A stretch of 64,000 nucleotides of DNA from Bacillota bacterium (GTDB taxonomy: Bacteria > Bacillota > Clostridia > Oscillospirales > Oscillospiraceae): positions 18,502 through 82,501 of the forward strand of contig JAJUHD010000001.1 of assembly GCA_029268085.1 (NCBI GenBank), in the 5' to 3' direction. Numbering within the stretch: position 1 is the first letter of the stretch; every line of letters starts with the position of its first letter. The translations under genes were made by a program, and so were the position numbers. Below are positions 1 through 64,000 of this stretch, piece by piece. A model generated the notes under the pieces. The model made no database searches and had not been told where the DNA came from. It saw only the letters and a program-made list of their open reading frames with translations.

Positions 1-1
1 G

Positions 2-1108
2 CAGGACTATCCCAATATCGAGCTTATCGTTTCAAACGACGGTTCGGACGATTTCAACGAGGACGAACTGATTGCCTATTTTAACAAAAACAGGACCGAA
101 AACATAAGCAAGATAATCATCAATAACAACGAGCGCAATATGGGCACCTGCAGGCATCTGAACAAGGTGAAATCGATGTCGCAGGGTAAATATATAATGT
201 TTCTCGCTGCGGACGACGCGCTGTACGACACAAAATCCATTTCCAATATCGTGCAGGCTTTTGCGGAAAACAGCGAACCGTATGCCGTCTGCGGAAACTG
301 CGGAATGTATGACGTAGAGCTTAAGGATTACTCGGAAATAGTTCCGAGAAAGGAAGTGAGGGACAAGCTGCTCGCGCTCTCTCCCATGGAGCTTTACAGG
401 GAAATTTCGACCGACATGTTCATCCCCACGGCGGCGACCACATACGCCGCAAAAGCCTTTGAAGACTTCGGTGATTTTGACGAGCGTGTATTTCTCATTG
501 AGGACTGGGCCTTCTTTTTGAAGATGCTGAGAAGCGGTCATAAGCCCTGCTATGTCGATGTGCTCGTATCAAAGCACAGGGACGGCGGCATATGCCACGG
601 CAACGAATCCGGAGTATCCGAAGGCGCAAAGCTTTTCCATAAAGACGAAATGGCAATTATGGAAATAGAGCTTCTTCCTTTTGAAAAAGAGCTGGGCAAA
701 TCTCTGCACAAAAAGCTGGTCAGAAGATACAAATATCTTAAGACGACTTGGTTTTCAAAATATGAAATGCAGGAAGCCACGACGGGAGAAAAAATAAGGT
801 TTTATATTAAAAACGGCGGTCCTGTATTATTGACAGCCCTATCGCGTATCAGGCATCATTTCCTCAACAGGATTCTCAATTCGTTTGCAGATTACAGGTT
901 CGTATGGAAAATACTCGTGCTATGTCTCTTGTATTATCTTGATTTTTCAAAAGTTCTCGGCCCCAAATACGCCCGCTTTGCAAGCGTGTTGTTTGGAGCC
1001 GCTGCCCTTATATACGGTCTGGCCTTTATTGCGTCAGTCGTAATTAAGGAGCTGTACAGGCTGTACCTACCTTTTAAGAAGTTGCTGAAAAAGCTTTTCC
1101 GGGAGTAA
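2..1108 (+). CDS. Family-2 (GT-A fold) glycosyltransferase, 5' end cut by the window edge, with a C-terminal membrane anchor
   Basis: The frame is open from nt 2 (QDYPNIELIVSNDGSDDFNEDE...), upstream of Met-140 given in the ORF track. GT2 hallmarks SNDGSDD and FLAADD (DxD) are present. Hydrophobic helices occupy the last ~80 aa. Confidence 0.8.
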   Translation, partial: QDYPNIELIVSNDGSDDFNEDELIAYFNKNRTENISKIIINNNERNMGTCRHLNKVKSMSQGKYIMFLAADDALYDTKSISNIVQAFAENSEPYAVCGNCGMYDVELKDYSEIVPRKEVRDKLLALSPMELYREISTDMFIPTAATTYAAKAFEDFGDFDERVFLIEDWAFFLKMLRSGHKPCYVDVLVSKHRDGGICHGNESGVSEGAKLFHKDEMAIMEIELLPFEKELGKSLHKKLVRRYKYLKTTWFSKYEMQEATTGEKIRFYIKNGGPVLLTALSRIRHHFLNRILNSFADYRFVWKILVLCLLYYLDFSKVLGPKYARFASVLFGAAALIYGLAFIASVVIKELYRLYLPFKKLLKKLFRE

Positions 1109-1111
1109 AAT

Positions 1112-2098
1112 ATGAATGTATTTCCATATCAAAATGAGCTTAAGACGCTCTGGGACAGGTTTGTGTCGGAAAACTCTGTCAACGGCACCTTTTTGCATTC
1201 GAGAAGATTTCTTGAGTACCACGGGCCGGAAAAATTCATGGACTGCTCGGTTTTGATAGGCACCGCAAAATCGGACATTTGGGCGGTCGTCCCGGCCTGC
1301 AGAAGCCTAAGCGACGGGAAAGTTACCTTTTTCTCGCATCCGGGCAGCACTTACGGCGGCATAGTAGCCGAAAAAATAAGATATAACCTCGAGGATATGA
1401 CGGCCATAATTGACGCTCTTGAGGATTATATAAAGTCAAACGGATTTGAAAAAGCCGTGCTTAAGCTGACGCCGGACATCTTTTCGGCCGCCTCGACGGA
1501 TCTGCATCAGTATCTTTTGACTTATCGGGGCTTTTCCCATTATTCCGAGCTGAGTGCATATATAGATTATCCGTCATACGGCAGCGACATACTGGGGCAC
1601 ATGAACAACGCCAGAAGGCGCAAGCTTAAGAAGTGCCTCGAGCAGAACCTGCGCTTTGAAATGATTTCTTTGGATAAGGACGTAGCCGAATTCTATGAAA
1701 TTTTGAAGGAAAACCTTGAAAAGCACGGCGCAAAACCCGTTCACACCCTTGACGAGCTGCTTGACTTTAAGAACGGTCGGCTTCCCGATATCGTGGACTT
1801 TTACGGGGTGTTTCTAGGAGACCGGATGATAGCTGGAGCGATGAGCTTTAATTTCAGGGAGAGAAACGTGCTGCACATTCAGTACAGCGGAGCGCTTCAG
1901 GAGTACAACAAGCTGACCCCCATGTCGTTTTTGTTTTATAATTTGATAAAAAGCGGAATGGAGCGAGGCTTCTCCAGGCTGTCCTGGGGGATATCGACGG
2001 AAAAACAAGGAAAGATCCTGAATTTAAATCTTGCCCAGACAAAGGAATCCTACGGAAGCGTTTTCACGCTTAACCGTACTTTTTACAAGGAATATTGA
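1112..2098 (+). CDS. FemAB-like / GNAT-fold acyl- or aminoacyl-transferase (BioF2-like acetyltransferase domain)
   Basis: 328 aa, with the size and two-lobed layout of FemAB/PF13480-type proteins found in glycan loci. It starts 4 nt after the upstream stop, behind a GGGAG RBS. The family call is from recollection of sequence style only. Confidence 0.5.
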   Translation: MNVFPYQNELKTLWDRFVSENSVNGTFLHSRRFLEYHGPEKFMDCSVLIGTAKSDIWAVVPACRSLSDGKVTFFSHPGSTYGGIVAEKIRYNLEDMTAIIDALEDYIKSNGFEKAVLKLTPDIFSAASTDLHQYLLTYRGFSHYSELSAYIDYPSYGSDILGHMNNARRRKLKKCLEQNLRFEMISLDKDVAEFYEILKENLEKHGAKPVHTLDELLDFKNGRLPDIVDFYGVFLGDRMIAGAMSFNFRERNVLHIQYSGALQEYNKLTPMSFLFYNLIKSGMERGFSRLSWGISTEKQGKILNLNLAQTKESYGSVFTLNRTFYKEY

Positions 2099-2110
2099 GC
2101 TGGTGAAAAC

Positions 2111-3076
2111 ATGAAGGAATACGGCGGCTACCTGCCTTTGGAACTGCCCAGAAAAAGAGAATATTTTTCGGAAAACAAGCATGACTTCATAAGGCTGAAT
2201 TGCGGCCGGTCCGCTATTTATTGCGCCCTGAGGGACGCGAAACCTTCAAAAGTCTATATACCGTACTACAACTGCGCCACGGTCGAGGAGCCATTTGTCA
2301 GGCTCGGGATACCGTATAGCTTCTATAAAATAGACCGGGATTTCCTGCCTGTGGACGTGGCTCTTAAGGACAATGAATATCTCCTGTACGTCAATTACTA
2401 CGGAATTGCTGACAGCGAAAAAATAAGCCTTGTGCTGAACAGGTACGGGCGTGTGTTCTTCGATAATACCCAGGCCTTCTTTGCCGATCCTGTCGAGGAT
2501 GCCTACAATATATATTCCTGCAGAAAATTCTTCGGCGTGAGCGACGGGGCCTACCTGTTGAAAAGAGGCATAAAGCCGATAGAGCTTCCGCAGGATTCTT
2601 CTTGTGAAAGAATGCTCTTTACAATGAAATGCATAGAGCAAACGACCAACGACGCATACAGGGAGCATTTGGAGAACGAGGCGGTTTTCGCGAAAGAGCC
2701 GATGCTTATGTCGCGCCTGACGCAGAGGATACTCTCGTCCGTCGATTATCCGTCGGTCCGGAGGCAGAGATACAGGAATTTTCTGTGCCTGCATAAAATT
2801 CTGGGCGGGAAAAACCTTCTTGCCGTCAACATTGAAAGTCGGACTCCCGTTGCCTACCCGCTGCTCATAAAAAACGACGGCTTGAGGCGGAGGCTGATAG
2901 AAAAAAAGGTCTATGTGCCCTGCTGGTGGAAGCATGTCATGGATAAAACCGAGCCCGCAGACTGCGAATACGAGCTTTCGCGCTATCTGCTACCTCTGCC
3001 CATAGACCAGAGATATTCAGTTGGTGACATGGAGGAGCTGGCGGAGATTGTTTTGGAAAGCGCGGTGGAATCATGA
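2111..3076 (+). CDS. Short DegT/WecE-like PLP-fold protein (atypical, function unclear)
   Basis: 321 aa. The N-terminal GRSAIYCAL...VYIPYYNC block and mid-protein FDNTQAF / FFGVSDGAYL resemble sugar aminotransferase-fold proteins. I could not point to a clear PLP-lysine block. It overlaps the formyltransferase gene by 4 nt (ATGA). Confidence 0.4.
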   Translation: MKEYGGYLPLELPRKREYFSENKHDFIRLNCGRSAIYCALRDAKPSKVYIPYYNCATVEEPFVRLGIPYSFYKIDRDFLPVDVALKDNEYLLYVNYYGIADSEKISLVLNRYGRVFFDNTQAFFADPVEDAYNIYSCRKFFGVSDGAYLLKRGIKPIELPQDSSCERMLFTMKCIEQTTNDAYREHLENEAVFAKEPMLMSRLTQRILSSVDYPSVRRQRYRNFLCLHKILGGKNLLAVNIESRTPVAYPLLIKNDGLRRRLIEKKVYVPCWWKHVMDKTEPADCEYELSRYLLPLPIDQRYSVGDMEELAEIVLESAVES

Positions 3077-3924
3077 GAGAGATTATTTTTTCAGGTGAAA
3101 AGGAGCTTGGCTGCTGGTGTCTTAAATCCATTCAAAAGAGCTTTGACAGGATATATATTCTTGACAACGGGGACAAGGCCGTTCTGGCCCTTAAACGTCC
3201 GCAGGACACGCTGATTAAAGAATTCGATGAGGCAGACTGTCCCTATGTTTTTTTAGGCGGGCATTCCCCTCTCATCAAAAAAGAGGCGCTTGAGAAAAAA
3301 ACCTACATTAATATCCACGGAGCGCTGCTTCCGAGATTTAGAGGGATGCATTCCATATTCTGGGCCATAATGAACTTTGAGGAAGAGGTCGGGATGACGG
3401 TTCACCTGGTGGACGAATATATGGATTCCGGAGATATAATACACCAGTTCAGATTTGCCTATAAAGAGCAGCCTATGCGGGAAATATTCAAGATGTTTTA
3501 TGAACGCATATATAATGAGCTTGACTGTGTTTTGGCGGACTATCTGGACGGGAAAATAACCCCGACCCCGCAGAACAAGGAAGAAGCTCTTTGGGGATGC
3601 AGGCGCAACCTGGACGACTGCCTTATAGATTTCAACTGGGATAACAGAATAATAAACCGTTTTTTCAAGGCGCTAACAGAGCCTTACCCCCTGCCCAGAA
3701 TCCTGGTTAGGGGCAAAATTTACGAGGTTATAGACTATAAGCTGGTTTCCAGGGAGTATTTTGTAACCGTGGGACGATGCCTGAACGTAGACGAGGAAGG
3801 CGCCTGGATCAAGACTAAAGAGGGTTTTCTCGTAGTGAACAAATTGCGCGACGTCGAGGATAACAAAATAGTTTATGCGAGGGACACAATACCCATCGGT
3901 TATCGTTTCAAAAGCAGGATGTAA
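3073..3924 (+). CDS. Sugar N-formyltransferase (Fmt/PurN fold, N10-formyl-THF dependent)
   Basis: NIHGALLPRFRGMHSIFWAI matches the formyltransferase N-x-H-x-SLLP-x-xRG catalytic loop. The downstream VDEYMDSGDII supplies the conserved Asp. 283 aa with an extra C-terminal domain, as in sugar N-formyltransferases. Confidence 0.8.
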   Translation: MREIIFSGEKELGCWCLKSIQKSFDRIYILDNGDKAVLALKRPQDTLIKEFDEADCPYVFLGGHSPLIKKEALEKKTYINIHGALLPRFRGMHSIFWAIMNFEEEVGMTVHLVDEYMDSGDIIHQFRFAYKEQPMREIFKMFYERIYNELDCVLADYLDGKITPTPQNKEEALWGCRRNLDDCLIDFNWDNRIINRFFKALTEPYPLPRILVRGKIYEVIDYKLVSREYFVTVGRCLNVDEEGAWIKTKEGFLVVNKLRDVEDNKIVYARDTIPIGYRFKSRM

Positions 3925-3926
3925 GC

Positions 3927-4346
3927 ATGAAAAACGTAAAAACGATTAATTTCAGAAATATAGGAGACGAATCCGGCTACCTTACGCCCATTGAAGCCGA
4001 ACGCGACATACCGTTCGGCATAAAACGCGTTTATTATATCACCGGCGTGAGAAGCGGCGAGCGGAGAGGCTTCCACTCGCACAGGGATCTGCATCAGCTG
4101 CTGATATGCGTCTCTGGATCGGTAAAAATACTTGTTAAAACTCCCTTCGAGGAAAAAATTATAATTCTGGACAAGCCTTATGAGGGCCTGTATATCGGGC
4201 CTATGATATGGCGGGAAATGTTCGACTTTTCCGAGGGCAGCGCGCTTGTGGTTTTGGCGTCGGAGCATTATTCGGAAGACGACTACATCAGAGATTATCC
4301 GCAATATGAAAAGGAAGCGAGAGAGTACTGGTCCAAGCGGAGCTGA
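3927..4346 (+). CDS. dTDP-4-keto-6-deoxyhexose 3,4-ketoisomerase (FdtA/QdtA, WxcM-like cupin)
   Basis: 139 aa. GYLTPIE...IPFGIKRVYYI...RRGFHSHRDLHQLLICVSGSV is the typical WxcM/FdtA cupin core with the His pair. It starts 3 nt after the formyltransferase stop. Confidence 0.8.
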   Translation: MKNVKTINFRNIGDESGYLTPIEAERDIPFGIKRVYYITGVRSGERRGFHSHRDLHQLLICVSGSVKILVKTPFEEKIIILDKPYEGLYIGPMIWREMFDFSEGSALVVLASEHYSEDDYIRDYPQYEKEAREYWSKRS

Positions 4347-4393
4347 ACGCGTGCTGCGGATTGAAAAAACATACGATAAGGAATTGAGGCCGA

Positions 4394-5857
4394 ATGAAGT
4401 TGAATAGGATGAATTTCAGCCGATTTATCTATTTTAAGGAATTATCGGAAGAATTACTGAAGCTCGACAAGAGAATATTGAAGGGAAAAGCGCCGGAAAT
4501 AATAAAAGAGCTGGATTTTCAGGCCGAACGCATATTTCGAAGGCAAAAAGGCGGATTTTGGGACATTACGGATGGGGACAAGGTTTTTATAGGCTTTCTG
4601 AAAGAGCTTGCCCGCTCTCTTCAGAGCGGAAATCCATGCAATTCCGTCGAAGAACTGCTCAGAAAGGCGGAGTCGCTGCGTGAGGAGAGGTTGAAAATAG
4701 TTTTTCTGGCACAGGAGAGCGTATGCTGGCCGTCGCTGGAGAGCTTTTACCATTCCTGCGTCAAAGATGAGCGGTTCAATACCGATTTGGTATATGTTCC
4801 GTTTGAACACGCCAACTCGAACTCCGATGTCGATTATTTCAAGGCCTATACCGAAGAGCTCAAGCTGCCGATAATAAGGCACAATGAATACAGCGTTTCG
4901 GAGGAGAGCCCCGATCTCGCCGTTTTCGTCAAGCCATATGACTGTATACCTATTCAATATCATATTGACGCCATCCATAAGGTCGTGGAGCGGTCGGTAT
5001 ATATAAGATACGGCTTTGAGATAGCCGACTACAACGTCGATCTGCATTTCAAGCTGCCGCTCGAGCATAAGGCCTGGCGTTTCATAGCCTACGGAAAGCT
5101 TGTCAAAGAGCTTGCCGCCAAACACGGATACAGAAACGGGGAAAATGTCGCCGTCTGGGGACATCCCAGAGCCGATATGTATAGAGATTTGCCGGAAAAG
5201 AAAAAAACGCTGCCCAAGGAACTGACGGAGAAAATAAAAAACCGGAAAACAGTGCTCTGGAACACGCAGCATACGATAATGCCCGGATTTGGAGCCGGAA
5301 CATACTTTCAGTGGAAAGATGAGATTTTCAAATACTTTAAGGACAATCAGGATATGTTTCTGCTTTGGAGGCCTCATCCGCTTATGTTCGGCGCCATAGT
5401 GAACAACGGTTTTATGACCAGGGAGGAGTTGGACGCCTTTGTCAGAGAACTTTCCGCGGAGGACAACATATTAGTAGACCAGAGCACAGATTACAGAAAC
5501 GCTTTCTACGCTTCAGACGCCATCGTTACCGACGGGACCGCTTTCTTCCTTGAGTACCTCTATACGGGAAACCCTCTTCTTTACACGCCGAAAAAAGGCG
5601 GAGGCAGCATCTACAACGCGGAAGAGATTATGAAAGGCCTCTATGTGGCCCGCGAACCGAACGATGTAAAAAACTTTTTGGACATGGTAAGGGAAGGGCG
5701 GGACCCCATGAAAGATGAGAGGGATAAGCTGAAGAACGAGCTTTTATATGTGCCCGAGAATAAGAGCGTCGGACAGAATATAGTCGACAATATCGCAAAG
5801 GAACTGACAGAAGAAGAAAAGAGGAAGGCCACATCCTTTTTTGAGGGTTTAAGATGA
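4394..5857 (+). CDS. CDP-glycerol glycerophosphotransferase (TagB/TagF family)
   Basis: 487 aa. The C-terminal block FYASDAIVTDGTAFFLEYLYTGNPLLY resembles the TagF-family signature, and WGHPR / WRPHP are His-containing loops. It overlaps tagD by ATGA. Confidence 0.7.
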   Translation: MKLNRMNFSRFIYFKELSEELLKLDKRILKGKAPEIIKELDFQAERIFRRQKGGFWDITDGDKVFIGFLKELARSLQSGNPCNSVEELLRKAESLREERLKIVFLAQESVCWPSLESFYHSCVKDERFNTDLVYVPFEHANSNSDVDYFKAYTEELKLPIIRHNEYSVSEESPDLAVFVKPYDCIPIQYHIDAIHKVVERSVYIRYGFEIADYNVDLHFKLPLEHKAWRFIAYGKLVKELAAKHGYRNGENVAVWGHPRADMYRDLPEKKKTLPKELTEKIKNRKTVLWNTQHTIMPGFGAGTYFQWKDEIFKYFKDNQDMFLLWRPHPLMFGAIVNNGFMTREELDAFVRELSAEDNILVDQSTDYRNAFYASDAIVTDGTAFFLEYLYTGNPLLYTPKKGGGSIYNAEEIMKGLYVAREPNDVKNFLDMVREGRDPMKDERDKLKNELLYVPENKSVGQNIVDNIAKELTEEEKRKATSFFEGLR

Positions 5858-6279
5858 AAAAATACAAAATCGGTTATATCCCGGGCACATTCGACTTGTT
5901 TCACATCGGACATCTAAATCTTATCAGAAATGCGCGGCAGTACTGCGACAAACTGATTTGCGCCGTCTCAACGGACGAGGTTGTCGAATCCCACAAAAAC
6001 AAAAGGCCCGTCATACCCTTTGAAGAAAGAATAGAAATCGTCCGCGCCATACGCTATGTGGACGAGGCGGTGCCCCAGACGAATCAGGACAAATACGCGC
6101 AGTGGAAGGAATACGGCTTCGACGCGATATTTGGGGGAAGCGACCTTCTCGGCACTCCGAAATGGCTTGCTTATGAGGCCGAGCTAAAGCCTGAGGGAGT
6201 AGACTTCATATATTTCGAGTACACAAAAACCACCTCGTCCACACTTATTACTAAAGTTCTGAAAACCTTGGGGGAATAG
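5854..6279 (+). CDS. tagD: Glycerol-3-phosphate cytidylyltransferase
   Basis: 141 aa. GTFDLFHIGHLNLI is the cytidylyltransferase HxGH motif. Length and sequence are close to canonical TagD. Confidence 0.9.
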   Translation: MKKYKIGYIPGTFDLFHIGHLNLIRNARQYCDKLICAVSTDEVVESHKNKRPVIPFEERIEIVRAIRYVDEAVPQTNQDKYAQWKEYGFDAIFGGSDLLGTPKWLAYEAELKPEGVDFIYFEYTKTTSSTLITKVLKTLGE

Positions 6280-6281
6280 GC

Positions 6282-7478
6282 ATGGCAAACGGCGTTTTGG
6301 AATATAACGAGAAACAGCTTGTGCTTCAGGCAAAAATGGGAATTAGGGGAAAATATAAAATATATCCCGAACGTATTTATTTGAACCTTACGAACAGATG
6401 CAACTTATACTGCGTCATGTGTTCCCACACCTCAAAGGATTATAAAAACAAGACCTACGATGACGCCCTGCCCTTCAGCACTACGCTTGAAGACATAAAG
6501 CGCCTGTTCGAGGGCGGAAATTTCCCGGACGAGCTGCGGCAAAAGCCGATAGAGTTCTGTTCGTTCTCGGGAGAAACATTTTTGAATGTCAATATTTATG
6601 AAATATTCAGGTACATAAAAGAAGAGTTGCCCTGCTCGAGAATTGCGGTTACATCAAACGGAACTATACCGCCCGTGCGGGACGACATAGTAAAGTATAT
6701 CGACAAGCTTGCGTTTTCGGTGGACGGCAGCACAAAGGAAACCTATGAGGCCATAAGGACTCCCGCCAGCTTTGAAAAGGCAAAAGCCGCGATGGCAAGA
6801 TGGTATGAGGCAAAGCTGAAGCACGAAAGCGAAATAAGCTTCGGCTTCAATGTATGCCTGAGCGGGCTTAACATCCGAGAGCTGCCGGGCATCGTCAGGC
6901 TTGCGCACGAACTGTGCAGGGTCGAAAACGTTTACTGCCAGCCGCTGATTACATACGATAAAACCAAAGAGCTTAAAAAATACGAGCTGAACAATATAGA
7001 TGTCAGGGAAGCGAGGAAGTACCTTGAGGAAGCGGTGAACGCGGCAAGGGATTTAGGCGTTAGGCTCGATATTCAGCAATCCATATGGGATCTGTTGGAC
7101 GACTCCAAGATAACGGAAAACAACAAGCTCGCCGTCGACTTTACAAAGAATCGATACTGTCAGAATCTGCGCTCAAACAGCCTGGTGCTGACGCATGACA
7201 GCAAGCTCAGGTATCTTTGTTCGTTCATGCATATGGACCAGCAGAGGGAGCTGATGAACAAATATAACATTCCTGCCGGCGGAAACATGATGGATCTGCT
7301 CAATTCGCCGCAAATGTGGAAGCTCAGGAAAGACTTTATTGAAGGCAAATGCCTCGGGTATTGCGGAAAGTGCCTTTACGGCCAGTCCGGCTACAATCAG
7401 CTCTCGACATCAAAAATCCCCGAAGAGGTAAAGGACGAAGGATTTTTGGCAGGATTGCTGTCGCGCTTCAAAAAATAG
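6282..7478 (+). CDS. Radical SAM enzyme with a Cys-rich SPASM-like C-terminal extension
   Basis: NLTNRCNLYCVMC is the CxxxCxxC radical-SAM cluster motif. A further Cys cluster lies near the C-terminus (C-x-YCGKC). It starts 3 nt after tagD. Confidence 0.85.
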   Translation: MANGVLEYNEKQLVLQAKMGIRGKYKIYPERIYLNLTNRCNLYCVMCSHTSKDYKNKTYDDALPFSTTLEDIKRLFEGGNFPDELRQKPIEFCSFSGETFLNVNIYEIFRYIKEELPCSRIAVTSNGTIPPVRDDIVKYIDKLAFSVDGSTKETYEAIRTPASFEKAKAAMARWYEAKLKHESEISFGFNVCLSGLNIRELPGIVRLAHELCRVENVYCQPLITYDKTKELKKYELNNIDVREARKYLEEAVNAARDLGVRLDIQQSIWDLLDDSKITENNKLAVDFTKNRYCQNLRSNSLVLTHDSKLRYLCSFMHMDQQRELMNKYNIPAGGNMMDLLNSPQMWKLRKDFIEGKCLGYCGKCLYGQSGYNQLSTSKIPEEVKDEGFLAGLLSRFKK

Positions 7479-7493
7479 TATTGGAGAGAGCAT

Positions 7494-8591
7494 ATGAAAA
7501 TACCTTTTTCAACATTTGAGCATATGCATAACAGCATAAAGCCCGAGATGACGGCGGCTTTCGAACGCTGCTATAATAAAGGCTGGTTTATTCAGGGAGA
7601 AGAATACGATGCCTTTGAGCGCGAATTTGCAGCTTACTGCGGCGCAAAATACGGAGTCGGAGTCGGAAACGGCATGGACGCCATTTACCTTATTCTGCGA
7701 GGCCTGGACATCGGCGAGGGGGACGAGGTCATAGTGCCCTCGCATACTTTCATTGCAACGGCCCTGGCCGTAATATACGCAGGGGCCACCCCTGTTTTCT
7801 GCGAGGTGGACGAGGAAAGCTTCAACATAGACCCCGAAAAAATTCCCGCCTGCATTACTGAAAAGACAAGGGCCATAATAGCCGTGCACCTTTACGGTCA
7901 GACTGCCGACATGGACAGGATAAACGAGATAGCCAAACAAAAGGGACTGTATGTAATAGAAGACGCGGCGCAATCGCACGGCGCGCTGTACAAAGGAAAG
8001 AGGGCAGGCGCTTTGAGCGATGCGGCCGCTTTCAGCTTTTATCCGGGCAAAAATCTGGGGGCGCTAGGAGACGGCGGCGCGGTGGTGACCGACAACAAGG
8101 AGCTTGCGGATAAAATACACGCGCTTTGCTGCTACGGCTCCGTAAAAAAGTATGTCCACATATATAAAGGAGTCAACTCCAGGCTTGATGAAATGCAGGC
8201 GGCTTTTCTGAGAGTCAAATTAAGGCATCTGGACGAGTGGACGGAGGAAAGGAAAATTACGGCCGAAAAGTATTCGCGCCTTATAACAAACCCTTTGATA
8301 AAGCTTCCAAGGGTACAAGAGGACTGCGAACACGTCTGGTATGTATACGCGATACGCTGCCGCGAGAGGGACAGGCTGCAGAAGCATCTTGAGGAAAGAG
8401 GAATAGGCACTATAATACATTATCCCATACCTATGCATCTGCACGAAGCCTTTCGCGATATGGGATACAAAAAGGGAGACTATAAAACCGCCGAGGAAAT
8501 TTCGGATACAGTCTTAAGCATACCCTTGTATATTGGCATGGGCGACGAGGAAATAAAATATGTGGCTGATTCCATAAACAGCTTCAGATAG
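7494..8591 (+). CDS. DegT/DnrJ/EryC1/StrS-family NDP-sugar aminotransferase (FdtB/QdtB-type candidate)
   Basis: 365 aa with blocks [24 protein letters not shown] and [17 protein letters not shown] (PLP-Lys context). It is the pathway partner of the ketoisomerase and formyltransferase upstream. Confidence 0.9.
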
Positions 8592-8689
8592 AAGGCGCCT
8601 CCTCTATTTTAGCTGCGCAGACAATTATTTCTTTTGCTTTTCGGTTGATTTTATGGAACCATAAAGCGGAGGAACATTTGGGGAACGAT

Positions 8690-9742
8690 ATGGATTATTT
8701 GAACGGATTGATAAGGATATCAAACTATGCCGGCATACGTCAGGACATAGTGCAGGCCGGAGGCGGTAATTCCTCCGTCAAGATTTCGGACAAGGTGATG
8801 CTGATAAAATCTTCGGGATTCCAATTGGCTGAAATGACGCCGGAGAGCGGGTATTCTGAGGTGAATTATAAAATAATTGCCGACTATTTCCTGAATTTAA
8901 GTAATGAATTTGAGAAGAGAACAGAAAAAGAGCTTCTGGAAACAGCGTATTTAAGAGGCGGGCGCCCTTCAATAGAAACTTTTTTGCATTCGATAACGGG
9001 CACCTTCACTCTTCATACGCATCCCGTCGTAGTCAATGCTCTTGTCTCGCGCTGCGGAGGGATGGAGACGCTTAAAAGCATCTTTCCGGACGCTTTTTTT
9101 ACAGGATACGCAAAGCCGGGCATGGAGCTTGCTGAAGAGTATTTTTCCGCCTATATGTCGCAGAGGGAAAGCGACAAAGACGTGGCCGAGGTAGTCTTCC
9201 TGAAGAATCACGGTCTTATCGTTAGCGCCGAAACCCCTGAAGAGGTTATCGAAAAGCATGAAGCCGTTCTGAAAACGATCGAGAAGCATTTGGATTGCGA
9301 TATGTCAGCGTTCCATAACGCAACATATTTGAATCAATCGCTGGAGAGCATATACGGACATGGCGTGGTGTGGACTGTAAACGACAAGCATGTTCTGGAC
9401 GAGTTCCGGCGCAGCGACGGGAAAATGTGGAATTACGGTTTTTGTCCCGATTGCCTGGTTTACTGCGGCAAGGCCCCGCTTATTATTGAAGACGAGAATC
9501 CTGCGTCTGCGGTAAAAGAGCATCAAATCAGATTCGGCAAACCTTCTGTTATAGTTTATAAGGGCAATATATACATATATGCCGCTTCTATGAAGAAGGC
9601 GCTGGAGACTCAAGCCGTCCTCAGCTTCAGCGCCCAGGTTTCCGCGCTGAACTCGGGGCGCCGGTGCGAGTTTCTTTGCGAAGAAGATCAGAACCGGATT
9701 TTGAACTGGGAAAGCGAGAAGTATCGGCAAAACATCAGGTGA
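8690..9742 (+). CDS. Class II aldolase/adducin-head-domain protein with a C-terminal extension
   Basis: QAGGGNSSVK, TLHTHP and VVFLKNHGLIV resemble the N-terminal aldolase-like domain of RhaD-type bifunctional proteins. I prefer ATG 8690 over the TTG 8645 of the ORF track; the start is uncertain. Confidence 0.6.
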   Translation: MDYLNGLIRISNYAGIRQDIVQAGGGNSSVKISDKVMLIKSSGFQLAEMTPESGYSEVNYKIIADYFLNLSNEFEKRTEKELLETAYLRGGRPSIETFLHSITGTFTLHTHPVVVNALVSRCGGMETLKSIFPDAFFTGYAKPGMELAEEYFSAYMSQRESDKDVAEVVFLKNHGLIVSAETPEEVIEKHEAVLKTIEKHLDCDMSAFHNATYLNQSLESIYGHGVVWTVNDKHVLDEFRRSDGKMWNYGFCPDCLVYCGKAPLIIEDENPASAVKEHQIRFGKPSVIVYKGNIYIYAASMKKALETQAVLSFSAQVSALNSGRRCEFLCEEDQNRILNWESEKYRQNIR

Positions 9743-9754
9743 CGAGGGGAAAAC

Positions 9755-10534
9755 ATGAAAATAATCATACCCATGACCGGATACGGCTCAAGATTTGTGG
9801 CGGCGGGATATAAGGAACTGAAGCCGTTTATAAATGTGCTCGGAAAGCCTGTAATCCAATGGATTGTTCAGGGCATGTATCCGGGCGAAGAGGATATACT
9901 GTTCATTTGCAGGAAAGAGCATCTTCAGGCAGACAAGGCGATGGAGAGAAATCTTCTTGAAATCGCCCCGACGGCGTCTATTTATGCTGTTGACGACTGG
10001 GTCAAGCTGGGACCGGTTTACGACGTTCTCCGCGCAGGCGATGAGATTGAAGACGACAAGCCCTGTATTATAAACTACTGCGACTTTTATATGCGCTGGG
10101 ATTGGAAAAAGTTTGAGAGCGAATTTATAGCAAGGGGGTGCGAAGGGAGCGTTCCCTGCTACACAGGCTTTCACCCGAACCTTATTCCCGAAAAAAACCT
10201 ATATGCTTCGTGCCTGACGGATTCCTCGGACAACCTTATTGAAATCAGGGAAAAGTACTCGTTTGAGAAAGACAAGTTCAAGGCAAAGCATTCGCCGGGA
10301 GTATATTGCTTCAAAACAGGCGCCATCCTCAAAAAGTATTGCCGTATTCTTGTGGAAAGCGGGCAGACCGTAAAAGGAGAATATTATGCAAGCATGCCGT
10401 ATAATTTTATGGTCAAAGACGGCCTTAAGGTATGGGTTCCGACAAACGTTGAATACTTTTGCCAATGGGGAACACCCGAGGATCTGAGCGAATTTTTATT
10501 CTGGGTAAATACGGTTAGAGGTTTCAAGAAATGA
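9755..10534 (+). CDS. Sugar/alditol-phosphate nucleotidyltransferase (GT-A-like NTP-transferase fold), paralog 1
   Basis: The N-terminal IIPMTGYGSRF...KP loop is the G-x-G-x-R nucleotide-binding signature. 259 aa. Confidence 0.7.
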   Translation: MKIIIPMTGYGSRFVAAGYKELKPFINVLGKPVIQWIVQGMYPGEEDILFICRKEHLQADKAMERNLLEIAPTASIYAVDDWVKLGPVYDVLRAGDEIEDDKPCIINYCDFYMRWDWKKFESEFIARGCEGSVPCYTGFHPNLIPEKNLYASCLTDSSDNLIEIREKYSFEKDKFKAKHSPGVYCFKTGAILKKYCRILVESGQTVKGEYYASMPYNFMVKDGLKVWVPTNVEYFCQWGTPEDLSEFLFWVNTVRGFKK

Positions 10535-11340
10535 ATATTATAATTCCAATGGCCGGAGCCGGCCAGCGTTTCCTGGACGCTGGCTATAAAATGCATAAAC
10601 CGGCAATACCCACGACGGACAGGGCTACCGGAAAAATGCTTCCCATGGTCGTATGCGCGGTAAAGGATCTTCCCGGTAAGCATGATAACGGAGAAAATAT
10701 CACCTTCATAGACCGGGATTTTCACAAGAGAGACGGCGTTGAAGAGGAAATAAAAAGGCATTTTCCAAAGGCCGAGTTCATTACCGTCGATGAACTGACA
10801 GAGGGACAGGCCTGCACCTGCCTTTTGGCGAAAGAGAAGATAAACAATAGCGAACCCCTGCTGATCGCCGGCTGCGACAACGGTATGGTCATGGATCCTG
10901 AAAAATTCGAGGCCATGACAAAAGCGTGCGATGTACTCGTGTTTACATACAGGAACAATGAGGCGGTGCTAAAAAACCCCAACGCCTACGGCTGGGTAAT
11001 AACGGACGAATCGGGCAGGGCGACCGGGGTGTCTGTTAAAAAGGCCATCTCCGAAAGCCCTATGAATGATCACGCGATAGTAGCGACCTTCTGGTTTAGA
11101 AGAGGCAGCATGTTTGTCGATGCGGCAGAAAAAATGATTATTGAAAACGACAGGATAAACAACGAATTTTATGTGGACCAGGCGATCAAATATTGTATTT
11201 TATCGGGCTTTGACGTGCGCGTTTTTGAAATAGACCGCTATATCTGCTGGGGCACTCCGCGCGACTATGAAGATTACCAGAACACCATAAAATACTGGCG
11301 GGGTTTTTTATCGGAAGAAGGACTTATAGATAAAGATTAA
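10531..11340 (+). CDS. Sugar/alditol-phosphate nucleotidyltransferase, paralog 2
   Basis: N-terminal IIPMAGAGQRF...HKP. It has the same C-terminal C-WGTP-DY/L motif as paralog 1 (CQWGTPEDL vs CWGTPRDY). It overlaps paralog 1 by ATGA. Confidence 0.7.
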   Translation: MNIIIPMAGAGQRFLDAGYKMHKPAIPTTDRATGKMLPMVVCAVKDLPGKHDNGENITFIDRDFHKRDGVEEEIKRHFPKAEFITVDELTEGQACTCLLAKEKINNSEPLLIAGCDNGMVMDPEKFEAMTKACDVLVFTYRNNEAVLKNPNAYGWVITDESGRATGVSVKKAISESPMNDHAIVATFWFRRGSMFVDAAEKMIIENDRINNEFYVDQAIKYCILSGFDVRVFEIDRYICWGTPRDYEDYQNTIKYWRGFLSEEGLIDKD

Positions 11341-11353
11341 AGGTGATGGCTTC

Positions 11354-13417
11354 ATGAAACGATTAAAAAGCAGGTTTCATATATTTATGATAGCTATGGT
11401 AATAATAAAGCTTGTGCTGTCAGGTTTTTTCTCTTCCGATTATCAAAACAGGATGTTCATGCCTTTTGTTGCGCAGTTTCTGAATTCGAATGCAAACCCT
11501 TACAGCTACTATTACTCAAACGGCATGCTCGCGTCATTCCCTTACCCGCCTGTGATGCTTTTTGTTGAAAGCATAGGCGGGATCCTTGTAAGGCTTTTTT
11601 CATACGCACCTTTATTTATTAAAAATATACTTTTTAAGCTTCCGAGCCTGATTTTTGATTTTATAGGTCTTTATTATTTGATGCTCATCTGCAAGGGCAA
11701 GAGAAAGTATGTGGCGGTTCTGTATTTTGCGTCGCCAATAATACTTTTTGCCGTTTACATGCACGGTCAGCTTGATTTGATACCGACCGCATTTTTAATC
11801 GGAGCTATCTACTACATTACGAGCAGCACCAAGAGAAACCAGCTTTATTATGTCCTTTTGATGACGGCAGCTCTTTCAACAAAACTGCACATTCTCGCAG
11901 TAATCCCGCTTATGTTTCTATACATATATAAAAAATATGGTTTTGCAAGGGCTTGCCTGCTCGTTGCGGCGCCCCTTGCGGCGACTGTGCTGATAATGCT
12001 TCCGTTCTGGGGCGAGGGCTTCGTAAAAACCGTGATTTTCAACGCCGAACAGAATATATTGAGCGAAGTATACATCAGTTATAAGGATATTAAGATATAT
12101 CTGCCTATTCTGGCCGTACTGCTTCTTTATCTGAACGCATTCAGGATAGAGAAAATGAATAAGGACCTGCTCATAAGCTTTTGCGGCGTTCTTTTTTCCA
12201 TTTTCCTCGCGCTTATTCCGCCCATGCCCGGCTGGTTTGTTTGGGTTGTGCCATTTATCATGATCTTTTTTGTGGGAGTTAAGGAAAACAAGTACAAAAC
12301 ACTGGCGCTCTACGCCGGATTTGTCAGCTTGTATATCGTATATTTCGCGTTTTTCCACAGGACAGAATTTACGGATTTATATTTCTTGAACTTCAGTCTG
12401 CAAGGTATGAAGCAGGACTCTGTTCTTTACAGAAATATAGTATTTACAGGCCTGACCGCCATGATGATAGCGGTTACCTGGTGCATGTACCAGTTCGGAG
12501 TTGCAAGCAACGCTTTTTATAAAAGGAGGAATCTGCCTTTCACGATAGGCATTTCCGGCGACAGCGGCAGCGGTAAGAGCCATTTGCTTTCCACTATTGA
12601 GGATCTTTTAGGAAACAGGAACATTCTTTGCATTGAAGGCGACGGCGACCATCGCTGGGAGAGAAGCGACGAGGTCTGGAATAACATCACCCAGCTTAAT
12701 CCCAAAGCAAATTATCTTTATCGTCAGGCGAAAGACATAGAAGTCCTTAGAAGCGGGCAATATGTAAAAAGAGTAGAATACGATCATAATACAGGCAAGT
12801 TTACAGACGAGAAAAAAATTGTACCCAGAAATTACATCATCATTTCGGGCCTGCATTCGTTTTATCTCCCGCAGATGCGCAATCTTCTGGATCTTAAAAT
12901 ATATATGGATACCCAGGAAAGCCTGAGAAGGTATTGGAAAATCGAGAGGGACACGAGAGTCAGAGGCTATTCTGTCGAGCAGACCCTGCTTCTGATAGAA
13001 AAAAGAATCCCTGACGCCGAAAGGTACATTTATCCTCAGAAAAAGTATGCCGACCTCATCATTTCATACTTCGACGATAATTTGACGGATCCTGCAAGGC
13101 TGGATTATAAGGTGTCTATGCGTATGTGTCTCCGTCTGAGCACCTCCATCGATGTCGAAACGATTATAGAAAAGCTGTCGGAGAGCAATGTGATAATCGA
13201 GCAGGAATTCGAGGAGGATTTGAAATACCAGACCATAAAATTCAACGGGGACAAACTGAATGAGATTTCGGTTGACTTTCAGAGCATAGCCGAATCTGCG
13301 ATTCCGCAGCTGGATGAGCTTCTTATAGGTTCGCCGAAATGGGACAGTGGAATTAACGGCATTATACAGCTCTTTGTGCTGCTTATCATAAGCAATAAGA
13401 TGAGAGGCGAAATGTAG
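11354..13417 (+). CDS. Fusion protein: polytopic membrane domain (GT-C-like, ~390 aa) plus a uridine-kinase/phosphoribulokinase-family P-loop kinase domain
   Basis: The N-terminal ~390 aa form about 10-12 hydrophobic helices. They are followed by FTIGISGDSGSGKSH (Walker A), IISGLHSFY, LDLKIYMDT and RRYWKIERD..RGYS, which are collinear with Udk/PRK family blocks. Confidence 0.7.
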   Translation: MKRLKSRFHIFMIAMVIIKLVLSGFFSSDYQNRMFMPFVAQFLNSNANPYSYYYSNGMLASFPYPPVMLFVESIGGILVRLFSYAPLFIKNILFKLPSLIFDFIGLYYLMLICKGKRKYVAVLYFASPIILFAVYMHGQLDLIPTAFLIGAIYYITSSTKRNQLYYVLLMTAALSTKLHILAVIPLMFLYIYKKYGFARACLLVAAPLAATVLIMLPFWGEGFVKTVIFNAEQNILSEVYISYKDIKIYLPILAVLLLYLNAFRIEKMNKDLLISFCGVLFSIFLALIPPMPGWFVWVVPFIMIFFVGVKENKYKTLALYAGFVSLYIVYFAFFHRTEFTDLYFLNFSLQGMKQDSVLYRNIVFTGLTAMMIAVTWCMYQFGVASNAFYKRRNLPFTIGISGDSGSGKSHLLSTIEDLLGNRNILCIEGDGDHRWERSDEVWNNITQLNPKANYLYRQAKDIEVLRSGQYVKRVEYDHNTGKFTDEKKIVPRNYIIISGLHSFYLPQMRNLLDLKIYMDTQESLRRYWKIERDTRVRGYSVEQTLLLIEKRIPDAERYIYPQKKYADLIISYFDDNLTDPARLDYKVSMRMCLRLSTSIDVETIIEKLSESNVIIEQEFEEDLKYQTIKFNGDKLNEISVDFQSIAESAIPQLDELLIGSPKWDSGINGIIQLFVLLIISNKMRGEM

Positions 13418-13584
13418 CCTGCGCCGACGAGGCTTATAGAAATCGCGATTATCAGTTTCCATTCAAATGCTGATTTATGATATAAAGCGGATTGAGGAAT
13501 ATTCGCCCTAATATCAAAGCAACGGTAAAACTGCAGGCAGATTAATAAGATGAACTTCAATACAATCAATAAGGGAAAAGCAAT

Positions 13585-14238
13585 ATGATAAAAGCGGTAA
13601 TATTCGATTTGGACGGCACTCTATATGACTATGACAAAGCCCATGCATCGGCTGTCGAAGGCCTTTTCTGCGAAGCAAGCAGATTATTGAGCATCGGCAA
13701 AAATGATTTCGCCGATGCTTTCGAGTGGGGTAAAAATCAAGTCAAAACGAGGGTTCCCACGCAAGGTGCGTGCCATAACCGCCTGCTTTATATAGAAAAT
13801 GCCCTTGAGTGCTTGGGGTTTAAGCCTGCAATACACGCGCTGGAGCTTTACGAGTCATATTGGAGCACTTTTCTCGGGAATATGCAGCTCCGCCAGGGCG
13901 CAATCGAGCTTTTGAACTATCTGCAGGGCAAGAAAATAAAAATATGCCTGTGCAGCGACATGACTGCGCATATACAATACCGGAAGCTAAAAAAATTAGA
14001 AATTGCTAAATACTTTGACTTTATTGTAACAAGCGAGGAGGCGGGCGTCGAAAAGCCCGACGAAAGGATATTCCGGCTTGCGCTCGGCAAGCTTGGCCTC
14101 GACGCGCGCGAAGCGATTTTCGTGGGCGACAACTTTGAGAGGGACATATCGGGAGCGGCAAACGCCGGCATACAGGCTTTTATTGTAGCACAAAACGACG
14201 ACATTGCCGAACTGATAATGCGAAATCTGCATTCTTAA
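13585..14238 (+). CDS. HAD-superfamily hydrolase/phosphatase
   Basis: VIFDLDGTLYD (motif I, DxDGT), CSD (motif II region) and FVGDNFERDI (motif IV). 217 aa. Confidence 0.85.
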   Translation: MIKAVIFDLDGTLYDYDKAHASAVEGLFCEASRLLSIGKNDFADAFEWGKNQVKTRVPTQGACHNRLLYIENALECLGFKPAIHALELYESYWSTFLGNMQLRQGAIELLNYLQGKKIKICLCSDMTAHIQYRKLKKLEIAKYFDFIVTSEEAGVEKPDERIFRLALGKLGLDAREAIFVGDNFERDISGAANAGIQAFIVAQNDDIAELIMRNLHS

Positions 14239-14272
14239 ATAAAAGACGAAAAAAGAGGTACTCATAAGAATT

Positions 14273-14656
14273 ATGCACAGCAGTATAAAGTCAAAGGAGC
14301 TGCTCCGTTTTCTCGTGGGCGGCGGCAGCGCGGTAGTGACAGACTACATACTCTACAATCTATTCAGCTCGGCCGGGCTGGGCCTTTCCGCTTCAAAGGC
14401 CATATCCTTCGTCTGCGGAGCCGGGGTGGGCTTTGTCATCAACAAGCTCTGGACGTTTGAAAGCAAAGAGTTTTCAAAAGCAGAAATTTTCAGATACATC
14501 CTTCTGTATGCCGTTACGGCCACCGTCAATACACTGGTTAATAAAGCCGTACTTTCGATTTTTCATATAAAGCTTATTGCTTTCCTCGGCGCAACAGCCG
14601 TAAGCACGGTATTGAACTTTCTCGGCCAAAAATTCTATGTCTTTAAAAAGGGGTAA
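14273..14656 (+). CDS. GtrA-family small membrane protein (lipid-linked sugar translocation)
   Basis: 127 aa with 4 TM helices. LLRFLVGGGSAVVTDY and FVINKLWTFES are typical GtrA motifs. Confidence 0.8.
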   Translation: MHSSIKSKELLRFLVGGGSAVVTDYILYNLFSSAGLGLSASKAISFVCGAGVGFVINKLWTFESKEFSKAEIFRYILLYAVTATVNTLVNKAVLSIFHIKLIAFLGATAVSTVLNFLGQKFYVFKKG

Positions 14657-14659
14657 AAG

Positions 14660-15361
14660 ATGAAGCTTTCAATTGTGATTCCGTGCTATAATGAGGAGAA
14701 AAATATCCCCCTGATAGTGTCGAGGTTTGGAGACATAATAAAAAACGAGGATTTAGAGGTCATTCTGGTCAATAACGGTTCGAGAGACAATTCGCAGAAA
14801 ATATTAGACGAACTGCTTCCGCAATACCGTTTTTTCAAGACCGTTGTGGTAGAAATAAATCAGGGTTACGGGTATGGAATACTTCAGGGGCTTAAGGAGG
14901 CAAAGGGTGAGTATATAGGATGGACTCATGCCGATATGCAGACGGACCCTGCGGATGTGTTGAGGGCATATGACATTATCGAAAAAAGCGGGGCGCCCAA
15001 CCTTTTTATTAAAGGGAACCGTAAAAACAGATCGTTATTAGACGCTTTTTTCACTGCCGGCATGAGCGTATTTGAAAGCGTCTATCTCGGGAAGCCCCTT
15101 TATGATATTAATGCTCAGCCGACGATTTTTCCCAGAGCGTTCTACAACGGCTGGCAAAATCCGCCTTATGATTTTTCTTTGGATCTCTATTCTTATTATA
15201 TGGCTCATGTCTTCGGACTTGAGATTAAACGCTTTCCGGTGTTGTTTCCCAAGCGCATCCACGGCCATTCCAGCTGGAACACCGGACTGGCTTCAAAATG
15301 GAAGTTTATAAAGAGAACGCTTGACTATTCGGTGAAGCTAAAAAAGGGCGGTATAAGGTGA
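14660..15361 (+). CDS. GT2 polyprenyl-phosphate glycosyltransferase (GtrB / Dpm1-like)
   Basis: KLSIVIPCYNEEKNI, VNNGSRDNS and WTHADMQTDP (DxD-type) are present. 233 aa, soluble GT-A. It sits directly after gtrA. Confidence 0.85.
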   Translation: MKLSIVIPCYNEEKNIPLIVSRFGDIIKNEDLEVILVNNGSRDNSQKILDELLPQYRFFKTVVVEINQGYGYGILQGLKEAKGEYIGWTHADMQTDPADVLRAYDIIEKSGAPNLFIKGNRKNRSLLDAFFTAGMSVFESVYLGKPLYDINAQPTIFPRAFYNGWQNPPYDFSLDLYSYYMAHVFGLEIKRFPVLFPKRIHGHSSWNTGLASKWKFIKRTLDYSVKLKKGGIR

Positions 15362-15978
15362 TGGAATTTATCAGCCACAGAGTCAACAAAATAAGCGAGC
15401 TTGAAAGTCTTCCGACGGAATATGGCGTTGAAATAGACCTTCGCGATGATTTGAACGGAAGGATATATATTGCGCATAATCCGTTTGAAGCCGGTGACGA
15501 CTTCGAGGATTATCTCAGACACTATCGCCACGGAAGAATGATATTGAACGTCAAAAGCGAGAGAATAGAACATGAAATCCTTCGCCTGGTAGAAAAATAT
15601 AATATTAAAGACTATTTCTTTTTGGACAGCACATTTCCGATGATTTTTCTGCTGTCCAAAATGGGCGAAAAAAAACAGGCGCTAAGGTTTTCCGAGTTTG
15701 AAAAAATGGATACCATAGAGGCTATGGCGGGAAAACTGGAATGGGTTTGGATTGACTGCTTCACCAGGATTCCAATAACAAAGGCTGAGCTTGATAAGCT
15801 CAAAGGCTGGGGCTATAAGACCTGCTTTGTGTCGCCCGAGCTCCAGGGAAGGCCGGAAGATGTGGACAAATATATAAATCAGATATCAGAGGAAGGTTTA
15901 TATTTTGATGCGGTATGTTCTAAAATTTACATGATGGACAAGTGGAAAAAATACGCGGCAGAGAAGGAAAAAGTTTGA
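15361..15978 (+). CDS. PLC-like / glycerophosphodiester-phosphodiesterase-superfamily protein (tentative)
   Basis: ISHRVN...GVEIDLR...IYIAHNP follows the H-R...E-x-D...H-D/N pattern of GDPD/PI-PLC TIM barrels. Its ATG overlaps the upstream TGA by 1 nt, and its own TGA overlaps the next ATG by 1 nt. Confidence 0.5.
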   Translation: MEFISHRVNKISELESLPTEYGVEIDLRDDLNGRIYIAHNPFEAGDDFEDYLRHYRHGRMILNVKSERIEHEILRLVEKYNIKDYFFLDSTFPMIFLLSKMGEKKQALRFSEFEKMDTIEAMAGKLEWVWIDCFTRIPITKAELDKLKGWGYKTCFVSPELQGRPEDVDKYINQISEEGLYFDAVCSKIYMMDKWKKYAAEKEKV

Positions 15979-17612
15979 TGTATATAAAAAATAAGCATAT
16001 TGAGCTTCCTAAAATATTACTGTTCTTTATTGTTATTTCGTGGGGAGCGACTGTCTTTATTCAGAATTTTGTCACAAGCAGCAGCTTCGACATACTGTCT
16101 GTCAGGGCGATAGACGACGTCGCTTTTCAAGTATCATTAAGAAACATCCACAACTTTACGAGCTTGAAGCAGCTGCTGAATATGAACGACTATGGATACG
16201 GCTGGATTTACTGGGCTCCGATGGCGCTTATTACATATCCGGCATTCCTGCTTCAGCAGGCAAGCGGCACCGCATGGCTGCTTATAGTGCTGCCACGCAT
16301 GATGTCGCTGGCTTTTGCGCTTGCCTGCGTGTTCCTGATGTATAAGATCGTTTCGGTTTATACCGACAATGAATGGATAAAGCTGGCTTCCGTCGCTCTG
16401 CTGCCATTGTTTCCCACTCAGGCATACTTTGTAAGCAGATTCAGCACGGTGTCGCAGGCGGTTTTTTTCTGTATGCTCTCGGTGTATTTGACCGTCAAAT
16501 ACGAACAGCTGGACAGAAAAAAATTAAGGCTTATTCTTTTGGCATGCGCCGGCGCGTTAGGAACAAAGCTTACTACGGTTATAATCGTGCCTATGCTTGC
16601 GCTCCTTATACTAAACAGATATAACTTCAAATTTAACAAAGATAATTTGAGGGTCTGGGTATCCGAAATACTGCTTGCCGGAGCAATCACGGTTTTTCTG
16701 ATAAGTCCTGCCGTTCTTTTTTTCTTTGCGTTTCCTCAGCAGGCTGAAAAATCAGTTAAAGCTATATTCTACTTTGTAAAGAATACTCAGGGCAAAGTGG
16801 ATGTGATAAGCAACATTAAAGACGGAGTGTTCAAGGCCTCTTACTACCTGCCGGTATTCTTTGCTCTGATTGCGGGGATGGCCGCAAAGGCCTGCCGTGA
16901 TTTCAGAGGAAAAGCGAGCGCTTACAGGTTCGATTTCATCTGCATGTTTGCAGGCTATCTTATAGGCTGCCTGTATCTTTGCATCACAATAGGCACCGGA
17001 CCGGTTTATGTGCTTCAATATTCTCTGTCGATCGGATTCGTACTTCCGCTTGGTTTGACGGCGCTTGATTTGCCGTCGAAAAAAGCGCTGAGGATATTTA
17101 GCGCAATAGTATGTGTTTTAACCGTATTTGTTCAGGCGCATTTTATCCAGCAGCAGGTGACGCGTTCTTCCGCATATAATCCGCTCAGGTATTTTCAAAA
17201 AGCAAAAAGCAGCAAGGACACGTTGAATCTCATAACTGAGCTGCGGACAGCCGTTGAAAAAAACGCCCCGGACGGTAAAAAAATCGTAATTCTAAGCGAT
17301 TGGGAGCTTCCGGTGTTTATGAGCCCGCTGGAGCATAACAATATAGAATTTTATTCGGTATGGGACAACCTGCATGTCTGGGAAACCTATAAAGCAGACT
17401 TCATCGTTCTCTATAAAAAAAGCAAGGGTTTCATGAGCGAGGAGGATTTTAAGAAGGCTGTATCTTCCGCAACGGAGAACAATATAAAAACCTATCAAAA
17501 GGATAGAAGTACGAGAACCGAATTTGTCAGAACAAAAACGCTGTTCGGCAAATCGTGGAGCGTAGTTGCCGAGAGTAACGAGTTCGTCGTGTATATGTCA
17601 AAAACTAATTAA
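15978..17612 (+). CDS. GT-C-fold membrane glycosyltransferase (ArnT/PMT family-39-like)
   Basis: About 545 aa with ~12 TM helices. An acidic first external loop (RAIDDVAFQ) follows TM1, and a soluble C-terminal domain follows the TM bundle. The start is taken at ATG 15978 (MYIKNKH...), coupled to the upstream stop. Confidence 0.7.
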   Translation: MYIKNKHIELPKILLFFIVISWGATVFIQNFVTSSSFDILSVRAIDDVAFQVSLRNIHNFTSLKQLLNMNDYGYGWIYWAPMALITYPAFLLQQASGTAWLLIVLPRMMSLAFALACVFLMYKIVSVYTDNEWIKLASVALLPLFPTQAYFVSRFSTVSQAVFFCMLSVYLTVKYEQLDRKKLRLILLACAGALGTKLTTVIIVPMLALLILNRYNFKFNKDNLRVWVSEILLAGAITVFLISPAVLFFFAFPQQAEKSVKAIFYFVKNTQGKVDVISNIKDGVFKASYYLPVFFALIAGMAAKACRDFRGKASAYRFDFICMFAGYLIGCLYLCITIGTGPVYVLQYSLSIGFVLPLGLTALDLPSKKALRIFSAIVCVLTVFVQAHFIQQQVTRSSAYNPLRYFQKAKSSKDTLNLITELRTAVEKNAPDGKKIVILSDWELPVFMSPLEHNNIEFYSVWDNLHVWETYKADFIVLYKKSKGFMSEEDFKKAVSSATENNIKTYQKDRSTRTEFVRTKTLFGKSWSVVAESNEFVVYMSKTN

Positions 17613-17730
17613 ACTTAGAGAAAATGCCGGCAAAGCCGCGGCCTTTTGCCTCGGCGCTTTCATTTCGGGCGGCCGATGGAAATCCAGGGGCGAACCGCAT
17701 ACTTCGGCGAAGGAAGCCTTACAAAAAAAC

Positions 17731-17774
17731 TTTTCCGCATCGCAGGGCCTTGACGGCTACCGCGATGCGGAAAA
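17731..17774. terminator. Bidirectional intrinsic terminator between the glycan locus (+) and the protease gene (-)
   Basis: A 13-bp perfect stem TTTTCCGCATCGC / GCGATGCGGAAAA, flanked by an A-run upstream and CTATTTTTTT downstream. Confidence 0.8.
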
Positions 17775-17788
17775 CTATTTTTTTACCA

Positions 17789-19684
17789 TTATTTTTTTAT
17801 CTGCACTATTCCTATGCACATACACAAGGTGCCGTTAAACTTAGTCAGCCCTATCCCTACAAACCAAGTATTATTTGAATAATACAGCTGATTGTAGCCG
17901 TCGGAGCTCTTTTCGCTTGAAAGATAGATAAATCCGCAGCTTTCCAGTAATTTCAAGTATTTCGCGACTCCTACGGAGGAATCGGAAGGGCAGTCGGATA
18001 AGCGATAATAATAAAGAATGGTACCGTCATGATAATACCTGTAATAAAGAGGTGTCCGGGTGAAGGCCCCCCAGTCCGGTACAGGATAGTATCCGCTGTA
18101 ATATACGGTCGAGGAGCTGGAGGCGGTGACCGTAATAGTGACTTTTGCAGTTGAGATAATGTTTTTATTTTCATCAGCCAGCTTCAGCGTCAGAACCGAA
18201 GTCCCTGCGGAGAGCCCCTTGACTGTAACATTAATCGTATTGCCGGACCATTTTCCCAAACTGCAGGAAACTACTTTTTCGTTTGAGAGGGTGTATGTGT
18301 AATAGGCAAAATTGTCCGAGCTTGCTTTGAACGTAACAGTTGCCTGGCTGCCCTGAGCTACGCTTATCTCTGAATTTGAAGCAGTCAGAGTCGGCTTGCT
18401 GTTCTGAGAGCTTACTGAAGAGAGGGAAGAGAGGTTTGAGGTTTTCATGTCTTTCAGCAGGTTAATCGGAATGGCCACGTTTAAGTTCTGACCGGCCACA
18501 TATGTACCGGTAGTAACGCCTATCACTTTTCCTCCGGAGTTCATGAGGGCGCCGCCGCTGCTGCCGCTTGAAATCGACGCGCTGAAAAGCATGTACCTGA
18601 TGCCGTCCACAACGTGCGAAGAATTTGTAATCGTGCCCTGCGTGACGGTCTGACCAAGTCCGAGCGGGTAGCCGATCGCAAATATTGTTTCTCCCGTTTC
18701 CACCGTGTCGGAATCCCCCAGGAGCAGAAATTCTACTCCGCTGCAGCCGTCAACCTGTATGAGCGCGAGATCGTTTGTTTTGCTGGAGCTGAATACTCCG
18801 CTGACGCTGTATGATTTGCCGTTTTTCGTAGTTACTTTGGCGGATGCCGCGCCGTCTATGACATGGTAATTCGTTACCGCGAGTCCGCTGCTGTTTATAA
18901 AGAAGCCGCTTCCGCTGCCCAGCGTATTTCCCGCCGAGTCGTAAAGCTCTATGTAAAAGACTGCGTTGGAGAATTTTTCGGATATGTCTTTTGCCGTGAG
19001 CTCCTTTGACTGCAGCTTCAGGGTCTGTCTGTAAGACGGGCTTATCATTCGTATCGAAATTGCGGCGCAGGCATCTCTGGTAATGTATGTGTTAGGATAA
19101 AACGTGCCTTTGCTGTCGCTGCCGGTGAGAATTCCCGCTCGGTAGAGCTTGTAGACGGCCGGGGCGTATGAATATGAGGATGGTACGTCCGGTATTGAAT
19201 CGGCAGGTATTTCGTTTATCGCCCCGCACGCCTCTTCGGGCAGCGCGCCGGAAAAAATAAGCGCAAACTCAGCCCTTGTCGCATTTTCTTCGTAATTTGA
19301 ATATTCCTCTTTGATGATATTCTTTGCAAGGGCGTAGTCAACGTACGGACGGTACCAGGGGCTGCCGGCCTGAAAATTGCTTGAGCCTGTATAGTAAATG
19401 CTGTGTATGCAGGCCGCAAGCTTAATTGCCTCGGCTATCGTCAGATTGCTTTGAGGCTCATAGCTGGTGGCTGTTTTCCCGTTGATAAGACCGTATTCGT
19501 AAGCTGCTTTGACAGAAGGCGCATACCATTCTTCCGCAACGTCCGAGAACTGCCCGCTCTGATAACTTCTGACCTTTGTGAAGTTTGAAAAAGAGCTTGC
19601 CGCAAATGACGGCGCCGGCAGAATGCCGAAAAGAAGCAAAACCGCAAGGAGGGATGAAAAAATACGCTTTACCATTTTTGACAC
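17789..19684 (-). CDS. Secreted SLH-anchored trypsin-like (S1C/HtrA-like core) serine protease with Ig-like and C-terminal domains
   Basis: Signal peptide, then three SLH-like modules (FSDVAEEWYAPSVKAAYEYGLING...). The protease core shows GSGFFINSSGLAVTNYHV (His), NDLALI (Asp) and GSSGGALMNSGGKVIGV (Ser). A Big-like segment follows. No PDZ domain was recognised. Confidence 0.8.
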   Translation of the reverse strand: MSKMVKRIFSSLLAVLLLFGILPAPSFAASSFSNFTKVRSYQSGQFSDVAEEWYAPSVKAAYEYGLINGKTATSYEPQSNLTIAEAIKLAACIHSIYYTGSSNFQAGSPWYRPYVDYALAKNIIKEEYSNYEENATRAEFALIFSGALPEEACGAINEIPADSIPDVPSSYSYAPAVYKLYRAGILTGSDSKGTFYPNTYITRDACAAISIRMISPSYRQTLKLQSKELTAKDISEKFSNAVFYIELYDSAGNTLGSGSGFFINSSGLAVTNYHVIDGAASAKVTTKNGKSYSVSGVFSSSKTNDLALIQVDGCSGVEFLLLGDSDTVETGETIFAIGYPLGLGQTVTQGTITNSSHVVDGIRYMLFSASISSGSSGGALMNSGGKVIGVTTGTYVAGQNLNVAIPINLLKDMKTSNLSSLSSVSSQNSKPTLTASNSEISVAQGSQATVTFKASSDNFAYYTYTLSNEKVVSCSLGKWSGNTINVTVKGLSAGTSVLTLKLADENKNIISTAKVTITVTASSSSTVYYSGYYPVPDWGAFTRTPLYYRYYHDGTILYYYRLSDCPSDSSVGVAKYLKLLESCGFIYLSSEKSSDGYNQLYYSNNTWFVGIGLTKFNGTLCMCIGIVQIKK

Positions 19685-20001
19685 CAGCTTACATCTTTTT
19701 ATTAAATTTTACCAAATTATGTTTTTTTGTCAAGCCCAATAGAAGAAAAAGGAAAATTCCGGATGCGAAGACGCTTTAATTAAAAAACGATTGCAGCTGC
19801 CAATGCCGGCCCTTTTGATGACCCCCTGCTTTGCGTCCGGCTGAAATAAAACGCTCCCTCCATGATTAGAGCAGTGTTCCCTGCTGTTCTTCATAAAGGG
19901 AGCGTAAATAACAAAGTTCGGTTTCCGCATTTTCGCTGCCTGCGGCACAAAGACGGTATGAAAAGGGCCGCGGAATCGAGCGCAAGGAGGAATACGGCGC
20001 C

Positions 20002-21384
20002 CTAGCTTTTCGCTCCTATGGTCACCATTTTCCAGTCCTGCTGCCAGTTAACATCCATGTCAAAAGTCTCTGCGATGAAGCGCAGCGGTACTACGGTATG
20101 GCTTATGTTCGGGTCGGAATAATCCGGAGCAAGCATGGTCTGGACATCGAGCGTTTTTTCCTCCCCGTTCACAATAACCACGTTGCTGTCTATCGTGAGC
20201 ACTATGGTCTTGTCGCCCTTGGTCATCACAACCTGCTGCTCCTTGTAGCGCCATTCGACCGAGGCTCCAAGCGCGGTGGCTATCGCCCTGAAGGGCACAA
20301 GCAGTCTGTCGTTGATTTCCACGGGCTGAATAGGAGCTTTTACATAGGATTGGCCGATATAGACCTTGGCCTCGTTTTCAATCGTTTTAGTAATATACTC
20401 GTTTATCTGCGAATCCAGGTCGCCACGGGCGTTTTCCACGATGGACGGAAGCCTGTTTTTTAACGCGGTCACGTTTTCTCTGACAATGGACTTTATTGTT
20501 TCCTTTGAAATGACCCTTTCGAGATAGCCCGGCAGTTTGTCTATGTATTTGTCGTAGGCTGAGGCGTCAAGGCTTGCAAGCCTGGGGTTAAATTTTTCTT
20601 CAATAGGCTTCTTGATCTTCTCGATCATGAGAGCGTCTACCTGCTCTTTTATTTTTGCCTCGAACTCAGGCCTTACCACAGACTCTATTTTGGGCCGTAT
20701 GACAGCCTTCATCCGTGCCGCGATTTCTTCGGGAGAAAGGTTTGCCATATCGTCAGGTATCAGCTTCATCAAATCCTTCATAACCAGCAGGATTTCTTTC
20801 TGTATGCTCGCCTCGATGTTTGATTCGATTATTCCGTGGATCTTCGGAATCAGGGCCTTAAGCGAGGGCTCAAACTTCTGAATAATGCCCGGCGCGGCCT
20901 CCTTCATAAGCGAAACAACCTGCTCGGTGATTTCCGTTTCCGATTTTGCAAAGTCCTTGGCGATGCCTTCCCGGACCGAAATAGCGACTTCCGCCCTTAC
21001 CTGGTCCAGGACCTTTTCGGGGATTCTGTTGATTTCCTCGGCCGAGGGATAAGAGGAAAAGTCCATTTTGAAACCGGTTGTTTCGAGGGAGTCCTTTTTC
21101 TCCTTAACGTCCTTGACGGCAAGTTCAATTTCGGCGGAGATGGCCTCGACGTCGGGAGTGATAGCCGCCACTATCTCGGGACCCAGCCTGTCCGCAAGCC
21201 CTACGAAAGCCCTGGAGACCGCCGCCTCCAATTCGGCCTGGAATGTGTCGTGCTGAGCCTGATCCGGCGCCGCCGCGACATCTGGCGCCGTCGCAAGACT
21301 CAAAGGGGCGCAGCCAAAAGCGAGCAAAACGCCTAGAAATAAGGCCATGGCCTTTTTGAATTTTTTTCCTTTAACGACCGCCAT
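20002..21384 (-). CDS. Lipoprotein with a helical repeat region and a C-terminal copper-amine-oxidase-N-terminal-like (stalk) domain
   Basis: Lipobox LLAFGC. The C-terminus LVPFRAIATALGASVEW...TVVPLRFIAETFDMDVNW is the typical CuAO N-domain double repeat. Confidence 0.7.
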   Translation of the reverse strand: MAVVKGKKFKKAMALFLGVLLAFGCAPLSLATAPDVAAAPDQAQHDTFQAELEAAVSRAFVGLADRLGPEIVAAITPDVEAISAEIELAVKDVKEKKDSLETTGFKMDFSSYPSAEEINRIPEKVLDQVRAEVAISVREGIAKDFAKSETEITEQVVSLMKEAAPGIIQKFEPSLKALIPKIHGIIESNIEASIQKEILLVMKDLMKLIPDDMANLSPEEIAARMKAVIRPKIESVVRPEFEAKIKEQVDALMIEKIKKPIEEKFNPRLASLDASAYDKYIDKLPGYLERVISKETIKSIVRENVTALKNRLPSIVENARGDLDSQINEYITKTIENEAKVYIGQSYVKAPIQPVEINDRLLVPFRAIATALGASVEWRYKEQQVVMTKGDKTIVLTIDSNVVIVNGEEKTLDVQTMLAPDYSDPNISHTVVPLRFIAETFDMDVNWQQDWKMVTIGAKS

Positions 21385-21517
21385 AATAAAACCTCTTTTT
21401 CAAAATATTTATATGTTTTTTCAAAAAGCTGACTACATATCTATGTTACACATTTTTTCATAAAATAGCAATACCCGACTGAAAATTACATATCTCGGCC
21501 CGTCCGGCGCAGTATGG

Positions 21518-22819
21518 TCAAAAGGTGTCGATTTCTTGATGGCCGGCACCTTTTTTCCTGAGATTTTCAATTGCCGCGACCGCGCTTCTGTATACCTCGG
21601 AAAAAGTGGCGTCGTGCGCTCTGGATGCGGACAGGACATCCTCATACTCCGGCTTTTCCTTGACTATGCCCCAGCCGCTTCCCGATTTAACGCGTATTGT
21701 GCCGTATTCGGTTTCCACCGTGTAAAACCCGACATCGAGCACACGCCGGTTCAGCAAGGAGAATCTTACGCCGAAAGTGCTGGTGTGGAGCAGGATTAGA
21801 CGTGAAAGCTCGTTTCTGTCCTCCGGTCTGCAAAGGCAGCCCAGAAGCGTTGCGGGACGGTTCTTCTTCATATAGACAGGCGCCGTGTATACGTCAAGAG
21901 CGCCGGACCTGAGAAGCAGCTCGGTTACGGCACCTATGGCCTCCGGGGTCATGTCGTCCAGGTTGCAGACGATTTCCGCGACGTCGCCGGTTTCTTCTCC
22001 GCACTCTCCCCAAAAGGCGCGCACGCAGTTCGCTATCTCAAAGTCCTTGGTTCCCATGCCGTAACCTATTCTTCTTACGGACATGGCGGACATCTCGCCG
22101 AAGCCGCCGACAAAGTGCCTGAGGAGCGCCGCCCCGGTGGGAGTGCAGAGCTCGCCTTTGATTTTGCCGCCGTATATCGGAATGCCCCTGAGTAGCAGAG
22201 CGGTGGCGGGAGCCGGGACAGGGAGGATGCCGTGTGAGCAGCGCACGAAGCCGCTGCCAACATGCACCGGCGAAGCGGTGATGGAATCAGGCGCCAGCAT
22301 ATGCACTAGCAGGCAGAAGCCGACAACGTCCGCAACGGCGTCCAGAGACCCGACCTCGTGAAAATGTATCTGCTCGATTTCCCTGCCGTGAACCTCCGCC
22401 TCCGCCTCGCCAATAAGCCTGTAAACGGCGAGGGCGTCGTTTCTGACTTTTTCCGGCAGATCCAAAGAGGAAATAAGGCGGCAGATGCCGGAATAGCTGT
22501 AATGTCCGTGAGCATGCGAATGCCCGCCGCCGACCGAGTCATGATGCTCAGGTCCGTGCCCGTGCGTATGCAGATGACGGTCACAGTCTTCGGCAGGGTC
22601 GAAGTCCTCGGAAAATTCCGTTTTGCCGTCAATATATACGTTGACGCGCAGGCCGGAAACCCCGCATTTTTCGGCCCTGACGCTTTCGACGACTACGCCC
22701 GGAATGCCCAGGGAATTCATTTTGTCCAGAAAAGCGCGCTTTTCCGGCAGAAGGTCAAGAAGAGCCGCAGTAAGCATATCTCCGGCGGCTCCCATAGAGC
22801 ACTCAAGATGAAGCCTCAT
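21518..22819 (-). CDS. larC: Nickel-pincer cofactor biosynthesis protein LarC (nickel insertion, full-length fused form)
   Basis: N-terminal LECSMGAAGDM (UPF0272/LarC signature). A His-rich tract HLHTHGHGPEHHDSVGGGHSHAHGH is present. 433 aa. It overlaps the larB end by 17 nt. Confidence 0.85.
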   Translation of the reverse strand: MRLHLECSMGAAGDMLTAALLDLLPEKRAFLDKMNSLGIPGVVVESVRAEKCGVSGLRVNVYIDGKTEFSEDFDPAEDCDRHLHTHGHGPEHHDSVGGGHSHAHGHYSYSGICRLISSLDLPEKVRNDALAVYRLIGEAEAEVHGREIEQIHFHEVGSLDAVADVVGFCLLVHMLAPDSITASPVHVGSGFVRCSHGILPVPAPATALLLRGIPIYGGKIKGELCTPTGAALLRHFVGGFGEMSAMSVRRIGYGMGTKDFEIANCVRAFWGECGEETGDVAEIVCNLDDMTPEAIGAVTELLLRSGALDVYTAPVYMKKNRPATLLGCLCRPEDRNELSRLILLHTSTFGVRFSLLNRRVLDVGFYTVETEYGTIRVKSGSGWGIVKEKPEYEDVLSASRAHDATFSEVYRSAVAAIENLRKKGAGHQEIDTF

Positions 22820-23576
22820 TTTTAGCCTCCCCTATACGGTTTATAAGGCTGGAAAGATAGCCGGCGCCGAAGCCGTTGTCGATATTCACCACGCTGACGT
22901 TGCCGGCGCAGGAGTTGAGCATCGACAAAAGAGCGGACAAGCCTCCGAAATTGGCGCCGTATCCTATGCTTGTGGGGACGGCTATCACCGGGCATGAAAC
23001 AAGCCCTCCGATAACGGTGGCGAGCGCGCCCTCCATTCCGGCGACCGCGATGACGACGCGCGCCGTCATCAATACGTCCATCTGCGAAAGAACCCGGTGA
23101 AGTCCCGCAACTCCGACATCGTAAAGCCGGACAACGCGGTTCCCGAGGGCCTCCGCGGTTACGGCGGCTTCCTCAGCCACGGGAATATCGCTGGTTCCGG
23201 CGGCTGCGACCGCGATAAATCCGGAAGACGAGGGTTCCTTCCGTTTGCCGAAAAAGGCGATTCGGGATACCGGATCATAGCTTACGGGAAGCTGGGAGCA
23301 AAGCTCTTCCGCTCTCTCGGGCGCAAGCCTCGTAATCAGTACATAATCGCTGCCACGCCTTTTCAAAGCTTCGATTATCCCGACGATTTGAGGGATCGTT
23401 TTGCCGGCTCCGAAAATCACTTCGGGTATGCCGTGCCTGAGCTCCCTGTGGTGGTCTACCTTCGCATAGCCGAGCTCCTCAAAGGGCTGCATTTTAAGGC
23501 TCAAAACAGCCTCCTGGGGCGAAATATCCCCGCTTTTTACCTTGTTCATCAAATCCAGGATGCGTTCCTGCTCCAT
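22803..23576 (-). CDS. larB: LarB, pyridinium-3,5-biscarboxylic acid mononucleotide synthase (AIR-carboxylase-like)
   Basis: The PurE-like core VAAAGTSD...AVAGMEGALATVIGGL and the C-terminal VVNIDNGFGAG are present. The start is taken at MEQERILD (ATG 23576) behind a GGAGG RBS; the ORF-track start 23636 is probably too long. Confidence 0.85.
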   Translation of the reverse strand: MEQERILDLMNKVKSGDISPQEAVLSLKMQPFEELGYAKVDHHRELRHGIPEVIFGAGKTIPQIVGIIEALKRRGSDYVLITRLAPERAEELCSQLPVSYDPVSRIAFFGKRKEPSSSGFIAVAAAGTSDIPVAEEAAVTAEALGNRVVRLYDVGVAGLHRVLSQMDVLMTARVVIAVAGMEGALATVIGGLVSCPVIAVPTSIGYGANFGGLSALLSMLNSCAGNVSVVNIDNGFGAGYLSSLINRIGEAKNEASS

Positions 23577-23649
23577 AAAGCGCCTCCTATCAAAAGGGTG
23601 TGCCTCTATTATAGCATCGCATTTCAAAAAACGCATTGTTTTTATCGAT

Positions 23650-23690
23650 AAAACGGCAAAATGTCCCTTGAAAAGACATTTTGCCGTTTT
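23650..23690 (-). terminator. Intrinsic terminator after the URO-D-like gene, separating it from larBC
   Basis: A 16-bp perfect stem AAAACGGCAAAATGTC / GACATTTTGCCGTTTT whose ends are U-rich on both strands. Confidence 0.75.
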
Positions 23691-23695
23691 TAGCC

Positions 23696-24760
23696 TTATT
23701 TGCTGTACGCGATGCGGCTTTCCTTATAAAGAGCCTTTCTGAACACAGGATCCTGGAAATGGGAAGACGTATAGATATATTTGCCGGGCAGGCTGTATTT
23801 TGCGACAATATCCTTTGCGGCCTTGATCTTCTCGTCGTCAGCGGCGTCCTTGCCGAACACGGGGAGACGGTAGCCGAGCTTGAACTTGTCGCCGAAATTC
23901 CTGTAAAGCCCGTCGAAATCGTTCATAGGCTGCGGCCTCCACATATCTATGCCGGTTTCGGCAATGACGTCGGCCAGCTTTTCTATGTGTCCGCAGCTGT
24001 GCAGCTCAAAAACTACGTTTCTTTCATGGCAGTAGGAGGTGAGCCTTTTCATGTATGGCAGGATCATTTCTCGGAATGTCTCGGCGGAGAAAAACGGCGC
24101 CATCTGGGAGCCCCAGTCGTCGTGGAAATAAAGTATCGACATTCCGAAATGCTCTATGCATTTGTCGATTATCTTTTCGTACGTCCCGCAGAGAGCGTCG
24201 AAGAGAGCCGCAACGTCTTCCTTCTGCTCGTCGTCTATGAGGGCTACGGCGGCGTTTTCGAAGTCCATGAATGAGATGAGACGTTCAAAAAGTCCCGTAA
24301 ACAGCCAAACGAGGACAGGAACGTTTTTGTCGGAAAGCAGTTTCCTGTTTCTTTCCGCGCAGCCTTCCCAATCCCAGGACTCCACATCGGGGAATTTTAT
24401 TACCCGCGGCCAGTCGCCGATGTCGGAAAGCACGGGTTTCCCCGGCTTTACCATGGAGCCGCCCGCGACCGCTATGTACTCCCATTCCACACCGAACATA
24501 TCCGGACCGCCCTTTCTGTCCGTAGGATCGGTTTCTATGACCCAGGCCCTGGCCACGTTGTCGGGAATTATCGCGGGGCAGAAGGTGATATAGTCGTCGT
24601 TAGGCATCCAGCAGGGCGTTTCGTTGCGGATAAAGGCCAGATAGTTCTCCTTTGGCGAGACAGGATAATCAAAACGGTCCACCGGATGAGAGCCCGCCAT
24701 CGAGGCGGGGTAGGTTCCGACAATCTTCAGCTCATCTTCGGAAAAAGGGATTTTCTTCAT
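23696..24760 (-). CDS. Uroporphyrinogen-decarboxylase (URO-D)/MtaA-like family protein, paralog 1 (putative methyltransferase)
   Basis: Blocks FHDDWGSQ and LHSCGH (H-x-C Zn-type motif), with a TIM-barrel-sized protein. The start is taken at MKKIPF (ATG 24760) behind GGAGGTG; the ORF-track start 24889 lacks an RBS. Confidence 0.7.
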   Translation of the reverse strand: MKKIPFSEDELKIVGTYPASMAGSHPVDRFDYPVSPKENYLAFIRNETPCWMPNDDYITFCPAIIPDNVARAWVIETDPTDRKGGPDMFGVEWEYIAVAGGSMVKPGKPVLSDIGDWPRVIKFPDVESWDWEGCAERNRKLLSDKNVPVLVWLFTGLFERLISFMDFENAAVALIDDEQKEDVAALFDALCGTYEKIIDKCIEHFGMSILYFHDDWGSQMAPFFSAETFREMILPYMKRLTSYCHERNVVFELHSCGHIEKLADVIAETGIDMWRPQPMNDFDGLYRNFGDKFKLGYRLPVFGKDAADDEKIKAAKDIVAKYSLPGKYIYTSSHFQDPVFRKALYKESRIAYSK

Positions 24761-25074
24761 TTGGCACCTCCGTGAATTATTTATTCTTGGCCCGCGCTCT
24801 GAACGGAGCCGTAAACGCCTTGAAAAGCGGAGAATCTTCAAATATAGTTCGTATGCGACTATATTGTACATTATATATCGTAATTGCACAAATGAAAAGC
24901 CCGAATACAGATAAAATTATTTAATTTGTAATATCCGAAAGAGTGCATGAGAACGGCCAAGCTGAATCGGGTTATTGAACAGCGAAAAAAATTTATCGAT
25001 AATCAATAAATAGTTGTTGACAAATAATAAATAGGTGATATATTAGCCTTATAAAGCTTTCGGGAGGAATCAAA

Positions 25075-25524
25075 ATGCAAAAACAGCCGGTGACACATTA
25101 CATCGCAAAAGCCTTGGTTGACATAATGCTATACGGCGGCATCGTCTGCGTTATTCTGGTGCCCTGGCTCTCAAGGTATGTGTATATTTTTGGGTACGGA
25201 GAGAGACAGCGCTGGATCATAGCGGCGGTGCTTTTCTCGTCGGGCATATGCGTCGTGTATATTCTTTTCAATCTGAAGCAGATGTTCAGGACCCTGCTGG
25301 GAGGCAACCCTTTTGTAGAGAAGAACATCAGCTGTTTTCGTAAAATGGCGGTAGCCTGCGCCGTCATTTCGCTGATTTACGTCATTAAATGCATACTTAT
25401 TTTTTCGCTTGCGACAATCATAATCATCCTTATGTTTGCGGTCGGCTCGCTTTTCTGTCTGACTCTGAAGGACATTTTCAAGCAGGCTATCTTCTACAAA
25501 GAAGAACACGACTGGACGGTGTGA
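25075..25524 (+). CDS. DUF2975-like four-TM membrane protein
   Basis: 149 aa with 4 hydrophobic helices. It lies immediately upstream (3-nt gap) of a YozG-type HTH gene, the usual DUF2975 partner. Confidence 0.6.
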   Translation: MQKQPVTHYIAKALVDIMLYGGIVCVILVPWLSRYVYIFGYGERQRWIIAAVLFSSGICVVYILFNLKQMFRTLLGGNPFVEKNISCFRKMAVACAVISLIYVIKCILIFSLATIIIILMFAVGSLFCLTLKDIFKQAIFYKEEHDWTV

Positions 25525-25527
25525 GAT

Positions 25528-25731
25528 ATGCCGATAATTGTAGACCTTGACGTGATGATGGCGAAAAGGAAGATCGGGCTTATGGAGCTGGCCGAAAAGA
25601 TAGGCATTACTCCGGCGAACCTCTCCATACTCAAGAACAACAAGGCGAAGGCTATACGCTTCTCCACGCTGGAGGAAATATGCAGAGTCCTTGACTGTCA
25701 GCCTGCCGATATCCTGAAGTATGAGAAATAA
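25528..25731 (+). CDS. Small XRE/Cro-type HTH transcriptional regulator (YozG-like)
   Basis: 67 aa. GLMELAEKIGITPANLSILKNNKAKAIRFSTLEEICRVLDCQPADIL is a canonical HTH_26/XRE pattern. Confidence 0.85.
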   Translation: MPIIVDLDVMMAKRKIGLMELAEKIGITPANLSILKNNKAKAIRFSTLEEICRVLDCQPADILKYEK

Positions 25732-25752
25732 TTGAGGCAAGAGGGAAGTCAT

Positions 25753-27192
25753 ATGGAAAAAAGCGAAAACAAAATCATGCTATACGCGCTCTTTTCCGCG
25801 CTGAGCTTTGTATATCTGGTCCTGTGCCGCGGCGCGGGAATAAGCGTAGCTGTATTTGCGGCTCTTCAGACGGCTTTTTTATGGTTTCTGGTTCCGAACA
25901 GAAAAAAGCTTGTCTGGATGCTGCCTGTGCTGATTGTTTCCCTGAATAGTCTTATAAGCGCCAATCAAATGTTCTGCGCAAGCAACTTTCTTCTCAGCGT
26001 TGCGTTGTACAGTCTTATGTTTGTGGATGCGGATATAAAAGACACTTCCGCGGATTTTTTTATCAGCCTGGCAATAAAAATATTCGAACCGCTTAAATAC
26101 CTGCATGTGCCTTTCGCGAGATTATTCAAGGCGAACAGGGAGAACTCCGCGCTGATAAAGAGAGTAATCATAGCCATTCTAATTTCTGTTCCGGCGGTTA
26201 TGATGCTTACCGCGTTGCTCGCGGCGGCGGACATGGTCTTCGCAAAAGGCGTCGGGGAATTTTTTGTGGCGGTATTCAGGCTCGTAAAATTCGAAGTACT
26301 GCTTAAAGTCATATTTGGTCTTGCCGTGGGCTTTTATCTTTTCGGGCTTTTGTACTCTTCGGATTCAAAAAAGGCGCCGGGGGAGCCGAAAGAACCCAAA
26401 AAAGGCGACGTCATCATATTCGGCATATTTCTTGCCTCAATACTGCTTATTTATACGATCTTTGTAATCGTTCAGTTCAAGTATCTTTTCGCGGGGGCGG
26501 AGCTTCCGAGCGGACTTTCATATACTGAATACGCCAGAAAAGGCTTTTTCGAGCAGTTCTTCCTCACCGGCGTCAATATCCTTATTATTCTCCTGACGGT
26601 GCATTGCACCAAAGGCGTCGGAACAAGGAAAAAGATACTCTTAAAGGCGCTGTGCTGCTACCTTTGCGCAGTCACGATAATCCTGCTTATCTCGTCCTTT
26701 TACCGCATGAGGCTTTATTATCTGGATGACGGACTCACAAGGCTCCGCTTTCTGGTTTTCGGCTTTCTTATTTTCGAAGGAATAGGCCTTATAATAACGT
26801 TTTTCTATATAATAAAGCCGGAGTTCAACATAGTTATCGTGTATCTCTTGCTGGGGCTTATATATTATCTTCTGCTCAATATCGTCCCCATGGATTATTT
26901 TGTGGCGAAAAGCCAGGTGGACAGAGCCTTTCGCGGAGAGACAAACGGCATAGCCTACGCCCTCAGCCTTTCCCCGGACGCGGCGCCTCAGATCGAAAGA
27001 CTCCTGGACGACGAGAGATTCGGCGAGGCAATCAAAATCCGCCCTCTCGAAAGCTATGACGGCTGGAGCGAAATAAGCGTGAAGGATTATGTCCTGAACA
27101 AGTATAAGCGATATGCCGGCAAAACGAATGACTGGCGGCAATACAACATATCCGCGGATAAAATGCTTAAGATATATGGCAGATATTCCTGA
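25753..27192 (+). CDS. Large polytopic membrane protein (DUF4153/DUF4173-like)
   Basis: About 480 aa with >=10 TM helices. The start is taken at ATG 25753 behind a GAGGGAAG RBS. The family name is from recollection only. Confidence 0.5.
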   Translation: MEKSENKIMLYALFSALSFVYLVLCRGAGISVAVFAALQTAFLWFLVPNRKKLVWMLPVLIVSLNSLISANQMFCASNFLLSVALYSLMFVDADIKDTSADFFISLAIKIFEPLKYLHVPFARLFKANRENSALIKRVIIAILISVPAVMMLTALLAAADMVFAKGVGEFFVAVFRLVKFEVLLKVIFGLAVGFYLFGLLYSSDSKKAPGEPKEPKKGDVIIFGIFLASILLIYTIFVIVQFKYLFAGAELPSGLSYTEYARKGFFEQFFLTGVNILIILLTVHCTKGVGTRKKILLKALCCYLCAVTIILLISSFYRMRLYYLDDGLTRLRFLVFGFLIFEGIGLIITFFYIIKPEFNIVIVYLLLGLIYYLLLNIVPMDYFVAKSQVDRAFRGETNGIAYALSLSPDAAPQIERLLDDERFGEAIKIRPLESYDGWSEISVKDYVLNKYKRYAGKTNDWRQYNISADKMLKIYGRYS

Positions 27193-27210
27193 AACCTGAG
27201 CGAAGAACAA

Positions 27211-27243
27211 GCTGCCGCAGCCGCTTATCGCGGCTGCGGCAGC
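27211..27243. terminator. Hairpin between convergent genes (terminator-like, weak U-tract)
   Basis: A 14-bp perfect GC-rich stem GCTGCCGCAGCCGC / GCGGCTGCGGCAGC. Confidence 0.55.
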
Positions 27244-27261
27244 GCCGCTGCATATATTCAG

Positions 27262-28227
27262 TCAGCGGTGATACGCAAAGCGGCTCCCCTTGAGAACGCT
27301 CCATACTTCGTCGCATTCCGCAAGGACGTCGTTCGAAAGCGGGCCTTTTTCTATCAGCTCGAGATTTTGCTTCAGATATTCCGGACGGCTTATGCCGAGT
27401 ATGACGCTGCTAACATAATCGTAGGAGACGCACCAGCGCAGCGCAAGTTCCAAAAGCGAAATCCCGCATTTTTCGGCCGTTGCCGTGAGTTTTTCGATGG
27501 CGTCGAAGTTTTCGTCGTTAAAGTATCGCTTGTAATATCCGGGGTCAGCAAATCTCGTGTTTTCCATAGGGCGGCCCCTGCCGTGCTTGCCCGTAAGCAG
27601 ACCTGCGGCTATCGGGTTGTATATTACAAGACCCATGCTGTTTTTATTTATGCAGGGCACTAGCTCGGATTCTATTCCCCTGGTGAGCAGATTGTATACG
27701 CTTTCGGTGACGCAGGGCGCGATAAAGTTCCTTTTGTCGCAGATCCAAAGGGCGTCCGTAATCTGCCAGGCGGCAAAATTGCTCATGCCTATGTAGCGCA
27801 CCTTCCCCGAACGGACAAGGGAGCTCATCGCCTCAAGGGATTCCTCAAACGGGGTCGAGGGATCCGGACCGTGCATGTAGTATATGTCGAGATAGTCTGT
27901 CTGCAGCTGCCTGAGGCTTTTTTCGACGGCCGAAACTATATGCTTGCGGCTCAGGCCCTTGCCGTTGGGGCCGGGGGCGGTGTGCCCCAGAACCTTGCTT
28001 GCGAGGACAACCTCCTCGCGGCGCCCCTTGATGCCCTTGCCCGTTATTATTTCGCTCTGTCCGCCGGTGTAATTGTCCGAAGTGTCGATAAAGTTGACGC
28101 CGCTGTCAAGCGCGCTTTTGATTATCTCCACCGCATCCTGCTCGCTTGTCTGACCGCCGAAGGTCATTGCTCCCAAGCATACCCTGGACACCTTCAGCCC
28201 GGTGCCACGGATCGATCCGTACTCCAT
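27262..28227 (-). CDS. Aldo/keto reductase
   Basis: 321 aa. N-terminal LGAMTFGG, then FIDTSDNY and DIYYMHGPD, plus the C-terminal ILGISRPEYLKQNL. The pattern is the typical AKR11/Tas-like one. Confidence 0.9.
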   Translation of the reverse strand: MEYGSIRGTGLKVSRVCLGAMTFGGQTSEQDAVEIIKSALDSGVNFIDTSDNYTGGQSEIITGKGIKGRREEVVLASKVLGHTAPGPNGKGLSRKHIVSAVEKSLRQLQTDYLDIYYMHGPDPSTPFEESLEAMSSLVRSGKVRYIGMSNFAAWQITDALWICDKRNFIAPCVTESVYNLLTRGIESELVPCINKNSMGLVIYNPIAAGLLTGKHGRGRPMENTRFADPGYYKRYFNDENFDAIEKLTATAEKCGISLLELALRWCVSYDYVSSVILGISRPEYLKQNLELIEKGPLSNDVLAECDEVWSVLKGSRFAYHR

Positions 28228-28405
28228 AACATTTCCCCTTTCAATTCTTCAGCATAATTTACTTACTACACTATTTTAACACAAGCACAAAATTTTGTAA
28301 AAGATGCAAAAACAAGCCTTTATAAGAATGAAACGGCGCGTGACGGGTTATCATATTGTTAGTTTCCATAAAAGGAAATAATTATTTTAAGGAGAAGATA
28401 ATCAA

Positions 28406-28540
28406 ATGCCCAAGGACAACCAGAACGACAACAGGAATACCCGTCAGGACAAATCCGGCAATCAGTCGATAAACCGCGACAACCAGGGCGCGGGACAAAA
28501 TCCCAAAAAGCAGCCCGGCAGAAACAATTCCTCGAATTAG
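28406..28540 (+). CDS. Unannotated 44-aa highly hydrophilic N/Q/K/R-rich small protein
   Basis: ATG 28406 lies 7 nt after AAGGAGAAG. The product is MPKDNQNDNRNTRQDKSGNQSINRDNQGAGQNPKKQPGRNNSSN, ending at TAG 28538-28540. It is too short for the ORF track and is followed by the hairpin at 28593-28622. Confidence 0.45.
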   Translation: MPKDNQNDNRNTRQDKSGNQSINRDNQGAGQNPKKQPGRNNSSN

Positions 28541-28592
28541 GCCCGGCGGAAAGCACAAGGTATATAAAACGGCGAAAAAGTCTATAAAAAAA

Positions 28593-28622
28593 GCAAAGCA
28601 GCCTTTATCGGGGCTGCTTTGC
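28593..28622. terminator. Terminator hairpin shared by secF (-) and the small ORF (+)
   Basis: An 11-bp stem GCAAAGCAGCC / GGCTGCTTTGC. The A-run on the + side gives a U-tract for the secF transcript. Confidence 0.7.
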
Positions 28623-28640
28623 TCTATACGGCTAAAAATT

Positions 28641-29573
28641 TCAGGCTTTCGCCGTGCCGGGAGCGCCGCGGCGTTTCTGCCACATGGTCCAGAGGGGGCC
28701 GGCTATGCAAATTGTCGAATAGCAGCCCGAAATGGTGCCGAACATCATAGGCAGGGCGAAATCCTTGATGGACTGTATGTTATAAAACTGTGCGAAGATA
28801 TACGCTATCGTGATGCTGAGGAAAACGGCGATATTGGTATTGATCGAGCGCGTCATTGATTGCGTTATGCTTATGTCGACAAGGTCCTCGGGCGAAGTCT
28901 TTTTGTTCATTACGCCCTTGTTTTCTCTTATGCGGTCGTAAATGACTATCGTGTCGTTTATCGAAAAGCCTATTATGGTGAGTATTGCAGCGATAAACGA
29001 ATCGTTAAGCGGAATCCTGAAAATGAAGAAAACCGAGGTTACGACGAAAGCGTCGTGCAGGAGGGCTACTATTGCCATGGCGCCCGCGGAAAAACCGCCT
29101 ATCCTTCTGAAGCGCACGGCGACATAAAGGAGAATGAGCAGGAAGGAAAGCCCTATCGCAAGAAGGCCCTTTTGGAAAAACTGAGCGCCGATCGATGGCT
29201 GGACCGTGAGAGATTGGTAAAGGCTCAGCTTCGAGTCGGGAAAAGCTTTCTGAAGCTCAGCCGTGACCTGCTGCTGCTGCTGGGAAGTGATGGAGGCCCT
29301 GTTGGCAAGGTTTATCACAAGCGTTTTTTCGCTTTTGGCAAGATTGGTCTGAAGCTGTCCGCTGGCTGTCTTTCCGAGCACCTGCGAAGCGATGCTCCCG
29401 GCTTTTTCCGAGTCCACCGTTCCCGTATAGGTGTATTGCAAAATTGTGCCGCCCTGGAACTGTATGTCAAGCCTGACGCCGTTTATCAGAGCCGCGGCCA
29501 GACCCGAGAGTATAATTATTATGGAAATGGCGAAATACAGCTTTCTGTTTTTGTAAAAATTTATCTTTTTCAT
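28641..29573 (-). CDS. secF: Protein translocase subunit SecF
   Basis: The start is taken at MKKINFYKNRKLYF (ATG 29573), overlapping the secD stop as ATGA behind GGAGGT. There are six TM segments with the typical SecF blocks GFSINDTIVIYDRIREN. Confidence 0.9.
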   Translation of the reverse strand: MKKINFYKNRKLYFAISIIIILSGLAAALINGVRLDIQFQGGTILQYTYTGTVDSEKAGSIASQVLGKTASGQLQTNLAKSEKTLVINLANRASITSQQQQQVTAELQKAFPDSKLSLYQSLTVQPSIGAQFFQKGLLAIGLSFLLILLYVAVRFRRIGGFSAGAMAIVALLHDAFVVTSVFFIFRIPLNDSFIAAILTIIGFSINDTIVIYDRIRENKGVMNKKTSPEDLVDISITQSMTRSINTNIAVFLSITIAYIFAQFYNIQSIKDFALPMMFGTISGCYSTICIAGPLWTMWQKRRGAPGTAKA

Positions 29574-30850
29574 TTTGCCAACCTCCCGGCCCCGAAATAT
29601 ACCGGCTTCTGAAGAGGACGGTACTCGCCAAGCGACCTGATCATCAGGCGCGACGCCGTCACGCCTGCGACAAAGTTCATTATCACTCCGCATAGAAGGG
29701 TATAGCCGAAGGAGAGCAGCGAACCCGATCCGAATATTATCAGCATGAGCGAAACGATGATGACGGTTATGTTGCCGTCAAAAACAGAGGAGAACGCCCT
29801 GTGGAAGCCGGAGTCTATCGAGCTTCTTATAGTCTTGCCGGAAGCAAGCTCCTCCTTTATTCGTTCGGATACTATTACGTTGGCATCGACGCCCATTCCT
29901 ATGGAAAGTATTATTCCGGCAATGCCTGGCAGGGTCAGCGTGAACTGAGGAACCGAAAGAGCGAGGAGCTGTCCCGACACCTGGAGCATCAGGGCGACGC
30001 AGGCGACAAGCCCGGGCAGCCTGTAGTAAAAAAGCATGAACAGGCAGACAAGAATGAAAGCAACGATGCCCGCCCTGACCATCACGCTCAGCGCCGAGCT
30101 TCCAAGCGTCGGCGAAATGATGTTGCAGTTGTTGACTACCATGGAGAAGGGGAGGGCTCCGGAGTTTATTTTGTTGGAGAGGCTTGTGGCTTCCTTAAGG
30201 CCTCCGATATTCGTAATGTTTGCATAGTTCGTCGTGATCTTGCTCTGAACCGTCGGAGCCGAGATAAGAGTGTTGTCCATGTAGATCGAAATCCTCTGGC
30301 CATAAAACTCCTCAGTCGCCTTCGAGAACTTCTCGGTGGCGGCGTCCGTGAACTGCAGCACGACAACATAAGATCCGTCGGTTCCGAGCTGCGCGTAGCT
30401 CCTCTTAATGTCGGAGCCCTGAAGCACGACATTGCCCGTCGGGTCCCGGAAGGTCAAGAGCGCGGTCTCTCCGAGCTCGGTGACGGCTTTTTCGGGGTCA
30501 AAATCCTTTTCCTTGGACTGCCAGGGGAACCTGACTATCACGGAGCCGTTTGTCGAATCGACCTGGATCTCGCGGTCCGTTATATTCGCCGCGTCCATGC
30601 GCGCTTCCAGTATGGTTTTTATGGAGTCAAGCTCCTGCGCTGTCGGCGCCCTGCCGAGATCCTTCGGCGAGTATGTGGCCTCGACGCCTCCGCGTATGTC
30701 TATTCCGAAGCGCATGTCCGCGCTGCCTTTGATGTCATAATCGCCGATTTTGACGCCGAAAAGAGAAACGTACAGCAGCAGCGCCGATATTAGGAAGACG
30801 ACAAAAAAGGTCGCCTTCGAGTTGAACAGGTACAAAAACGATTTTTTCAA
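29570..30850 (-). CDS. secD: Protein translocase subunit SecD
   Basis: 426 aa, with a large periplasmic P1 domain followed by GMGVDANVIVSERIKEE. Confidence 0.9.
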   Translation of the reverse strand: MKKSFLYLFNSKATFFVVFLISALLLYVSLFGVKIGDYDIKGSADMRFGIDIRGGVEATYSPKDLGRAPTAQELDSIKTILEARMDAANITDREIQVDSTNGSVIVRFPWQSKEKDFDPEKAVTELGETALLTFRDPTGNVVLQGSDIKRSYAQLGTDGSYVVVLQFTDAATEKFSKATEEFYGQRISIYMDNTLISAPTVQSKITTNYANITNIGGLKEATSLSNKINSGALPFSMVVNNCNIISPTLGSSALSVMVRAGIVAFILVCLFMLFYYRLPGLVACVALMLQVSGQLLALSVPQFTLTLPGIAGIILSIGMGVDANVIVSERIKEELASGKTIRSSIDSGFHRAFSSVFDGNITVIIVSLMLIIFGSGSLLSFGYTLLCGVIMNFVAGVTASRLMIRSLGEYRPLQKPVYFGAGRLAK

Positions 30851-30898
30851 TAATATTCCTCCTAAGTATTGCTGAAAGCTGAAACGAGGCTGGGCACG

Positions 30899-31270
30899 CT
30901 ACTTCATTCCGTCGCCAAGATGAAAGAATTCGGCTGTCTTTGCCTGATTAGGAAGGGAATAAGGCGCGGCAAATCGTATATAGTAAAGGATGAAAGCGTA
31001 TTCGTCGTCGCGGCGCTCCGGGATCCGGGCGGGGCCGAATCCCTGGGCGGGAAAAAAGCGGGTATCCCTAAGAAACGAACTTTCCCCGAGCCTCAGGGGA
31101 CCGGATATATTTCCGAGTATCGGCTTTAAGGACGGAAAAGCCCCGGCCCTGCGCTCGGAGGATGAGACGCCCCCATTTGCAAGGAGCAAAACGGCAAGAC
31201 TGGTTATAAGCAGAAAAAAAGGAGAAAAAAAGAGCAGAAATGCAGGCGCCTTTTTTGAGTCCATAGACAT
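30899..31270 (-). CDS. Hypothetical signal-anchored small protein (weak call)
   Basis: 123 aa with an N-terminal hydrophobic helix (FLLFFSPFFLLITSLAVLLLA). It has the same orientation as secDF. The RBS is weak and no family was recognised. Confidence 0.35.
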   Translation of the reverse strand: MSMDSKKAPAFLLFFSPFFLLITSLAVLLLANGGVSSSERRAGAFPSLKPILGNISGPLRLGESSFLRDTRFFPAQGFGPARIPERRDDEYAFILYYIRFAAPYSLPNQAKTAEFFHLGDGMK

Positions 31271-31439
31271 TTTCCTGCATCCTTTCTTGTATTATACATA
31301 ACTATGCTATTATATTACTATTATTGCCCATGTCAATATCTGAAAGCTTTCAGGGCCTGAGCGCACGGCGGCGACAGCCTCGTAAAGCGGAGCGAATTTA
31401 GGTTATTCGGATTGCGGCGCGTTTAATGTCTTTGGTGTA

Positions 31440-31468
31440 TTGATTATTGAAAAAATAAGGAGTAAAAT
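31440..31468 (+). promoter_or_regulatory. Sigma-A-type promoter of the trkA pair
   Basis: TTGATT (31440-31445), a 17-nt spacer, then TAAAAT (31463-31468). Confidence 0.5.
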
Positions 31469-31469
31469 A

Positions 31470-31589
31470 CATCATCAGCGGCAAAACGGACGATATCCGC
31501 ATCGGAGAGCAGGGAGCTTTCCGCGGCTTTCCGGGCGGGGGCGTTTGCATAAAACCACGGACGGAAGCTAACAGAGGGAGGCAAAAATC
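31470..31589 (+). promoter_or_regulatory. 5' leader with partial resemblance to the c-di-AMP (ydaO/yuaA) riboswitch 3' half (candidate only)
   Basis: GAGCAGGGAGC, CGGGGGCG and CGGACGGAAGCTAAC-N-GGGAGGCAAAAA loosely match the conserved GAGCGGGGGACC, GGGGUGAAUC and CCGnCAGCUAAC...GGAGG blocks. The genomic context (ktrA/trkA-type genes) is the classic one for this riboswitch. Confidence 0.3.
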
Positions 31590-32240
31590 GTGAAGGTTAT
31601 AATCATAGGCTGCGGCAGGATGGGCTCTGGCCTTGCAGTCAAGATGTCCCAGAAGGGCCACGACGTAACTGTCATAGACATTAACGCCGAGGCGTTCAAG
31701 CTCCTCGGCGGGGATTTCAAAGGAAATACTATAAACGGGTTCGGATACGATAAGGACATCCTGGAAAAAGCCAAGATACAGATGGCGGACGCCGTAGTCG
31801 CCTGCAGCAACAGCGACGAGGTAAACGCCCTCATAGGCAGGATTTCGCTCAATATGTACAAGGTGCCCCGCGTCATCTCCCGGCTTTACGATCCGCGCAA
31901 GGCGGAGATTTACCGAACGCTCGGCATACAGACTATCTCCACCGTGACCTGGGGGATAGAACGCTGCGCCGAAATGCTCAGCTACAATCAGATAGACAGC
32001 ATCATGAGCATAGGCGACAACAACGTCGAGCTTGTAAGGATCGAGGTCCCGGAGTCCTTGGTCGGAAAAACCCTGAATGAAGTTTCTGCAATCGGGGAAA
32101 TAAGGGTCGTTGCCATAAGCAGGAACAACAGGACATTTCTGCCCACGCTGGCCACGGTTTTGGAGGAGCACGACGTAATATATCTTGCCGTCATGCTTTC
32201 GTCGATTGAAAGGCTTAAGCATATGCTGGGCCTTGAATGA
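31590..32240 (+). CDS. trkA: K+ uptake system RCK subunit (TrkA/KtrA-type, TrkA_N + TrkA_C)
   Basis: GTG start behind GGGAGG. VKVIIIGCGRMG is a Rossmann GxGxxG motif. The C-terminal segment VELVRIEVPESLVGKTLNEV is an RCK_C region. Confidence 0.85.
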   Translation: MKVIIIGCGRMGSGLAVKMSQKGHDVTVIDINAEAFKLLGGDFKGNTINGFGYDKDILEKAKIQMADAVVACSNSDEVNALIGRISLNMYKVPRVISRLYDPRKAEIYRTLGIQTISTVTWGIERCAEMLSYNQIDSIMSIGDNNVELVRIEVPESLVGKTLNEVSAIGEIRVVAISRNNRTFLPTLATVLEEHDVIYLAVMLSSIERLKHMLGLE

Positions 32241-32250
32241 GCTGGAGGGA

Positions 32251-32919
32251 ATGAAAATGAACATTTTAATTATAGGCGGAGGACAGGTCGGAGAGCATCT
32301 CGCAAAGCTGATGATTGAAAACAGGCTTTCGGTCAAAATAATAGACAATCGCGAGTCGATAGTGGCGAGGCTGAGAAGCAAGTATCCCCCGGAATTGATA
32401 TTTCTGGGCGACGGCACCGACACGGGAGTCTTAGAGGCCTGCGGGATTTCGGAGGCGGACGTTGTGGCGGCCGTGACGGGCGCCGACGAGTCGAACCTCG
32501 TGGTCTCAACGATAGCCAAGTATGAATTCAATGTGCCGAGAGTAATCGCGCGCGTGAACAACCCCAGAAACGAGTGGCTTTATAACTCGAATATGGGAGT
32601 TGACGTCGCGATAAACCAGGCGGATATAATGGCACACCTGATTGTCGAGGAAATTGACATCAAGAATATGATGACGCTCATGAAAACAAGCCGCGGCAAA
32701 CGCTCCATTGTTCAGATACAGGTCGACGAGGGTGCCCGCGCCGCAGGGAAGCTGGTCAGGGAGCTAGAATTGCCGCATGAAGCGCTGCTCATCGCAATCC
32801 ACCGCGGGGACGATGTGATCATACCCAGGGGGGGCACCCAGATAATGGCCGGCGACGGGATCCTTGCTTTCATCAACGACGAGTCCCGAGCGAAGCTCAA
32901 CGGTATTTTCTGCCGGTGA
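32251..32919 (+). CDS. trkA: K+ uptake system RCK subunit, second paralog
   Basis: The start is taken at MKMNILIIGGGQVG (ATG 32251) behind GGAGGGA. The C-terminal SIVQIQVDEGARAAGKLVRELELP is an RCK_C region. Confidence 0.85.
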   Translation: MKMNILIIGGGQVGEHLAKLMIENRLSVKIIDNRESIVARLRSKYPPELIFLGDGTDTGVLEACGISEADVVAAVTGADESNLVVSTIAKYEFNVPRVIARVNNPRNEWLYNSNMGVDVAINQADIMAHLIVEEIDIKNMMTLMKTSRGKRSIVQIQVDEGARAAGKLVRELELPHEALLIAIHRGDDVIIPRGGTQIMAGDGILAFINDESRAKLNGIFCR

Positions 32920-33012
32920 CGGCCGAGCGGGATAAAAAAATCGACGCAGGGGCCGTCGGGATTCCTGCGTCAATTTTTTGACGGAATATTATAAATAAAA
33001 TTATTTTATGTA

Positions 33013-33041
33013 TTGAAAAAATACGGAATAAGTAGTAAAAT
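33013..33041 (+). promoter_or_regulatory. Near-consensus sigma-A promoter of the long leader upstream of the PRC-MgtE_N-CBS gene
   Basis: TTGAAA (33013-33018), a 17-nt spacer, then TAAAAT (33036-33041). The surrounding sequence resembles the trkA promoter region (ATTGAAAAAATA.GGA...GTAAAATACAT). Confidence 0.6.
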
Positions 33042-33209
33042 ACATTGGCTCATATGGAATCTCGGCTCGGCCGAGAAAAAACTTTTATTATCCCGGGAGA
33101 TGTGCTGGCAGAATGGACGCTGACCGAATACCCGCGCAAAACAGCTTCAAAACTGGTGCCGAACTTAATATGTATTTCTGCCGTTGATCACTGAGAATTG
33201 TTATTTCAG

Positions 33210-33246
33210 CCGCGGCAGTTGTTCTGCTGCGGTTTTTTGTTTTTTC
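33210..33246 (+). terminator. Intrinsic terminator inside the leader (attenuator candidate)
   Basis: A 9-bp stem CCGCGGCAG / CTGCTGCGG (one G-U pair) followed by TTTTTTGTTTTTT. It lies ~290 nt upstream of the start codon. Confidence 0.7.
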
Positions 33247-33533
33247 GCGAAGGGACAGGACGCGGCTCTGAGCGGTTTCATTTCGATTATTTTGGCGAGA
33301 ATATAAAAGGCGCTTCCCGTTAATGCTTCGGAATATTATTAAGGGACAGGCCTTCCGGCAGGCACCGAGCGGGGCAAAAGGCAATAACCTGTAAGGGGAA
33401 GAAAAATGGTTTGCAAATAGAGGAAGAGCCTGCGGATACAAGACTCCGTAACGCGGATTGCGAAGCCGGAGCCCGGTTTTGGCTTTCCTTGTATAAATCT
33501 ATTATTATTCCTTATAAAAAAGGAGGGTTGAAG

Positions 33534-34784
33534 ATGCATCTGGTATCAATGTATTATTTCAGTCAGGTGGTCGGCAAAAAAGTACGCGACTCAAGCGGCG
33601 CTGTTATCGGGAAACTGAAAGACCTTATCGCGGACACGGATTATGCCCGGCCTAAGGTTGTCGCAGCGCTTCTGCAAATAAACGGCAAGCCGCGAGCCGT
33701 GGATATTAACTCCGTCACGGTTTCAAAGCCCGGCAGGAAGCTCGTAATCACATGCGAAAGCCTGGAGCCGTTTTCGGAGGAAGGATTAAACACAATGCGG
33801 CTCGGGGAGAACGTCCTCGACAGGCAGATTGTCGATGTAAACGTGCGCAAGCTCGTGCGCGTTAACGATATCAGGCTCGCGGTCATGGCAAACGGAACAT
33901 ACGTCATAGCCACAGACGTGGGCACGGAGGGATTTCTGCGCAGACTCGGAGCTGAAAGGATGGTTTCGGCGCTTCTTAAACCCTTCGGAGTCGCCGTGCC
34001 GAGCCACCTCATCCTATGGGACGACGTAGAGGCCATAAATTTCGGGCATGCCGGGATCAAGCTTAAAAAGGAGAACTCCAGCCTCAACAAGCTTCACCCT
34101 TCTGACCTTGCCGATATCCTCGAAGATATGGACCGCAACACGAGACTTCAGGTTTTCAGCTCGCTTGACACCGAAAAAGCCGCGGACGTGCTAGAGGAGA
34201 TGGACAGCGAAGCCCGTGAGAACCTGCTTGAGAGCATGCCGACTGATATGATGGCGGACCTCCTCGAAACCATGCCCGCCGACGAGGTCGCCGACATTCT
34301 CGACGACGTCAGCGAGGAAAAGGCCGAAGAGCTGCTCAACGAAATGGAAAACGAGGCTTCCAGCGAGGTAAGGGAGCTCATGGAGTACGAGGACAACGAG
34401 GTCGGCAGCCTTATGACCACCGACTACGTTTCCTTTAAAGACCACTACACGGTCGAGGAGACCCTTAACATACTCCGCGAAACAAAACCGGAAAGCGATA
34501 CTATATACTATCTCTATATAGTCAACGACGAGGGAAAGCTCGAAGCGACCGTGTCGCTGCGGGACATTGTCGTGGCAAAGCCGGAAACAAAACTGCGCGA
34601 CATTATGAAAACTGACATAGTGTACGTCAGGGATATCGATAAGATAGACTCCATAAACGACATCATAGCGAGGTATAACCTTTTGGCTGTGCCCGTCACC
34701 GACGAGGATAAGTCCATGCTTGGCATGGTCATAATAAACGACATTATTTACAATCTTCTCAAGTCGAGGAGAAAGAGGATTTAG
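33534..34784 (+). CDS. Soluble PRC-barrel + MgtE_N + tandem CBS protein (no MgtE membrane domain)
   Basis: The start is taken at MHLVSMYYF (ATG 33534) behind AAAGGAGGG. The PRC-like N-terminus reads VVGKKVRDSSGAVIGKLKDLI. The acidic MgtE_N helices read LADILEDMD...AADVLEEMD...MADLLETMPADEVADILDD. A CBS pair follows, and the protein ends at LLKSRRKRI with no TM helices. Confidence 0.8.
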   Translation: MHLVSMYYFSQVVGKKVRDSSGAVIGKLKDLIADTDYARPKVVAALLQINGKPRAVDINSVTVSKPGRKLVITCESLEPFSEEGLNTMRLGENVLDRQIVDVNVRKLVRVNDIRLAVMANGTYVIATDVGTEGFLRRLGAERMVSALLKPFGVAVPSHLILWDDVEAINFGHAGIKLKKENSSLNKLHPSDLADILEDMDRNTRLQVFSSLDTEKAADVLEEMDSEARENLLESMPTDMMADLLETMPADEVADILDDVSEEKAEELLNEMENEASSEVRELMEYEDNEVGSLMTTDYVSFKDHYTVEETLNILRETKPESDTIYYLYIVNDEGKLEATVSLRDIVVAKPETKLRDIMKTDIVYVRDIDKIDSINDIIARYNLLAVPVTDEDKSMLGMVIINDIIYNLLKSRRKRI

Positions 34785-34854
34785 TGCTGGGAGCTTTCGC
34801 TAAAGAAAGCGCGCTGGAATCTGGAATCCACGGTCTTTTGTACAAAATTAAAAA

Positions 34855-34883
34855 ACGGGCTTCCCGCAGTTCGGGAGGCCCGT
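34855..34883. terminator. Bidirectional terminator between the CBS gene (+) and dnaJ (-)
   Basis: A 12-bp stem ACGGGCTTCCCG / CGGGAGGCCCGT (one G-U pair), flanked by AAAAA and TTTTTT. Confidence 0.8.
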
Positions 34884-35027
34884 TTTTTATAAAACACGGC
34901 AGCCGTATCTTCGCCCGAGAAATCATAAAGGCGCTTTGCGATTATGTATACTGCTGCCGGTTTGCGCAATCAAGCGCCCTGGCCATGCCGCCAAAGCGCC
35001 TGATAAGCAAAGACAAAACCGGATATT

Positions 35028-36134
35028 TCATTTTTTCTTTTTCCTGAAGAAACCCTTTTCCTCAAGCCCGGCAAATTCCATAAGCAGCTCCTTTTGCTCC
35101 TTCGTCAGGTTGCGCGGCGTTTCCACGACCACGGTTACGAACTGGTCCCCGCGCCCCAATCCGCCGAGGTTCGGTATGCCCTTGCCTTTTAGACGGAAGA
35201 CCGTGCCGGTCTGCGTGCCCTCCGGGATGGAGTATTTAACCTTTCCGTCGAGCGTCGGAACCTCAAGCTCGGCGCCGAGCGCGGCCTGGACAAAGCTTAT
35301 CGGTATCTCGCAGAGGACGCTTGTGCCGTCGCGCTCAAAAAGCGCGTGGGCTCTTATATTTACAGATATCAGAAGATCGCCCGGAGGCCCCCCGTTGAAG
35401 CCCGCGTGGCCCTGGCCGCGCATCGATACGGCCTGTCCGTTGTCTATGCCCGCCGGAATTTTCACCTTCACGGTTTTCTGCCGCCTGACCTTTCCCTTTC
35501 CTTTGCAGGTTTTGCAGGGCTGATGAATTATCTTGCCGGTGCCGCCGCATCTCTGGCAGGGGGCGGATGAGGATATCATTCCGAGCACGGTTCTCTGCTG
35601 AGTGCGCACCGTGCCGGTGCCGTTGCATTGAGAGCACACCTCGGGAGTGGTGCCCGGTTCGGCGCCCGTCGCCCCGCAATCCGGGCAGTCCTCGATCCTG
35701 CCTATTTGGATATCCTTTTCGCAGCCGAAAGCGGCTTCCTCGAAAGACAGCGTTACGCTGACCCGGATGTTCTCGCCCTTTTGGGGCGCGGTCCTGCTTC
35801 TGCCTCCGCCGGCGCTGCCGAAAATCGACTCAAATATGCTGCCGAAATCGAAGCCCATATCGCCGAAGTCCCCGAAGCCCGAACCGGCGCCGAAGTTGGG
35901 ATCGACTCCCGCGTGCCCGTACTGGTCGTAGCGGGCCTTCTTTTCCTTGTCGGAAAGCACTTCGTAGGCCTCGTTTATCTCCTTGAAGCGCGCTTCAGCG
36001 CCCTTGTCGTTGGGGTGCAGGTCGGGGTGGTTTTCCTTGGCGAGCTTCCGGAAAGACTTTTTTATTTCCTCGTCGGAAGCGTTTCTGCTTAGCCCTAGCA
36101 CCTCATAATAATCTCTCTTATTCTGGTCTGCCAT
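35028..36134 (-). CDS. dnaJ: Chaperone DnaJ
   Basis: J-domain DYYEVLG...HPD, a G/F region and four CxxCxGxG zinc-finger repeats. Confidence 0.95.
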   Translation of the reverse strand: MADQNKRDYYEVLGLSRNASDEEIKKSFRKLAKENHPDLHPNDKGAEARFKEINEAYEVLSDKEKKARYDQYGHAGVDPNFGAGSGFGDFGDMGFDFGSIFESIFGSAGGGRSRTAPQKGENIRVSVTLSFEEAAFGCEKDIQIGRIEDCPDCGATGAEPGTTPEVCSQCNGTGTVRTQQRTVLGMISSSAPCQRCGGTGKIIHQPCKTCKGKGKVRRQKTVKVKIPAGIDNGQAVSMRGQGHAGFNGGPPGDLLISVNIRAHALFERDGTSVLCEIPISFVQAALGAELEVPTLDGKVKYSIPEGTQTGTVFRLKGKGIPNLGGLGRGDQFVTVVVETPRNLTKEQKELLMEFAGLEEKGFFRKKKK

Positions 36135-36280
36135 CGATATGTCTCCTCAATGCCGCATTTTTCCCGCACAATAAGGTCAGGTATGGATGAAAGCCTTGAT
36201 AACGCAGCCGCGTTGAATGATAATAATTATAAAGAAATGCAAACATGTAAAGTACCGAAATGCCTTTTACAAAACGAGGT

Positions 36281-36305
36281 TTTGCGGGCGATTTCCGCCC
36301 GCAAA
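36281..36305 (-). terminator. Hairpin between dnaK and dnaJ (internal attenuator/processing candidate)
   Basis: A 10-bp stem TTTGCGGGCG / CGCCCGCAAA, followed on the minus strand by ACCTCGTTTTG. Confidence 0.45.
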
Positions 36306-36341
36306 GCCCTGCTTCACGCGCCCGCGCCGGAATACGCGGGA

Positions 36342-38186
<1,845 letters not shown>

Positions 38187-38243
38187 TTATTTTATCCTCC
38201 AATTACAGTGAATGTGTTATTCCATATGTTGAAGCATGTTGTT

Positions 38244-38792
38244 TCAGTTTGCGACCTTGACCATAGAGAAGCGGATGACCTTTTCGCCCACCGTAAATCC
38301 CGCCTGGAATTCCTCAACTATGACCGATTCGCCCAGGGAGTCGTCCTCGACGTGGACAACGGCGTTGTGAAGCGAGGGGTCGAACTTTTCGCCCACAGCG
38401 GGGATCTTTTTGATGCCGAGCTTATCAAAAGCCTCCACAACCTGGTTCATTATCATTTCCACGCCCTTGTGGAAAGCCTCGTCCGCGCAGGGGATGGCCA
38501 GCGCGCGGCACAAATTATCGTATATCGGCAGAATTTTTGTAATGGTGTCGGCCTTTACTTCCGAGAAAATGGCCTCCCGCTCCTTCTGGCTCCTTTTGCG
38601 GTAATTGTCGTATTCAGCGGCCAGCCGCAGATAGCGCTCCTTCTCGGCGGCCAGCTCTGCCCTCAGGGCGTCGGCGGGGTCCGGCTGCATTTCGAATTCG
38701 GGGGTTTGGGCGTCTCCCTCGGGCTTCGCCGCGTCCTTGACCTCGTCCCTGCCGGCTTCCTCGTTAAATTCCGGTTCTTTCTTTTTCGACAT
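38244..38792 (-). CDS. grpE: Nucleotide exchange factor GrpE
   Basis: 182 aa. RLAAEYDNYRKR and the C-terminal GFTVGEKVIRFSMVKV are present. It sits between hrcA and dnaK. Confidence 0.95.
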   Translation of the reverse strand: MSKKKEPEFNEEAGRDEVKDAAKPEGDAQTPEFEMQPDPADALRAELAAEKERYLRLAAEYDNYRKRSQKEREAIFSEVKADTITKILPIYDNLCRALAIPCADEAFHKGVEMIMNQVVEAFDKLGIKKIPAVGEKFDPSLHNAVVHVEDDSLGESVIVEEFQAGFTVGEKVIRFSMVKVAN

Positions 38793-38812
38793 GGGTTTCT
38801 GCTCCTTATCAG

Positions 38813-39877
38813 TTATTCATCCGCGGGCTTCTCGCTGCCGAGAACCGGCAAGTTGCTTTCCTTGCCGTCTACAAGCGACTTCATGCCCTTGGCTATATAG
38901 GAAAGGCTGGCCGCCACCTTGGCATAGTCCATACGGGTAGGACCCACGACGCCTAAAAGCCCCTCCACGCCGTCTCCGAGCTCGTACTTTGCGACCACGA
39001 CGCTGGAGTCCTTAAGTTCCTCGACCACATTTTCCGAGCCTATGAGTATTTTCACGTCCGAATTGTCCTCGGGGACCGGCAGACGAAAAACATTTTCGCT
39101 CTCGGACAGGTAGTTCATAAGCTTGTGCGCCTTTTCCCAGTCGCGGTATTCCGGGTGCTCGAGTATATGCGAAGCGCCGGCGACAAACGCCTTCTTGTTC
39201 TCCGTTTCGCTCAGCGCGCGTATGGCAAAGCTGGCAATCGACGCCGATATTCCGTATATGTCGCCCGTCGCCCTCTCCACTGAGGAAATAAGGGTTCCGT
39301 CCATCTCGCTCTCCGGGCAGTTTGTAAAGTTCGCGTTGAAAACGGCCCCAAGCTTCAAAAGAAAGCCCTCATCAAGCGGCCTGGTGAGGTTCATAAGCCG
39401 GTTTTTCACAGTGTTGTTCGACAGCATCAGCACGACTATGAGAGTCCTCGGATCGACCTGTATGAAATCAAAGCGCCTTACGGTTACGGGGGTGCTTACC
39501 GCCGCAAGCGCGTAAGCGGGGTAATTCGTAAGCTCGGACACGAGCTTTCCGGCCTCCGAAAGAGCCTTGTCGAGCTGCTCCATCCTCACCTTGAGCGATT
39601 TGTTTATTTCTTCGGTTTCGGATATCGTAAGCATATGGCTCTTCATAAGCTCGTTCACATAAACGCGGTAGCCGAGGGATGTGGGGATGCGCCCGGCCGA
39701 GGTGTGGGGCTGCTCCAGAAGCCCGAGGCTCGTCAGCTCCGCCATTTCGTTTCTGATGGTGGCGGAGGAAAGCCCCAGCCCCTCGCTTATGGCGCGGGAG
39801 CCGACGGGCTCCGCCGTTTCTATATAATTTTCGATTATCGATTTAAGTATCTGCTTTTTTCGCTCGCTTATATTCAT
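38813..39877 (-). CDS. hrcA: Heat-inducible transcription repressor HrcA
   Basis: The start is taken at MNISERKKQILKSIIENYIETAEPVGSR (ATG 39877). The ORF-track start 39946 would run through the CIRCE operator. Confidence 0.93.
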   Translation of the reverse strand: MNISERKKQILKSIIENYIETAEPVGSRAISEGLGLSSATIRNEMAELTSLGLLEQPHTSAGRIPTSLGYRVYVNELMKSHMLTISETEEINKSLKVRMEQLDKALSEAGKLVSELTNYPAYALAAVSTPVTVRRFDFIQVDPRTLIVVLMLSNNTVKNRLMNLTRPLDEGFLLKLGAVFNANFTNCPESEMDGTLISSVERATGDIYGISASIASFAIRALSETENKKAFVAGASHILEHPEYRDWEKAHKLMNYLSESENVFRLPVPEDNSDVKILIGSENVVEELKDSSVVVAKYELGDGVEGLLGVVGPTRMDYAKVAASLSYIAKGMKSLVDGKESNLPVLGSEKPADE

Positions 39878-39915
39878 GGCATCACCGCCTCTTGGCACTC
39901 GTGTTATATGCGCTG

Positions 39916-39942
39916 CTAGCACTCGAGCTTCGAGAGTGCTAA
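39916..39942 (-). promoter_or_regulatory. CIRCE operator (HrcA binding site)
   Basis: On the minus strand the sequence is TTAGCACTC-N9-GAGTGCTAG, one mismatch from the consensus TTAGCACTC-N9-GAGTGCTAA. It lies between the promoter and the hrcA start. Confidence 0.9.
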
Positions 39943-39946
39943 ACAT

Positions 39947-39975
39947 AATTTAGCATCGCTTACGCGTATTGTCAA
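39947..39975 (-). promoter_or_regulatory. Sigma-A promoter of the hrcA-grpE-dnaK-dnaJ operon
   Basis: On the minus strand: TTGACA (39970-39975), a 17-nt spacer, then TAAATT (39947-39952), directly abutting CIRCE. Confidence 0.7.
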
Positions 39976-40205
39976 GAGAAAGGCTATGAATTTATTGTAA
40001 ACACAAGCGCTTTTTAGCAAATATTAGCACCGGGGCTCCGCAGGTTCCGAAGGCGGTCGGGAAAAGTATTACAGTTGAATTACAGTTTCGCCCGAGATGT
40101 TGACATTATTAAGACATGAAGATATGCTTTAGCTACCAGAAAGCATTTCCTTATATTCTTTTCAAAGGAAAGCTCCGGCAAGTTGCTTTTTTGAGGAGAA
40201 GCGGT

Positions 40206-41147
40206 ATGAAACCTTTATGCAGAATTACAGCGCTGGTCATTTCCGTCGTGTTGTGGCTCAACGTGCTTGCCTTCGGCGCCGGCGCCGCGGTCTTTTCGGA
40301 CGAAGATTCCGTAACCTATAAAAACGCCGTCCAGATGCTGTACAGGCTACATATCATCGACGGCGAAAAAAACGAGGACGGCAGCTACAAATTCAGGCCC
40401 ACGGACAACATTACCCGTGCGGAGTTTGTGAAGCTTGTCTGCGTGCTCTTAAACGGAGGACAGAAGATATACCTCGGCGAAACGCAGGACTCCATTTTCA
40501 AAGACGTCAAGGGCCACTGGGCGACGAAGTACATAGAGTTCTTAAGCAGCCTCGGGTACATTAACGGCTACGGCGACGGCAGCTTCGGTCCGGACAATAC
40601 GATAACAGGTCAGCAGGCCGCCAAAATACTTCTTGCCGTCATCGGATACAAGCCGAGCAAGGAAGGGCTGACCGGCGAGAGGTGGGCGATAAGGACCGAT
40701 TTAATAGCCAACATGAGGGGCTTTTACAAGGGGCTGCTCAGCAGCTTTCTCACGACCGACCCTCTTACCAGGGAGCAGGCCGCGCATATTGTCTGGAACG
40801 CCATGAACGTGAACATGGTCACCTACGAAAAGGACGAGCGTCTGGTGATGCAGGACAGGAATCTTCTTACTTTCTGCTATAACGTAAAGTATGTGGACGG
40901 TTACATATGCGCGAACGAGGCCGGCTACATCTTCCAGAGCCCGAGAAATCCGGAGGCGCCAGCGCCCGGGGAGTTCAAAACCCCTGCCGGCAAAACCTAT
41001 ATCAGGGCTTGGGACAACACGAACCATCTTGTGGAGTTTTCGTCGGACGCGGAGATGCTGGGGAAAAAGGTAAGGGTAGTTTACTTTTCGGAGAACAGGG
41101 ACGGGCAGACGGTAAATTCCTTACTCTCAATCGAGGAGACGCTTTAG
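40206..41147 (+). CDS. Cell-surface protein with three N-terminal SLH domains
   Basis: The start is taken at MKPLCRITALVISVVL (ATG 40206) behind GAGGAGAAG. A signal peptide is followed by SLH modules FSDEDSVTYKNAVQMLYRLHIIDG, FKDVKGHWATKYIEFLSSLGYINGYGDGSFGP and a third degenerate module. Confidence 0.8.
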   Translation: MKPLCRITALVISVVLWLNVLAFGAGAAVFSDEDSVTYKNAVQMLYRLHIIDGEKNEDGSYKFRPTDNITRAEFVKLVCVLLNGGQKIYLGETQDSIFKDVKGHWATKYIEFLSSLGYINGYGDGSFGPDNTITGQQAAKILLAVIGYKPSKEGLTGERWAIRTDLIANMRGFYKGLLSSFLTTDPLTREQAAHIVWNAMNVNMVTYEKDERLVMQDRNLLTFCYNVKYVDGYICANEAGYIFQSPRNPEAPAPGEFKTPAGKTYIRAWDNTNHLVEFSSDAEMLGKKVRVVYFSENRDGQTVNSLLSIEETL

Positions 41148-41313
41148 CATATTCACGCCGCAAATGATAAAGCTGCGGCATAAACGACGCCCGGATATTT
41201 AATAATATTGCGCTGACAAACATAGGGAGAACGGGGCGCGAAGCGAGAAATCTGAGGAATATTAAGGAAAATGCACCCTTATGTTACAATTCCGTTACAA
41301 ATGGCAAAACGTA

Positions 41314-41342
41314 TTGACTATGCACCTTTGGTATTGTATATT
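41314..41342 (+). promoter_or_regulatory. Sigma-A promoter of the S-layer gene
   Basis: TTGACT (41314-41319), a 17-nt spacer, then TATATT (41337-41342). A strong AAGGAGG RBS lies 7 nt from ATG 41398. Confidence 0.55.
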
Positions 41343-41397
41343 TGGTGTTGTTAAAGGCTGTTTTTATGCCTACATATAATTTTAAGGAGGTCAACTA

Positions 41398-44349
41398 ATG
41401 AAGAACCTGAAAAGGATGCTTACATTGGTGCTTACGCTGGCTCTCGTATTCAGCCTGTTTGCCATCAATGCGAGCGCGGCCAGTTTCTCCGACAACAGCA
41501 CGATCGTAAACAAAGAAGCTGTTTCGGTTATGACTGAGCTGAACATCATCAAGGGCTACGAAGACGGTAGCTTCAAGCCCACCCAAGTCGTGACCCGTGC
41601 CGAAATGTGCAAGATGCTCTGCGTCGCACTCAACGGCGGCAATGACCCTGTACTTGGCTCCGACGCTCTCTCGATTTTCAGCGACACCAAGGGACACTGG
41701 GGCAACGCCTACATCGCATACTGCTTCAACTTGGGGCTCGTAAACGGTGACTCCGGCAAGGGCGGCACCTTCCGTCCCGACGCCACTGTAACCGGAACAG
41801 AGGCTGCTAAGATGATGCTCGTCGCTATGGGCTACAAGTCAGAGTTCGCCGGCTTCACCGGAGCCGACTGGGCGATGAACGTAACAGTAGCGGCAAACCA
41901 GAAGGGACTCTTCGACAAGATCAGCGGCCTGAACCTCTCGACGGGACTTTCCCGCGACAACGCGGCTCAGCTGATTTACAACGGCATCAATGCTGACAAG
42001 GTTACATATGACTATGTCCTCAGCACCAACGCCTCCGGAGAGCTCGTTTCGACCGCAAGGATCAAGGACATCTCCCCGGCCGAGACCATTCTCAGCAAGA
42101 ACTACGGCGCCACCAAGATAACCGGCGTTGTTAAGTCCAACGAGAACGGCTTCGTCGTAGGCGCAAAGCAGGACGAGGGCTACACCTGGATCGACCGTGA
42201 CGCCGACAACACCGTTGACGACGGCGAGACCTTCAAGGTCACCACCAGCGCCGACCTGCTCGGCCAGAAGGTAAACTTCTATGTAAAGGCCAACGCCAAT
42301 CCTTCCAAGGAGTGGACCGTGTTCGGCACTCCGATAGCTTCCTCCGACAACAAGATCGTCACCTTCACGGGCAGCAAGGCTCCCACGCAGTCCGAGGCCC
42401 AGTTCGACGACTACATGAAGGCCCAGGGCATTTCGGCCTACGCGGCCACCGTATTTGAAAACTACGGCGGCAACGCCAACTCAGTCGTGGCCGGCGGCAC
42501 CGTAACAACTCTTGCCGGCGCTTTCGCGATCCGCAGCAACGTGAACGGCATAGTAGTTAAGTTCATCGACAACAACGCCGACAAGACCGCGGACTACGTC
42601 TCGATAGTCAAGCCGGCCGCCGGTAAGGTAGTCACCTACAGCACCGCGGGCGAAGGCTACATCAGCGTAAGCGCTCTCACCGGCACCAACGCCAACGTTC
42701 CCGCCATCGCAGGCGAGAAGTTTGCGAACGTTATCGGCGCAGACAAGATAGCTAAGGACGACTACGTCACCTACTACAAGATGGGCACCAAGTGGATCGT
42801 GACGAAGTGCAATTCCGTTACGGCCAACATAACCGCCACGGAGTCCCCGAACGCTCTTGCCGGAACCACCACCTACAAAGGCTCCAACCTCGTAACCAGA
42901 TATGAGGAAAGCAACACCGCTACGACTCTTGCCGCAGCCGTCAACCTCGGAAAAGACTGCGTCATGTACACCGACCCCAACGGCTATGTCGTATTCGCCA
43001 AGCCCGCTGCTGCGGACAACAAGTATCTCGTAGTCATCTCCAGTAACGACACCCCGGTGATAAACATGGACGTCACCCAGCTCCGCGCGAAGGTCCTGTT
43101 TGAGAGCGGCAGCATCGAAATGATCACCGTTTCCAAGCTTGCAGGAACCCTTGTGAGCGGCAACTCCACCGGAGCCGAGCTTGACGAAGTATCGGCAGCC
43201 AACACCGGACGCATCTACACCTACAAGCTCCTGAGCGACGGCACCTATGACCTGACCGCCCAGGCCGCTGCGGACACCAAGTATCTCACCGGATTCAAGA
43301 CCAACAATCCTGTTCTCACCACCGCTGCTGGAACTTCAAGCGCAGACTCCAAGACCCTGTTCGTAGTCGCGAACGCTGCTAAGACCAGCGCGACCGCCTA
43401 CACCGGAATAGAGAACGCGCCCGAGGTTACCGGCCTCAACACCGCGACCACAGTCGGTATCGCCCTCAACAACTCCACCTCTGGCGTTGCCAAGGTAGTC
43501 TTCGCGATAGGCGGAACCGGCGCGACCTCGGCTAAGTACCTCTTCGTTCTTTCGAAGACACCGACAGTCACCCTCGACAGCAACGGCGCCAACGTCTACA
43601 CCTATAAGACCCTTGTAAACGGCGTCGCAACCGACCTCGTAGTAGAGGGTGCGGCAGCTGCCGGCGCATTTGAGAGCGCTGGACTCTATCGCATCGACAA
43701 CGCCGGCGCGGCCATTGCGATCAGCGCAAGCAACAAGATGACCGTAAACGCGATGCTCAACAACTACGTCACAGCAGCCGACACCTTGGCCTGCGCGAAC
43801 AACGTCGTCAAGGGCCTGGTAGTCAACCCCGACGGCACCACGCAGATTTCGCCGCTCACCTACAATGACAGCACCAAGGTCTATGTCATCGACGGAAAGA
43901 CCGTTACCGAGAGCAGCATCGGCGAGGTCGCCGTAACGGGCAGCGCGGCAAGCACCAGCAACATCATAATAACCAGAGCTTCCAACACCGTCACCGAGGC
44001 CAACTACAACGTAGCCGGCATCGTCTACATCGTGAAGGGCAACTATGCTGCTCCGGCGACTATGACAATGACCTTGGCCGGAACCACTAATGCCGGTGCG
44101 TACAACATGCTCAACGCCGCAATCAGCACAGATACCGGCGCAACCGCGGGTGACACCATCACGCTCAACGCCACGATCGCCAGCGGCACGATAATCTACG
44201 GTGCGGCGGCGGTAACCGGCGGCGGCGCGTTTGCCGACCCGACATTCACCATAACCGGCGCCGGCATCTACAGGCTCACCTACCGCATAACCGACACATC
44301 CACGGGCATCTCGTCCACCTACAATTACTTTGTGAACCTGGCTGTCTAA
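41398..44349 (+). CDS. Major S-layer protein candidate (signal peptide, three SLH domains, ~780-aa T/A/N/G/V-rich body)
   Basis: Signal peptide ...AINASA. SLH modules are FSDNSTIVNKEAVSVMTELNIIKGYEDGSFKP and FSDTKGHWGNAYIAYCFNLGLVNGD, plus a third. The body has low Cys/charge and is beta-rich. It has a consensus RBS, a strong terminator and codon bias typical of highly expressed genes. Confidence 0.85.
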   Translation: MKNLKRMLTLVLTLALVFSLFAINASAASFSDNSTIVNKEAVSVMTELNIIKGYEDGSFKPTQVVTRAEMCKMLCVALNGGNDPVLGSDALSIFSDTKGHWGNAYIAYCFNLGLVNGDSGKGGTFRPDATVTGTEAAKMMLVAMGYKSEFAGFTGADWAMNVTVAANQKGLFDKISGLNLSTGLSRDNAAQLIYNGINADKVTYDYVLSTNASGELVSTARIKDISPAETILSKNYGATKITGVVKSNENGFVVGAKQDEGYTWIDRDADNTVDDGETFKVTTSADLLGQKVNFYVKANANPSKEWTVFGTPIASSDNKIVTFTGSKAPTQSEAQFDDYMKAQGISAYAATVFENYGGNANSVVAGGTVTTLAGAFAIRSNVNGIVVKFIDNNADKTADYVSIVKPAAGKVVTYSTAGEGYISVSALTGTNANVPAIAGEKFANVIGADKIAKDDYVTYYKMGTKWIVTKCNSVTANITATESPNALAGTTTYKGSNLVTRYEESNTATTLAAAVNLGKDCVMYTDPNGYVVFAKPAAADNKYLVVISSNDTPVINMDVTQLRAKVLFESGSIEMITVSKLAGTLVSGNSTGAELDEVSAANTGRIYTYKLLSDGTYDLTAQAAADTKYLTGFKTNNPVLTTAAGTSSADSKTLFVVANAAKTSATAYTGIENAPEVTGLNTATTVGIALNNSTSGVAKVVFAIGGTGATSAKYLFVLSKTPTVTLDSNGANVYTYKTLVNGVATDLVVEGAAAAGAFESAGLYRIDNAGAAIAISASNKMTVNAMLNNYVTAADTLACANNVVKGLVVNPDGTTQISPLTYNDSTKVYVIDGKTVTESSIGEVAVTGSAASTSNIIITRASNTVTEANYNVAGIVYIVKGNYAAPATMTMTLAGTTNAGAYNMLNAAISTDTGATAGDTITLNATIASGTIIYGAAAVTGGGAFADPTFTITGAGIYRLTYRITDTSTGISSTYNYFVNLAV

Positions 44350-44384
44350 TTAGCCGGTTGACTCAGTAAGACCAAAAGCGCATC

Positions 44385-44412
44385 GAACCCCGGGGCTTCT
44401 GCCCCGGGGTTC
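44385..44412 (+). terminator. S-layer gene terminator hairpin (left copy of a duplicated hairpin)
   Basis: A 12-bp perfect stem GAACCCCGGGGC / GCCCCGGGGTTC with loop TTCT. A diverged second copy lies at ~44607-44634, followed by the U-tract TTCTTTAATTT. Confidence 0.8.
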
Positions 44413-44413
44413 T

Positions 44414-44604
44414 CAGCTTGTCAAAGGACTTGTTTGCAGCAAAAAAGCTTCGCAGAATTTCCGCCGCAAATGGCGGAAAAAAGTCAAATCTGTCATTCCG
44501 GCGGCGTGTACGTCTGAAATGACACCTCTCATGACGGGCGCGGCAGAGCGTCCGTCATTAAACTCCCTTGTCAAAAAAGCCCATTGGGATTTTTTGACAG
44601 TCTG
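44414..44604 (+). mobile_element. Copy 1 of a ~193-nt hairpin-rich MITE-like repeat
   Basis: Starts CAGCTTGTCAAA and ends TTTGACAGTCTG (imperfect terminal inverted repeats). It is collinear with 52594-52786 and with the reverse complement of 58452-58644. It carries a 1-nt deletion and a stem mismatch relative to the other copies. Confidence 0.8.
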
Positions 44605-44720
44605 CAAACTTCGGGGCTTCTGCCCCTGGGTTCTTTAATTTGCGCCGAGTTTACAATTGCCGAAGCAGCAAGTGCCCAAGGGCTTGTGCGCCTTTGTTTG
44701 GGAGCCGGCAAAATATTGCC

Positions 44721-44749
44721 TTGAAATCGCGGCGGAGATACATTAAACT
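44721..44749 (+). promoter_or_regulatory. Sigma-A promoter candidate for the ogt-alkA fusion gene
   Basis: TTGAAA (44721-44726), a 17-nt spacer, then TAAACT (44744-44749). Confidence 0.45.
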
Positions 44750-44782
44750 GTAACCGTAGCGATTTGAGAGGGAGGCGGGGGA

Positions 44783-45850
44783 GTGCTTTTTTCGTGGGTA
44801 TACGACACCGCATTCGGCAAAATATGCATAAGCGCTGACGAGCATTCCGTAAAAGCCGTTTGCTTCGGCGAAACGCTCCGCGGCGCTGAGAGGGAGACGG
44901 AGCTTATAAAACGAGCGCACAGGGAGCTTTGCGAGTATTTTGACGGCAGGAGAAGAAGCTTTGAAATTCCCTTGTCGCCGGAGGGCACGGCGTTCCAAAA
45001 GGAGGTCTGGGGGGTGCTTTGCAAAATACCCTTCGGCGAGACGCGATCATACGGCGAAATCGCGCAGGCGGCGGGCAGGCCCCTGGCGGCGAGGGCGGCG
45101 GGGAACGCCTGCAACAGGAATCCGATAGCCGTAATTATACCCTGCCACAGGGTTATCGGGAAAAGCGGCGGGCTTGCAGGCTACGCCGCGGGACCCGGCA
45201 TAAAGAAAGCCCTGCTTGATCTGGAGAGCCGCTCCGCGCGCAGATACCAATACGGAGAGCGCGAGCTCGGATACCTGAAATCGCGGGACGAAAGGATGCG
45301 CCTGCTTATAGAGAGGGTCGGTTTTCCCAAATACGAGGTCATTCCTGACCTTTTCGCGGCGCTTGCCTACAATATAGTCGGTCAGCAGGTCTCTGCGAAA
45401 GCCGCCGAGACGGTATGGCGCCGGCTGAACGAAAAATTTGGAGAGCTTACGCCGGAAAAAGTGCTTTCCATGCCCGCCGAGGAGCTGCAGGGCGCGGGGA
45501 TATCCATGAGGAAGGCCTCGTATATACGCGACGCGGCTCTGAAGATAAAAAACGGCGAACTGGACGCCGCGGCGCTGAAAGGCATGCCGGACGAGGAGGT
45601 ATGCGAGAGGCTTTTCGGTCTTCGCGGCGTGGGCAGGTGGACCGCCGAAATGCTTATGATATTCTCGATGGAGCGTCCCGACATACTGAGCTATGACGAT
45701 CTCGGAATCCGAAGGGCGATAATGAGGCTTTACGGCCTTGAAAAGCTCGGCAGGGAGGATTTTGAAAAATACCGCCGCCTGTTCAGTCCTTACGGAACCA
45801 TCGCATCATTTTACCTCTGGGCGCTGAATGACATGAAGGAAGGTTTTTGA
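44783..45850 (+). CDS. Fusion protein: O6-alkylguanine-DNA methyltransferase (Ogt/MGMT) plus DNA-3-methyladenine glycosylase II (AlkA, HhH-GPD)
   Basis: GTG start behind GAGGGAGG. IIPCHRVIG is the MGMT active-site PCHR motif. LRGVGRWTAEMLMIF...YDDLGIRRA is the HhH-GPD motif with the catalytic Asp. Confidence 0.85.
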   Translation: MLFSWVYDTAFGKICISADEHSVKAVCFGETLRGAERETELIKRAHRELCEYFDGRRRSFEIPLSPEGTAFQKEVWGVLCKIPFGETRSYGEIAQAAGRPLAARAAGNACNRNPIAVIIPCHRVIGKSGGLAGYAAGPGIKKALLDLESRSARRYQYGERELGYLKSRDERMRLLIERVGFPKYEVIPDLFAALAYNIVGQQVSAKAAETVWRRLNEKFGELTPEKVLSMPAEELQGAGISMRKASYIRDAALKIKNGELDAAALKGMPDEEVCERLFGLRGVGRWTAEMLMIFSMERPDILSYDDLGIRRAIMRLYGLEKLGREDFEKYRRLFSPYGTIASFYLWALNDMKEGF

Positions 45851-46131
45851 ATTTGGGTCAGTTTTTCGAAATGCTAATGGTGCTCTGCTTCGGCGTGTCA
45901 TGGCCGTTTTCGGTCGCAAAATCCTACCGATCGAGGACGGCGAAGGGCAAGAGCCTGTTTTTCATCTCGCTTATATGGATAGGCTATGTCTGCGGGGTAG
46001 CGGGAAAGATAATAACGCGGAACATCACCTATGTGTTCGTGTTCTATGTAATCAATCTTCTAATGGTTTCCTGCGACATCGCCCTGTACTTTCGAAACAG
46101 AAGGCTGGATAAAGAGAGAATCGAGGCTTAG
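45847..46131 (+). CDS. Small three-TM membrane protein (PQ-loop/SemiSWEET-like, tentative)
   Basis: 94 aa with three hydrophobic helices and a basic loop SVAKSYRSRTAKGKS after TM1. The TTG start overlaps the upstream TGA; the start is uncertain. Confidence 0.45.
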   Translation: MNLGQFFEMLMVLCFGVSWPFSVAKSYRSRTAKGKSLFFISLIWIGYVCGVAGKIITRNITYVFVFYVINLLMVSCDIALYFRNRRLDKERIEA

Positions 46132-46134
46132 GAT

Positions 46135-46764
46135 TTGAACGAAGCGTTTAATAAAATCAAGGAAACGAAAATTCGCCGCTACGAGGCCATGAACCAGTAT
46201 GCCAGAAAGGGAGGAACCGTTCTGTTGGGCTCCTCGCTGATGGAGCATTTTATGATAAGCGAATTTCTGATGGGAGAGGGCATCTGCAAGGTCGTTTACA
46301 ACCGTGCAGTCGAGGGATGGCGCAGCGAGGAGCTCCTGAAAAATCTGGAGACCTGCGTATTCGGCCTCGAACCGTCAAAAATTTTTATAAATATAGGCAG
46401 CAACGACCTCGACCGTCCGGGAGACCCTCTGCCGGGTCTGGTCAAAAATTACAGAAAGATCTTAAACAAAATAAAGGAGCGTCTGCCGGACTGCACGATT
46501 TATATTATGGCGTATTATCCGGTTCCGAGACTCTCAGACAAGACGGATACGCCTGTAAAAAGACTTCGCACAAGGGAGAGCGTAGAGGGGGCGAACGGGG
46601 CTTTGAAGGCCTTGGCCGCTGAAACCGGCTGCATATACCTGGACCTGAATCCGGTTTTGAGGGACGGCGAGGGTTATCTTCGGGAGGAATTTGCGGCCGA
46701 CGACGTGCATCTCAAGCCGGCTGCCTACAAGGCGTTATTCGACGAGCTGAAGGAATATCTTTGA
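46135..46764 (+). CDS. SGNH/GDSL-family hydrolase
   Basis: Block I is LLGSSLM, block III FINIGSNDL, and block V DDVHLKP (the D-x-x-H catalytic pair). TTG start behind GAGG. Confidence 0.8.
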   Translation: MNEAFNKIKETKIRRYEAMNQYARKGGTVLLGSSLMEHFMISEFLMGEGICKVVYNRAVEGWRSEELLKNLETCVFGLEPSKIFINIGSNDLDRPGDPLPGLVKNYRKILNKIKERLPDCTIYIMAYYPVPRLSDKTDTPVKRLRTRESVEGANGALKALAAETGCIYLDLNPVLRDGEGYLREEFAADDVHLKPAAYKALFDELKEYL

Positions 46765-46773
46765 GAATAAAAA

Positions 46774-46802
46774 GGGCGGACGGCGTTTAACGCCGTCCGC
46801 CC
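46774..46802. terminator. Terminator hairpin between convergent genes
   Basis: A 12-bp perfect stem GGGCGGACGGCG / CGCCGTCCGCCC. The A-run on the + side gives a U-tract for the minus-strand ABC operon. Confidence 0.75.
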
Positions 46803-46820
46803 ATAGAGCATCATAGGATC

Positions 46821-48761
46821 TCAATCCAGCTCGAACATGCCCGTGTAAAGCTGATAATATTTGCCGTGCTCTGAAATCAGCGAATCATGGTCGCCGCGCT
46901 CTATGATCTCGCCGTTTTCCATTACCATTATGGCTTTTGCGTTGCGTACGGTCGACAGCCTGTGGGCTATTACAAACACGGTGCGCCCCTCCATCAGCTT
47001 GTTCATTCCGCTCTCTATAAGCGCCTCAGTTCGTGTGTCTATGGAGCTGGTCGCCTCGTCCAGCACAAGGACGGGCGGCGCCGCGACTGCGGCCCTCGCG
47101 ATTGCTATAAGCTGGCGCTGACCCTGGCTGAGATTTGCTCCGTCGCCCGTGAGCATGGTGTCGTAACCATGCGGCAGATGCGATATGAAAAAGTCGGCGT
47201 TCGCAATTTTCGCGGCGCGAAGGATTTCCTCGTCAGTCGCGTCCAGTTTGCCGTATCTGATGTTGTCCCTGACCGTGCCCGTAAACAGGTGCGTGTCCTG
47301 CAAAACCATCGCGAGGCTGCGGCGCAGATCGTCCTTTTTGATGTTTTTGATCGGAATCCCGTCGTAAAGGATTTCGCCCTGGTCAATGTCGTAGAAACGG
47401 TTCAGAAGATTAGTTATCGTGGTCTTGCCGGCGCCGGTCGATCCCACCAGCGCTATTTTTTGACCGGGCTTTGCATATAGGGAGATATTGTTTATCACTA
47501 TTTTGTCGGGCGAATAGCCGAAAGTCACATTGTTGAAGCGCACGTCGCCTTTTACCTGAGTATAGGAATATCTGCCGTCTTCGCCGGGGCTTTTCCATGC
47601 CCAGAGGCCCGTTTTCCTGGAAGTCTCCCTGATAGTCCCGTCGGGCGAGATATCTATGTTCACCAGAGTGACGAAGCCGTTATCCTCCTCGAGAGGGAGG
47701 TCCAGCATTTCAAAAATCCGTTCCGCGCCTGCAAGCGCCGCGAGAAGCGTATTGAACTGCTGTGAAATCATCGTTATGGGGTGGGAAAAGGAGCGGGTGT
47801 ACTGGAGGAAGGAGGCGATGGTGCCGATATCCGTATAGCCCAGCAATACCAGCCAGGCGCCCGTAGCTGCGGTGACGGCGTAGTTTACATAAGATAGGTT
47901 GCCCATTATCGGCATCAGTATGCCCGAAAAGGTCTGCGCGCTGCAGGCGCTGCTGCGCAGATTCTCGTTCAGCTTTTCAAATTCTTCTATGGCCTCGTCT
48001 TCGTGGCAGAAAACCTTTATGACCTTCTGCCCGGAAATCATTTCCTCAATGTAACCGTTGATTTTGCCGAGGTCGCGCTGCTGCTTGGAAAAGAATTTTG
48101 CGCTCTGCCCGCCGATCTTTTTTATTGTCAGGGTCATGACGATTATCATTACGACCACGAGCACCGTAAGCAGGGGGCTCAGGACGAGCATCATGATGAA
48201 AACGCCGCAAACCGTGAAAAGCGAAGTTACAAGCTGGGATATCCCCCGCCCGAGAGCCTCTCTGAGCGTGTCTGTGTCGTTAGTGTAAAGGCTCATAAGC
48301 TCGCCGTGCGTATGAGCGTCGTAATACTTTATAGGGAGGTCCTGCATGTGCCTGAACATATCGACGCGGATGTTGCGCATGGTGCCGGTAGAGACTATCA
48401 TCATAAGGCGGTTATATATATAGGTTGAAACTACGCCCGCCGCGTATACCGCGCCCATCAGAAAAAGAGTTCTGATAAGGTTTGAAAAATCGGGGGATTT
48501 ATGACCTATGTATTTGGTGAGGTCATTGATTATGGGTTTCAGGAAATAGGTCCCCGCGACGCCGGCAAGCGAGCTGATGGCCGTTGTAATGAGAATGATT
48601 ACAAGGTGCAGTTTATAGGGGCCAAAGTATTTCAGAAGACGGACCAGGGTTTTTCTGAGGTTTTTGGGTTTTTCAAGGCTTCTGTGCCCCATGCCTCTTC
48701 CGGGCCCGATGGGCCTGTTGAGAGCGGGACCGCTGCTCGGAGCTGAATTTGCTGCGGACAT
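46821..48761 (-). CDS. ABC exporter, fused permease/ATPase subunit (heterodimeric multidrug-type), subunit B
   Basis: Six N-terminal TM helices. Walker A is GSTGAGKTT, the signature LSQGQRQ, and Walker B VLVLDEATS. Its start abuts the upstream stop. Confidence 0.9.
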   Translation of the reverse strand: MSAANSAPSSGPALNRPIGPGRGMGHRSLEKPKNLRKTLVRLLKYFGPYKLHLVIILITTAISSLAGVAGTYFLKPIINDLTKYIGHKSPDFSNLIRTLFLMGAVYAAGVVSTYIYNRLMMIVSTGTMRNIRVDMFRHMQDLPIKYYDAHTHGELMSLYTNDTDTLREALGRGISQLVTSLFTVCGVFIMMLVLSPLLTVLVVVMIIVMTLTIKKIGGQSAKFFSKQQRDLGKINGYIEEMISGQKVIKVFCHEDEAIEEFEKLNENLRSSACSAQTFSGILMPIMGNLSYVNYAVTAATGAWLVLLGYTDIGTIASFLQYTRSFSHPITMISQQFNTLLAALAGAERIFEMLDLPLEEDNGFVTLVNIDISPDGTIRETSRKTGLWAWKSPGEDGRYSYTQVKGDVRFNNVTFGYSPDKIVINNISLYAKPGQKIALVGSTGAGKTTITNLLNRFYDIDQGEILYDGIPIKNIKKDDLRRSLAMVLQDTHLFTGTVRDNIRYGKLDATDEEILRAAKIANADFFISHLPHGYDTMLTGDGANLSQGQRQLIAIARAAVAAPPVLVLDEATSSIDTRTEALIESGMNKLMEGRTVFVIAHRLSTVRNAKAIMVMENGEIIERGDHDSLISEHGKYYQLYTGMFELD

Positions 48762-50492
48762 TTACGCAACCCCCTTCTGCTGTGATTCGTAGACCTCTTT
48801 ATATATCCGATTATTTTTAAGCAGTTCTTCATGGGTGCCGACTGCGTTTATCTTTCCGTCTTCCAGAACGATTATTTTGTCGGCGTCTATAACCGAAGCT
48901 ATGCGCTGGGCGATAATTATTTTAGTGACGTCCTTGCGTCCGTCGCGCAGGGTCTGGCGTATTGACTGATCGGTTGCGGTATCCACAGCGCTGGTGCTGT
49001 CGTCGAGTATGAGTATTTTGGGCTTTTTGAGCAGGGCGCGGGCTATGCAGAGCCGCTGCTTCTGCCCGCCGGACACATTTACGCCGCCCTGACTGAGATC
49101 CGTATCGTAGCCGTTCGGAAAAGAGCTTACAAACCCGTGAGCCGCGGCAAGCTTGCAGGCCTCGATTATCTCATCTTCGGACGCGTTTCTGTCGCCCCAG
49201 CGGAGATTGTCACGGATTGTGCCTGAGAAAAGCTCGTTTTTCTGGAGCACCATCGCCACCGCCGACCTGAGATTTTTCAGCTTGTATTGTCTGACATCGT
49301 GCCCGCCGACGACGACTCTGCCGCCGTAAACGTCGTAAAGCCTCGGAATAAGCTGCACAAGCGTTGTCTTCGCGGAGCCGGTGCCGCCGATGATGCCCAC
49401 CGTTTCTCCGCTTTTAATTTTCAGATTGATGTTTTCGAGAGTAAGGTTGTTCCCGTCCTTAGCGTAACTGAAGGAGACGTTTTCAAAAACGATCGAGCCG
49501 TCCTCGGGAAGCAATTCGGCGTCCGCGTCCTCGTCGCTTATGTCGGGTATTTCGTCCAGAACCTCGGAAATGCGGGTCAGGGAGGCCTTTGACATGACGA
49601 GCATAACGAAAGACATGGAAATCATCATAAGCGACATGAGTATCTGCGAGGTGTAGCTTATAAAGGACATGAGATCGCCGGTAAGCATGTTTCCGGCAAC
49701 GATCATCTTGCCGCCGAACCATGAAACGGCTATCATGCAGGCGTACATGGCCAGCTGCATGCAGGGCATGTTCAGAATGAGAAGCTTTTCCGCGTTTCTC
49801 TGAGCGTTCTGCAGTTCAGTGGCCGAGAATTCAAACTTTTCGTTTTCGTAGTCGCGCCTTACAAAAGATTTCACGACCCGGATAGCGATAAGGTTTTCCT
49901 GAAGATAGGAATTCATCTTGTCGGTTTTACCGAGCATAACAAGGAATCGGGGAAAGGCTTTTATTATAATAAAAGCAAGCACCATCGCCAGGATAGGCAC
50001 CGCCACCAGAAATACTACGGAAAGCGACGCGTTTATTCTGACGGCCATCGCAGAAGTGAGTATCAGCAGCGCCGGGGCGCGGACCGCTATGCGAAGAACG
50101 GTCATCGCAGCCATCTGCGCGGAAGTGATATCGGTGGTGAGCCTTGTAATGAGAGACGCGGTGCTGAATTTGTCGATGTTCGCGAAAGAGAAGTCCTGTA
50201 TCTTCCTGAATATCTTTGAACGGAGACCGCTGGAAAAACCGGTCGAGGCTAGAGCCGTAAACCTTCCGGATACCGCTCCGAAAGCCATGGCCAGGCAGGC
50301 CAGCAATATCATAATAAGCCCCTGTTTTATAATGTAGGGCAGGCCGCCTCCTCCGTTTATGCCGACGTTTATAATTTTCGCCATTACAAGAGGTATGAGA
50401 ACGTCGAGCGCAACCTCCATTATTACCGAGAACGGCGCGAGTATCGCGTAGATTTTGTATTTCCCCAAACAAGGGAGCAGCTTTCTTAACAT
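48762..50492 (-). CDS. ABC exporter, fused permease/ATPase subunit, subunit A
   Basis: The start is taken at MLRKLLPCLGKYK (ATG 50492), just after the marR stop. Walker A is GGTGSAKTT, the signature VSGGQKQR, and Walker B ILILDDSTS. Confidence 0.9.
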   Translation of the reverse strand: MLRKLLPCLGKYKIYAILAPFSVIMEVALDVLIPLVMAKIINVGINGGGGLPYIIKQGLIMILLACLAMAFGAVSGRFTALASTGFSSGLRSKIFRKIQDFSFANIDKFSTASLITRLTTDITSAQMAAMTVLRIAVRAPALLILTSAMAVRINASLSVVFLVAVPILAMVLAFIIIKAFPRFLVMLGKTDKMNSYLQENLIAIRVVKSFVRRDYENEKFEFSATELQNAQRNAEKLLILNMPCMQLAMYACMIAVSWFGGKMIVAGNMLTGDLMSFISYTSQILMSLMMISMSFVMLVMSKASLTRISEVLDEIPDISDEDADAELLPEDGSIVFENVSFSYAKDGNNLTLENINLKIKSGETVGIIGGTGSAKTTLVQLIPRLYDVYGGRVVVGGHDVRQYKLKNLRSAVAMVLQKNELFSGTIRDNLRWGDRNASEDEIIEACKLAAAHGFVSSFPNGYDTDLSQGGVNVSGGQKQRLCIARALLKKPKILILDDSTSAVDTATDQSIRQTLRDGRKDVTKIIIAQRIASVIDADKIIVLEDGKINAVGTHEELLKNNRIYKEVYESQQKGVA

Positions 50493-50977
50493 TTTCTTCT
50501 TCCCTTCTTTTGCTTGTGTAGCTCGTGTATAAGACTGCAAAAGTCGTCGTTGTCAAAGGAAAAGTTTTTAATAATGCGTTCGAGAATGCCGTTTAGAAGG
50601 AGTCGTTCCTCCTCGCTGATGTTCTCGAATATTTTCTCGTCAAAGAGCTCGAGATCCCGCCTGCAGTTTGTCAAAGTCTCCATACCCTTTTCCGTGACGG
50701 TAAGAACGTTGCAGCGCCGGTTTTCGTTGTCCTCGCTTTTCCTCAGCATCCCCGCCTTCTGAAGACGTTTCGTGGATAAAGCTATCGAGGCGGGAGAAAC
50801 GTCGAGCTTCTCGGCTATATCGTTCTGCGTGCAGCCCTCGTTTTGTATGATATGCTCAAGAATGCGTAGCTGGCTGAAATGAAGGCCCTTGGAGGAGAAA
50901 ACCCGGCCTATTGACACGCGCCTCATCATGGCCACACGGTCGATGTTTCTCCCGAGCTCGGTCAAGGATAACTGCAC
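50486..50977 (-). CDS. MarR-family transcriptional regulator
   Basis: The winged-helix block is LHFSQLRILEHI...QNDIAEKLDVSPASIALSTKRLQKAGMLRK. A GTG start at 50977 lies 7 nt after AAAGGAGG. ATG 50995 lies within that RBS and is less likely. Confidence 0.85.
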   Translation of the reverse strand: MQLSLTELGRNIDRVAMMRRVSIGRVFSSKGLHFSQLRILEHIIQNEGCTQNDIAEKLDVSPASIALSTKRLQKAGMLRKSEDNENRRCNVLTVTEKGMETLTNCRRDLELFDEKIFENISEEERLLLNGILERIIKNFSFDNDDFCSLIHELHKQKKGRRKC

Positions 50978-51001
50978 AAAAAAACCTCCTTTCATATAAG
51001 C

Positions 51002-51016
51002 GCTTAATAATTAAGC
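51002..51016. promoter_or_regulatory. 15-bp palindrome upstream of marR (operator candidate)
   Basis: GCTTAAT-A-ATTAAGC has perfect 7-bp arms and lies about 25 nt upstream of the marR start. Confidence 0.35.
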
Positions 51017-51103
51017 AGTTAACATATTGCATAATAACGCATTGATTTGATCATGTCAATAGTTTTTTTCTCGGTTTCAGCCGGGATGAAAAAATGATTT
51101 TCC

Positions 51104-51158
51104 CCGGAAAAAATCCGGGATCCCCGCGGCGGACGGCAGGAATCCCGGATTTTTCCGG
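51104..51158 (-). terminator. Long hairpin downstream of the EamA-like gene
   Basis: The arms are CCGGAAAAAATCCGGGA / TCCCGGATTTTTCCGG (16-17 bp, one bulge). On the minus strand the hairpin is followed by a T-rich run. Confidence 0.55.
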
Positions 51159-51179
51159 AGTAGTCTTAATTTAAGTCTT

Positions 51180-51593
51180 CTAAATTATTAAAATCAGTCC
51201 GATTACGGCGAGGCAGCCGCCGATGATATTGGTCATGGTCAGCCTTTCGTGGAGAAGTATGACCGAGCATATTATAGTTACCAGCGGAGAGCAGGCCATT
51301 ATGAGCATTACAATCGAGGCGGAGCCGTGCTTAAGGGCTGAAAAATAGGCGAGATCGCCGATGAGCATCGCAAAAATCGCTTCAAAAACCAAAAAAAGCA
51401 GCGTTTTTAACGAAACGGCCTTCAGTTCAGGCAGGTATCCCGCAAAGACAAGCCAGAGAATCAGCACCGCGGCCGTAAAAAAAGTCCTGACGGACAAACC
51501 CACGACCGGACTTAAGCCTCTCAGCCCCACCTTTGCGAAAATCGGCGCTATGCCCCAGCAAACCATGCCGATAAACGCGAGAACATAAAACAT
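51180..51593 (-). CDS. EamA-domain (DMT superfamily) half-size transporter
   Basis: 137 aa with 4-5 TM helices. The N-terminal WGIAPIFAKVGL is typical of an EamA domain. Confidence 0.75.
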   Translation of the reverse strand: MFYVLAFIGMVCWGIAPIFAKVGLRGLSPVVGLSVRTFFTAAVLILWLVFAGYLPELKAVSLKTLLFLVFEAIFAMLIGDLAYFSALKHGSASIVMLIMACSPLVTIICSVILLHERLTMTNIIGGCLAVIGLILII

Positions 51594-51688
51594 AAGCTTG
51601 ACCCCTTTTCTTTTAATTTTTATGTCCAGGCGCCTTCGTTTAGAATTTATTTTTAAGGACGTGAAACAATAAAAAAAAGAAAACGGGA

Positions 51689-52567
51689 GTGCGGTATTTG
51701 AAAAAGCATTTTTTTATTTTGTTTTTATGCCTGTTTCTGGGTCTTACGGGAAAATCCTTCGCAGAAACCGCCGGCGTCGGCCTCGATCCGTTTATGACCG
51801 GCAGCCTGCTTTCCGGACCCGTAAAAGAGCTGCCCTGGGATAAAGAAACAGACTTTTTGGCCGCTAAGGAGCAGAACGGATGCCCGGTTCTGCTGGGGGC
51901 GTACAGAACCGTTCTTCGGGATCCGCTGCCCGGCGAGGAGCATAACGTTCATTTAGCGGCAAGCTACATTTCGGGAACAGTTATAAAGCCCGGAGAAATA
52001 TTTTCCCAGAACGGAAAAGCGGGGCCGTATACCAGAGAAAGAGGGTTCAGAGAAGGCCCCACATATCATGGGACAACGCTAGCAAAAACTATCGGAGGTG
52101 GAGTGTGCAAAATTTCCTCCACTCTCTTCAACGTCGCGGTTTTGTCCGACGTTCAGATAGTGGAGAGGCATACCCACAGTATGCCGGTTCCTTATGTGCC
52201 TTACGGGCAGGACGCAACGGTAAGCTACGGAGCAAAGGATTTCAGGTTCAGAAACAGCAGCGGGGACAACATTCTGATTATGGCGCGAGGCGTTGGAAAC
52301 AAGCTCTTCATAGCGTTTTACGGAAAAAACGCGCCTCCGGAAATCAAATGGAGCCACGAGGTCCTGAAAACCGAAAAAGCGCCGGTGCTTATAAAAAGAA
52401 ATCCGGCGCTTCCCTGCGGCACTGAAAGATTTGTTCTCGAAGGAATGGACGGCGGAGAAATAAAATCATGGATTACGCTGACTTATCCGGACGGTACAAG
52501 CCGGACAAAAGATTTCGGTATAAGCTGTTACAGGCCGCTTCCTTTCATCAAGGAAGTGTCGGATTAA
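51689..52567 (+). CDS. VanW-family protein
   Basis: GGGVCKISSTLFNVAVLSDVQIVERHTHS...YGQDATVSYGAKDFRFRN is the VanW core. An N-terminal signal/anchor is present. The start codon is uncertain (GTG 51689 or nearby). Confidence 0.85.
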   Translation: MRYLKKHFFILFLCLFLGLTGKSFAETAGVGLDPFMTGSLLSGPVKELPWDKETDFLAAKEQNGCPVLLGAYRTVLRDPLPGEEHNVHLAASYISGTVIKPGEIFSQNGKAGPYTRERGFREGPTYHGTTLAKTIGGGVCKISSTLFNVAVLSDVQIVERHTHSMPVPYVPYGQDATVSYGAKDFRFRNSSGDNILIMARGVGNKLFIAFYGKNAPPEIKWSHEVLKTEKAPVLIKRNPALPCGTERFVLEGMDGGEIKSWITLTYPDGTSRTKDFGISCYRPLPFIKEVSD

Positions 52568-52569
52568 AT

Positions 52570-52592
52570 AGCGGAGGGATCCTCCCTCCGCT
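52570..52592. terminator. Terminator hairpin, left copy of a perfectly duplicated 23/24-nt hairpin
   Basis: AGCGGAGGGA-TCC-TCCCTCCGCT has a 10-bp stem. The identical sequence recurs at 52788-52810 on the other side of repeat copy 2. Confidence 0.75.
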
Positions 52593-52593
52593 T

Positions 52594-52786
52594 CAGCTTG
52601 TCAAAGAACTTGTTTATGGCAAAAAAAGCTTCGCAGAATTTCCGCCACGAATGGCGGAAAAAAGTCAAATCTGTCATTTCCGGCGGCGTGTACGTCGGAA
52701 ATGACACCGCTCATGACGGGCGCGGCAGAGCGGCCGTCATGAAGCCCCCTTGTCAAAAAAGCCCAAAGGGCTTTTTTGACAGTCTG
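52594..52786 (+). mobile_element. Copy 2 of the ~193-nt hairpin-rich MITE-like repeat (best-preserved copy)
   Basis: The ends are CAGCTTGTCAAA...TTTGACAGTCTG. Internal perfect hairpins are CCGCC-N6-GGCGG, GTCATTTCCG-N-CGGAAATGAC, CATGACGG-N-CCGTCATG and TTGTCAAAAAAGCCC-AAA-GGGCTTTTTTGACA. It is flanked by identical 24-nt direct repeats. Confidence 0.85.
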
Positions 52787-52787
52787 A

Positions 52788-52810
52788 AGCGGAGGGATCC
52801 TCCCTCCGCT
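52788..52810. terminator. Terminator hairpin, right copy of the duplicated hairpin
   Basis: Identical to 52570-52592. It is followed by TTT and lies 2 nt from the stop of the minus-strand peptidase gene. Confidence 0.75.
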
Positions 52811-52812
52811 TT

Positions 52813-54084
52813 TCAAACAAGCGCGCCCCGCAGCAGTATTTCCTCGTTCTGATTATATATTTCGGGAAACTGCACGGGGGGGATGGGGTTCACTCCGAGC
52901 CCAACCTCGATTGTGAAGCCCGGCTCCCTGAAATCCTGTATGAACCAGTCCTTGTATCCTGCGTACGACGCTTCATAGGGGTTTTCCGATATGGCATAGC
53001 CGCTGACCCTTGAAAAAAGCTCCGCTATGGCGGTCGATTCGGGCGGCTGGAGATCTTTGAAAGTATAGTAGATTACCTCGCCCTGCGTGTGATAAGAGAT
53101 AGTCAGGCTGAAGCCCTGTCTTCTGGTGAAATCGGCCATCGCGGCGGATTCAGGTTCCGAGAGGGGGGCTTCTCCTCCGTAATCCCTTGGCGCCGGCCCG
53201 GTTATCCCCTGGGCCAGCTCATCCTCTTTTTCTTTTTCCCATTCCGCCGGGTAGTTCAGATTCAAATCGACGCCGCGGATATTCGCTTTCCAGACGCGCG
53301 GAAGCGGAAGGCCGGTTTTGTTGAGCTTTGCCGCCTCCGTGTAAGCGGGATCGGTGTAGTTGGGCCAGTAATTGACGAGGTCGACTCCGTCGGGATTGAC
53401 CATGGGTATTATGTAGATGCTGCTTCGCTCCCAGATGTCAGATGTCCGGTAGCCGCGGATGCTTCCGCCCGTCGAATAGGCCTTTGAGAAGTTTTCGATG
53501 AACTTCATCAAAAGCGGCGTGGTAATGCTTTCGTTGGCGTGGTGAGATGCGTTGTAGGATACCGTGTTCGCCCCTCTGCCTATCCTGATGTAAAAAAGGG
53601 TTTTCCCCATAACGCTTTTTCCTATGCTTCCGACGGACAGGAAGGGATATCTTGCGCGAAGCCCGCGTATCTGCCGTTCCAAAATCTCGTAAGTATAGTC
53701 TATGTCCGTGTATACGACGTCCAGGCCGTAAGGCACCGTAAGCCTTTGGCCAACGGAAATGCGGTCCGGGTCTATTCCCGGATTTGCCGTCAGTACGGCG
53801 TTTTGAGTAGTGTAAAACTTCTTTGCTATCTTGTATATCGTATCGCCCGGCCGAACCGTGTAGTTGGCATAGCCCACAATAAAGCGCTCCATGACTCGCC
53901 AGGTTTCGGGGCCTGCTATTCCGTCCGGCGTCAAGCCGTAATCTCTTTGAAAACCGATCACGGCTGACCTGGTCTGATTTCCGAACTGCCCGTCTATGGG
54001 TCCGGGGCTGTATCCGAGCCTCCTCAGAAGGCTCTGTATCAATTTGACGTTAGGGCCTGAGGAGCCCAAAAGCATCGTTTCCAT
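52813..54084 (-). CDS. M14-family gamma-D-glutamyl-meso-diaminopimelate peptidase with N-terminal PG-binding and LysM domains
   Basis: The PG_binding_1 block is LLRRLGYSPGPIDGQFGNQTRSAVIGFQ. The LysM block is YTVRPGDTIYKIAKKF...LTANPGI. The M14 zinc motif is HHANE, with a downstream H in ISYHTQG. Confidence 0.85.
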   Translation of the reverse strand: METMLLGSSGPNVKLIQSLLRRLGYSPGPIDGQFGNQTRSAVIGFQRDYGLTPDGIAGPETWRVMERFIVGYANYTVRPGDTIYKIAKKFYTTQNAVLTANPGIDPDRISVGQRLTVPYGLDVVYTDIDYTYEILERQIRGLRARYPFLSVGSIGKSVMGKTLFYIRIGRGANTVSYNASHHANESITTPLLMKFIENFSKAYSTGGSIRGYRTSDIWERSSIYIIPMVNPDGVDLVNYWPNYTDPAYTEAAKLNKTGLPLPRVWKANIRGVDLNLNYPAEWEKEKEDELAQGITGPAPRDYGGEAPLSEPESAAMADFTRRQGFSLTISYHTQGEVIYYTFKDLQPPESTAIAELFSRVSGYAISENPYEASYAGYKDWFIQDFREPGFTIEVGLGVNPIPPVQFPEIYNQNEEILLRGALV

Positions 54085-54161
54085 TTGCCGCTCCTTTCAT
54101 AAGACGGTTTGCGCCGCCTTAACTCTTAGTATTATTATATTTTTGAGACTCCGGTATGACA

Positions 54162-54190
54162 TAAAAAAGGCGCCCTGAAGCGCCCTTTTT
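54162..54190. terminator. Short GC hairpin with flanking A/T runs between two minus-strand genes
   Basis: AAAAAAGGCGCC-CTGAA-GCGCCCTTTTT. Confidence 0.5.
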
Positions 54191-54202
54191 GATTTAAGAT
54201 GA

Positions 54203-55321
54203 TCATCCTATATTAAAGAACCTGAGGATGCCCTTGAGAAAGCTTCTTTTCTCCGCGCAGGCTACGGCGTCGGATGCGACGATATCGCACCTTGCAATCT
54301 CCCTGCCGTCAAGAAAATATACGACATCTCCGACCTTTTGATTGATTCCGACCGGCGCGCTTATGCCCTCCGGCATCTCGACTCGGCTTTCAACCCGCCG
54401 CAGCTCCTCGGCGCTCAAAACAGCCTCGGCTGTTTTTGGAACAGAGCATAGCACTTTTTCCGATATCCCGCCCGAAACTTTCAAATATAGCTCGTATTCC
54501 GGCGCCTTCAGCGGCAGCAGCTTCAGCTTGTCAAAACCGTAATCCAGAAGCGCCCTGTGATCGCCCCAGTCGTCCCATCCGTTAAGGGTTGCGGCTACAA
54601 GGCGGACGCCGTTCCTCTCAGCGCAGGTGACAAGGCACCTGCCGCTTTTTTTTGTATAACCGGTTTTTATTCCGATGGCTCCGTCATAGGTTTTTAACAG
54701 CTCGTTATGGTTCCTCAGCAGGCGGCCGTCCTTAATGCCGTTGTAGCGTATGCGCTTTACATAAGTAGAGGCTATTTCCTGAAAATCCTTGTTTTTCATA
54801 GCGGCAGCGCCTAATCTTGCGAGATCCAGCGCAGTCGTGTAATGGGATTTGCCGTCAAGGCCGGAAGGAGTGTCAAAATGAGTGTCCGAAAGCCCCAGCT
54901 CAGACGCGCGGGCGTTCATAAGCTCGACGAAGCGGGGTATGGAACCGCAAAGCAGATGCGCTATCACATTGGCGGCATCGTTTCCGGATTCGAGAAGCAA
55001 TCCGTAAGTTATTTCGCGCATTGTGAGCCTTTCGCCCGCTACAAGCCCCATAGATGAGCCCTCAACTATAATTGCCTCCGCAGGAACCTCAAATTCCGTG
55101 TCAAGTTTTCCGGATTCGCAGGCAAGGAGACCGGTCATTATTTTTGTCGTCGATGCCATGGGGAGCCTTGCATGGACATTATAGCCTTTTACAAGCCGCC
55201 CCGTATCGGCCTCAACAAGCGCGCAGCTCTTGGCCGAGAGCGCGTATGCGCCGAAAGAAATCGAAATGAACAGCACCGCCAACAAGAATGAAACACTTAG
55301 TTTTTTCAGCAAGAACAACAC
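54203..55321 (-). CDS. D-alanyl-D-alanine carboxypeptidase (S11, PBP5/DacB-like)
   Basis: Signal peptide. The motifs are ASTTKIMT (SxxK), SGND (SxN) and KTGYT (KTG). GTG start. Confidence 0.9.
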   Translation of the reverse strand: MLFLLKKLSVSFLLAVLFISISFGAYALSAKSCALVEADTGRLVKGYNVHARLPMASTTKIMTGLLACESGKLDTEFEVPAEAIIVEGSSMGLVAGERLTMREITYGLLLESGNDAANVIAHLLCGSIPRFVELMNARASELGLSDTHFDTPSGLDGKSHYTTALDLARLGAAAMKNKDFQEIASTYVKRIRYNGIKDGRLLRNHNELLKTYDGAIGIKTGYTKKSGRCLVTCAERNGVRLVAATLNGWDDWGDHRALLDYGFDKLKLLPLKAPEYELYLKVSGGISEKVLCSVPKTAEAVLSAEELRRVESRVEMPEGISAPVGINQKVGDVVYFLDGREIARCDIVASDAVACAEKRSFLKGILRFFNIG

Positions 55322-55450
55322 CGCCGTAAAAAGTTCTACAATAGATTGTTTTCTTTAGCGTTTTTCGTTATTAATGCAATTTATGAATATTCAGGGCAGG
55401 TCTGGCAAAATGCCTGCAAACTAACATTATATTCACTGGGGGGAAATAAT

Positions 55451-56143
55451 ATGAATAATAAAATTAATGAAAAGAGCATGGCTGCGAGGCTTATTAAAGC
55501 CCAGCGCGATATCGACGGACTAAAACCGGAGCGGGACGAAGGCTGCGACGACGAGAAGAATATCTGCGGCGGCTGCCGCAGACAGTGCTTTTGCATATCT
55601 GAAACCGAGTTTGCGCTTATTTTTGACTATTTGACGAGAAATATAAGCGAAAAAGATGTTTTAGAAATCATAAGCAGGGCCAAGGCCCAGTGGGAGAAGC
55701 TCAAAACACATTGCCCGGCGGTCGCGGAGATGCTTGAGGGAATAGTCACTCTTGAGGAGCTTCTTAAAACGGACAAGATAACGCTGCCGTTTTCCTGCGT
55801 GTTTTACAGCGAAAGCGATGGCGGATGCCTTATATACGAAGTCAGGCCGCTTATTTGCAGGGCTTACGGCATAGGCCTTTTTGAAAAAACGGTTCCGGAC
55901 TGCGGAAGAGCCGGCCGTCTGCCCGATTTTTACAGGAGAATTCTCAGCTTCCTTTTTCTCGGAAATGCAAAAGGGGGATGCGTTATAATAAGGAGACCCG
56001 CGCCTCTGTTTTATTATTTCAATATGATTTTCAAAAACACCGAGTCCGGGAAAGTGCCTGAAATCGAATTTTGCCGCGACCTCTTGTGCCTCAGCGAGGA
56101 GGAATATGTAAAAAAGCTTGTTGAAACCTGGAACCCGCGATAA
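55451..56143 (+). CDS. YkgJ-family Cys-cluster (zinc/iron-chelating) protein
   Basis: The start is taken at MNNKINEK (ATG 55451). CGGCRRQCFC and CLIYEVRPLICRAYG match the UPF0153/YkgJ CxxCxxCC...C pattern. Confidence 0.7.
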   Translation: MNNKINEKSMAARLIKAQRDIDGLKPERDEGCDDEKNICGGCRRQCFCISETEFALIFDYLTRNISEKDVLEIISRAKAQWEKLKTHCPAVAEMLEGIVTLEELLKTDKITLPFSCVFYSESDGGCLIYEVRPLICRAYGIGLFEKTVPDCGRAGRLPDFYRRILSFLFLGNAKGGCVIIRRPAPLFYYFNMIFKNTESGKVPEIEFCRDLLCLSEEEYVKKLVETWNPR

Positions 56144-56164
56144 GGGCGGCAATAGGAAAATCGT

Positions 56165-56202
56165 ATGTCCCCGTATGTCTGCGCAGGGACATACGGGGAC
56201 AT
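56165..56202. terminator. 15-bp perfect hairpin between convergent genes
   Basis: ATGTCCCCGTATGTC-N8-GACATACGGGGACAT. There is no clear U-tract. Confidence 0.5.
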
Positions 56203-56237
56203 CGTCGAGCGCAGATACGCTCATTTTGGGATGCAGC

Positions 56238-58232
56238 TTATGCCCGCACCGCAGCGTCGATAAGCTCGCTTACAATACCCGGGTCGGAGAGCGTCGCAAG
56301 GTCGCCTAAATTCTCGAATTCTCCCGATGAAATTTTCCTCAAGACGCGCCTCATTATCTTCCCGCTGCGCGTTTTAGGCAGTTCCCTGACAAAGTGTATC
56401 ACATCGGGGCAGGCGATAGGCCCGATTATGCTGCGCACCCTCTGCCTTATCTGTTCTTTCAGTTCCCGGTCGGCCTTAGCTCCGTCTTTGGTTATGACGT
56501 AGGCGCATACGGCCTCGCCCTTTATATCGTGCGGAAAGCCTACGACCGCAGCTTCGGCCACGGAGGGGTGATTGACTATTGCGCTTTCTATCTCCGCGGT
56601 GCTTAAACGATGACCCGAGACGTTAAGCACATCGTCCAGCCTGCCCAGGAGCCACAAATAGCCGTCATCGTCTTTTAGGGCGCCGTCGCCGGTAAAATAA
56701 TATCCGGGATGTGCGGAGAGATAATTTTGCCTGAAACTCTGGGGGCTGTTGAATACGGCCTTCATCAGCCCGGGCCAGGGCGCCTGTACGACAAGGCGTC
56801 CCGCAACTCCGGGCGCGCATTCCGTGCCGTCCTTGTCGAGCACGGCCGCCATTATGCCGAAGAAGGGCAGGGCCGCGGAGCCGGGTTTTGCCGGTATTGC
56901 TCCCGGCAGGGGAGCTGCGATTATGCCGCCGGTCTCTGTCTGCCAGTAGGTATCGACCACGGCGCAGCGCTCCTTGCCTACAACTTTGTAATACCACATC
57001 CATACGTCGGGATTTATCGGCTCGCCTACGGAACCGAGTATGCGAAGGCTGCTAAGATCGCGACTGAGGACCCATTTCTCGCTTTCCCGCATCAGGCTGC
57101 GTATGACGGTCGGAGCCGTATAAAAAATACTCACCTTGAACCTCTCGACGATCTGCCAGAAGCGGTCCGGTCTCGGGTAGTTCGGCACACCCTCAAACAT
57201 CAGCGTTGTGCCGCCGAGCAGGAGGGGGCCGTAAAAGGCGTAGGAGTGCCCCGTTATCCAGCCTATGTCCGCTGTGCACCAGAATATATCGTTTTCACGA
57301 ATATCAAAGACATATTTTGTGGTGAGCGCCGCGTACACGAGGTAGCCTCCGGTCGAGTGCGCTATGCCCTTGGGCTTGCCGGTGCTTCCGGAGGTGTAAA
57401 GGATGAAGAGCGTATCGTTGGAATCCATCTCCTCCGGCAGGCAAACCGAAAAAACGTCGGGTTTGCCCGTTTCCTCGTGCCACCATTTGTCACGCGGAGC
57501 GTAAAAGCCGATCGGCGTACCCGTATGGCGGACGACTATGCAGGTTTCGACATCGGGACAGCCCTCAAGCGCCTTGTCGGCATACTCCTTCAATGGTATA
57601 AGCTCGCCCTTCCTTCTGCCGGCATCCGCCGTTATAAGCAGCCTGGAGCCGGAGTCTCTTATCCTCTCGCCGAGGCTTTCGGCGCTGAAGCCCCCAAATA
57701 CAACGTTGTGCACAGCCCCGATGCGCGAACAGGCAAGCATCGCCACCGCGGCTTCCGGTATAAGAGGGAGATAAATGGTTACCCTGTCGCCCCTGCGGAC
57801 GCCGTATTTTTTCAGAACGTTGGCGAATCTGCAGACTTGGATATATAGGTCGAAATATGTAAGCGTACGGGTATCGTTTTCGTCCTCGCCCTGCCAGATT
57901 ATGGCGGCCTTATCTCTGCGCCAGGCAGCCGCGTGCCTGTCGACGCAGTTATAGGAAGCGTTAAGCCTGCCGCCCTCATACCAGCAATGGTCGCCCTTTT
58001 CGAGGCCGCCGCCGAGAACTCTTCGAAACGGCTTCATCCAATCCACGAGCTTGGATTGCAGCGCCCAGAATACCGCGGGGTATTTTATGGAAAGCTCGTA
58101 CAGCTCCGCGTAATGCTCGTAATTTTTTATTTGTGACCGTTCCCGCACCCTCTGGGACGGGAAAACCAGCCTTTGCCGCTGCGAGGCCGAAACGGTCAGC
58201 GCGGAGGATGCAGAAGTTCTGCCGCAAGTCAT
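56238..58232 (-). CDS. acs: Acetyl-CoA synthetase (AMP-forming)
   Basis: The start is taken at ATG 58232, 8 nt after GGAGGT (MTCGRTS...IKNYEHYAELYELSIKYPAVFW). Motifs are YTSGSTGKPKG, WQTETGG and the C-terminal PKTRSGKIMRR. The ORF-track extension to 58736 runs through repeat copy 3 and a terminator. Confidence 0.95.
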   Translation of the reverse strand: MTCGRTSASSALTVSASQRQRLVFPSQRVRERSQIKNYEHYAELYELSIKYPAVFWALQSKLVDWMKPFRRVLGGGLEKGDHCWYEGGRLNASYNCVDRHAAAWRRDKAAIIWQGEDENDTRTLTYFDLYIQVCRFANVLKKYGVRRGDRVTIYLPLIPEAAVAMLACSRIGAVHNVVFGGFSAESLGERIRDSGSRLLITADAGRRKGELIPLKEYADKALEGCPDVETCIVVRHTGTPIGFYAPRDKWWHEETGKPDVFSVCLPEEMDSNDTLFILYTSGSTGKPKGIAHSTGGYLVYAALTTKYVFDIRENDIFWCTADIGWITGHSYAFYGPLLLGGTTLMFEGVPNYPRPDRFWQIVERFKVSIFYTAPTVIRSLMRESEKWVLSRDLSSLRILGSVGEPINPDVWMWYYKVVGKERCAVVDTYWQTETGGIIAAPLPGAIPAKPGSAALPFFGIMAAVLDKDGTECAPGVAGRLVVQAPWPGLMKAVFNSPQSFRQNYLSAHPGYYFTGDGALKDDDGYLWLLGRLDDVLNVSGHRLSTAEIESAIVNHPSVAEAAVVGFPHDIKGEAVCAYVITKDGAKADRELKEQIRQRVRSIIGPIACPDVIHFVRELPKTRSGKIMRRVLRKISSGEFENLGDLATLSDPGIVSELIDAAVRA

Positions 58233-58451
58233 AATAAAGTACCTCCTGAATATCACTTTATTACAACATAGCCCCTTTCTGCTGCTTTCGGAACGAATTT
58301 TCCGCAAGCCGGAGAAAAAGAGCGCCTTAGGCAAAAAGCAGGGGGTAAACGGCGCGTTTGCTTTTTTTCCCGGCGCTGAAAACGTTTGGAAGGCGAAAGC
58401 GACCGTTTGGAGAGCAAAAAAAACAGAAACGCCGCCAGTAAATGCAGGCGG

Positions 58452-58644
58452 CAGACTGTCAAAAAAGCCCTTTGGGCTTTTTTGACAAGGGGGTTTAATG
58501 ACGGACGCTCTGCAGCGCCCGTCATGAGAGGTGTCATTTCCGACGTACACGCCGACTGAAATGACAGATTTGACTTTGTTTCCGCCATTCGCGGCGGAAA
58601 TTCTGCGAAGCTTTTTTGCTGTAAACAAGTTTTTCGACACGCAG
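58452..58644 (-). mobile_element. Copy 3 (inverted) of the ~193-nt hairpin-rich MITE-like repeat, in the acs upstream region
   Basis: The reverse complement is collinear with copies 1 and 2. The left TIR is degenerate (CTGCGTGTCGAAAAACTTG). A GCCGCC...GGCGGC hairpin plus a T-run abuts its right end, and only a partial duplicate abuts its left end. Confidence 0.8.
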
Positions 58645-58663
58645 CCGCCGCAAATAAAATGAA

Positions 58664-58688
58664 AAGAGCGCATATCAAATGCGCTCTT
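58664..58688 (-). terminator. Intrinsic terminator of the small ORF 58709-58894
   Basis: A 10-bp stem AAGAGCGCAT / ATGCGCTCTT, followed on the minus strand by TTCATTTTATTT. Confidence 0.7.
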
Positions 58689-58708
58689 CAAAAAACTTAA
58701 ATTAAACT

Positions 58709-58894
58709 TTACTTTGCCGCGACAGGCTGTTCGCAATATCCCCAGAGAGTTTGCTCTCTTACATAGTACGCCAAAGCCCGCTCATTCGTATTTGCTTCAC
58801 TGACGTATTTTTCAGCGTCTTCCCTGTAAAGAAAGACTCTGTCTATAAAGTTCACGTCATTTACATCGATGCCCATGACGACATATACTTTCAT
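58709..58894 (-). CDS. 61-aa hypothetical cytoplasmic protein
   Basis: ATG lies behind AAGGGAGGG, and the gene has its own terminator. No family was recognised (MKVYVVMGIDVNDVNFIDRVFLYREDAEKYV...). Confidence 0.5.
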   Translation of the reverse strand: MKVYVVMGIDVNDVNFIDRVFLYREDAEKYVSEANTNERALAYYVREQTLWGYCEQPVAAK

Positions 58895-59017
58895 ACCCGC
58901 ACCCTCCCTTAAGAAATATTCTGTGGTATTGTCTTAAGTATAATGCGGGAGAGGCAAAAAATAAATGCTAATGCCGCCGATTGGTTAAAATCGCCGGCTT
59001 AATGTCAAAAACGGGGG

Positions 59018-59052
59018 GCGAACGGTAGAAGCGGCTGATCCTGGCCGTTCGC
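59018..59052 (-). terminator. Terminator after the LytTR regulator gene
   Basis: The stem is GCGAACGG / CCGTTCGC with a 19-nt loop. On the minus strand it is followed by CCCCCGTTTTT. Confidence 0.5.
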
Positions 59053-59068
59053 GGGACTCAAAACGGAG

Positions 59069-59833
59069 TCATCTTCCCAAAAGCTTTCGCAGCTTTTTAG
59101 ACTGGTTGCGGCTCACCGGAACCTCGCTTTTGTCCTTGTCTTCCATGACAAGGATGCTTGTTCCGTTAAAAAAGGGCAGTATTTCCTTCACCTTCTGTAT
59201 ATTCACGATGTAGCTTCTGTGGGCACGGAAAAAGTTCTTGCCGTTCAGTTTGGATTCCAGCTCCTTGAGCGTGAACCGTGTAAGCATTTCCTCGTCGTAG
59301 GTTTTTATAAAAACAAGATCCCTTTTCACAAAAGCGAAGTAGATTTTATCCACGTCGACAAGAACCATCCTGTCTCTCGACTCGGCTATGATGCGGCTTA
59401 TATCCATGGAATCCTTTTCCGCAGGCTGTGAGGGCTTTGAAGGCATAGACGCGCTCTTTTCAGCGGCCTTGTGCCGCAGCTTGTCAATGGCCTGCTTGAG
59501 CCTGGCCTTGGAAATAGGCTTCAAAACATAATCGACGGCGTTGACCGCGAAAGCTTCAAGCGCAAAATTCTCGTATGCGGTGGTAAATATCACGTCCGGT
59601 CTTTTCGGAAGCTGCTGGAGCTTTCCGGCAAGCTCCACCCCGTTGATGCCCGGAAGGTTTATGTCGAGAAACAAAACGTCGTATTCAAGCGCGCTTACGA
59701 GCTTCAGGGCCTCGGCCGCGCTCGCAGCCTCCCCGACTATCTCGATATTGCTGAACTGCTCAAGCAAAAAACGCAGCTCCTGCCTTGCAAGGTATTCGTC
59801 GTCAACTATCAGCGCTCTCAGATTCACAATCAT
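59069..59833 (-). CDS. LytR/AlgR-family response regulator (REC + LytTR)
   Basis: The REC domain shows ALIVDDE...DVLFLDINLPG, and the C-terminal LytTR domain shows FRAHRSYIVNI. Confidence 0.9.
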   Translation of the reverse strand: MIVNLRALIVDDEYLARQELRFLLEQFSNIEIVGEAASAAEALKLVSALEYDVLFLDINLPGINGVELAGKLQQLPKRPDVIFTTAYENFALEAFAVNAVDYVLKPISKARLKQAIDKLRHKAAEKSASMPSKPSQPAEKDSMDISRIIAESRDRMVLVDVDKIYFAFVKRDLVFIKTYDEEMLTRFTLKELESKLNGKNFFRAHRSYIVNIQKVKEILPFFNGTSILVMEDKDKSEVPVSRNQSKKLRKLLGR

Positions 59834-61160
59834 CGCCCCTTGCGTTTCCAGAATATTTGGGTATCACAAACTTCACTACGGTGCCCTTGCCGGGGGCGCT
59901 CTCTATGTTAAGACCGTAATTTTCTCCGTATATCATTTTCAGCCTCTCGTTAACGTTGCTCATACCGACCCCCGAGCCGGTGCCGAAACCGGGTTCAAGG
60001 ACGCGCGGAAGAATTTCGGGGTCTATGCCAACGCCGTCGTCGGCTACGGAGAGCTCGATTTCGTCGTCGCCAAGTCTGCGTACGGAGATGCGGACGATGC
60101 CGCTGCCCTCCTTGGGCGTAATGCCGTGCCTTATGGCGTTTTCTATAAGCGGCTGCAGGGAGAGTATGGGAATGACCTGCTCCATCAGATCGGGGTTAAC
60201 GGACTGGATTATATGGAGCTTTTCCCTGAAGCGCGCCTTCTCAAGTATAAGATAGTTTCTGACAAATTTCAATTCGTCGTCTATGGTGACAAAACGGCCC
60301 TTTTCCTTCAAAGAGTACCTGAAATATGAAGCAAATCTGTACATGAGGTCTCTTGCAAGGCTGGGATTGGTGCGGATAAGCACGCCGATCGTATTTAGCG
60401 TGTTGAAAAGAAAATGAGGGTTTATCTGCGCCTGAAGCGCGTCAAGCTTCGCTTCGACCGCAAGGTGAGAGTGATAATCTATCTCGGCCAGCTCAATCTG
60501 CATGCTCAAAAGCTCGGCCATGCCCTGGGCAAGCTTTACAAACGAGTCGGGGACGTAGCCTTTCTGCGTCTGATAGAGCTTTACCGTCCCGGCTATCTGG
60601 CCCTTGTACTTTAGCGGAGCTATGACTGCCGACTCGAGCGGGCAGCTGCAGCCCTTTTTTGTGCACTGGAACTCGCTTTTGTGTCTCAATATCCGGAGCT
60701 GGCCGGATTTTATCACGTCGAGCGTGGCCTGCGTCACGATGGGCCCGCCCGGAGGATGCTGCTCGCAGCCTATGCCGAGATATGCCAGCACGTTTTCCGT
60801 GTCCGTAATCGCCACGGCGGCTACGCCGCTGATCTCCATAATTATCTCCGCCACCTTGGCGGCCGTGGCCTCGTTAAGACCCGTGCGCAGGAAAGGAAGG
60901 GCCTTGTTTGCTATCTCCATCGCCGGAGTGAATATCCTGTCGTATGTATTGAGGCTGGTGTAGAGCTGGCTCTGCTTGTAATTGAAAAGCAGCAGCGTGA
61001 AAATATATGACAGGGCGCATACCGGCAGAAAACCGGTCCAGAGCTGAGGGCTCAGAAAAGAAAGCAGTCCCAACACCACGACATGCCAGAAAAGCAGCAC
61101 ATATGTGGTCTGGGACCTCGCTATTTGTTTCAGCTTACGTCTTAAAATCTCTTTTTTCAT
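59802..61160 (-). CDS. LytS/YehU-type sensor histidine kinase (2 TM + GAF-like + His_kinase + HATPase)
   Basis: Motifs are QINPHFLFNTLN (the PF06580 H-box), NAIRHG and DDGVGI...GSGVGMSNV. The first ATG is at 61160; the ORF-track TTG 61187 is also possible. It overlaps the response regulator gene. Confidence 0.85.
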   Translation of the reverse strand: MKKEILRRKLKQIARSQTTYVLLFWHVVVLGLLSFLSPQLWTGFLPVCALSYIFTLLLFNYKQSQLYTSLNTYDRIFTPAMEIANKALPFLRTGLNEATAAKVAEIIMEISGVAAVAITDTENVLAYLGIGCEQHPPGGPIVTQATLDVIKSGQLRILRHKSEFQCTKKGCSCPLESAVIAPLKYKGQIAGTVKLYQTQKGYVPDSFVKLAQGMAELLSMQIELAEIDYHSHLAVEAKLDALQAQINPHFLFNTLNTIGVLIRTNPSLARDLMYRFASYFRYSLKEKGRFVTIDDELKFVRNYLILEKARFREKLHIIQSVNPDLMEQVIPILSLQPLIENAIRHGITPKEGSGIVRISVRRLGDDEIELSVADDGVGIDPEILPRVLEPGFGTGSGVGMSNVNERLKMIYGENYGLNIESAPGKGTVVKFVIPKYSGNARGDDCESESADS

Positions 61161-61277
61161 TTTCCCATGCTTTCCAAATGCCGGCAAAATATTTCAGACA
61201 GTATTATACTACGTTTGCGGCAATATGCAACATTTTCCCGGCGAACCGCCGAAAGCGGCCGCCGAGAGGCGCAAAAA

Positions 61278-62030
61278 TCAAAATATGCGGACGGAGACCA
61301 CGAGGCGTCCTTTTCTGGTTTCCCGCGATATGCCTTCGTAAACAAAGCGCCCGAACCCCCTTACCGATATGATGCCGCCGATTTTCGGGGAACAGCTCGG
61401 GTTTTCGGAAAGACGGCTGTCGACGAACACTTTTTTCTGGGCTATAAGCTCCTGGCTTTCGCTTCGGGAGAGCCTGTATACGGCGGCAATCAGGGAATCC
61501 AGACGCTCCGACGCTACGTTTATGCCGACAGGCTCAGGCCGCTCGGCGGCTAAGCGCGGAGCTTCCGCGGCGCGGCAATCGACAGGAGTGTTTCTGACCT
61601 TTTTAAGGTTTTCGCAAATAAAGGCCGAAACGGATTCCAGACAGAACAAAAAGGCGCGGTTTTCCTTAATAACTATATCTCCGAGAACGCTCCTTCTGAG
61701 GCCCAGAGCGATGACGGCGCCAAGAAAATCCCGGTGTCCGAGATCTTCGGAAAATCTCGCGGAAAGAGGAGATGCTTCAAGGCATACAAGGGGAGGGCTC
61801 TCGGCGTAGCCGCAGAGCTCCTCGCTCCCGAATACCGCTATTTTGCGCTCCGCACCGTCATAGCCGCCATGCAGCGCAAACGGCGCGGAGCCCTTGTCAA
61901 AAGTCATGCGGCAAAGCTCGTTCTGCTCCGCCAGGGTCAAAAACTCGGAATATTCATATTTCCCGCGCGAGGAGGCCCTGCCTGCCAATTCGGAAAAACG
62001 TTTTCTAAGCAGCCGGTCGGACTCGTTCAT
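61278..62030 (-). CDS. ylmH: YlmH-like RNA-binding protein with a C-terminal S4 domain
   Basis: N-terminal FLTLAEQ. The central domain and the C-terminal RLDSLIAAVYRLSRSESQELIAQKKVFVD resemble an S4 domain. 250 aa. Confidence 0.7.
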   Translation of the reverse strand: MNESDRLLRKRFSELAGRASSRGKYEYSEFLTLAEQNELCRMTFDKGSAPFALHGGYDGAERKIAVFGSEELCGYAESPPLVCLEASPLSARFSEDLGHRDFLGAVIALGLRRSVLGDIVIKENRAFLFCLESVSAFICENLKKVRNTPVDCRAAEAPRLAAERPEPVGINVASERLDSLIAAVYRLSRSESQELIAQKKVFVDSRLSENPSCSPKIGGIISVRGFGRFVYEGISRETRKGRLVVSVRIF

Positions 62031-62152
62031 TATGCTCTCCCCGTGACGAAAGGTTGCCGCGTATTATAATCCGCCATTATACGCTGAGGATATTATAACA
62101 TTATAAATGCCCCCGCACAACTCGTATGTTGCTTCCAGCGCAAAGGTTTTTA

Positions 62153-63190
62153 TTATTCGTTGTACGCTTCCCGGCTCAGAGCATAAACGTATTCGAAAAG
62201 CTTTGCGGGCGAAACGCTCGGGCGAAGCGCGGCCTGAACGCCTCCGGTGTTTCCGCACTTCCTTATGAAAGCTTTAGCGGCCTCATAACAGGTTTCGTCG
62301 CTCGCATCGGCGGGCAGGTCGGCGGGATTTATAGCCATGATAAGCTTGTTTCCGTACCTCTCGCGGAGCGCGAACTTGTCGTTCATATCCTGCCCGCTCC
62401 AGGAATCCATGCCCGCTTCTATCATCAGCGGGACAAGCCGCTCGACCTTGCCGCAGCAGTGGAAATCAAAGTAGATGTTCTTGGAGTGCATGTAATCGAC
62501 GATCCTTTTTATGTAGGGGAAAATCATTTCTTTGCAGGTGTCGTAGGAGAAGAAGGAATCTCTCTGGGAGCCCCAATCGTCGTGAAAGCACAAAACCTCG
62601 ACGTTGAAATACTTTTTGCAGTTGTCTATCATCTTTTCATAAATTCCGCAAAGATAGTTGAAGAGGCGGTGAACGCCTTCCTTCTGCTCGTCGTCGATAA
62701 GCGCCATAGCAGCGTACTGGAAGTCCATAAAAGAGATGAGCCTTTCAAAAAAACCGGTCAGTATGGTTGTTTTCGTGATCAGGGTCGGGTCGTACTTCTC
62801 CTTAAGCTGAGCGCTGGCGCCTTCCCAGTCCCAGGAATCCACGTCCGGAAGCGTCACGCATTCCTCCCATCGGTTGATATCCTCCACGGTAGGCGAGCCG
62901 GGTCTTACGATGCCGCCCTTGACGGCGGGAACGTACACCCACTCTATGCCGAAAATGTCCTTGCCTTCCTTTTCGGTGCGGCAGACGTGATCGGGAAATA
63001 TTACGGTGTTGACAGGGTTCGTCTCGCCCAAGGCGAAGGGCATCCAGACCGGGACTTCCCTCCGATAAAGCGCCAGAGTGTTTTCTCGCGGTGCGACAGG
63101 GGTGTTGAATCGAACTATTTTACCGCCCATGACATTGTAAGCGCCGATGATTTTGAGTTCTTCCTGCGGATTAAACTTGACCCTATCCAT
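62153..63190 (-). CDS. URO-D/MtaA-like family protein, paralog 2
   Basis: It shares long blocks with 23696-24760: DVxSWDWEG, TGxFERLISFMDF, ALIDDEQKE, FHDDWGSQ and H-x-CG. ATG lies behind AGAGGTG. Confidence 0.7.
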   Translation of the reverse strand: MDRVKFNPQEELKIIGAYNVMGGKIVRFNTPVAPRENTLALYRREVPVWMPFALGETNPVNTVIFPDHVCRTEKEGKDIFGIEWVYVPAVKGGIVRPGSPTVEDINRWEECVTLPDVDSWDWEGASAQLKEKYDPTLITKTTILTGFFERLISFMDFQYAAMALIDDEQKEGVHRLFNYLCGIYEKMIDNCKKYFNVEVLCFHDDWGSQRDSFFSYDTCKEMIFPYIKRIVDYMHSKNIYFDFHCCGKVERLVPLMIEAGMDSWSGQDMNDKFALRERYGNKLIMAINPADLPADASDETCYEAAKAFIRKCGNTGGVQAALRPSVSPAKLFEYVYALSREAYNE

Positions 63191-63347
63191 AATACACCTC
63201 TTACATTAAAAAAATTCATTTTGGAATCTGTTTTTAATTATATAAAGATATTATGGAAAGTCAACGCGTAACATGCTTTGTAATGTAAAGTTTATCAATT
63301 ATCAATAAGAAATGAGAAAAATATTGTATAAAAAAAGCGGTGAGAAA

Positions 63348-64000
63348 TCAGGGCACATAATGGCCGATAATCATTTTTACCATTTGATCGCCTATAATGA
63401 AATCGTAATAGAAATTTTTATATTCCGGGTTTTCCTTTTCGAGGTGTCTTAAATCTATGCCGCCTTCAACATCATAAGTCCCAAAAGAAGTATAATCAGG
63501 ACCTACAAGCGGCATAAATGAGGGATATTCCGCAGGATAAGAGATTATCTGGTTTGAATCTTCAATATGAAAGCCTTTTTCGCTTGCGTCCGCCACATAT
63601 TTCATCACGCGGATATTCACTCCGCGGAGCTTTCCGTTTTCCGTTTTGATGCTGTCGATCTTGCCGAAGATTTTTATGCCTCCAAGCTCAAGGTAACGGT
63701 TTGCTATGGACAGCATATCTACGGAAGTGATTCCGCCGCCGGTAAATCTGAAGCTGCCCTTAATTTTCCGCATAGTATCCTGATCGGCCGTTTTCTTGTA
63801 TAAGACTATTTCAGCGTTGCGGTTGGATGACGAAGAATTATAATCGTTCAGTATGTACTCCCGCAGCGCGCTGCCGTCGCTTGGAATCGTTTCGCTGCGA
63901 TAGGGAATCAGGCTGATGCGCCCTGCAATGCTGTCCTCGGAAAAAATATCCCAGGCAAGTTTTTTTTCTTTTGAAGCTTTCAAATCCCACTGCCCGGGAA
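63348..64000 (-). CDS. Hypothetical protein, probably continuing past the window end
   Basis: The frame stays open upstream of the TTG at 63983 to the window edge. The gene is A/T-rich and no family was recognised. Confidence 0.45.
   Translation of the reverse strand, partial: PGQWDLKASKEKKLAWDIFSEDSIAGRISLIPYRSETIPSDGSALREYILNDYNSSSSNRNAEIVLYKKTADQDTMRKIKGSFRFTGGGITSVDMLSIANRYLELGGIKIFGKIDSIKTENGKLRGVNIRVMKYVADASEKGFHIEDSNQIISYPAEYPSFMPLVGPDYTSFGTYDVEGGIDLRHLEKENPEYKNFYYDFIIGDQMVKMIIGHYVP

Follow-up and report, generated by a model that had tools for sequence, protein, structure and literature searches.

What occupies the space behind the SLH gene, where one terminator hairpin would be expected and two near-copies of it are found? 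In the window (i.e., the whole stretch of 64,000 nucleotides analyzed here), these two hairpins enclose a segment, hereafter copy 1, that an earlier note on this DNA had taken for a mobile element inserted directly behind an S-layer gene terminator, with the terminator duplicated in the process. The limits given there, 44385-44634, proved exact except for the start, which was one base late, as the left repeat begins at 44384. We consider it probable that copy 1 is the insertion of a MITE of ~193 bp that was mobilized in trans, by strand transfer at the feet of a cruciform, with duplication of the whole target hairpin. The features on which this reading is built are collected in Table 1.

Table 1. 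Features of the copy 1 locus and of the two further element copies, numbered from the first letter of the window.
Feature	Position	Strand	Basis
Upstream gene, 983 aa, SLH domains (S-layer/cell-surface type)	41398..44349	+	ORF list; Pfam SLH, E=5e-19
Left target-hairpin copy CGAACCCCGGGGCTTCTGCCCCGGGGTTCT; perfect 12-bp stem, TTCT loop	44384..44413	+	Sequence; MFE fold
Element copy 1, 191 nt, MITE-like: left terminal repeat, four hairpins, right terminal repeat	44414..44604	+	Alignments; full-length nhmmer match
Left terminal inverted repeat of copy 1, CAGCTTGTCAAAGGA (family consensus CAGCTTGTCAAAAAA)	44414..44428	+	67-copy consensus
Internal hairpin 1, TTTCCGCC...GGCGGAAA	44458..44479	+	Folds; helix 1 98% paired over 68 copies
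Internal hairpin 2; in copy 1 with 1-nt deletion and G>T	44492..44523	+	68-sequence alignment; helix 2
Internal hairpin 3, CATGACGG...CCGTCAT	44530..44558	+	Folds; helix 3
Hairpin 4, palindrome formed by the right terminal repeat and an inward-facing left-end motif	44567..44600	+	Pattern search
Right terminal inverted repeat TTTTTTGACAGTCTG	44590..44604	+	Copy alignment; consensus
Right target-hairpin copy CAAACTTCGGGGCTTCTGCCCCTGGGTTCT, then TTAATTT	44605..44634	+	Sequence; terminator-like call including T-tract
Original terminator T-tract TTAATTT, TTCT just before	44635..44641	+	Sequence; terminator scan
Promoter-like site TTGAAA-17-TAAACT before ogt-alkA (context, outside the element)	44721..44749	+	Promoter scan
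Downstream gene, Ogt-AlkA fusion	44783-45850		Domain search
Copy 2, left target hairpin AGCGGAGGGATCCTCCCTCCGCTT, between convergent VanW-like and M14 peptidase genes	52570..52593	+	Sequence, domain search
Element copy 2, 193 nt	52594..52786	+	Alignment; nhmmer
Copy 2, right target hairpin, 24/24 match, then TTTC	52788..52811	+	Sequence
Element copy 3, 193 nt, between LytTR regulator and acetyl-CoA synthetase genes	58452..58644	-	Alignment

The 30-bp repeats around copy 1 are identical at 26 of 30 positions, in line with the earlier count of about 30 bp with four mismatches, and the binomial probability of at least 26/30 matches at a fixed position is 2e-12. The left copy has the perfect 12-bp stem and the right copy runs into the T-tract, both as previously read from the sequence, while the right copy differs from the left at four positions, and its stem accordingly has two G-T pairs plus a mismatch. 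The target of copy 1 is the terminator of the SLH gene: it is a GC-rich stem-loop followed by a T-tract at the 3' end of a gene, by sequence call, and, discounting the insert and one repeat copy, the predicted terminator lies ~35 nt past the SLH stop codon. No T-tract any longer lies 3' of the left hairpin, and the order is now SLH gene, perfect hairpin without T-tract, element with a weakened hairpin 4, and slightly degraded hairpin with T-tract. That the insertion parted the first stem from its T-tract is therefore borne out as a fact of the sequence. The suggested consequence, altered termination with read-through into ogt-alkA, is another matter. The sole plus-strand terminator-like call at copy 1 is the downstream hairpin copy with its T-tract (44610-44630 plus TTCTTTAATT, a prediction of the scan). 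A raised level of read-through thus seems unlikely, because a T-tract still follows the downstream hairpin and ogt-alkA is preceded by a promoter-like site of its own; if anything, the sequence does not suggest more.

The same element was said to recur, and the window indeed holds three copies, two on the plus and one on the minus strand, that are 91-92% identical in pairwise comparison. Copy 2 is enclosed by a perfect 24-bp repeat whose sequence is unrelated to the copy 1 hairpin, as had been observed. Copy 3 has no clear duplication; the flank of its right end (at lower coordinates) is a hairpin with a T-tract, and that of its left end retains only a GCGGCGG remnant. Copy 3 is bordered (58645-58700 and 58410-58451) by the terminator of the LytTR regulator gene itself, AGAGCGCATTTGATATGCGCTCTTTT, and by another hairpin with T-tract that precedes the acetyl-CoA synthetase gene. 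We also observed that a mechanical ORF, 56238-58736, passes through copy 3, so the true acs start must be downstream of this copy.

We then analyzed the element family beyond the window. One 21-nt probe matched at least 106 DNA stretches in three other genomes, namely the uncultured 'Clostridiales bacterium' bin38 (JAJUGN01) and bin70 (JAJUHS01) and Sporobacter termitidis DSM 10068. A profile search (nhmmer) returned 137 matches, many of them at contig ends, as expected of a high-copy repeat, and yielded 67 distinct complete copies with flanks from four genomes. These copies, 189-194 bp long, define a consensus of 193 nt from which they diverge by ~6% on average, the Sporobacter copies much more; three incomplete copies (L099, L073 and L096) are remnants left by deletion. 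The family has imperfect terminal inverted repeats, CAGnnTGTCAAAAAA: the consensus starts with CAGCTTGTCAAAAAA and ends with TTTTTTGACAGTCTG, and over the 67 copies 13 of 15 positions agree between the left end and the reverse-complemented right end, CAGACTGTCAAAAAA. The only ORF of the element is a 64-aa frame with a TTG start on the minus strand. In all this the family has the properties of a MITE, being short, apparently non-coding apart from that one small ORF, bounded by terminal inverted repeats and dispersed in copies with target-site duplications; it is the length of these duplications, 12-40 bp and variable, that is unusual for this class.

Some copies belong to larger arrangements. 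In bin70 (L083:2405-2749 and L030:4-334), an internal hairpin links a full element to a second module of ~150 nt that starts with CAGACTGTCAAAAAACTCCC; this module is also found at L089:7757-7890. The composite moved as a unit, since its two copies have different outer flanks. In the L083 composite both outer ends are CAGACTGTCAAAAAA and one single duplication encloses the whole, and it is therefore these termini that define what moves. Separately, we noted same-orientation pairs of copies in bin38 and bin70 (L014:3382-3573 with L089:7543-7732, and L044:3325-3518 with L102:5802-5992) that follow orthologous genes of ~77% nucleotide identity, each copy with its own, internally identical duplication. 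Such pairs suggest repeated independent hits on the same terminators.

The duplicated hairpins at the flanks carry the argument. A direct hairpin duplication surrounds 58 of the 67 complete copies, with lengths of 12-40 bp (median 29) and perfect identity in 20 cases. The duplicated sequence is different at every one of the 58 sites, with no target sequence in common. Stems of at least 9 bp are present in 95% of the duplications, compared to 0.75% of random 29-mers drawn from the same loci. In 55 of 58 cases neither edge of the duplication is more than 2 nt away from the base of the stem, and the overhangs on the two sides are equal in 38 of 58. A T-rich tract follows or an A-rich tract precedes the hairpin at 45 of the 58 sites, a hallmark of terminators, and the orientation of the element is unbiased relative to these tracts. 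The shortest duplication, a single case of 12 bp (L003), is an AT-rich palindrome. Since the lengths follow the size of the hairpin and the edges lie at the stem base, it is the hairpin, and not the enzyme, that sets the length of the duplication; DNA shape rather than sequence chooses the insertion site of this family. Two earlier proposals, made from copies 1 and 2, hold for the family at large: that the duplicated unit is the local target, and that cleavage is guided by structure and not by a fixed distance.

The remaining 9 of 67 copies, copy 3 of the window among them, lack a duplication. Each abuts a hairpin on both sides, the two hairpins being unrelated; two of them belong to a longer composite, and two others adjoin further elements. 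For these copies secondary events are needed, i.e., recombination between copies, neighboring elements or decay. As a further line of evidence we considered compensatory changes that distinguish one copy of a duplicated hairpin from the other, and dropped it: 11 symmetric pairs were found against an expected 7.7 (permutation), which is no enrichment.

A related genome supplies the empty site. The contig JAJUHC010000023.1 (locus L107) encodes an Ogt-AlkA homologue with 75% identity and shares with the window the gene order dnaK-grpE-hrcA, SLH gene, ogt-alkA, ABC transporters, marR, eamA and vanW. The spacer from the SLH gene to ogt is 159 bp long in this contig, compared to 433 bp in the window; it contains one hairpin, GAAGCGCCCGGCTTTTGCCGGGCGCTTC, followed by CTTTCACATTTT, and the element is absent. 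This single hairpin is as long as that of the window, likewise has GAA...TTC ends, and resembles it in the loop. The comparison of the region behind the S-layer gene in relatives, proposed earlier as a check, could have revealed tandem hairpins as an ancestral feature; it revealed one hairpin and no insert. A site polymorphic for presence and absence within a species was not seen.

These observations bear on the simplest alternative, in which the hairpins were tandem terminators already in place and the element landed between them, or in which the hairpins travel with the element. Tandem terminators are known behind highly expressed genes, and the copy 1 hairpins do differ at 4 positions. Nevertheless, we give this alternative almost no credence: the single hairpin at the empty orthologous site excludes ancestral tandem terminators, the hairpin pairs differ between loci and are therefore not carried along by the element, 20 of the 58 pairs are identical, and a match of 26/30 has the chance probability given above. 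We thus retain the reading of a target hairpin duplicated upon insertion.

On the same contig, a mosaic relative of the element is present at L110:17290-17530, downstream of vanW, at the site orthologous to that of copy 2. It has a different left end, GAGCTTGTAGACAAA, shares internal hairpin modules with the family, and has as its right end a bare palindrome of left-end and right-end motifs. A 22-bp hairpin, GGCCGGCCCAAAAGGGCCGGCC, is duplicated around this mosaic; its sequence is unlike that of the copy 2 hairpin, and a truncated second left end follows.

The element itself is highly structured: its fold has a z-score of -8.4 when computed as DNA, and of -9.9 when computed as RNA together with the flanks. 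Over 68 copies, changes on both sides were found in 9 stem pairs, compared to 2.8 in shuffles, and these lie mostly in hairpin 4, where 5 of 14 pairs show compensatory changes. In most copies this hairpin reads A6-GCCC-NNN-GGGC-T6 (AAAAAAGCCC-NNN-GGGCTTTTTT) and resembles a bidirectional terminator. Stability, stems kept by compensatory changes and a terminator-like end would all suit an element that mainly serves its host as an RNA or terminator module (a small RNA or a portable bidirectional terminator), with mobility secondary. We regard this as improbable. No Rfam family was found in the window at gathering scores, and permissive E-values up to 10 added only noise; no promoter-like site was called inside copy 1 by the promoter scan. 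Moreover, copies occur in both orientations relative to the T-tracts, the hairpins of copy 1 are damaged, and the upkeep of palindromes can be mechanistic. The Rfam search also disposes of a group IIC intron, a candidate we rejected for want of any match even at E up to 10 and for the mere 193 nt of the element.

The damage to copy 1 had been described correctly: the 68-sequence alignment confirmed the 1-nt deletion in hairpin 2 and the mismatch in hairpin 4, where GGGC is changed to GGGA and the loop is ATT. That copy 1 is older than the other copies, as was proposed from these defects, appears plausible, because its 30-bp duplication contains 4 differences, compared to 0-1 in most copies, and because hairpins 2 and 4 are damaged.

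The 3-nt loop of hairpin 4 has a peculiarity of its own. Of 67 copies, 35 have TTT and 28 have AAA as the loop, intermediates are nearly absent, and the loop state is independent of subfamily structure, unlike that of six other polymorphic sites. This pattern points to a recurrent inversion of the loop ('flip-flop'). Among the target hairpins, the loop is inverted in just 2 of the 58 duplications (L001 and L036).

How could an insertion duplicate an entire hairpin? Target-site duplications result from staggered joining followed by fill-in. In the mechanism we favor, the transposase would be supplied in trans and would pick its target by shape: a GC-rich palindrome in its extruded form, as hairpin or cruciform, and in most cases an intrinsic terminator. 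In such an extruded palindrome the two 5' stem feet would face each other across the junction, although the full length of the palindrome separates them along the linear sequence. If the 3' ends of the element join at these 5' feet, the two joints are separated by that same length, and gap repair would therefore copy the entire hairpin to both sides of the element, giving duplications as long as the hairpin (12-40 bp). We infer DDE-type strand-transfer chemistry, a cruciform target and the identity of the transposase; an autonomous element bounded by such ends turned up neither in ~600 kb of related loci nor among viral contigs, metagenome contigs or plasmids.

The loop inversion and the duplicated unit also bear on whether a different palindrome-measuring enzyme was at work, be it a Cas1-like integrase (casposase) or a process with a single-stranded or hairpin-primed intermediate. 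As in the established case of CRISPR repeat duplication, the unit duplicated is mostly palindromic and 22-37 bp long, and a loop that flips between TTT and AAA without phylogenetic structure hints at a fold-back step linked to mobility. Nevertheless, this origin appears very improbable: cas1 or a casposon context is absent from the window, the terminal inverted repeats of the element are typical of DDE elements, and loops may also be inverted through template switching in perfect palindromes.

We searched for the enzyme that our preferred reading, a MITE mobilized in trans, calls for. No transposase was found in the window, where the 19 scanned ORFs, including those beside the three copies, are housekeeping genes. 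A 75%-identical repeat in the window (24041-24298 and 62501-62758) was examined as a mobile element and rejected, as it consists of paralogous URO-D-like genes (uroporphyrinogen decarboxylase/methyltransferase family). In ~600 kb of related loci, an autonomous parent was found neither by a regular expression for the end pattern outside the MITE matches, nor by all-against-all blastn for multi-copy segments, nor by a separate search for hairpin direct repeats 60-6000 bp apart. These searches returned only MITEs, orthologous genes and one REP-like repeat. The latter, TGTCATTCCCGCGAAGGCGGGAATCCA, is a hairpin repeat unrelated to the element that flanks a dnaJ-like gene in Sporobacter termitidis (L031:3284-3310 and 4788-4814), beside which a 20-nt tandem array, CCGCCCGGTATTGTGCCGTA, is located at L031:4638-4790.

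Wider collections gave a similar picture. Viral contigs contained no match to either end pattern, metagenome contigs no match to the module common to the longer variants, and the plasmid collection no meaningful DNA match to the element. When IS1182 was sought through aph(3')-IIIa neighborhoods in two plasmids, IS6, IS3 and ISL3 elements were found instead. The metagenome contigs yielded 17 end-pattern matches, none with an adjoining transposase; five of them are other short elements and the rest chance occurrences in genes. The five (contigs L118, L120, L123, L126 and L128) have the terminus CAGnnTGTCAAAAAACT, a conserved GGGGGAGCnCGAGGG and a right-end palindrome beside a terminator hairpin, and are without Rfam match. 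As they share the terminus, the terminus type is wider than the ~193-bp family.

Among known enzymes, the leading candidate, by analogy, would be an IS1182/IS1272-like transposase. In this version of the MITE reading, which is a sub-hypothesis and no true rival, a DDE transposase of the IS1182 family (IS1272-like) mobilizes the element, itself a deletion derivative of such a transposon; we put this forward tentatively, as somewhat less likely than its opposite. IS1272 and TnSha1 enter terminators and other hairpins without sequence specificity (PMC4923244; PMC5678879), Clostridia have IS1182-like elements such as ISTte1 of Thermoanaerobacter (PMC12056078), and members of the family transpose with or without target duplication and recognize sequence or structure (PMC12056078). 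Against this, the surroundings of the element copies yielded no IS1182-family gene, and the outcome of IS1272 insertion is the opposite, with the hairpin deleted or replaced and not duplicated.

A bolder version is that the element is the first natural example of a mode of transposition that duplicates a whole palindrome, with the target read purely as a cruciform, and that it is driven by an undescribed transposase or by an IS1182 relative whose attack polarity is opposite to that of IS1272. This we consider unlikely. A fold-back of the element's own palindrome may take part, since the loop of the terminal palindrome appears to be re-randomized (TTT/AAA) at each move. If this mode were true, the element could spread almost free of cost, because it duplicates terminators and itself contains a terminator-like hairpin, and could rewire 3' ends genome-wide.

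Why do these insertions matter? Shape-based target choice by transposons is poorly understood, and the sole well-documented case we found, IS1272, destroys its target. Here, dozens of natural insertions have duplication edges that mark the attack on both strands at the stem foot, which makes a model of cruciform attack directly testable, and the element, with its 193 bp and defined ends, is a compact substrate with which the enzyme could be sought and assayed. For annotation, the results mean that many 'tandem terminators' in these Clostridia are scars of one element. Each insertion also adds ~250 nt of highly structured sequence at the 3' end of a gene, which could affect termination and mRNA stability; MAG assembly may be affected as well, because many contigs end inside the element.

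Both hairpin-targeting insertion sequences and MITEs are already known. Duplication of entire terminator hairpins, with the edges at the base of the stem, was not described for any MITE or documented natural series of insertions in the literature we consulted, including a 2024 review of prokaryotic MITEs, which contains no MITE that duplicates a terminator hairpin (PMC10969869). The present family resembles bacterial MITEs such as Correia/NEMIS, RUP, ERIC, Chunjie and SPRITE in being small, high-copy, intergenic, strongly folding and bounded by terminal inverted repeats, but the duplications of known MITEs are short and fixed in length (2-9 bp). Group IIC introns likewise insert by the stem-loops of intrinsic terminators, just after them, yet they are ribozyme retroelements with neither inverted repeats nor duplication. 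Extragenic hairpins also serve as insertion sites for insertion sequences that target REP palindromes, namely IS1397 and the IS110-family elements ISPpu9/ISPpu10; in contrast to our element, these recognize one repeated sequence (IS110 via a bridge RNA), insert inside it and cause no duplication.

Two further classes of small hairpin elements were rejected as identities for copy 1. REP/REPIN-RAYT elements have a palindrome of 20-40 bp, a GTAG/CGTC tag and a RAYT gene, and lack terminal inverted repeats and duplications; here, the flanking hairpins all differ, inverted-repeat ends and duplications are present, and the window has no HUH gene. PATEs derived from IS200/IS605 have subterminal hairpins and a fixed 5' target of 4-5 nt, again with neither terminal inverted repeats nor duplication, whereas the present element has both and lacks a conserved flank. 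Closer in its geometry is the duplication made by Cas1-Cas2 at CRISPR arrays and by casposons, in which staggered attack at the borders of a unit of 14-40 bp, often palindromic, is followed by fill-in. Those systems differ from ours, which has no cas context, no one defined target repeat and transposon-type ends.

The closest parallel is that of IS1272 and TnSha1, of the IS1182 family in staphylococci, whose targeting of hairpins and terminators was demonstrated by Furi et al. (PMC4923244). In both systems a hairpin, often a terminator, is chosen by structure and without a consensus, the elements have terminal inverted repeats (PMC4923244, PMC5678879), and the same terminators are struck repeatedly and in both orientations. 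IS1272 is an autonomous element of 1.9 kb with a 548-aa transposase; ours is a 193-bp derivative for which no partner was found. Direct repeats of IS1182 elements are reportedly given by ISfinder as 0-60 bp, which suggests that isolated cases of long duplication may be catalogued. The decisive difference lies in the fate of the target. Our family has the sequence-independent hairpin targeting of IS1182/IS1272 and lacks the accompanying hairpin deletion: in the model of Wan et al. (2017), IS1272 attacks the 3' feet, and it removes part or all of the hairpin without duplication (PMC5678879), whereas the present element duplicates the hairpin whole. In the same paper (Fig. 13), Wan et al. drew a hypothetical 'pathway b', in which the 5' feet of a cruciform are attacked instead and the entire stem-loop would be duplicated as a result (PMC5678879). 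Their pathway was theoretical and came without examples; the 58 natural insertions described here fit it.

Follow-up and report, generated by a model that had tools for sequence, protein, structure and literature searches.

A gene-less repeat family of Clostridia that probably inserts at terminator hairpins and duplicates the whole hairpin

Introduction

IS1630, which belongs to the IS30 family, is an insertion sequence of Mycoplasma fermentans (Calcutt, Lavrrar and Wise 1999, J Bacteriol 181:7597). Two later papers that cite this work describe its duplications of inverted repeats, with lengths given as 16-26 or 19-26 bp (PMC2853133, PMC3317919). The IS is autonomous and 1.4 kb long, has an IS30-type transposase of its own and terminal repeats of 27 bp, and occurs in fewer than ten copies in its mollicute host. 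Its targets reportedly include terminators. IS1272/TnSha1, which belongs to the IS1182 family and is found in staphylococci, also selects hairpins, mostly terminators, without a sequence consensus, and can enter the same terminator repeatedly (PMC4923244, PMC5678879). IS1272 removes or replaces the stem-loop in part or whole and leaves no target duplication.

Classical bacterial MITEs carry short target duplications of fixed length. Correia, RUP, BOX, ERIC and MITEAba12 elements are small, non-coding, structured and intergenic, occur in many copies and have terminal inverted repeats (PMC10969869, PMC3184786). A 2024 review of prokaryotic MITEs contains no IS30-derived MITE and nothing comparable to the family described here, and terminators are discussed there only as parts of elements. 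Long, variable, target-derived direct repeats are also known from the 'insertion with long target duplication' of restriction-modification genes. However, these repeats measure 30-400+ bp and are not defined by hairpins, and the inserts are unique cassettes that lack terminal repeats and form no multi-copy family (PMC2853133).

Here, we analyse a small repeat found in a 64-kb stretch of clostridial DNA, the whole of which is called the window below. The repeat is one copy of a gene-less family that reaches about a hundred copies in some Clostridia genomes, and it is most probably a non-autonomous DNA transposon (MITE) that inserts at terminator hairpins and duplicates the whole hairpin. The family resembles Correia, RUP, BOX, ERIC and MITEAba12 in the features listed above, and it resembles IS1272/TnSha1 in selecting hairpins without a sequence consensus in entering them in both orientations and in being able to enter one terminator more than once, whereas it duplicates the stem-loop that IS1272 removes or replaces. 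With IS1630, as described in PMC2853133 and PMC3317919, it shares the variable-length duplication of inverted repeats. Unlike IS1630, the element is 192 nt long and gene-less, reaches up to about 100 copies in a clostridial genome (Sporobacter and relatives) and makes duplications of up to 40 bp. The family is a new, high-copy, non-autonomous form of a rare but known behaviour. An earlier note on this DNA, made from the sequence alone, had recognised the whole-hairpin duplication, but was unaware of the IS1630 precedent (PMC2853133, PMC3317919).

In the literature surveyed, duplication that tracks a hairpin was previously seen only in a handful of IS1630 copies in Mycoplasma. The more than 50 independent, readable insertions presented here document transposition that measures its target by DNA shape and not by a fixed enzyme length, and they give a statistical view of cut positions relative to the stem.

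The element at the VanW/M14 peptidase junction

The 24-mer AGCGGAGGGATCCTCCCTCCGCTT has only two matches on the forward strand of the window, at 52570-52593 and 52788-52811, both without mismatch; 100 shuffles gave an expectation of zero. Each copy folds into a hairpin with a 10-bp stem and a 3-nt loop. The pair lies between two convergent genes assigned by Pfam, a VanW gene on the forward strand (51689-52567, PF04294) and an M14 peptidase gene on the reverse strand (52813-54084, PF00246), with 2 nt between the VanW stop codon and the left hairpin and 1 nt between the M14 peptidase stop codon and the right one.

Between the two hairpins lies copy A of the element (52594-52786, forward strand; nhmmer E = 2e-70 against the family profile). 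It is 193 nt long, its 5'-CAG...CTG-3' ends were set by comparison with other family members, and a single base, the A at 52787, separates it from the right duplication. The left terminal inverted repeat is CAGCTTGTCAAAGAA (52594-52608) and the right one TTTTTTGACAGTCTG (52772-52786); they are imperfect, with CAGCTTGTCAAA and CAGACTGTCAAA matching at 10 of 12 positions.

This layout had been described in the earlier note, and most of it holds, including the convergent vanW and M14 peptidase flanks, the perfect 24-bp duplication around an insert, the complete 10-bp-stem hairpin in each flanking 24-mer and the imperfect terminal repeats of the insert. Its boundaries needed correction: the right duplication ends at 52811 and not at 52810, and the insert as the note delimited it (52594-52787) comes to 194 nt, whereas the element itself has 193.

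Family members and hosts

Repeat search and an nhmmer profile found three copies in the window. Copy B (44414-44604, forward strand, 191 nt) lies downstream of an SLH-protein gene between duplications of a different hairpin (cgaaccccggggcttctgccccggggttct), the left at 44384-44413 and the right at 44605-44634, which agree at 26 of 30 positions. Copy C (58452-58644, reverse strand, 193 nt) is older and has a degenerate left end (CTGCGTGTCG); it is flanked by a full hairpin on the right only (58430-58451), with a partial hairpin on the left (58645-58658).

A genome scan with an exact 19-mer from the element core, using one genome per species, returned at least 106 stretches. Among the matches listed, 83 came from 'Clostridiales bacterium bin38' (JAJUGN01), 13 from bin70 (JAJUHS01) and four from Sporobacter termitidis DSM 10068, and six were chance matches in unrelated phyla. 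Both bin38 and bin70 are metagenome-assembled genomes, and most of the data come from fragmented assemblies of this kind. When the profile built from the three window copies was run against the window and the genome-scan loci, it gave at least 119 matches at E < 1e-15, of which 76 were full length and 101 lay in the 537 kb of bin38 sequence. At least 63 full copies are present in bin38, and the median pairwise identity among family copies is 92%. Diverged lineages were found in Sporobacter termitidis (L035 and L039) and, in a scan of JGI metagenomes, on Ga0123327_1012228.

Family members measure 191-194 nt (about 192 nt). Their terminal repeats, CAGCTTGTCAAAAA and CAGACTGTCAAAAA, match at about 12 of 15 positions and are conserved across copies and lineages, and the element ends follow the consensus CAG(C/A)(T/C)TGTC(A/G)AAAA. 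No reading frame is conserved, as the short ORFs differ among copies and the stop position in copy A is unlike that in the others. Being small, non-coding and dispersed, with terminal inverted repeats, target duplications and empty sites, the family shows the features of a MITE. We call it non-autonomous on the basis of its lack of coding capacity; no autonomous parent was found in the DNA searched.

About 35 bin38 copies are cut short where a contig or the sequence analysed ends, so the repeat evidently breaks the assembly, and it is a main cause of bin38 fragmentation. The family thus explains contig breaks in these metagenome-assembled genomes. Some bin38 stretches, among them L019, L058 and L075, carry copies at both ends.

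A plasmid collection searched with the element gave no match, and scans of viral contigs with the end sequences gave only chance matches and one conserved phage gene. The latter refers to the 19-mer CAGCTTGTCAAAGAACTTG, found in about 40 related phage contigs from IMG/VR (L230-L280) within a conserved coding region; it was rejected as an element, the likeness to the left terminal repeat being due to chance.

Duplicated hairpins and empty sites

Flanking sequences were compared for 63 full CAG...CTG copies whose flanks extend for at least 45 nt in each direction. A direct duplication was found at 54 of these, in three genomes and a metagenome contig (52 ungapped and two gapped). The earlier note had proposed this check, and its interpretation passed it, as it did the others that the note had set. 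The median length is 28 bp; one AT-rich duplication has 12 bp, all the others fall between 22 and 40 bp, and 21 are perfect. The diverged lineages behave in the same way: the duplicated hairpin measures about 25-27 bp in the Sporobacter copies L035 and L039, and the metagenome contig L283 has a perfect duplication of 35 bp.

In the ungapped set, the duplication directly abuts the element (0 nt) on the left at 45 of 52 copies and on the right at 49 of 52. Folds of the duplication are paired to within one base of the 5' end in 37 of the 52 copies and of the 3' end in 38. Stems of the duplicated hairpins are 7-16 bp long. Since the A and T tracts in folds of reconstructed empty sites blur the stem boundaries, this geometry was taken from the duplication alone. 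The length of the duplication tracks each hairpin, which excludes a fixed ruler.

The hairpins themselves are not shared. The longest exact word common to duplications of different copies is at most 10 nt, and no duplication was seen anywhere in the DNA examined except beside its own element, on the two sides of it. The hairpins are therefore target sequence and not part of the element, in agreement with the view that they are local.

With two exceptions (L002 and L039), the loops of the two hairpin copies point the same way. In these two (L002:6507 and L039:4453), the stems match and the right copy carries the left copy's loop as its reverse complement, a pattern suggestive of template switching that inverted the loop, either in the course of gap repair or later.

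Insert-free relatives carry one hairpin and not two, as duplication of a target would predict. A relative's M14 peptidase (P0003, on Logan contig L108) is 80% identical to that of the window, and a convergent VanW gene follows 33 nt further on. The 33-nt spacer holds a single hairpin, AAATATCGGAGGGG ctta CCCCTCCGATATTT, visibly homologous to the duplicated CGGAGGG/CCCTCCG stem of the window (site A). At the equivalent of site B in JAJUHC01, a genome of about 80% nucleotide identity, there is one terminator hairpin, unrelated in sequence, and no element (L281); the intergenic regions at this site are too diverged for base-by-base alignment. The element is also absent at site C in JAJUHC01 (L107). 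No clean empty site came from the comparison of L016 with L036, because gene order differs between them.

Two further loci illustrate independent insertion. In L063 (bin38) and L030 (bin70), an element follows the same orthologous gene, though the hairpins are unrelated and the elements lie in opposite orientation; these are independent events in two species. Genes of bin38 and bin70 are 71-79% identical, whereas their elements are more than 90% identical, a difference that indicates recent activity or transfer.

Terminators as insertion targets

A gene 3' end faces the insertion site at 50 of 52 copies (96%), and at 37 of 52 (71%) one does so on both sides. Among 2,580 random positions from the same loci, the corresponding values were 48% and 8%. 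A facing gene was defined as an ORF of at least 90 aa that is read toward the site and ends within 150 nt of it, a crude criterion that nevertheless gave a large contrast. Stop codons lie a median of 16 nt from the duplication. The element enters intrinsic terminators, preferring those that convergent genes share, and its targets are picked by DNA structure, the GC-rich inverted repeat of the terminator, and not by sequence.

Where a single gene lies upstream, the element is oriented one way in six cases and the other way in seven. This lack of bias argues for a symmetric, double-stranded target and not for a process linked to transcription or to one strand.

Insertion of this kind leaves each of two convergent genes with a terminator, a 'safe harbour' strategy. 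In addition, the family marks functional terminators in poorly studied Clostridia.

Proposed mechanism and candidate enzymes

In the reading that we favour, a MITE moved at terminator hairpins, a transposase acting in trans would attach the two ends of the element at the feet of the stem, each to a different strand, the target palindrome probably being extruded as a cruciform. The stagger between the joining points would equal the whole length of the hairpin, and gap repair would then copy the hairpin to both sides of the element. Both neighbouring genes would thus keep a complete terminator, making the site a harmless landing place.

A cruciform model drawn up for IS1272 includes a route in which the 3' OH ends of the element attack the 5' feet and the whole stem-loop is duplicated (PMC5678879, Fig. 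13, pathway b). The proposed joining, which is the simplest account and follows the earlier note, corresponds to pathway b of that model (PMC5678879). We infer the strand-transfer chemistry, the recognition of a cruciform or of a single-stranded hairpin, and the identity of the enzyme. As for the earlier note, its mobile element that duplicates a whole terminator is borne out by 54 of 63 copies and by the empty sites, whereas the staggered cuts at the hairpin bases that it proposed belong to this inferred chemistry.

The best leads for the enzyme, by analogy with the systems above, would be an IS30-type (IS1630-like) or an IS1182-type transposase. Pfam found no transposase, integrase or Cas1 among the 54 window ORFs of at least 100 aa, at least 13 of which have no Pfam match of any kind; to that extent, the claim that the window holds no transposase, casposase or recombinase gene is upheld. 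A full-length parent should be bounded by the family end sequence CAGNNTGTCRAAAAA in inverted orientation over 1-2.5 kb. The parent that the note had suggested, with the same ends and a transposase, was found neither in the window nor in 0.79 Mb of related DNA.

Other searches gave similar results. E. coli IS30 InsI, compared by phmmer with 1,933 six-frame ORFs from the partial genomes, had a best E of 1.1, and the element ends, which are short and imperfect, show no meaningful similarity to the E. coli IS30 repeat TGTAGATTCAATTGGTCAACGCAACA. All-against-all blastn between loci revealed no repeated ISs, and a regular-expression search for the terminal repeats was too noisy and yielded no parent. 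Inserts of 60-6000 bp were also scanned for flanking direct repeats of the hairpin type, again with no parent among them; the scan returned only the MITE family, a composite of 345 nt and, in Sporobacter, a dnaJ-like gene between two REP-like hairpins. If the enzyme is found, it could become a tool for sequence-independent, structure-directed insertion.

Internal structure and alternative explanations

The element is strongly structured. Its DNA fold contains four strong local hairpins, with a free energy of -57.5 kcal/mol and a z-score of -8.8 relative to shuffles. In copy A these are H1 (52639-52660, TTTCCGCC/GGCGGAAA), H2 (52672-52706, a 14-bp stem), H3 (52709-52745) and H4 (52751-52781), all on the forward strand. 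The last is a terminator-like palindrome with an A-run, a GC stem and a T-run; its outer arm belongs to the right terminal repeat, and the inner one is similar to a left terminal repeat. RNAalifold, applied to 63 near-identical copies, gave an implausible long-range fold, so the single-sequence DNA fold was used and tested on a diverse alignment. Across ten sequences including the diverged lineages, 92.7% of alignment cells pair, and eight pairs have changed on both sides, a number reached in none of 500 shuffles and compared with 0-3 in slid controls. These compensatory pairs lie mostly in H3, whose stem they preserve in the diverged lineages, and in H4, which holds four of them. In palindromic DNA, compensatory changes could reflect selection or hairpin-templated correction. 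The conserved internal hairpins hint at an additional role that falls outside the transposition model.

The mobilising enzyme could also be an uncharacterised structure-specific transposase, or a junction-cutting host enzyme that has been recruited, which reads extruded cruciforms and cuts at both feet. The four conserved hairpins, including the palindromic terminal-repeat end, would then be part of that recognition. We consider this version unlikely. If true, it would be a natural system for insertion into terminators in which neither neighbouring gene is disturbed.

Four other explanations are taken here in decreasing order of probability, each of them low. The first, which is very unlikely, is that a casposase-like or CRISPR-like integrase of the Cas1 type attacks both borders of a palindromic repeat that is subsequently duplicated. 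Formally, the layout of repeat, insert and repeat with a palindromic unit of 22-40 bp is the same, and in CRISPR and casposon systems, too, a palindromic unit is attacked with a stagger at its two borders. The analogy with CRISPR spacer integration drawn in the earlier note therefore holds for the layout, but goes no further, as the duplication follows the hairpin. Casposons make short duplications of constant length, and a ruler sets that of the CRISPR repeat; here, the length varies between 22 and 40 bp with each hairpin. Those systems also require Cas1 and a leader-proximal repeat or a specific site, neither of which holds here. Pfam found no Cas1 domain in the window, and no arrays were seen. 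Moreover, CAG/CTG terminal inverted repeats are typical of cut-and-paste transposons.

The strong, conserved structure with its eight covarying pairs, together with a terminator as target, could also suggest an RNA-based origin, either a retroelement that homes to terminators in the manner of group IIC introns or a structured-RNA gene of the host spread by recombination. Group IIC introns home to terminators and insert after terminator stems. Retrohoming, however, makes no stem duplication, the element shows no orientation bias with respect to transcription, and its precise ends and terminal inverted repeats are in keeping with DNA transposition. With cmscan run at E-values of up to 10, Rfam returned only chance-level matches (best E of 0.58 or more, far below gathering scores), and neither copy A nor the sequence beside it showed a promoter-like site. 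Such an origin is highly improbable.

Site-specific recombination by a tyrosine or serine recombinase, with the hairpins as attL and attR of an Xer/dif-like or integron attC-like system, has very little probability. Recombinases typically act at imperfect palindromes, and a circle that integrates would leave a direct repeat of the site. An attachment site carried by the element would nevertheless be constant across copies, whereas the hairpins differ entirely from copy to copy while usually being identical or nearly so around any one copy. It is also the whole hairpin that is duplicated, not just a crossover core, and neither a conserved core of the flanking hairpins nor a circular form bearing a hairpin was seen, nor was a recombinase gene found nearby.

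Finally, the idea that the hairpins belong to a REP/BIME/REPIN-like or composite repeat unit and are not duplicated target, suggested by the many bacterial interspersed repeats that are hairpins and by the palindromic right end of the element itself, is refuted by hairpins that are each confined to one locus and share no words above 10 nt, and by empty sites that keep one hairpin, homologous at site A (L108) and unrelated in sequence at site B.

Exceptional copies and other repeats

Nine of the 63 copies lack a matching duplication and so count against the MITE reading, that of insertion with hairpin duplication. Four of them (L102, L054, L044 and L052) have two different hairpins at their flanks, a pattern that could have arisen by recombination between copies at different sites. 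Two (L033 and L089) are parts of the 345-nt composite, formed with a second family that has the terminal repeat in common with the first; a hairpin duplication of at least 28 bp surrounds the entire composite in L089. The others are copy C of the window, with its degenerate left end and only a partial left hairpin, and L009 and L020, which have no hairpin at the left flank.

At L044:2905-2950 and L102:2830-2885, 8-13 bases of terminal-repeat sequence lie beyond the flanking hairpin and extend the palindrome. These bases could be the remnant of a neighbouring element or an extension of the palindrome.

The second short family starts with CAGACTGTCAAAAAACTCCCTYGCAGGG and has the same terminal repeat. 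It was found at L089:2405-2557, L033:4-142, L095:7757-7890 and L107:16553-16688, and its copies in L089 and L033 are joined to the main family in the 345-nt composite, which has perfect outer repeats. In L107:16553-16688, one end is a palindrome of the terminal repeat, and the flanking direct repeat of about 55 bp is longer than the hairpin.

The M14 peptidase and VanW genes are adjacent in the window and in L108, unlike in L107 (JAJUHC01), where a five-gene operon for a branched-chain amino-acid ABC transporter lies between them (L107:11273-16837). Directly after the M14 terminator hairpin, the L107 sequence begins with CAGACTG, which resembles the terminal repeat. On another metagenome contig (L285:1629-1756), two partial copies of the left part of the element (…TTCGCAGAATTTCCGCCGCTTAGCG…) stand in tandem, with the rest absent.

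In Sporobacter termitidis, an unrelated REP-like hairpin, TGTCATTCCCGCGAAGGCGGGAATCCA, lies on both sides of the dnaJ-like gene (L034:3284-3310 and 4788-4814), and a tandem array of a 21-nt unit adjoins it (L034:4640-4790). Within the window, positions 24041-24298 and 62501-62758 are 75% identical. They fall in two ORFs: 23696-24889, which has a weak URO-D match, and 62126-63271, which has no Pfam match and whose ortholog in L107 has a weak URO-D match. These two ORFs are probably paralogues.
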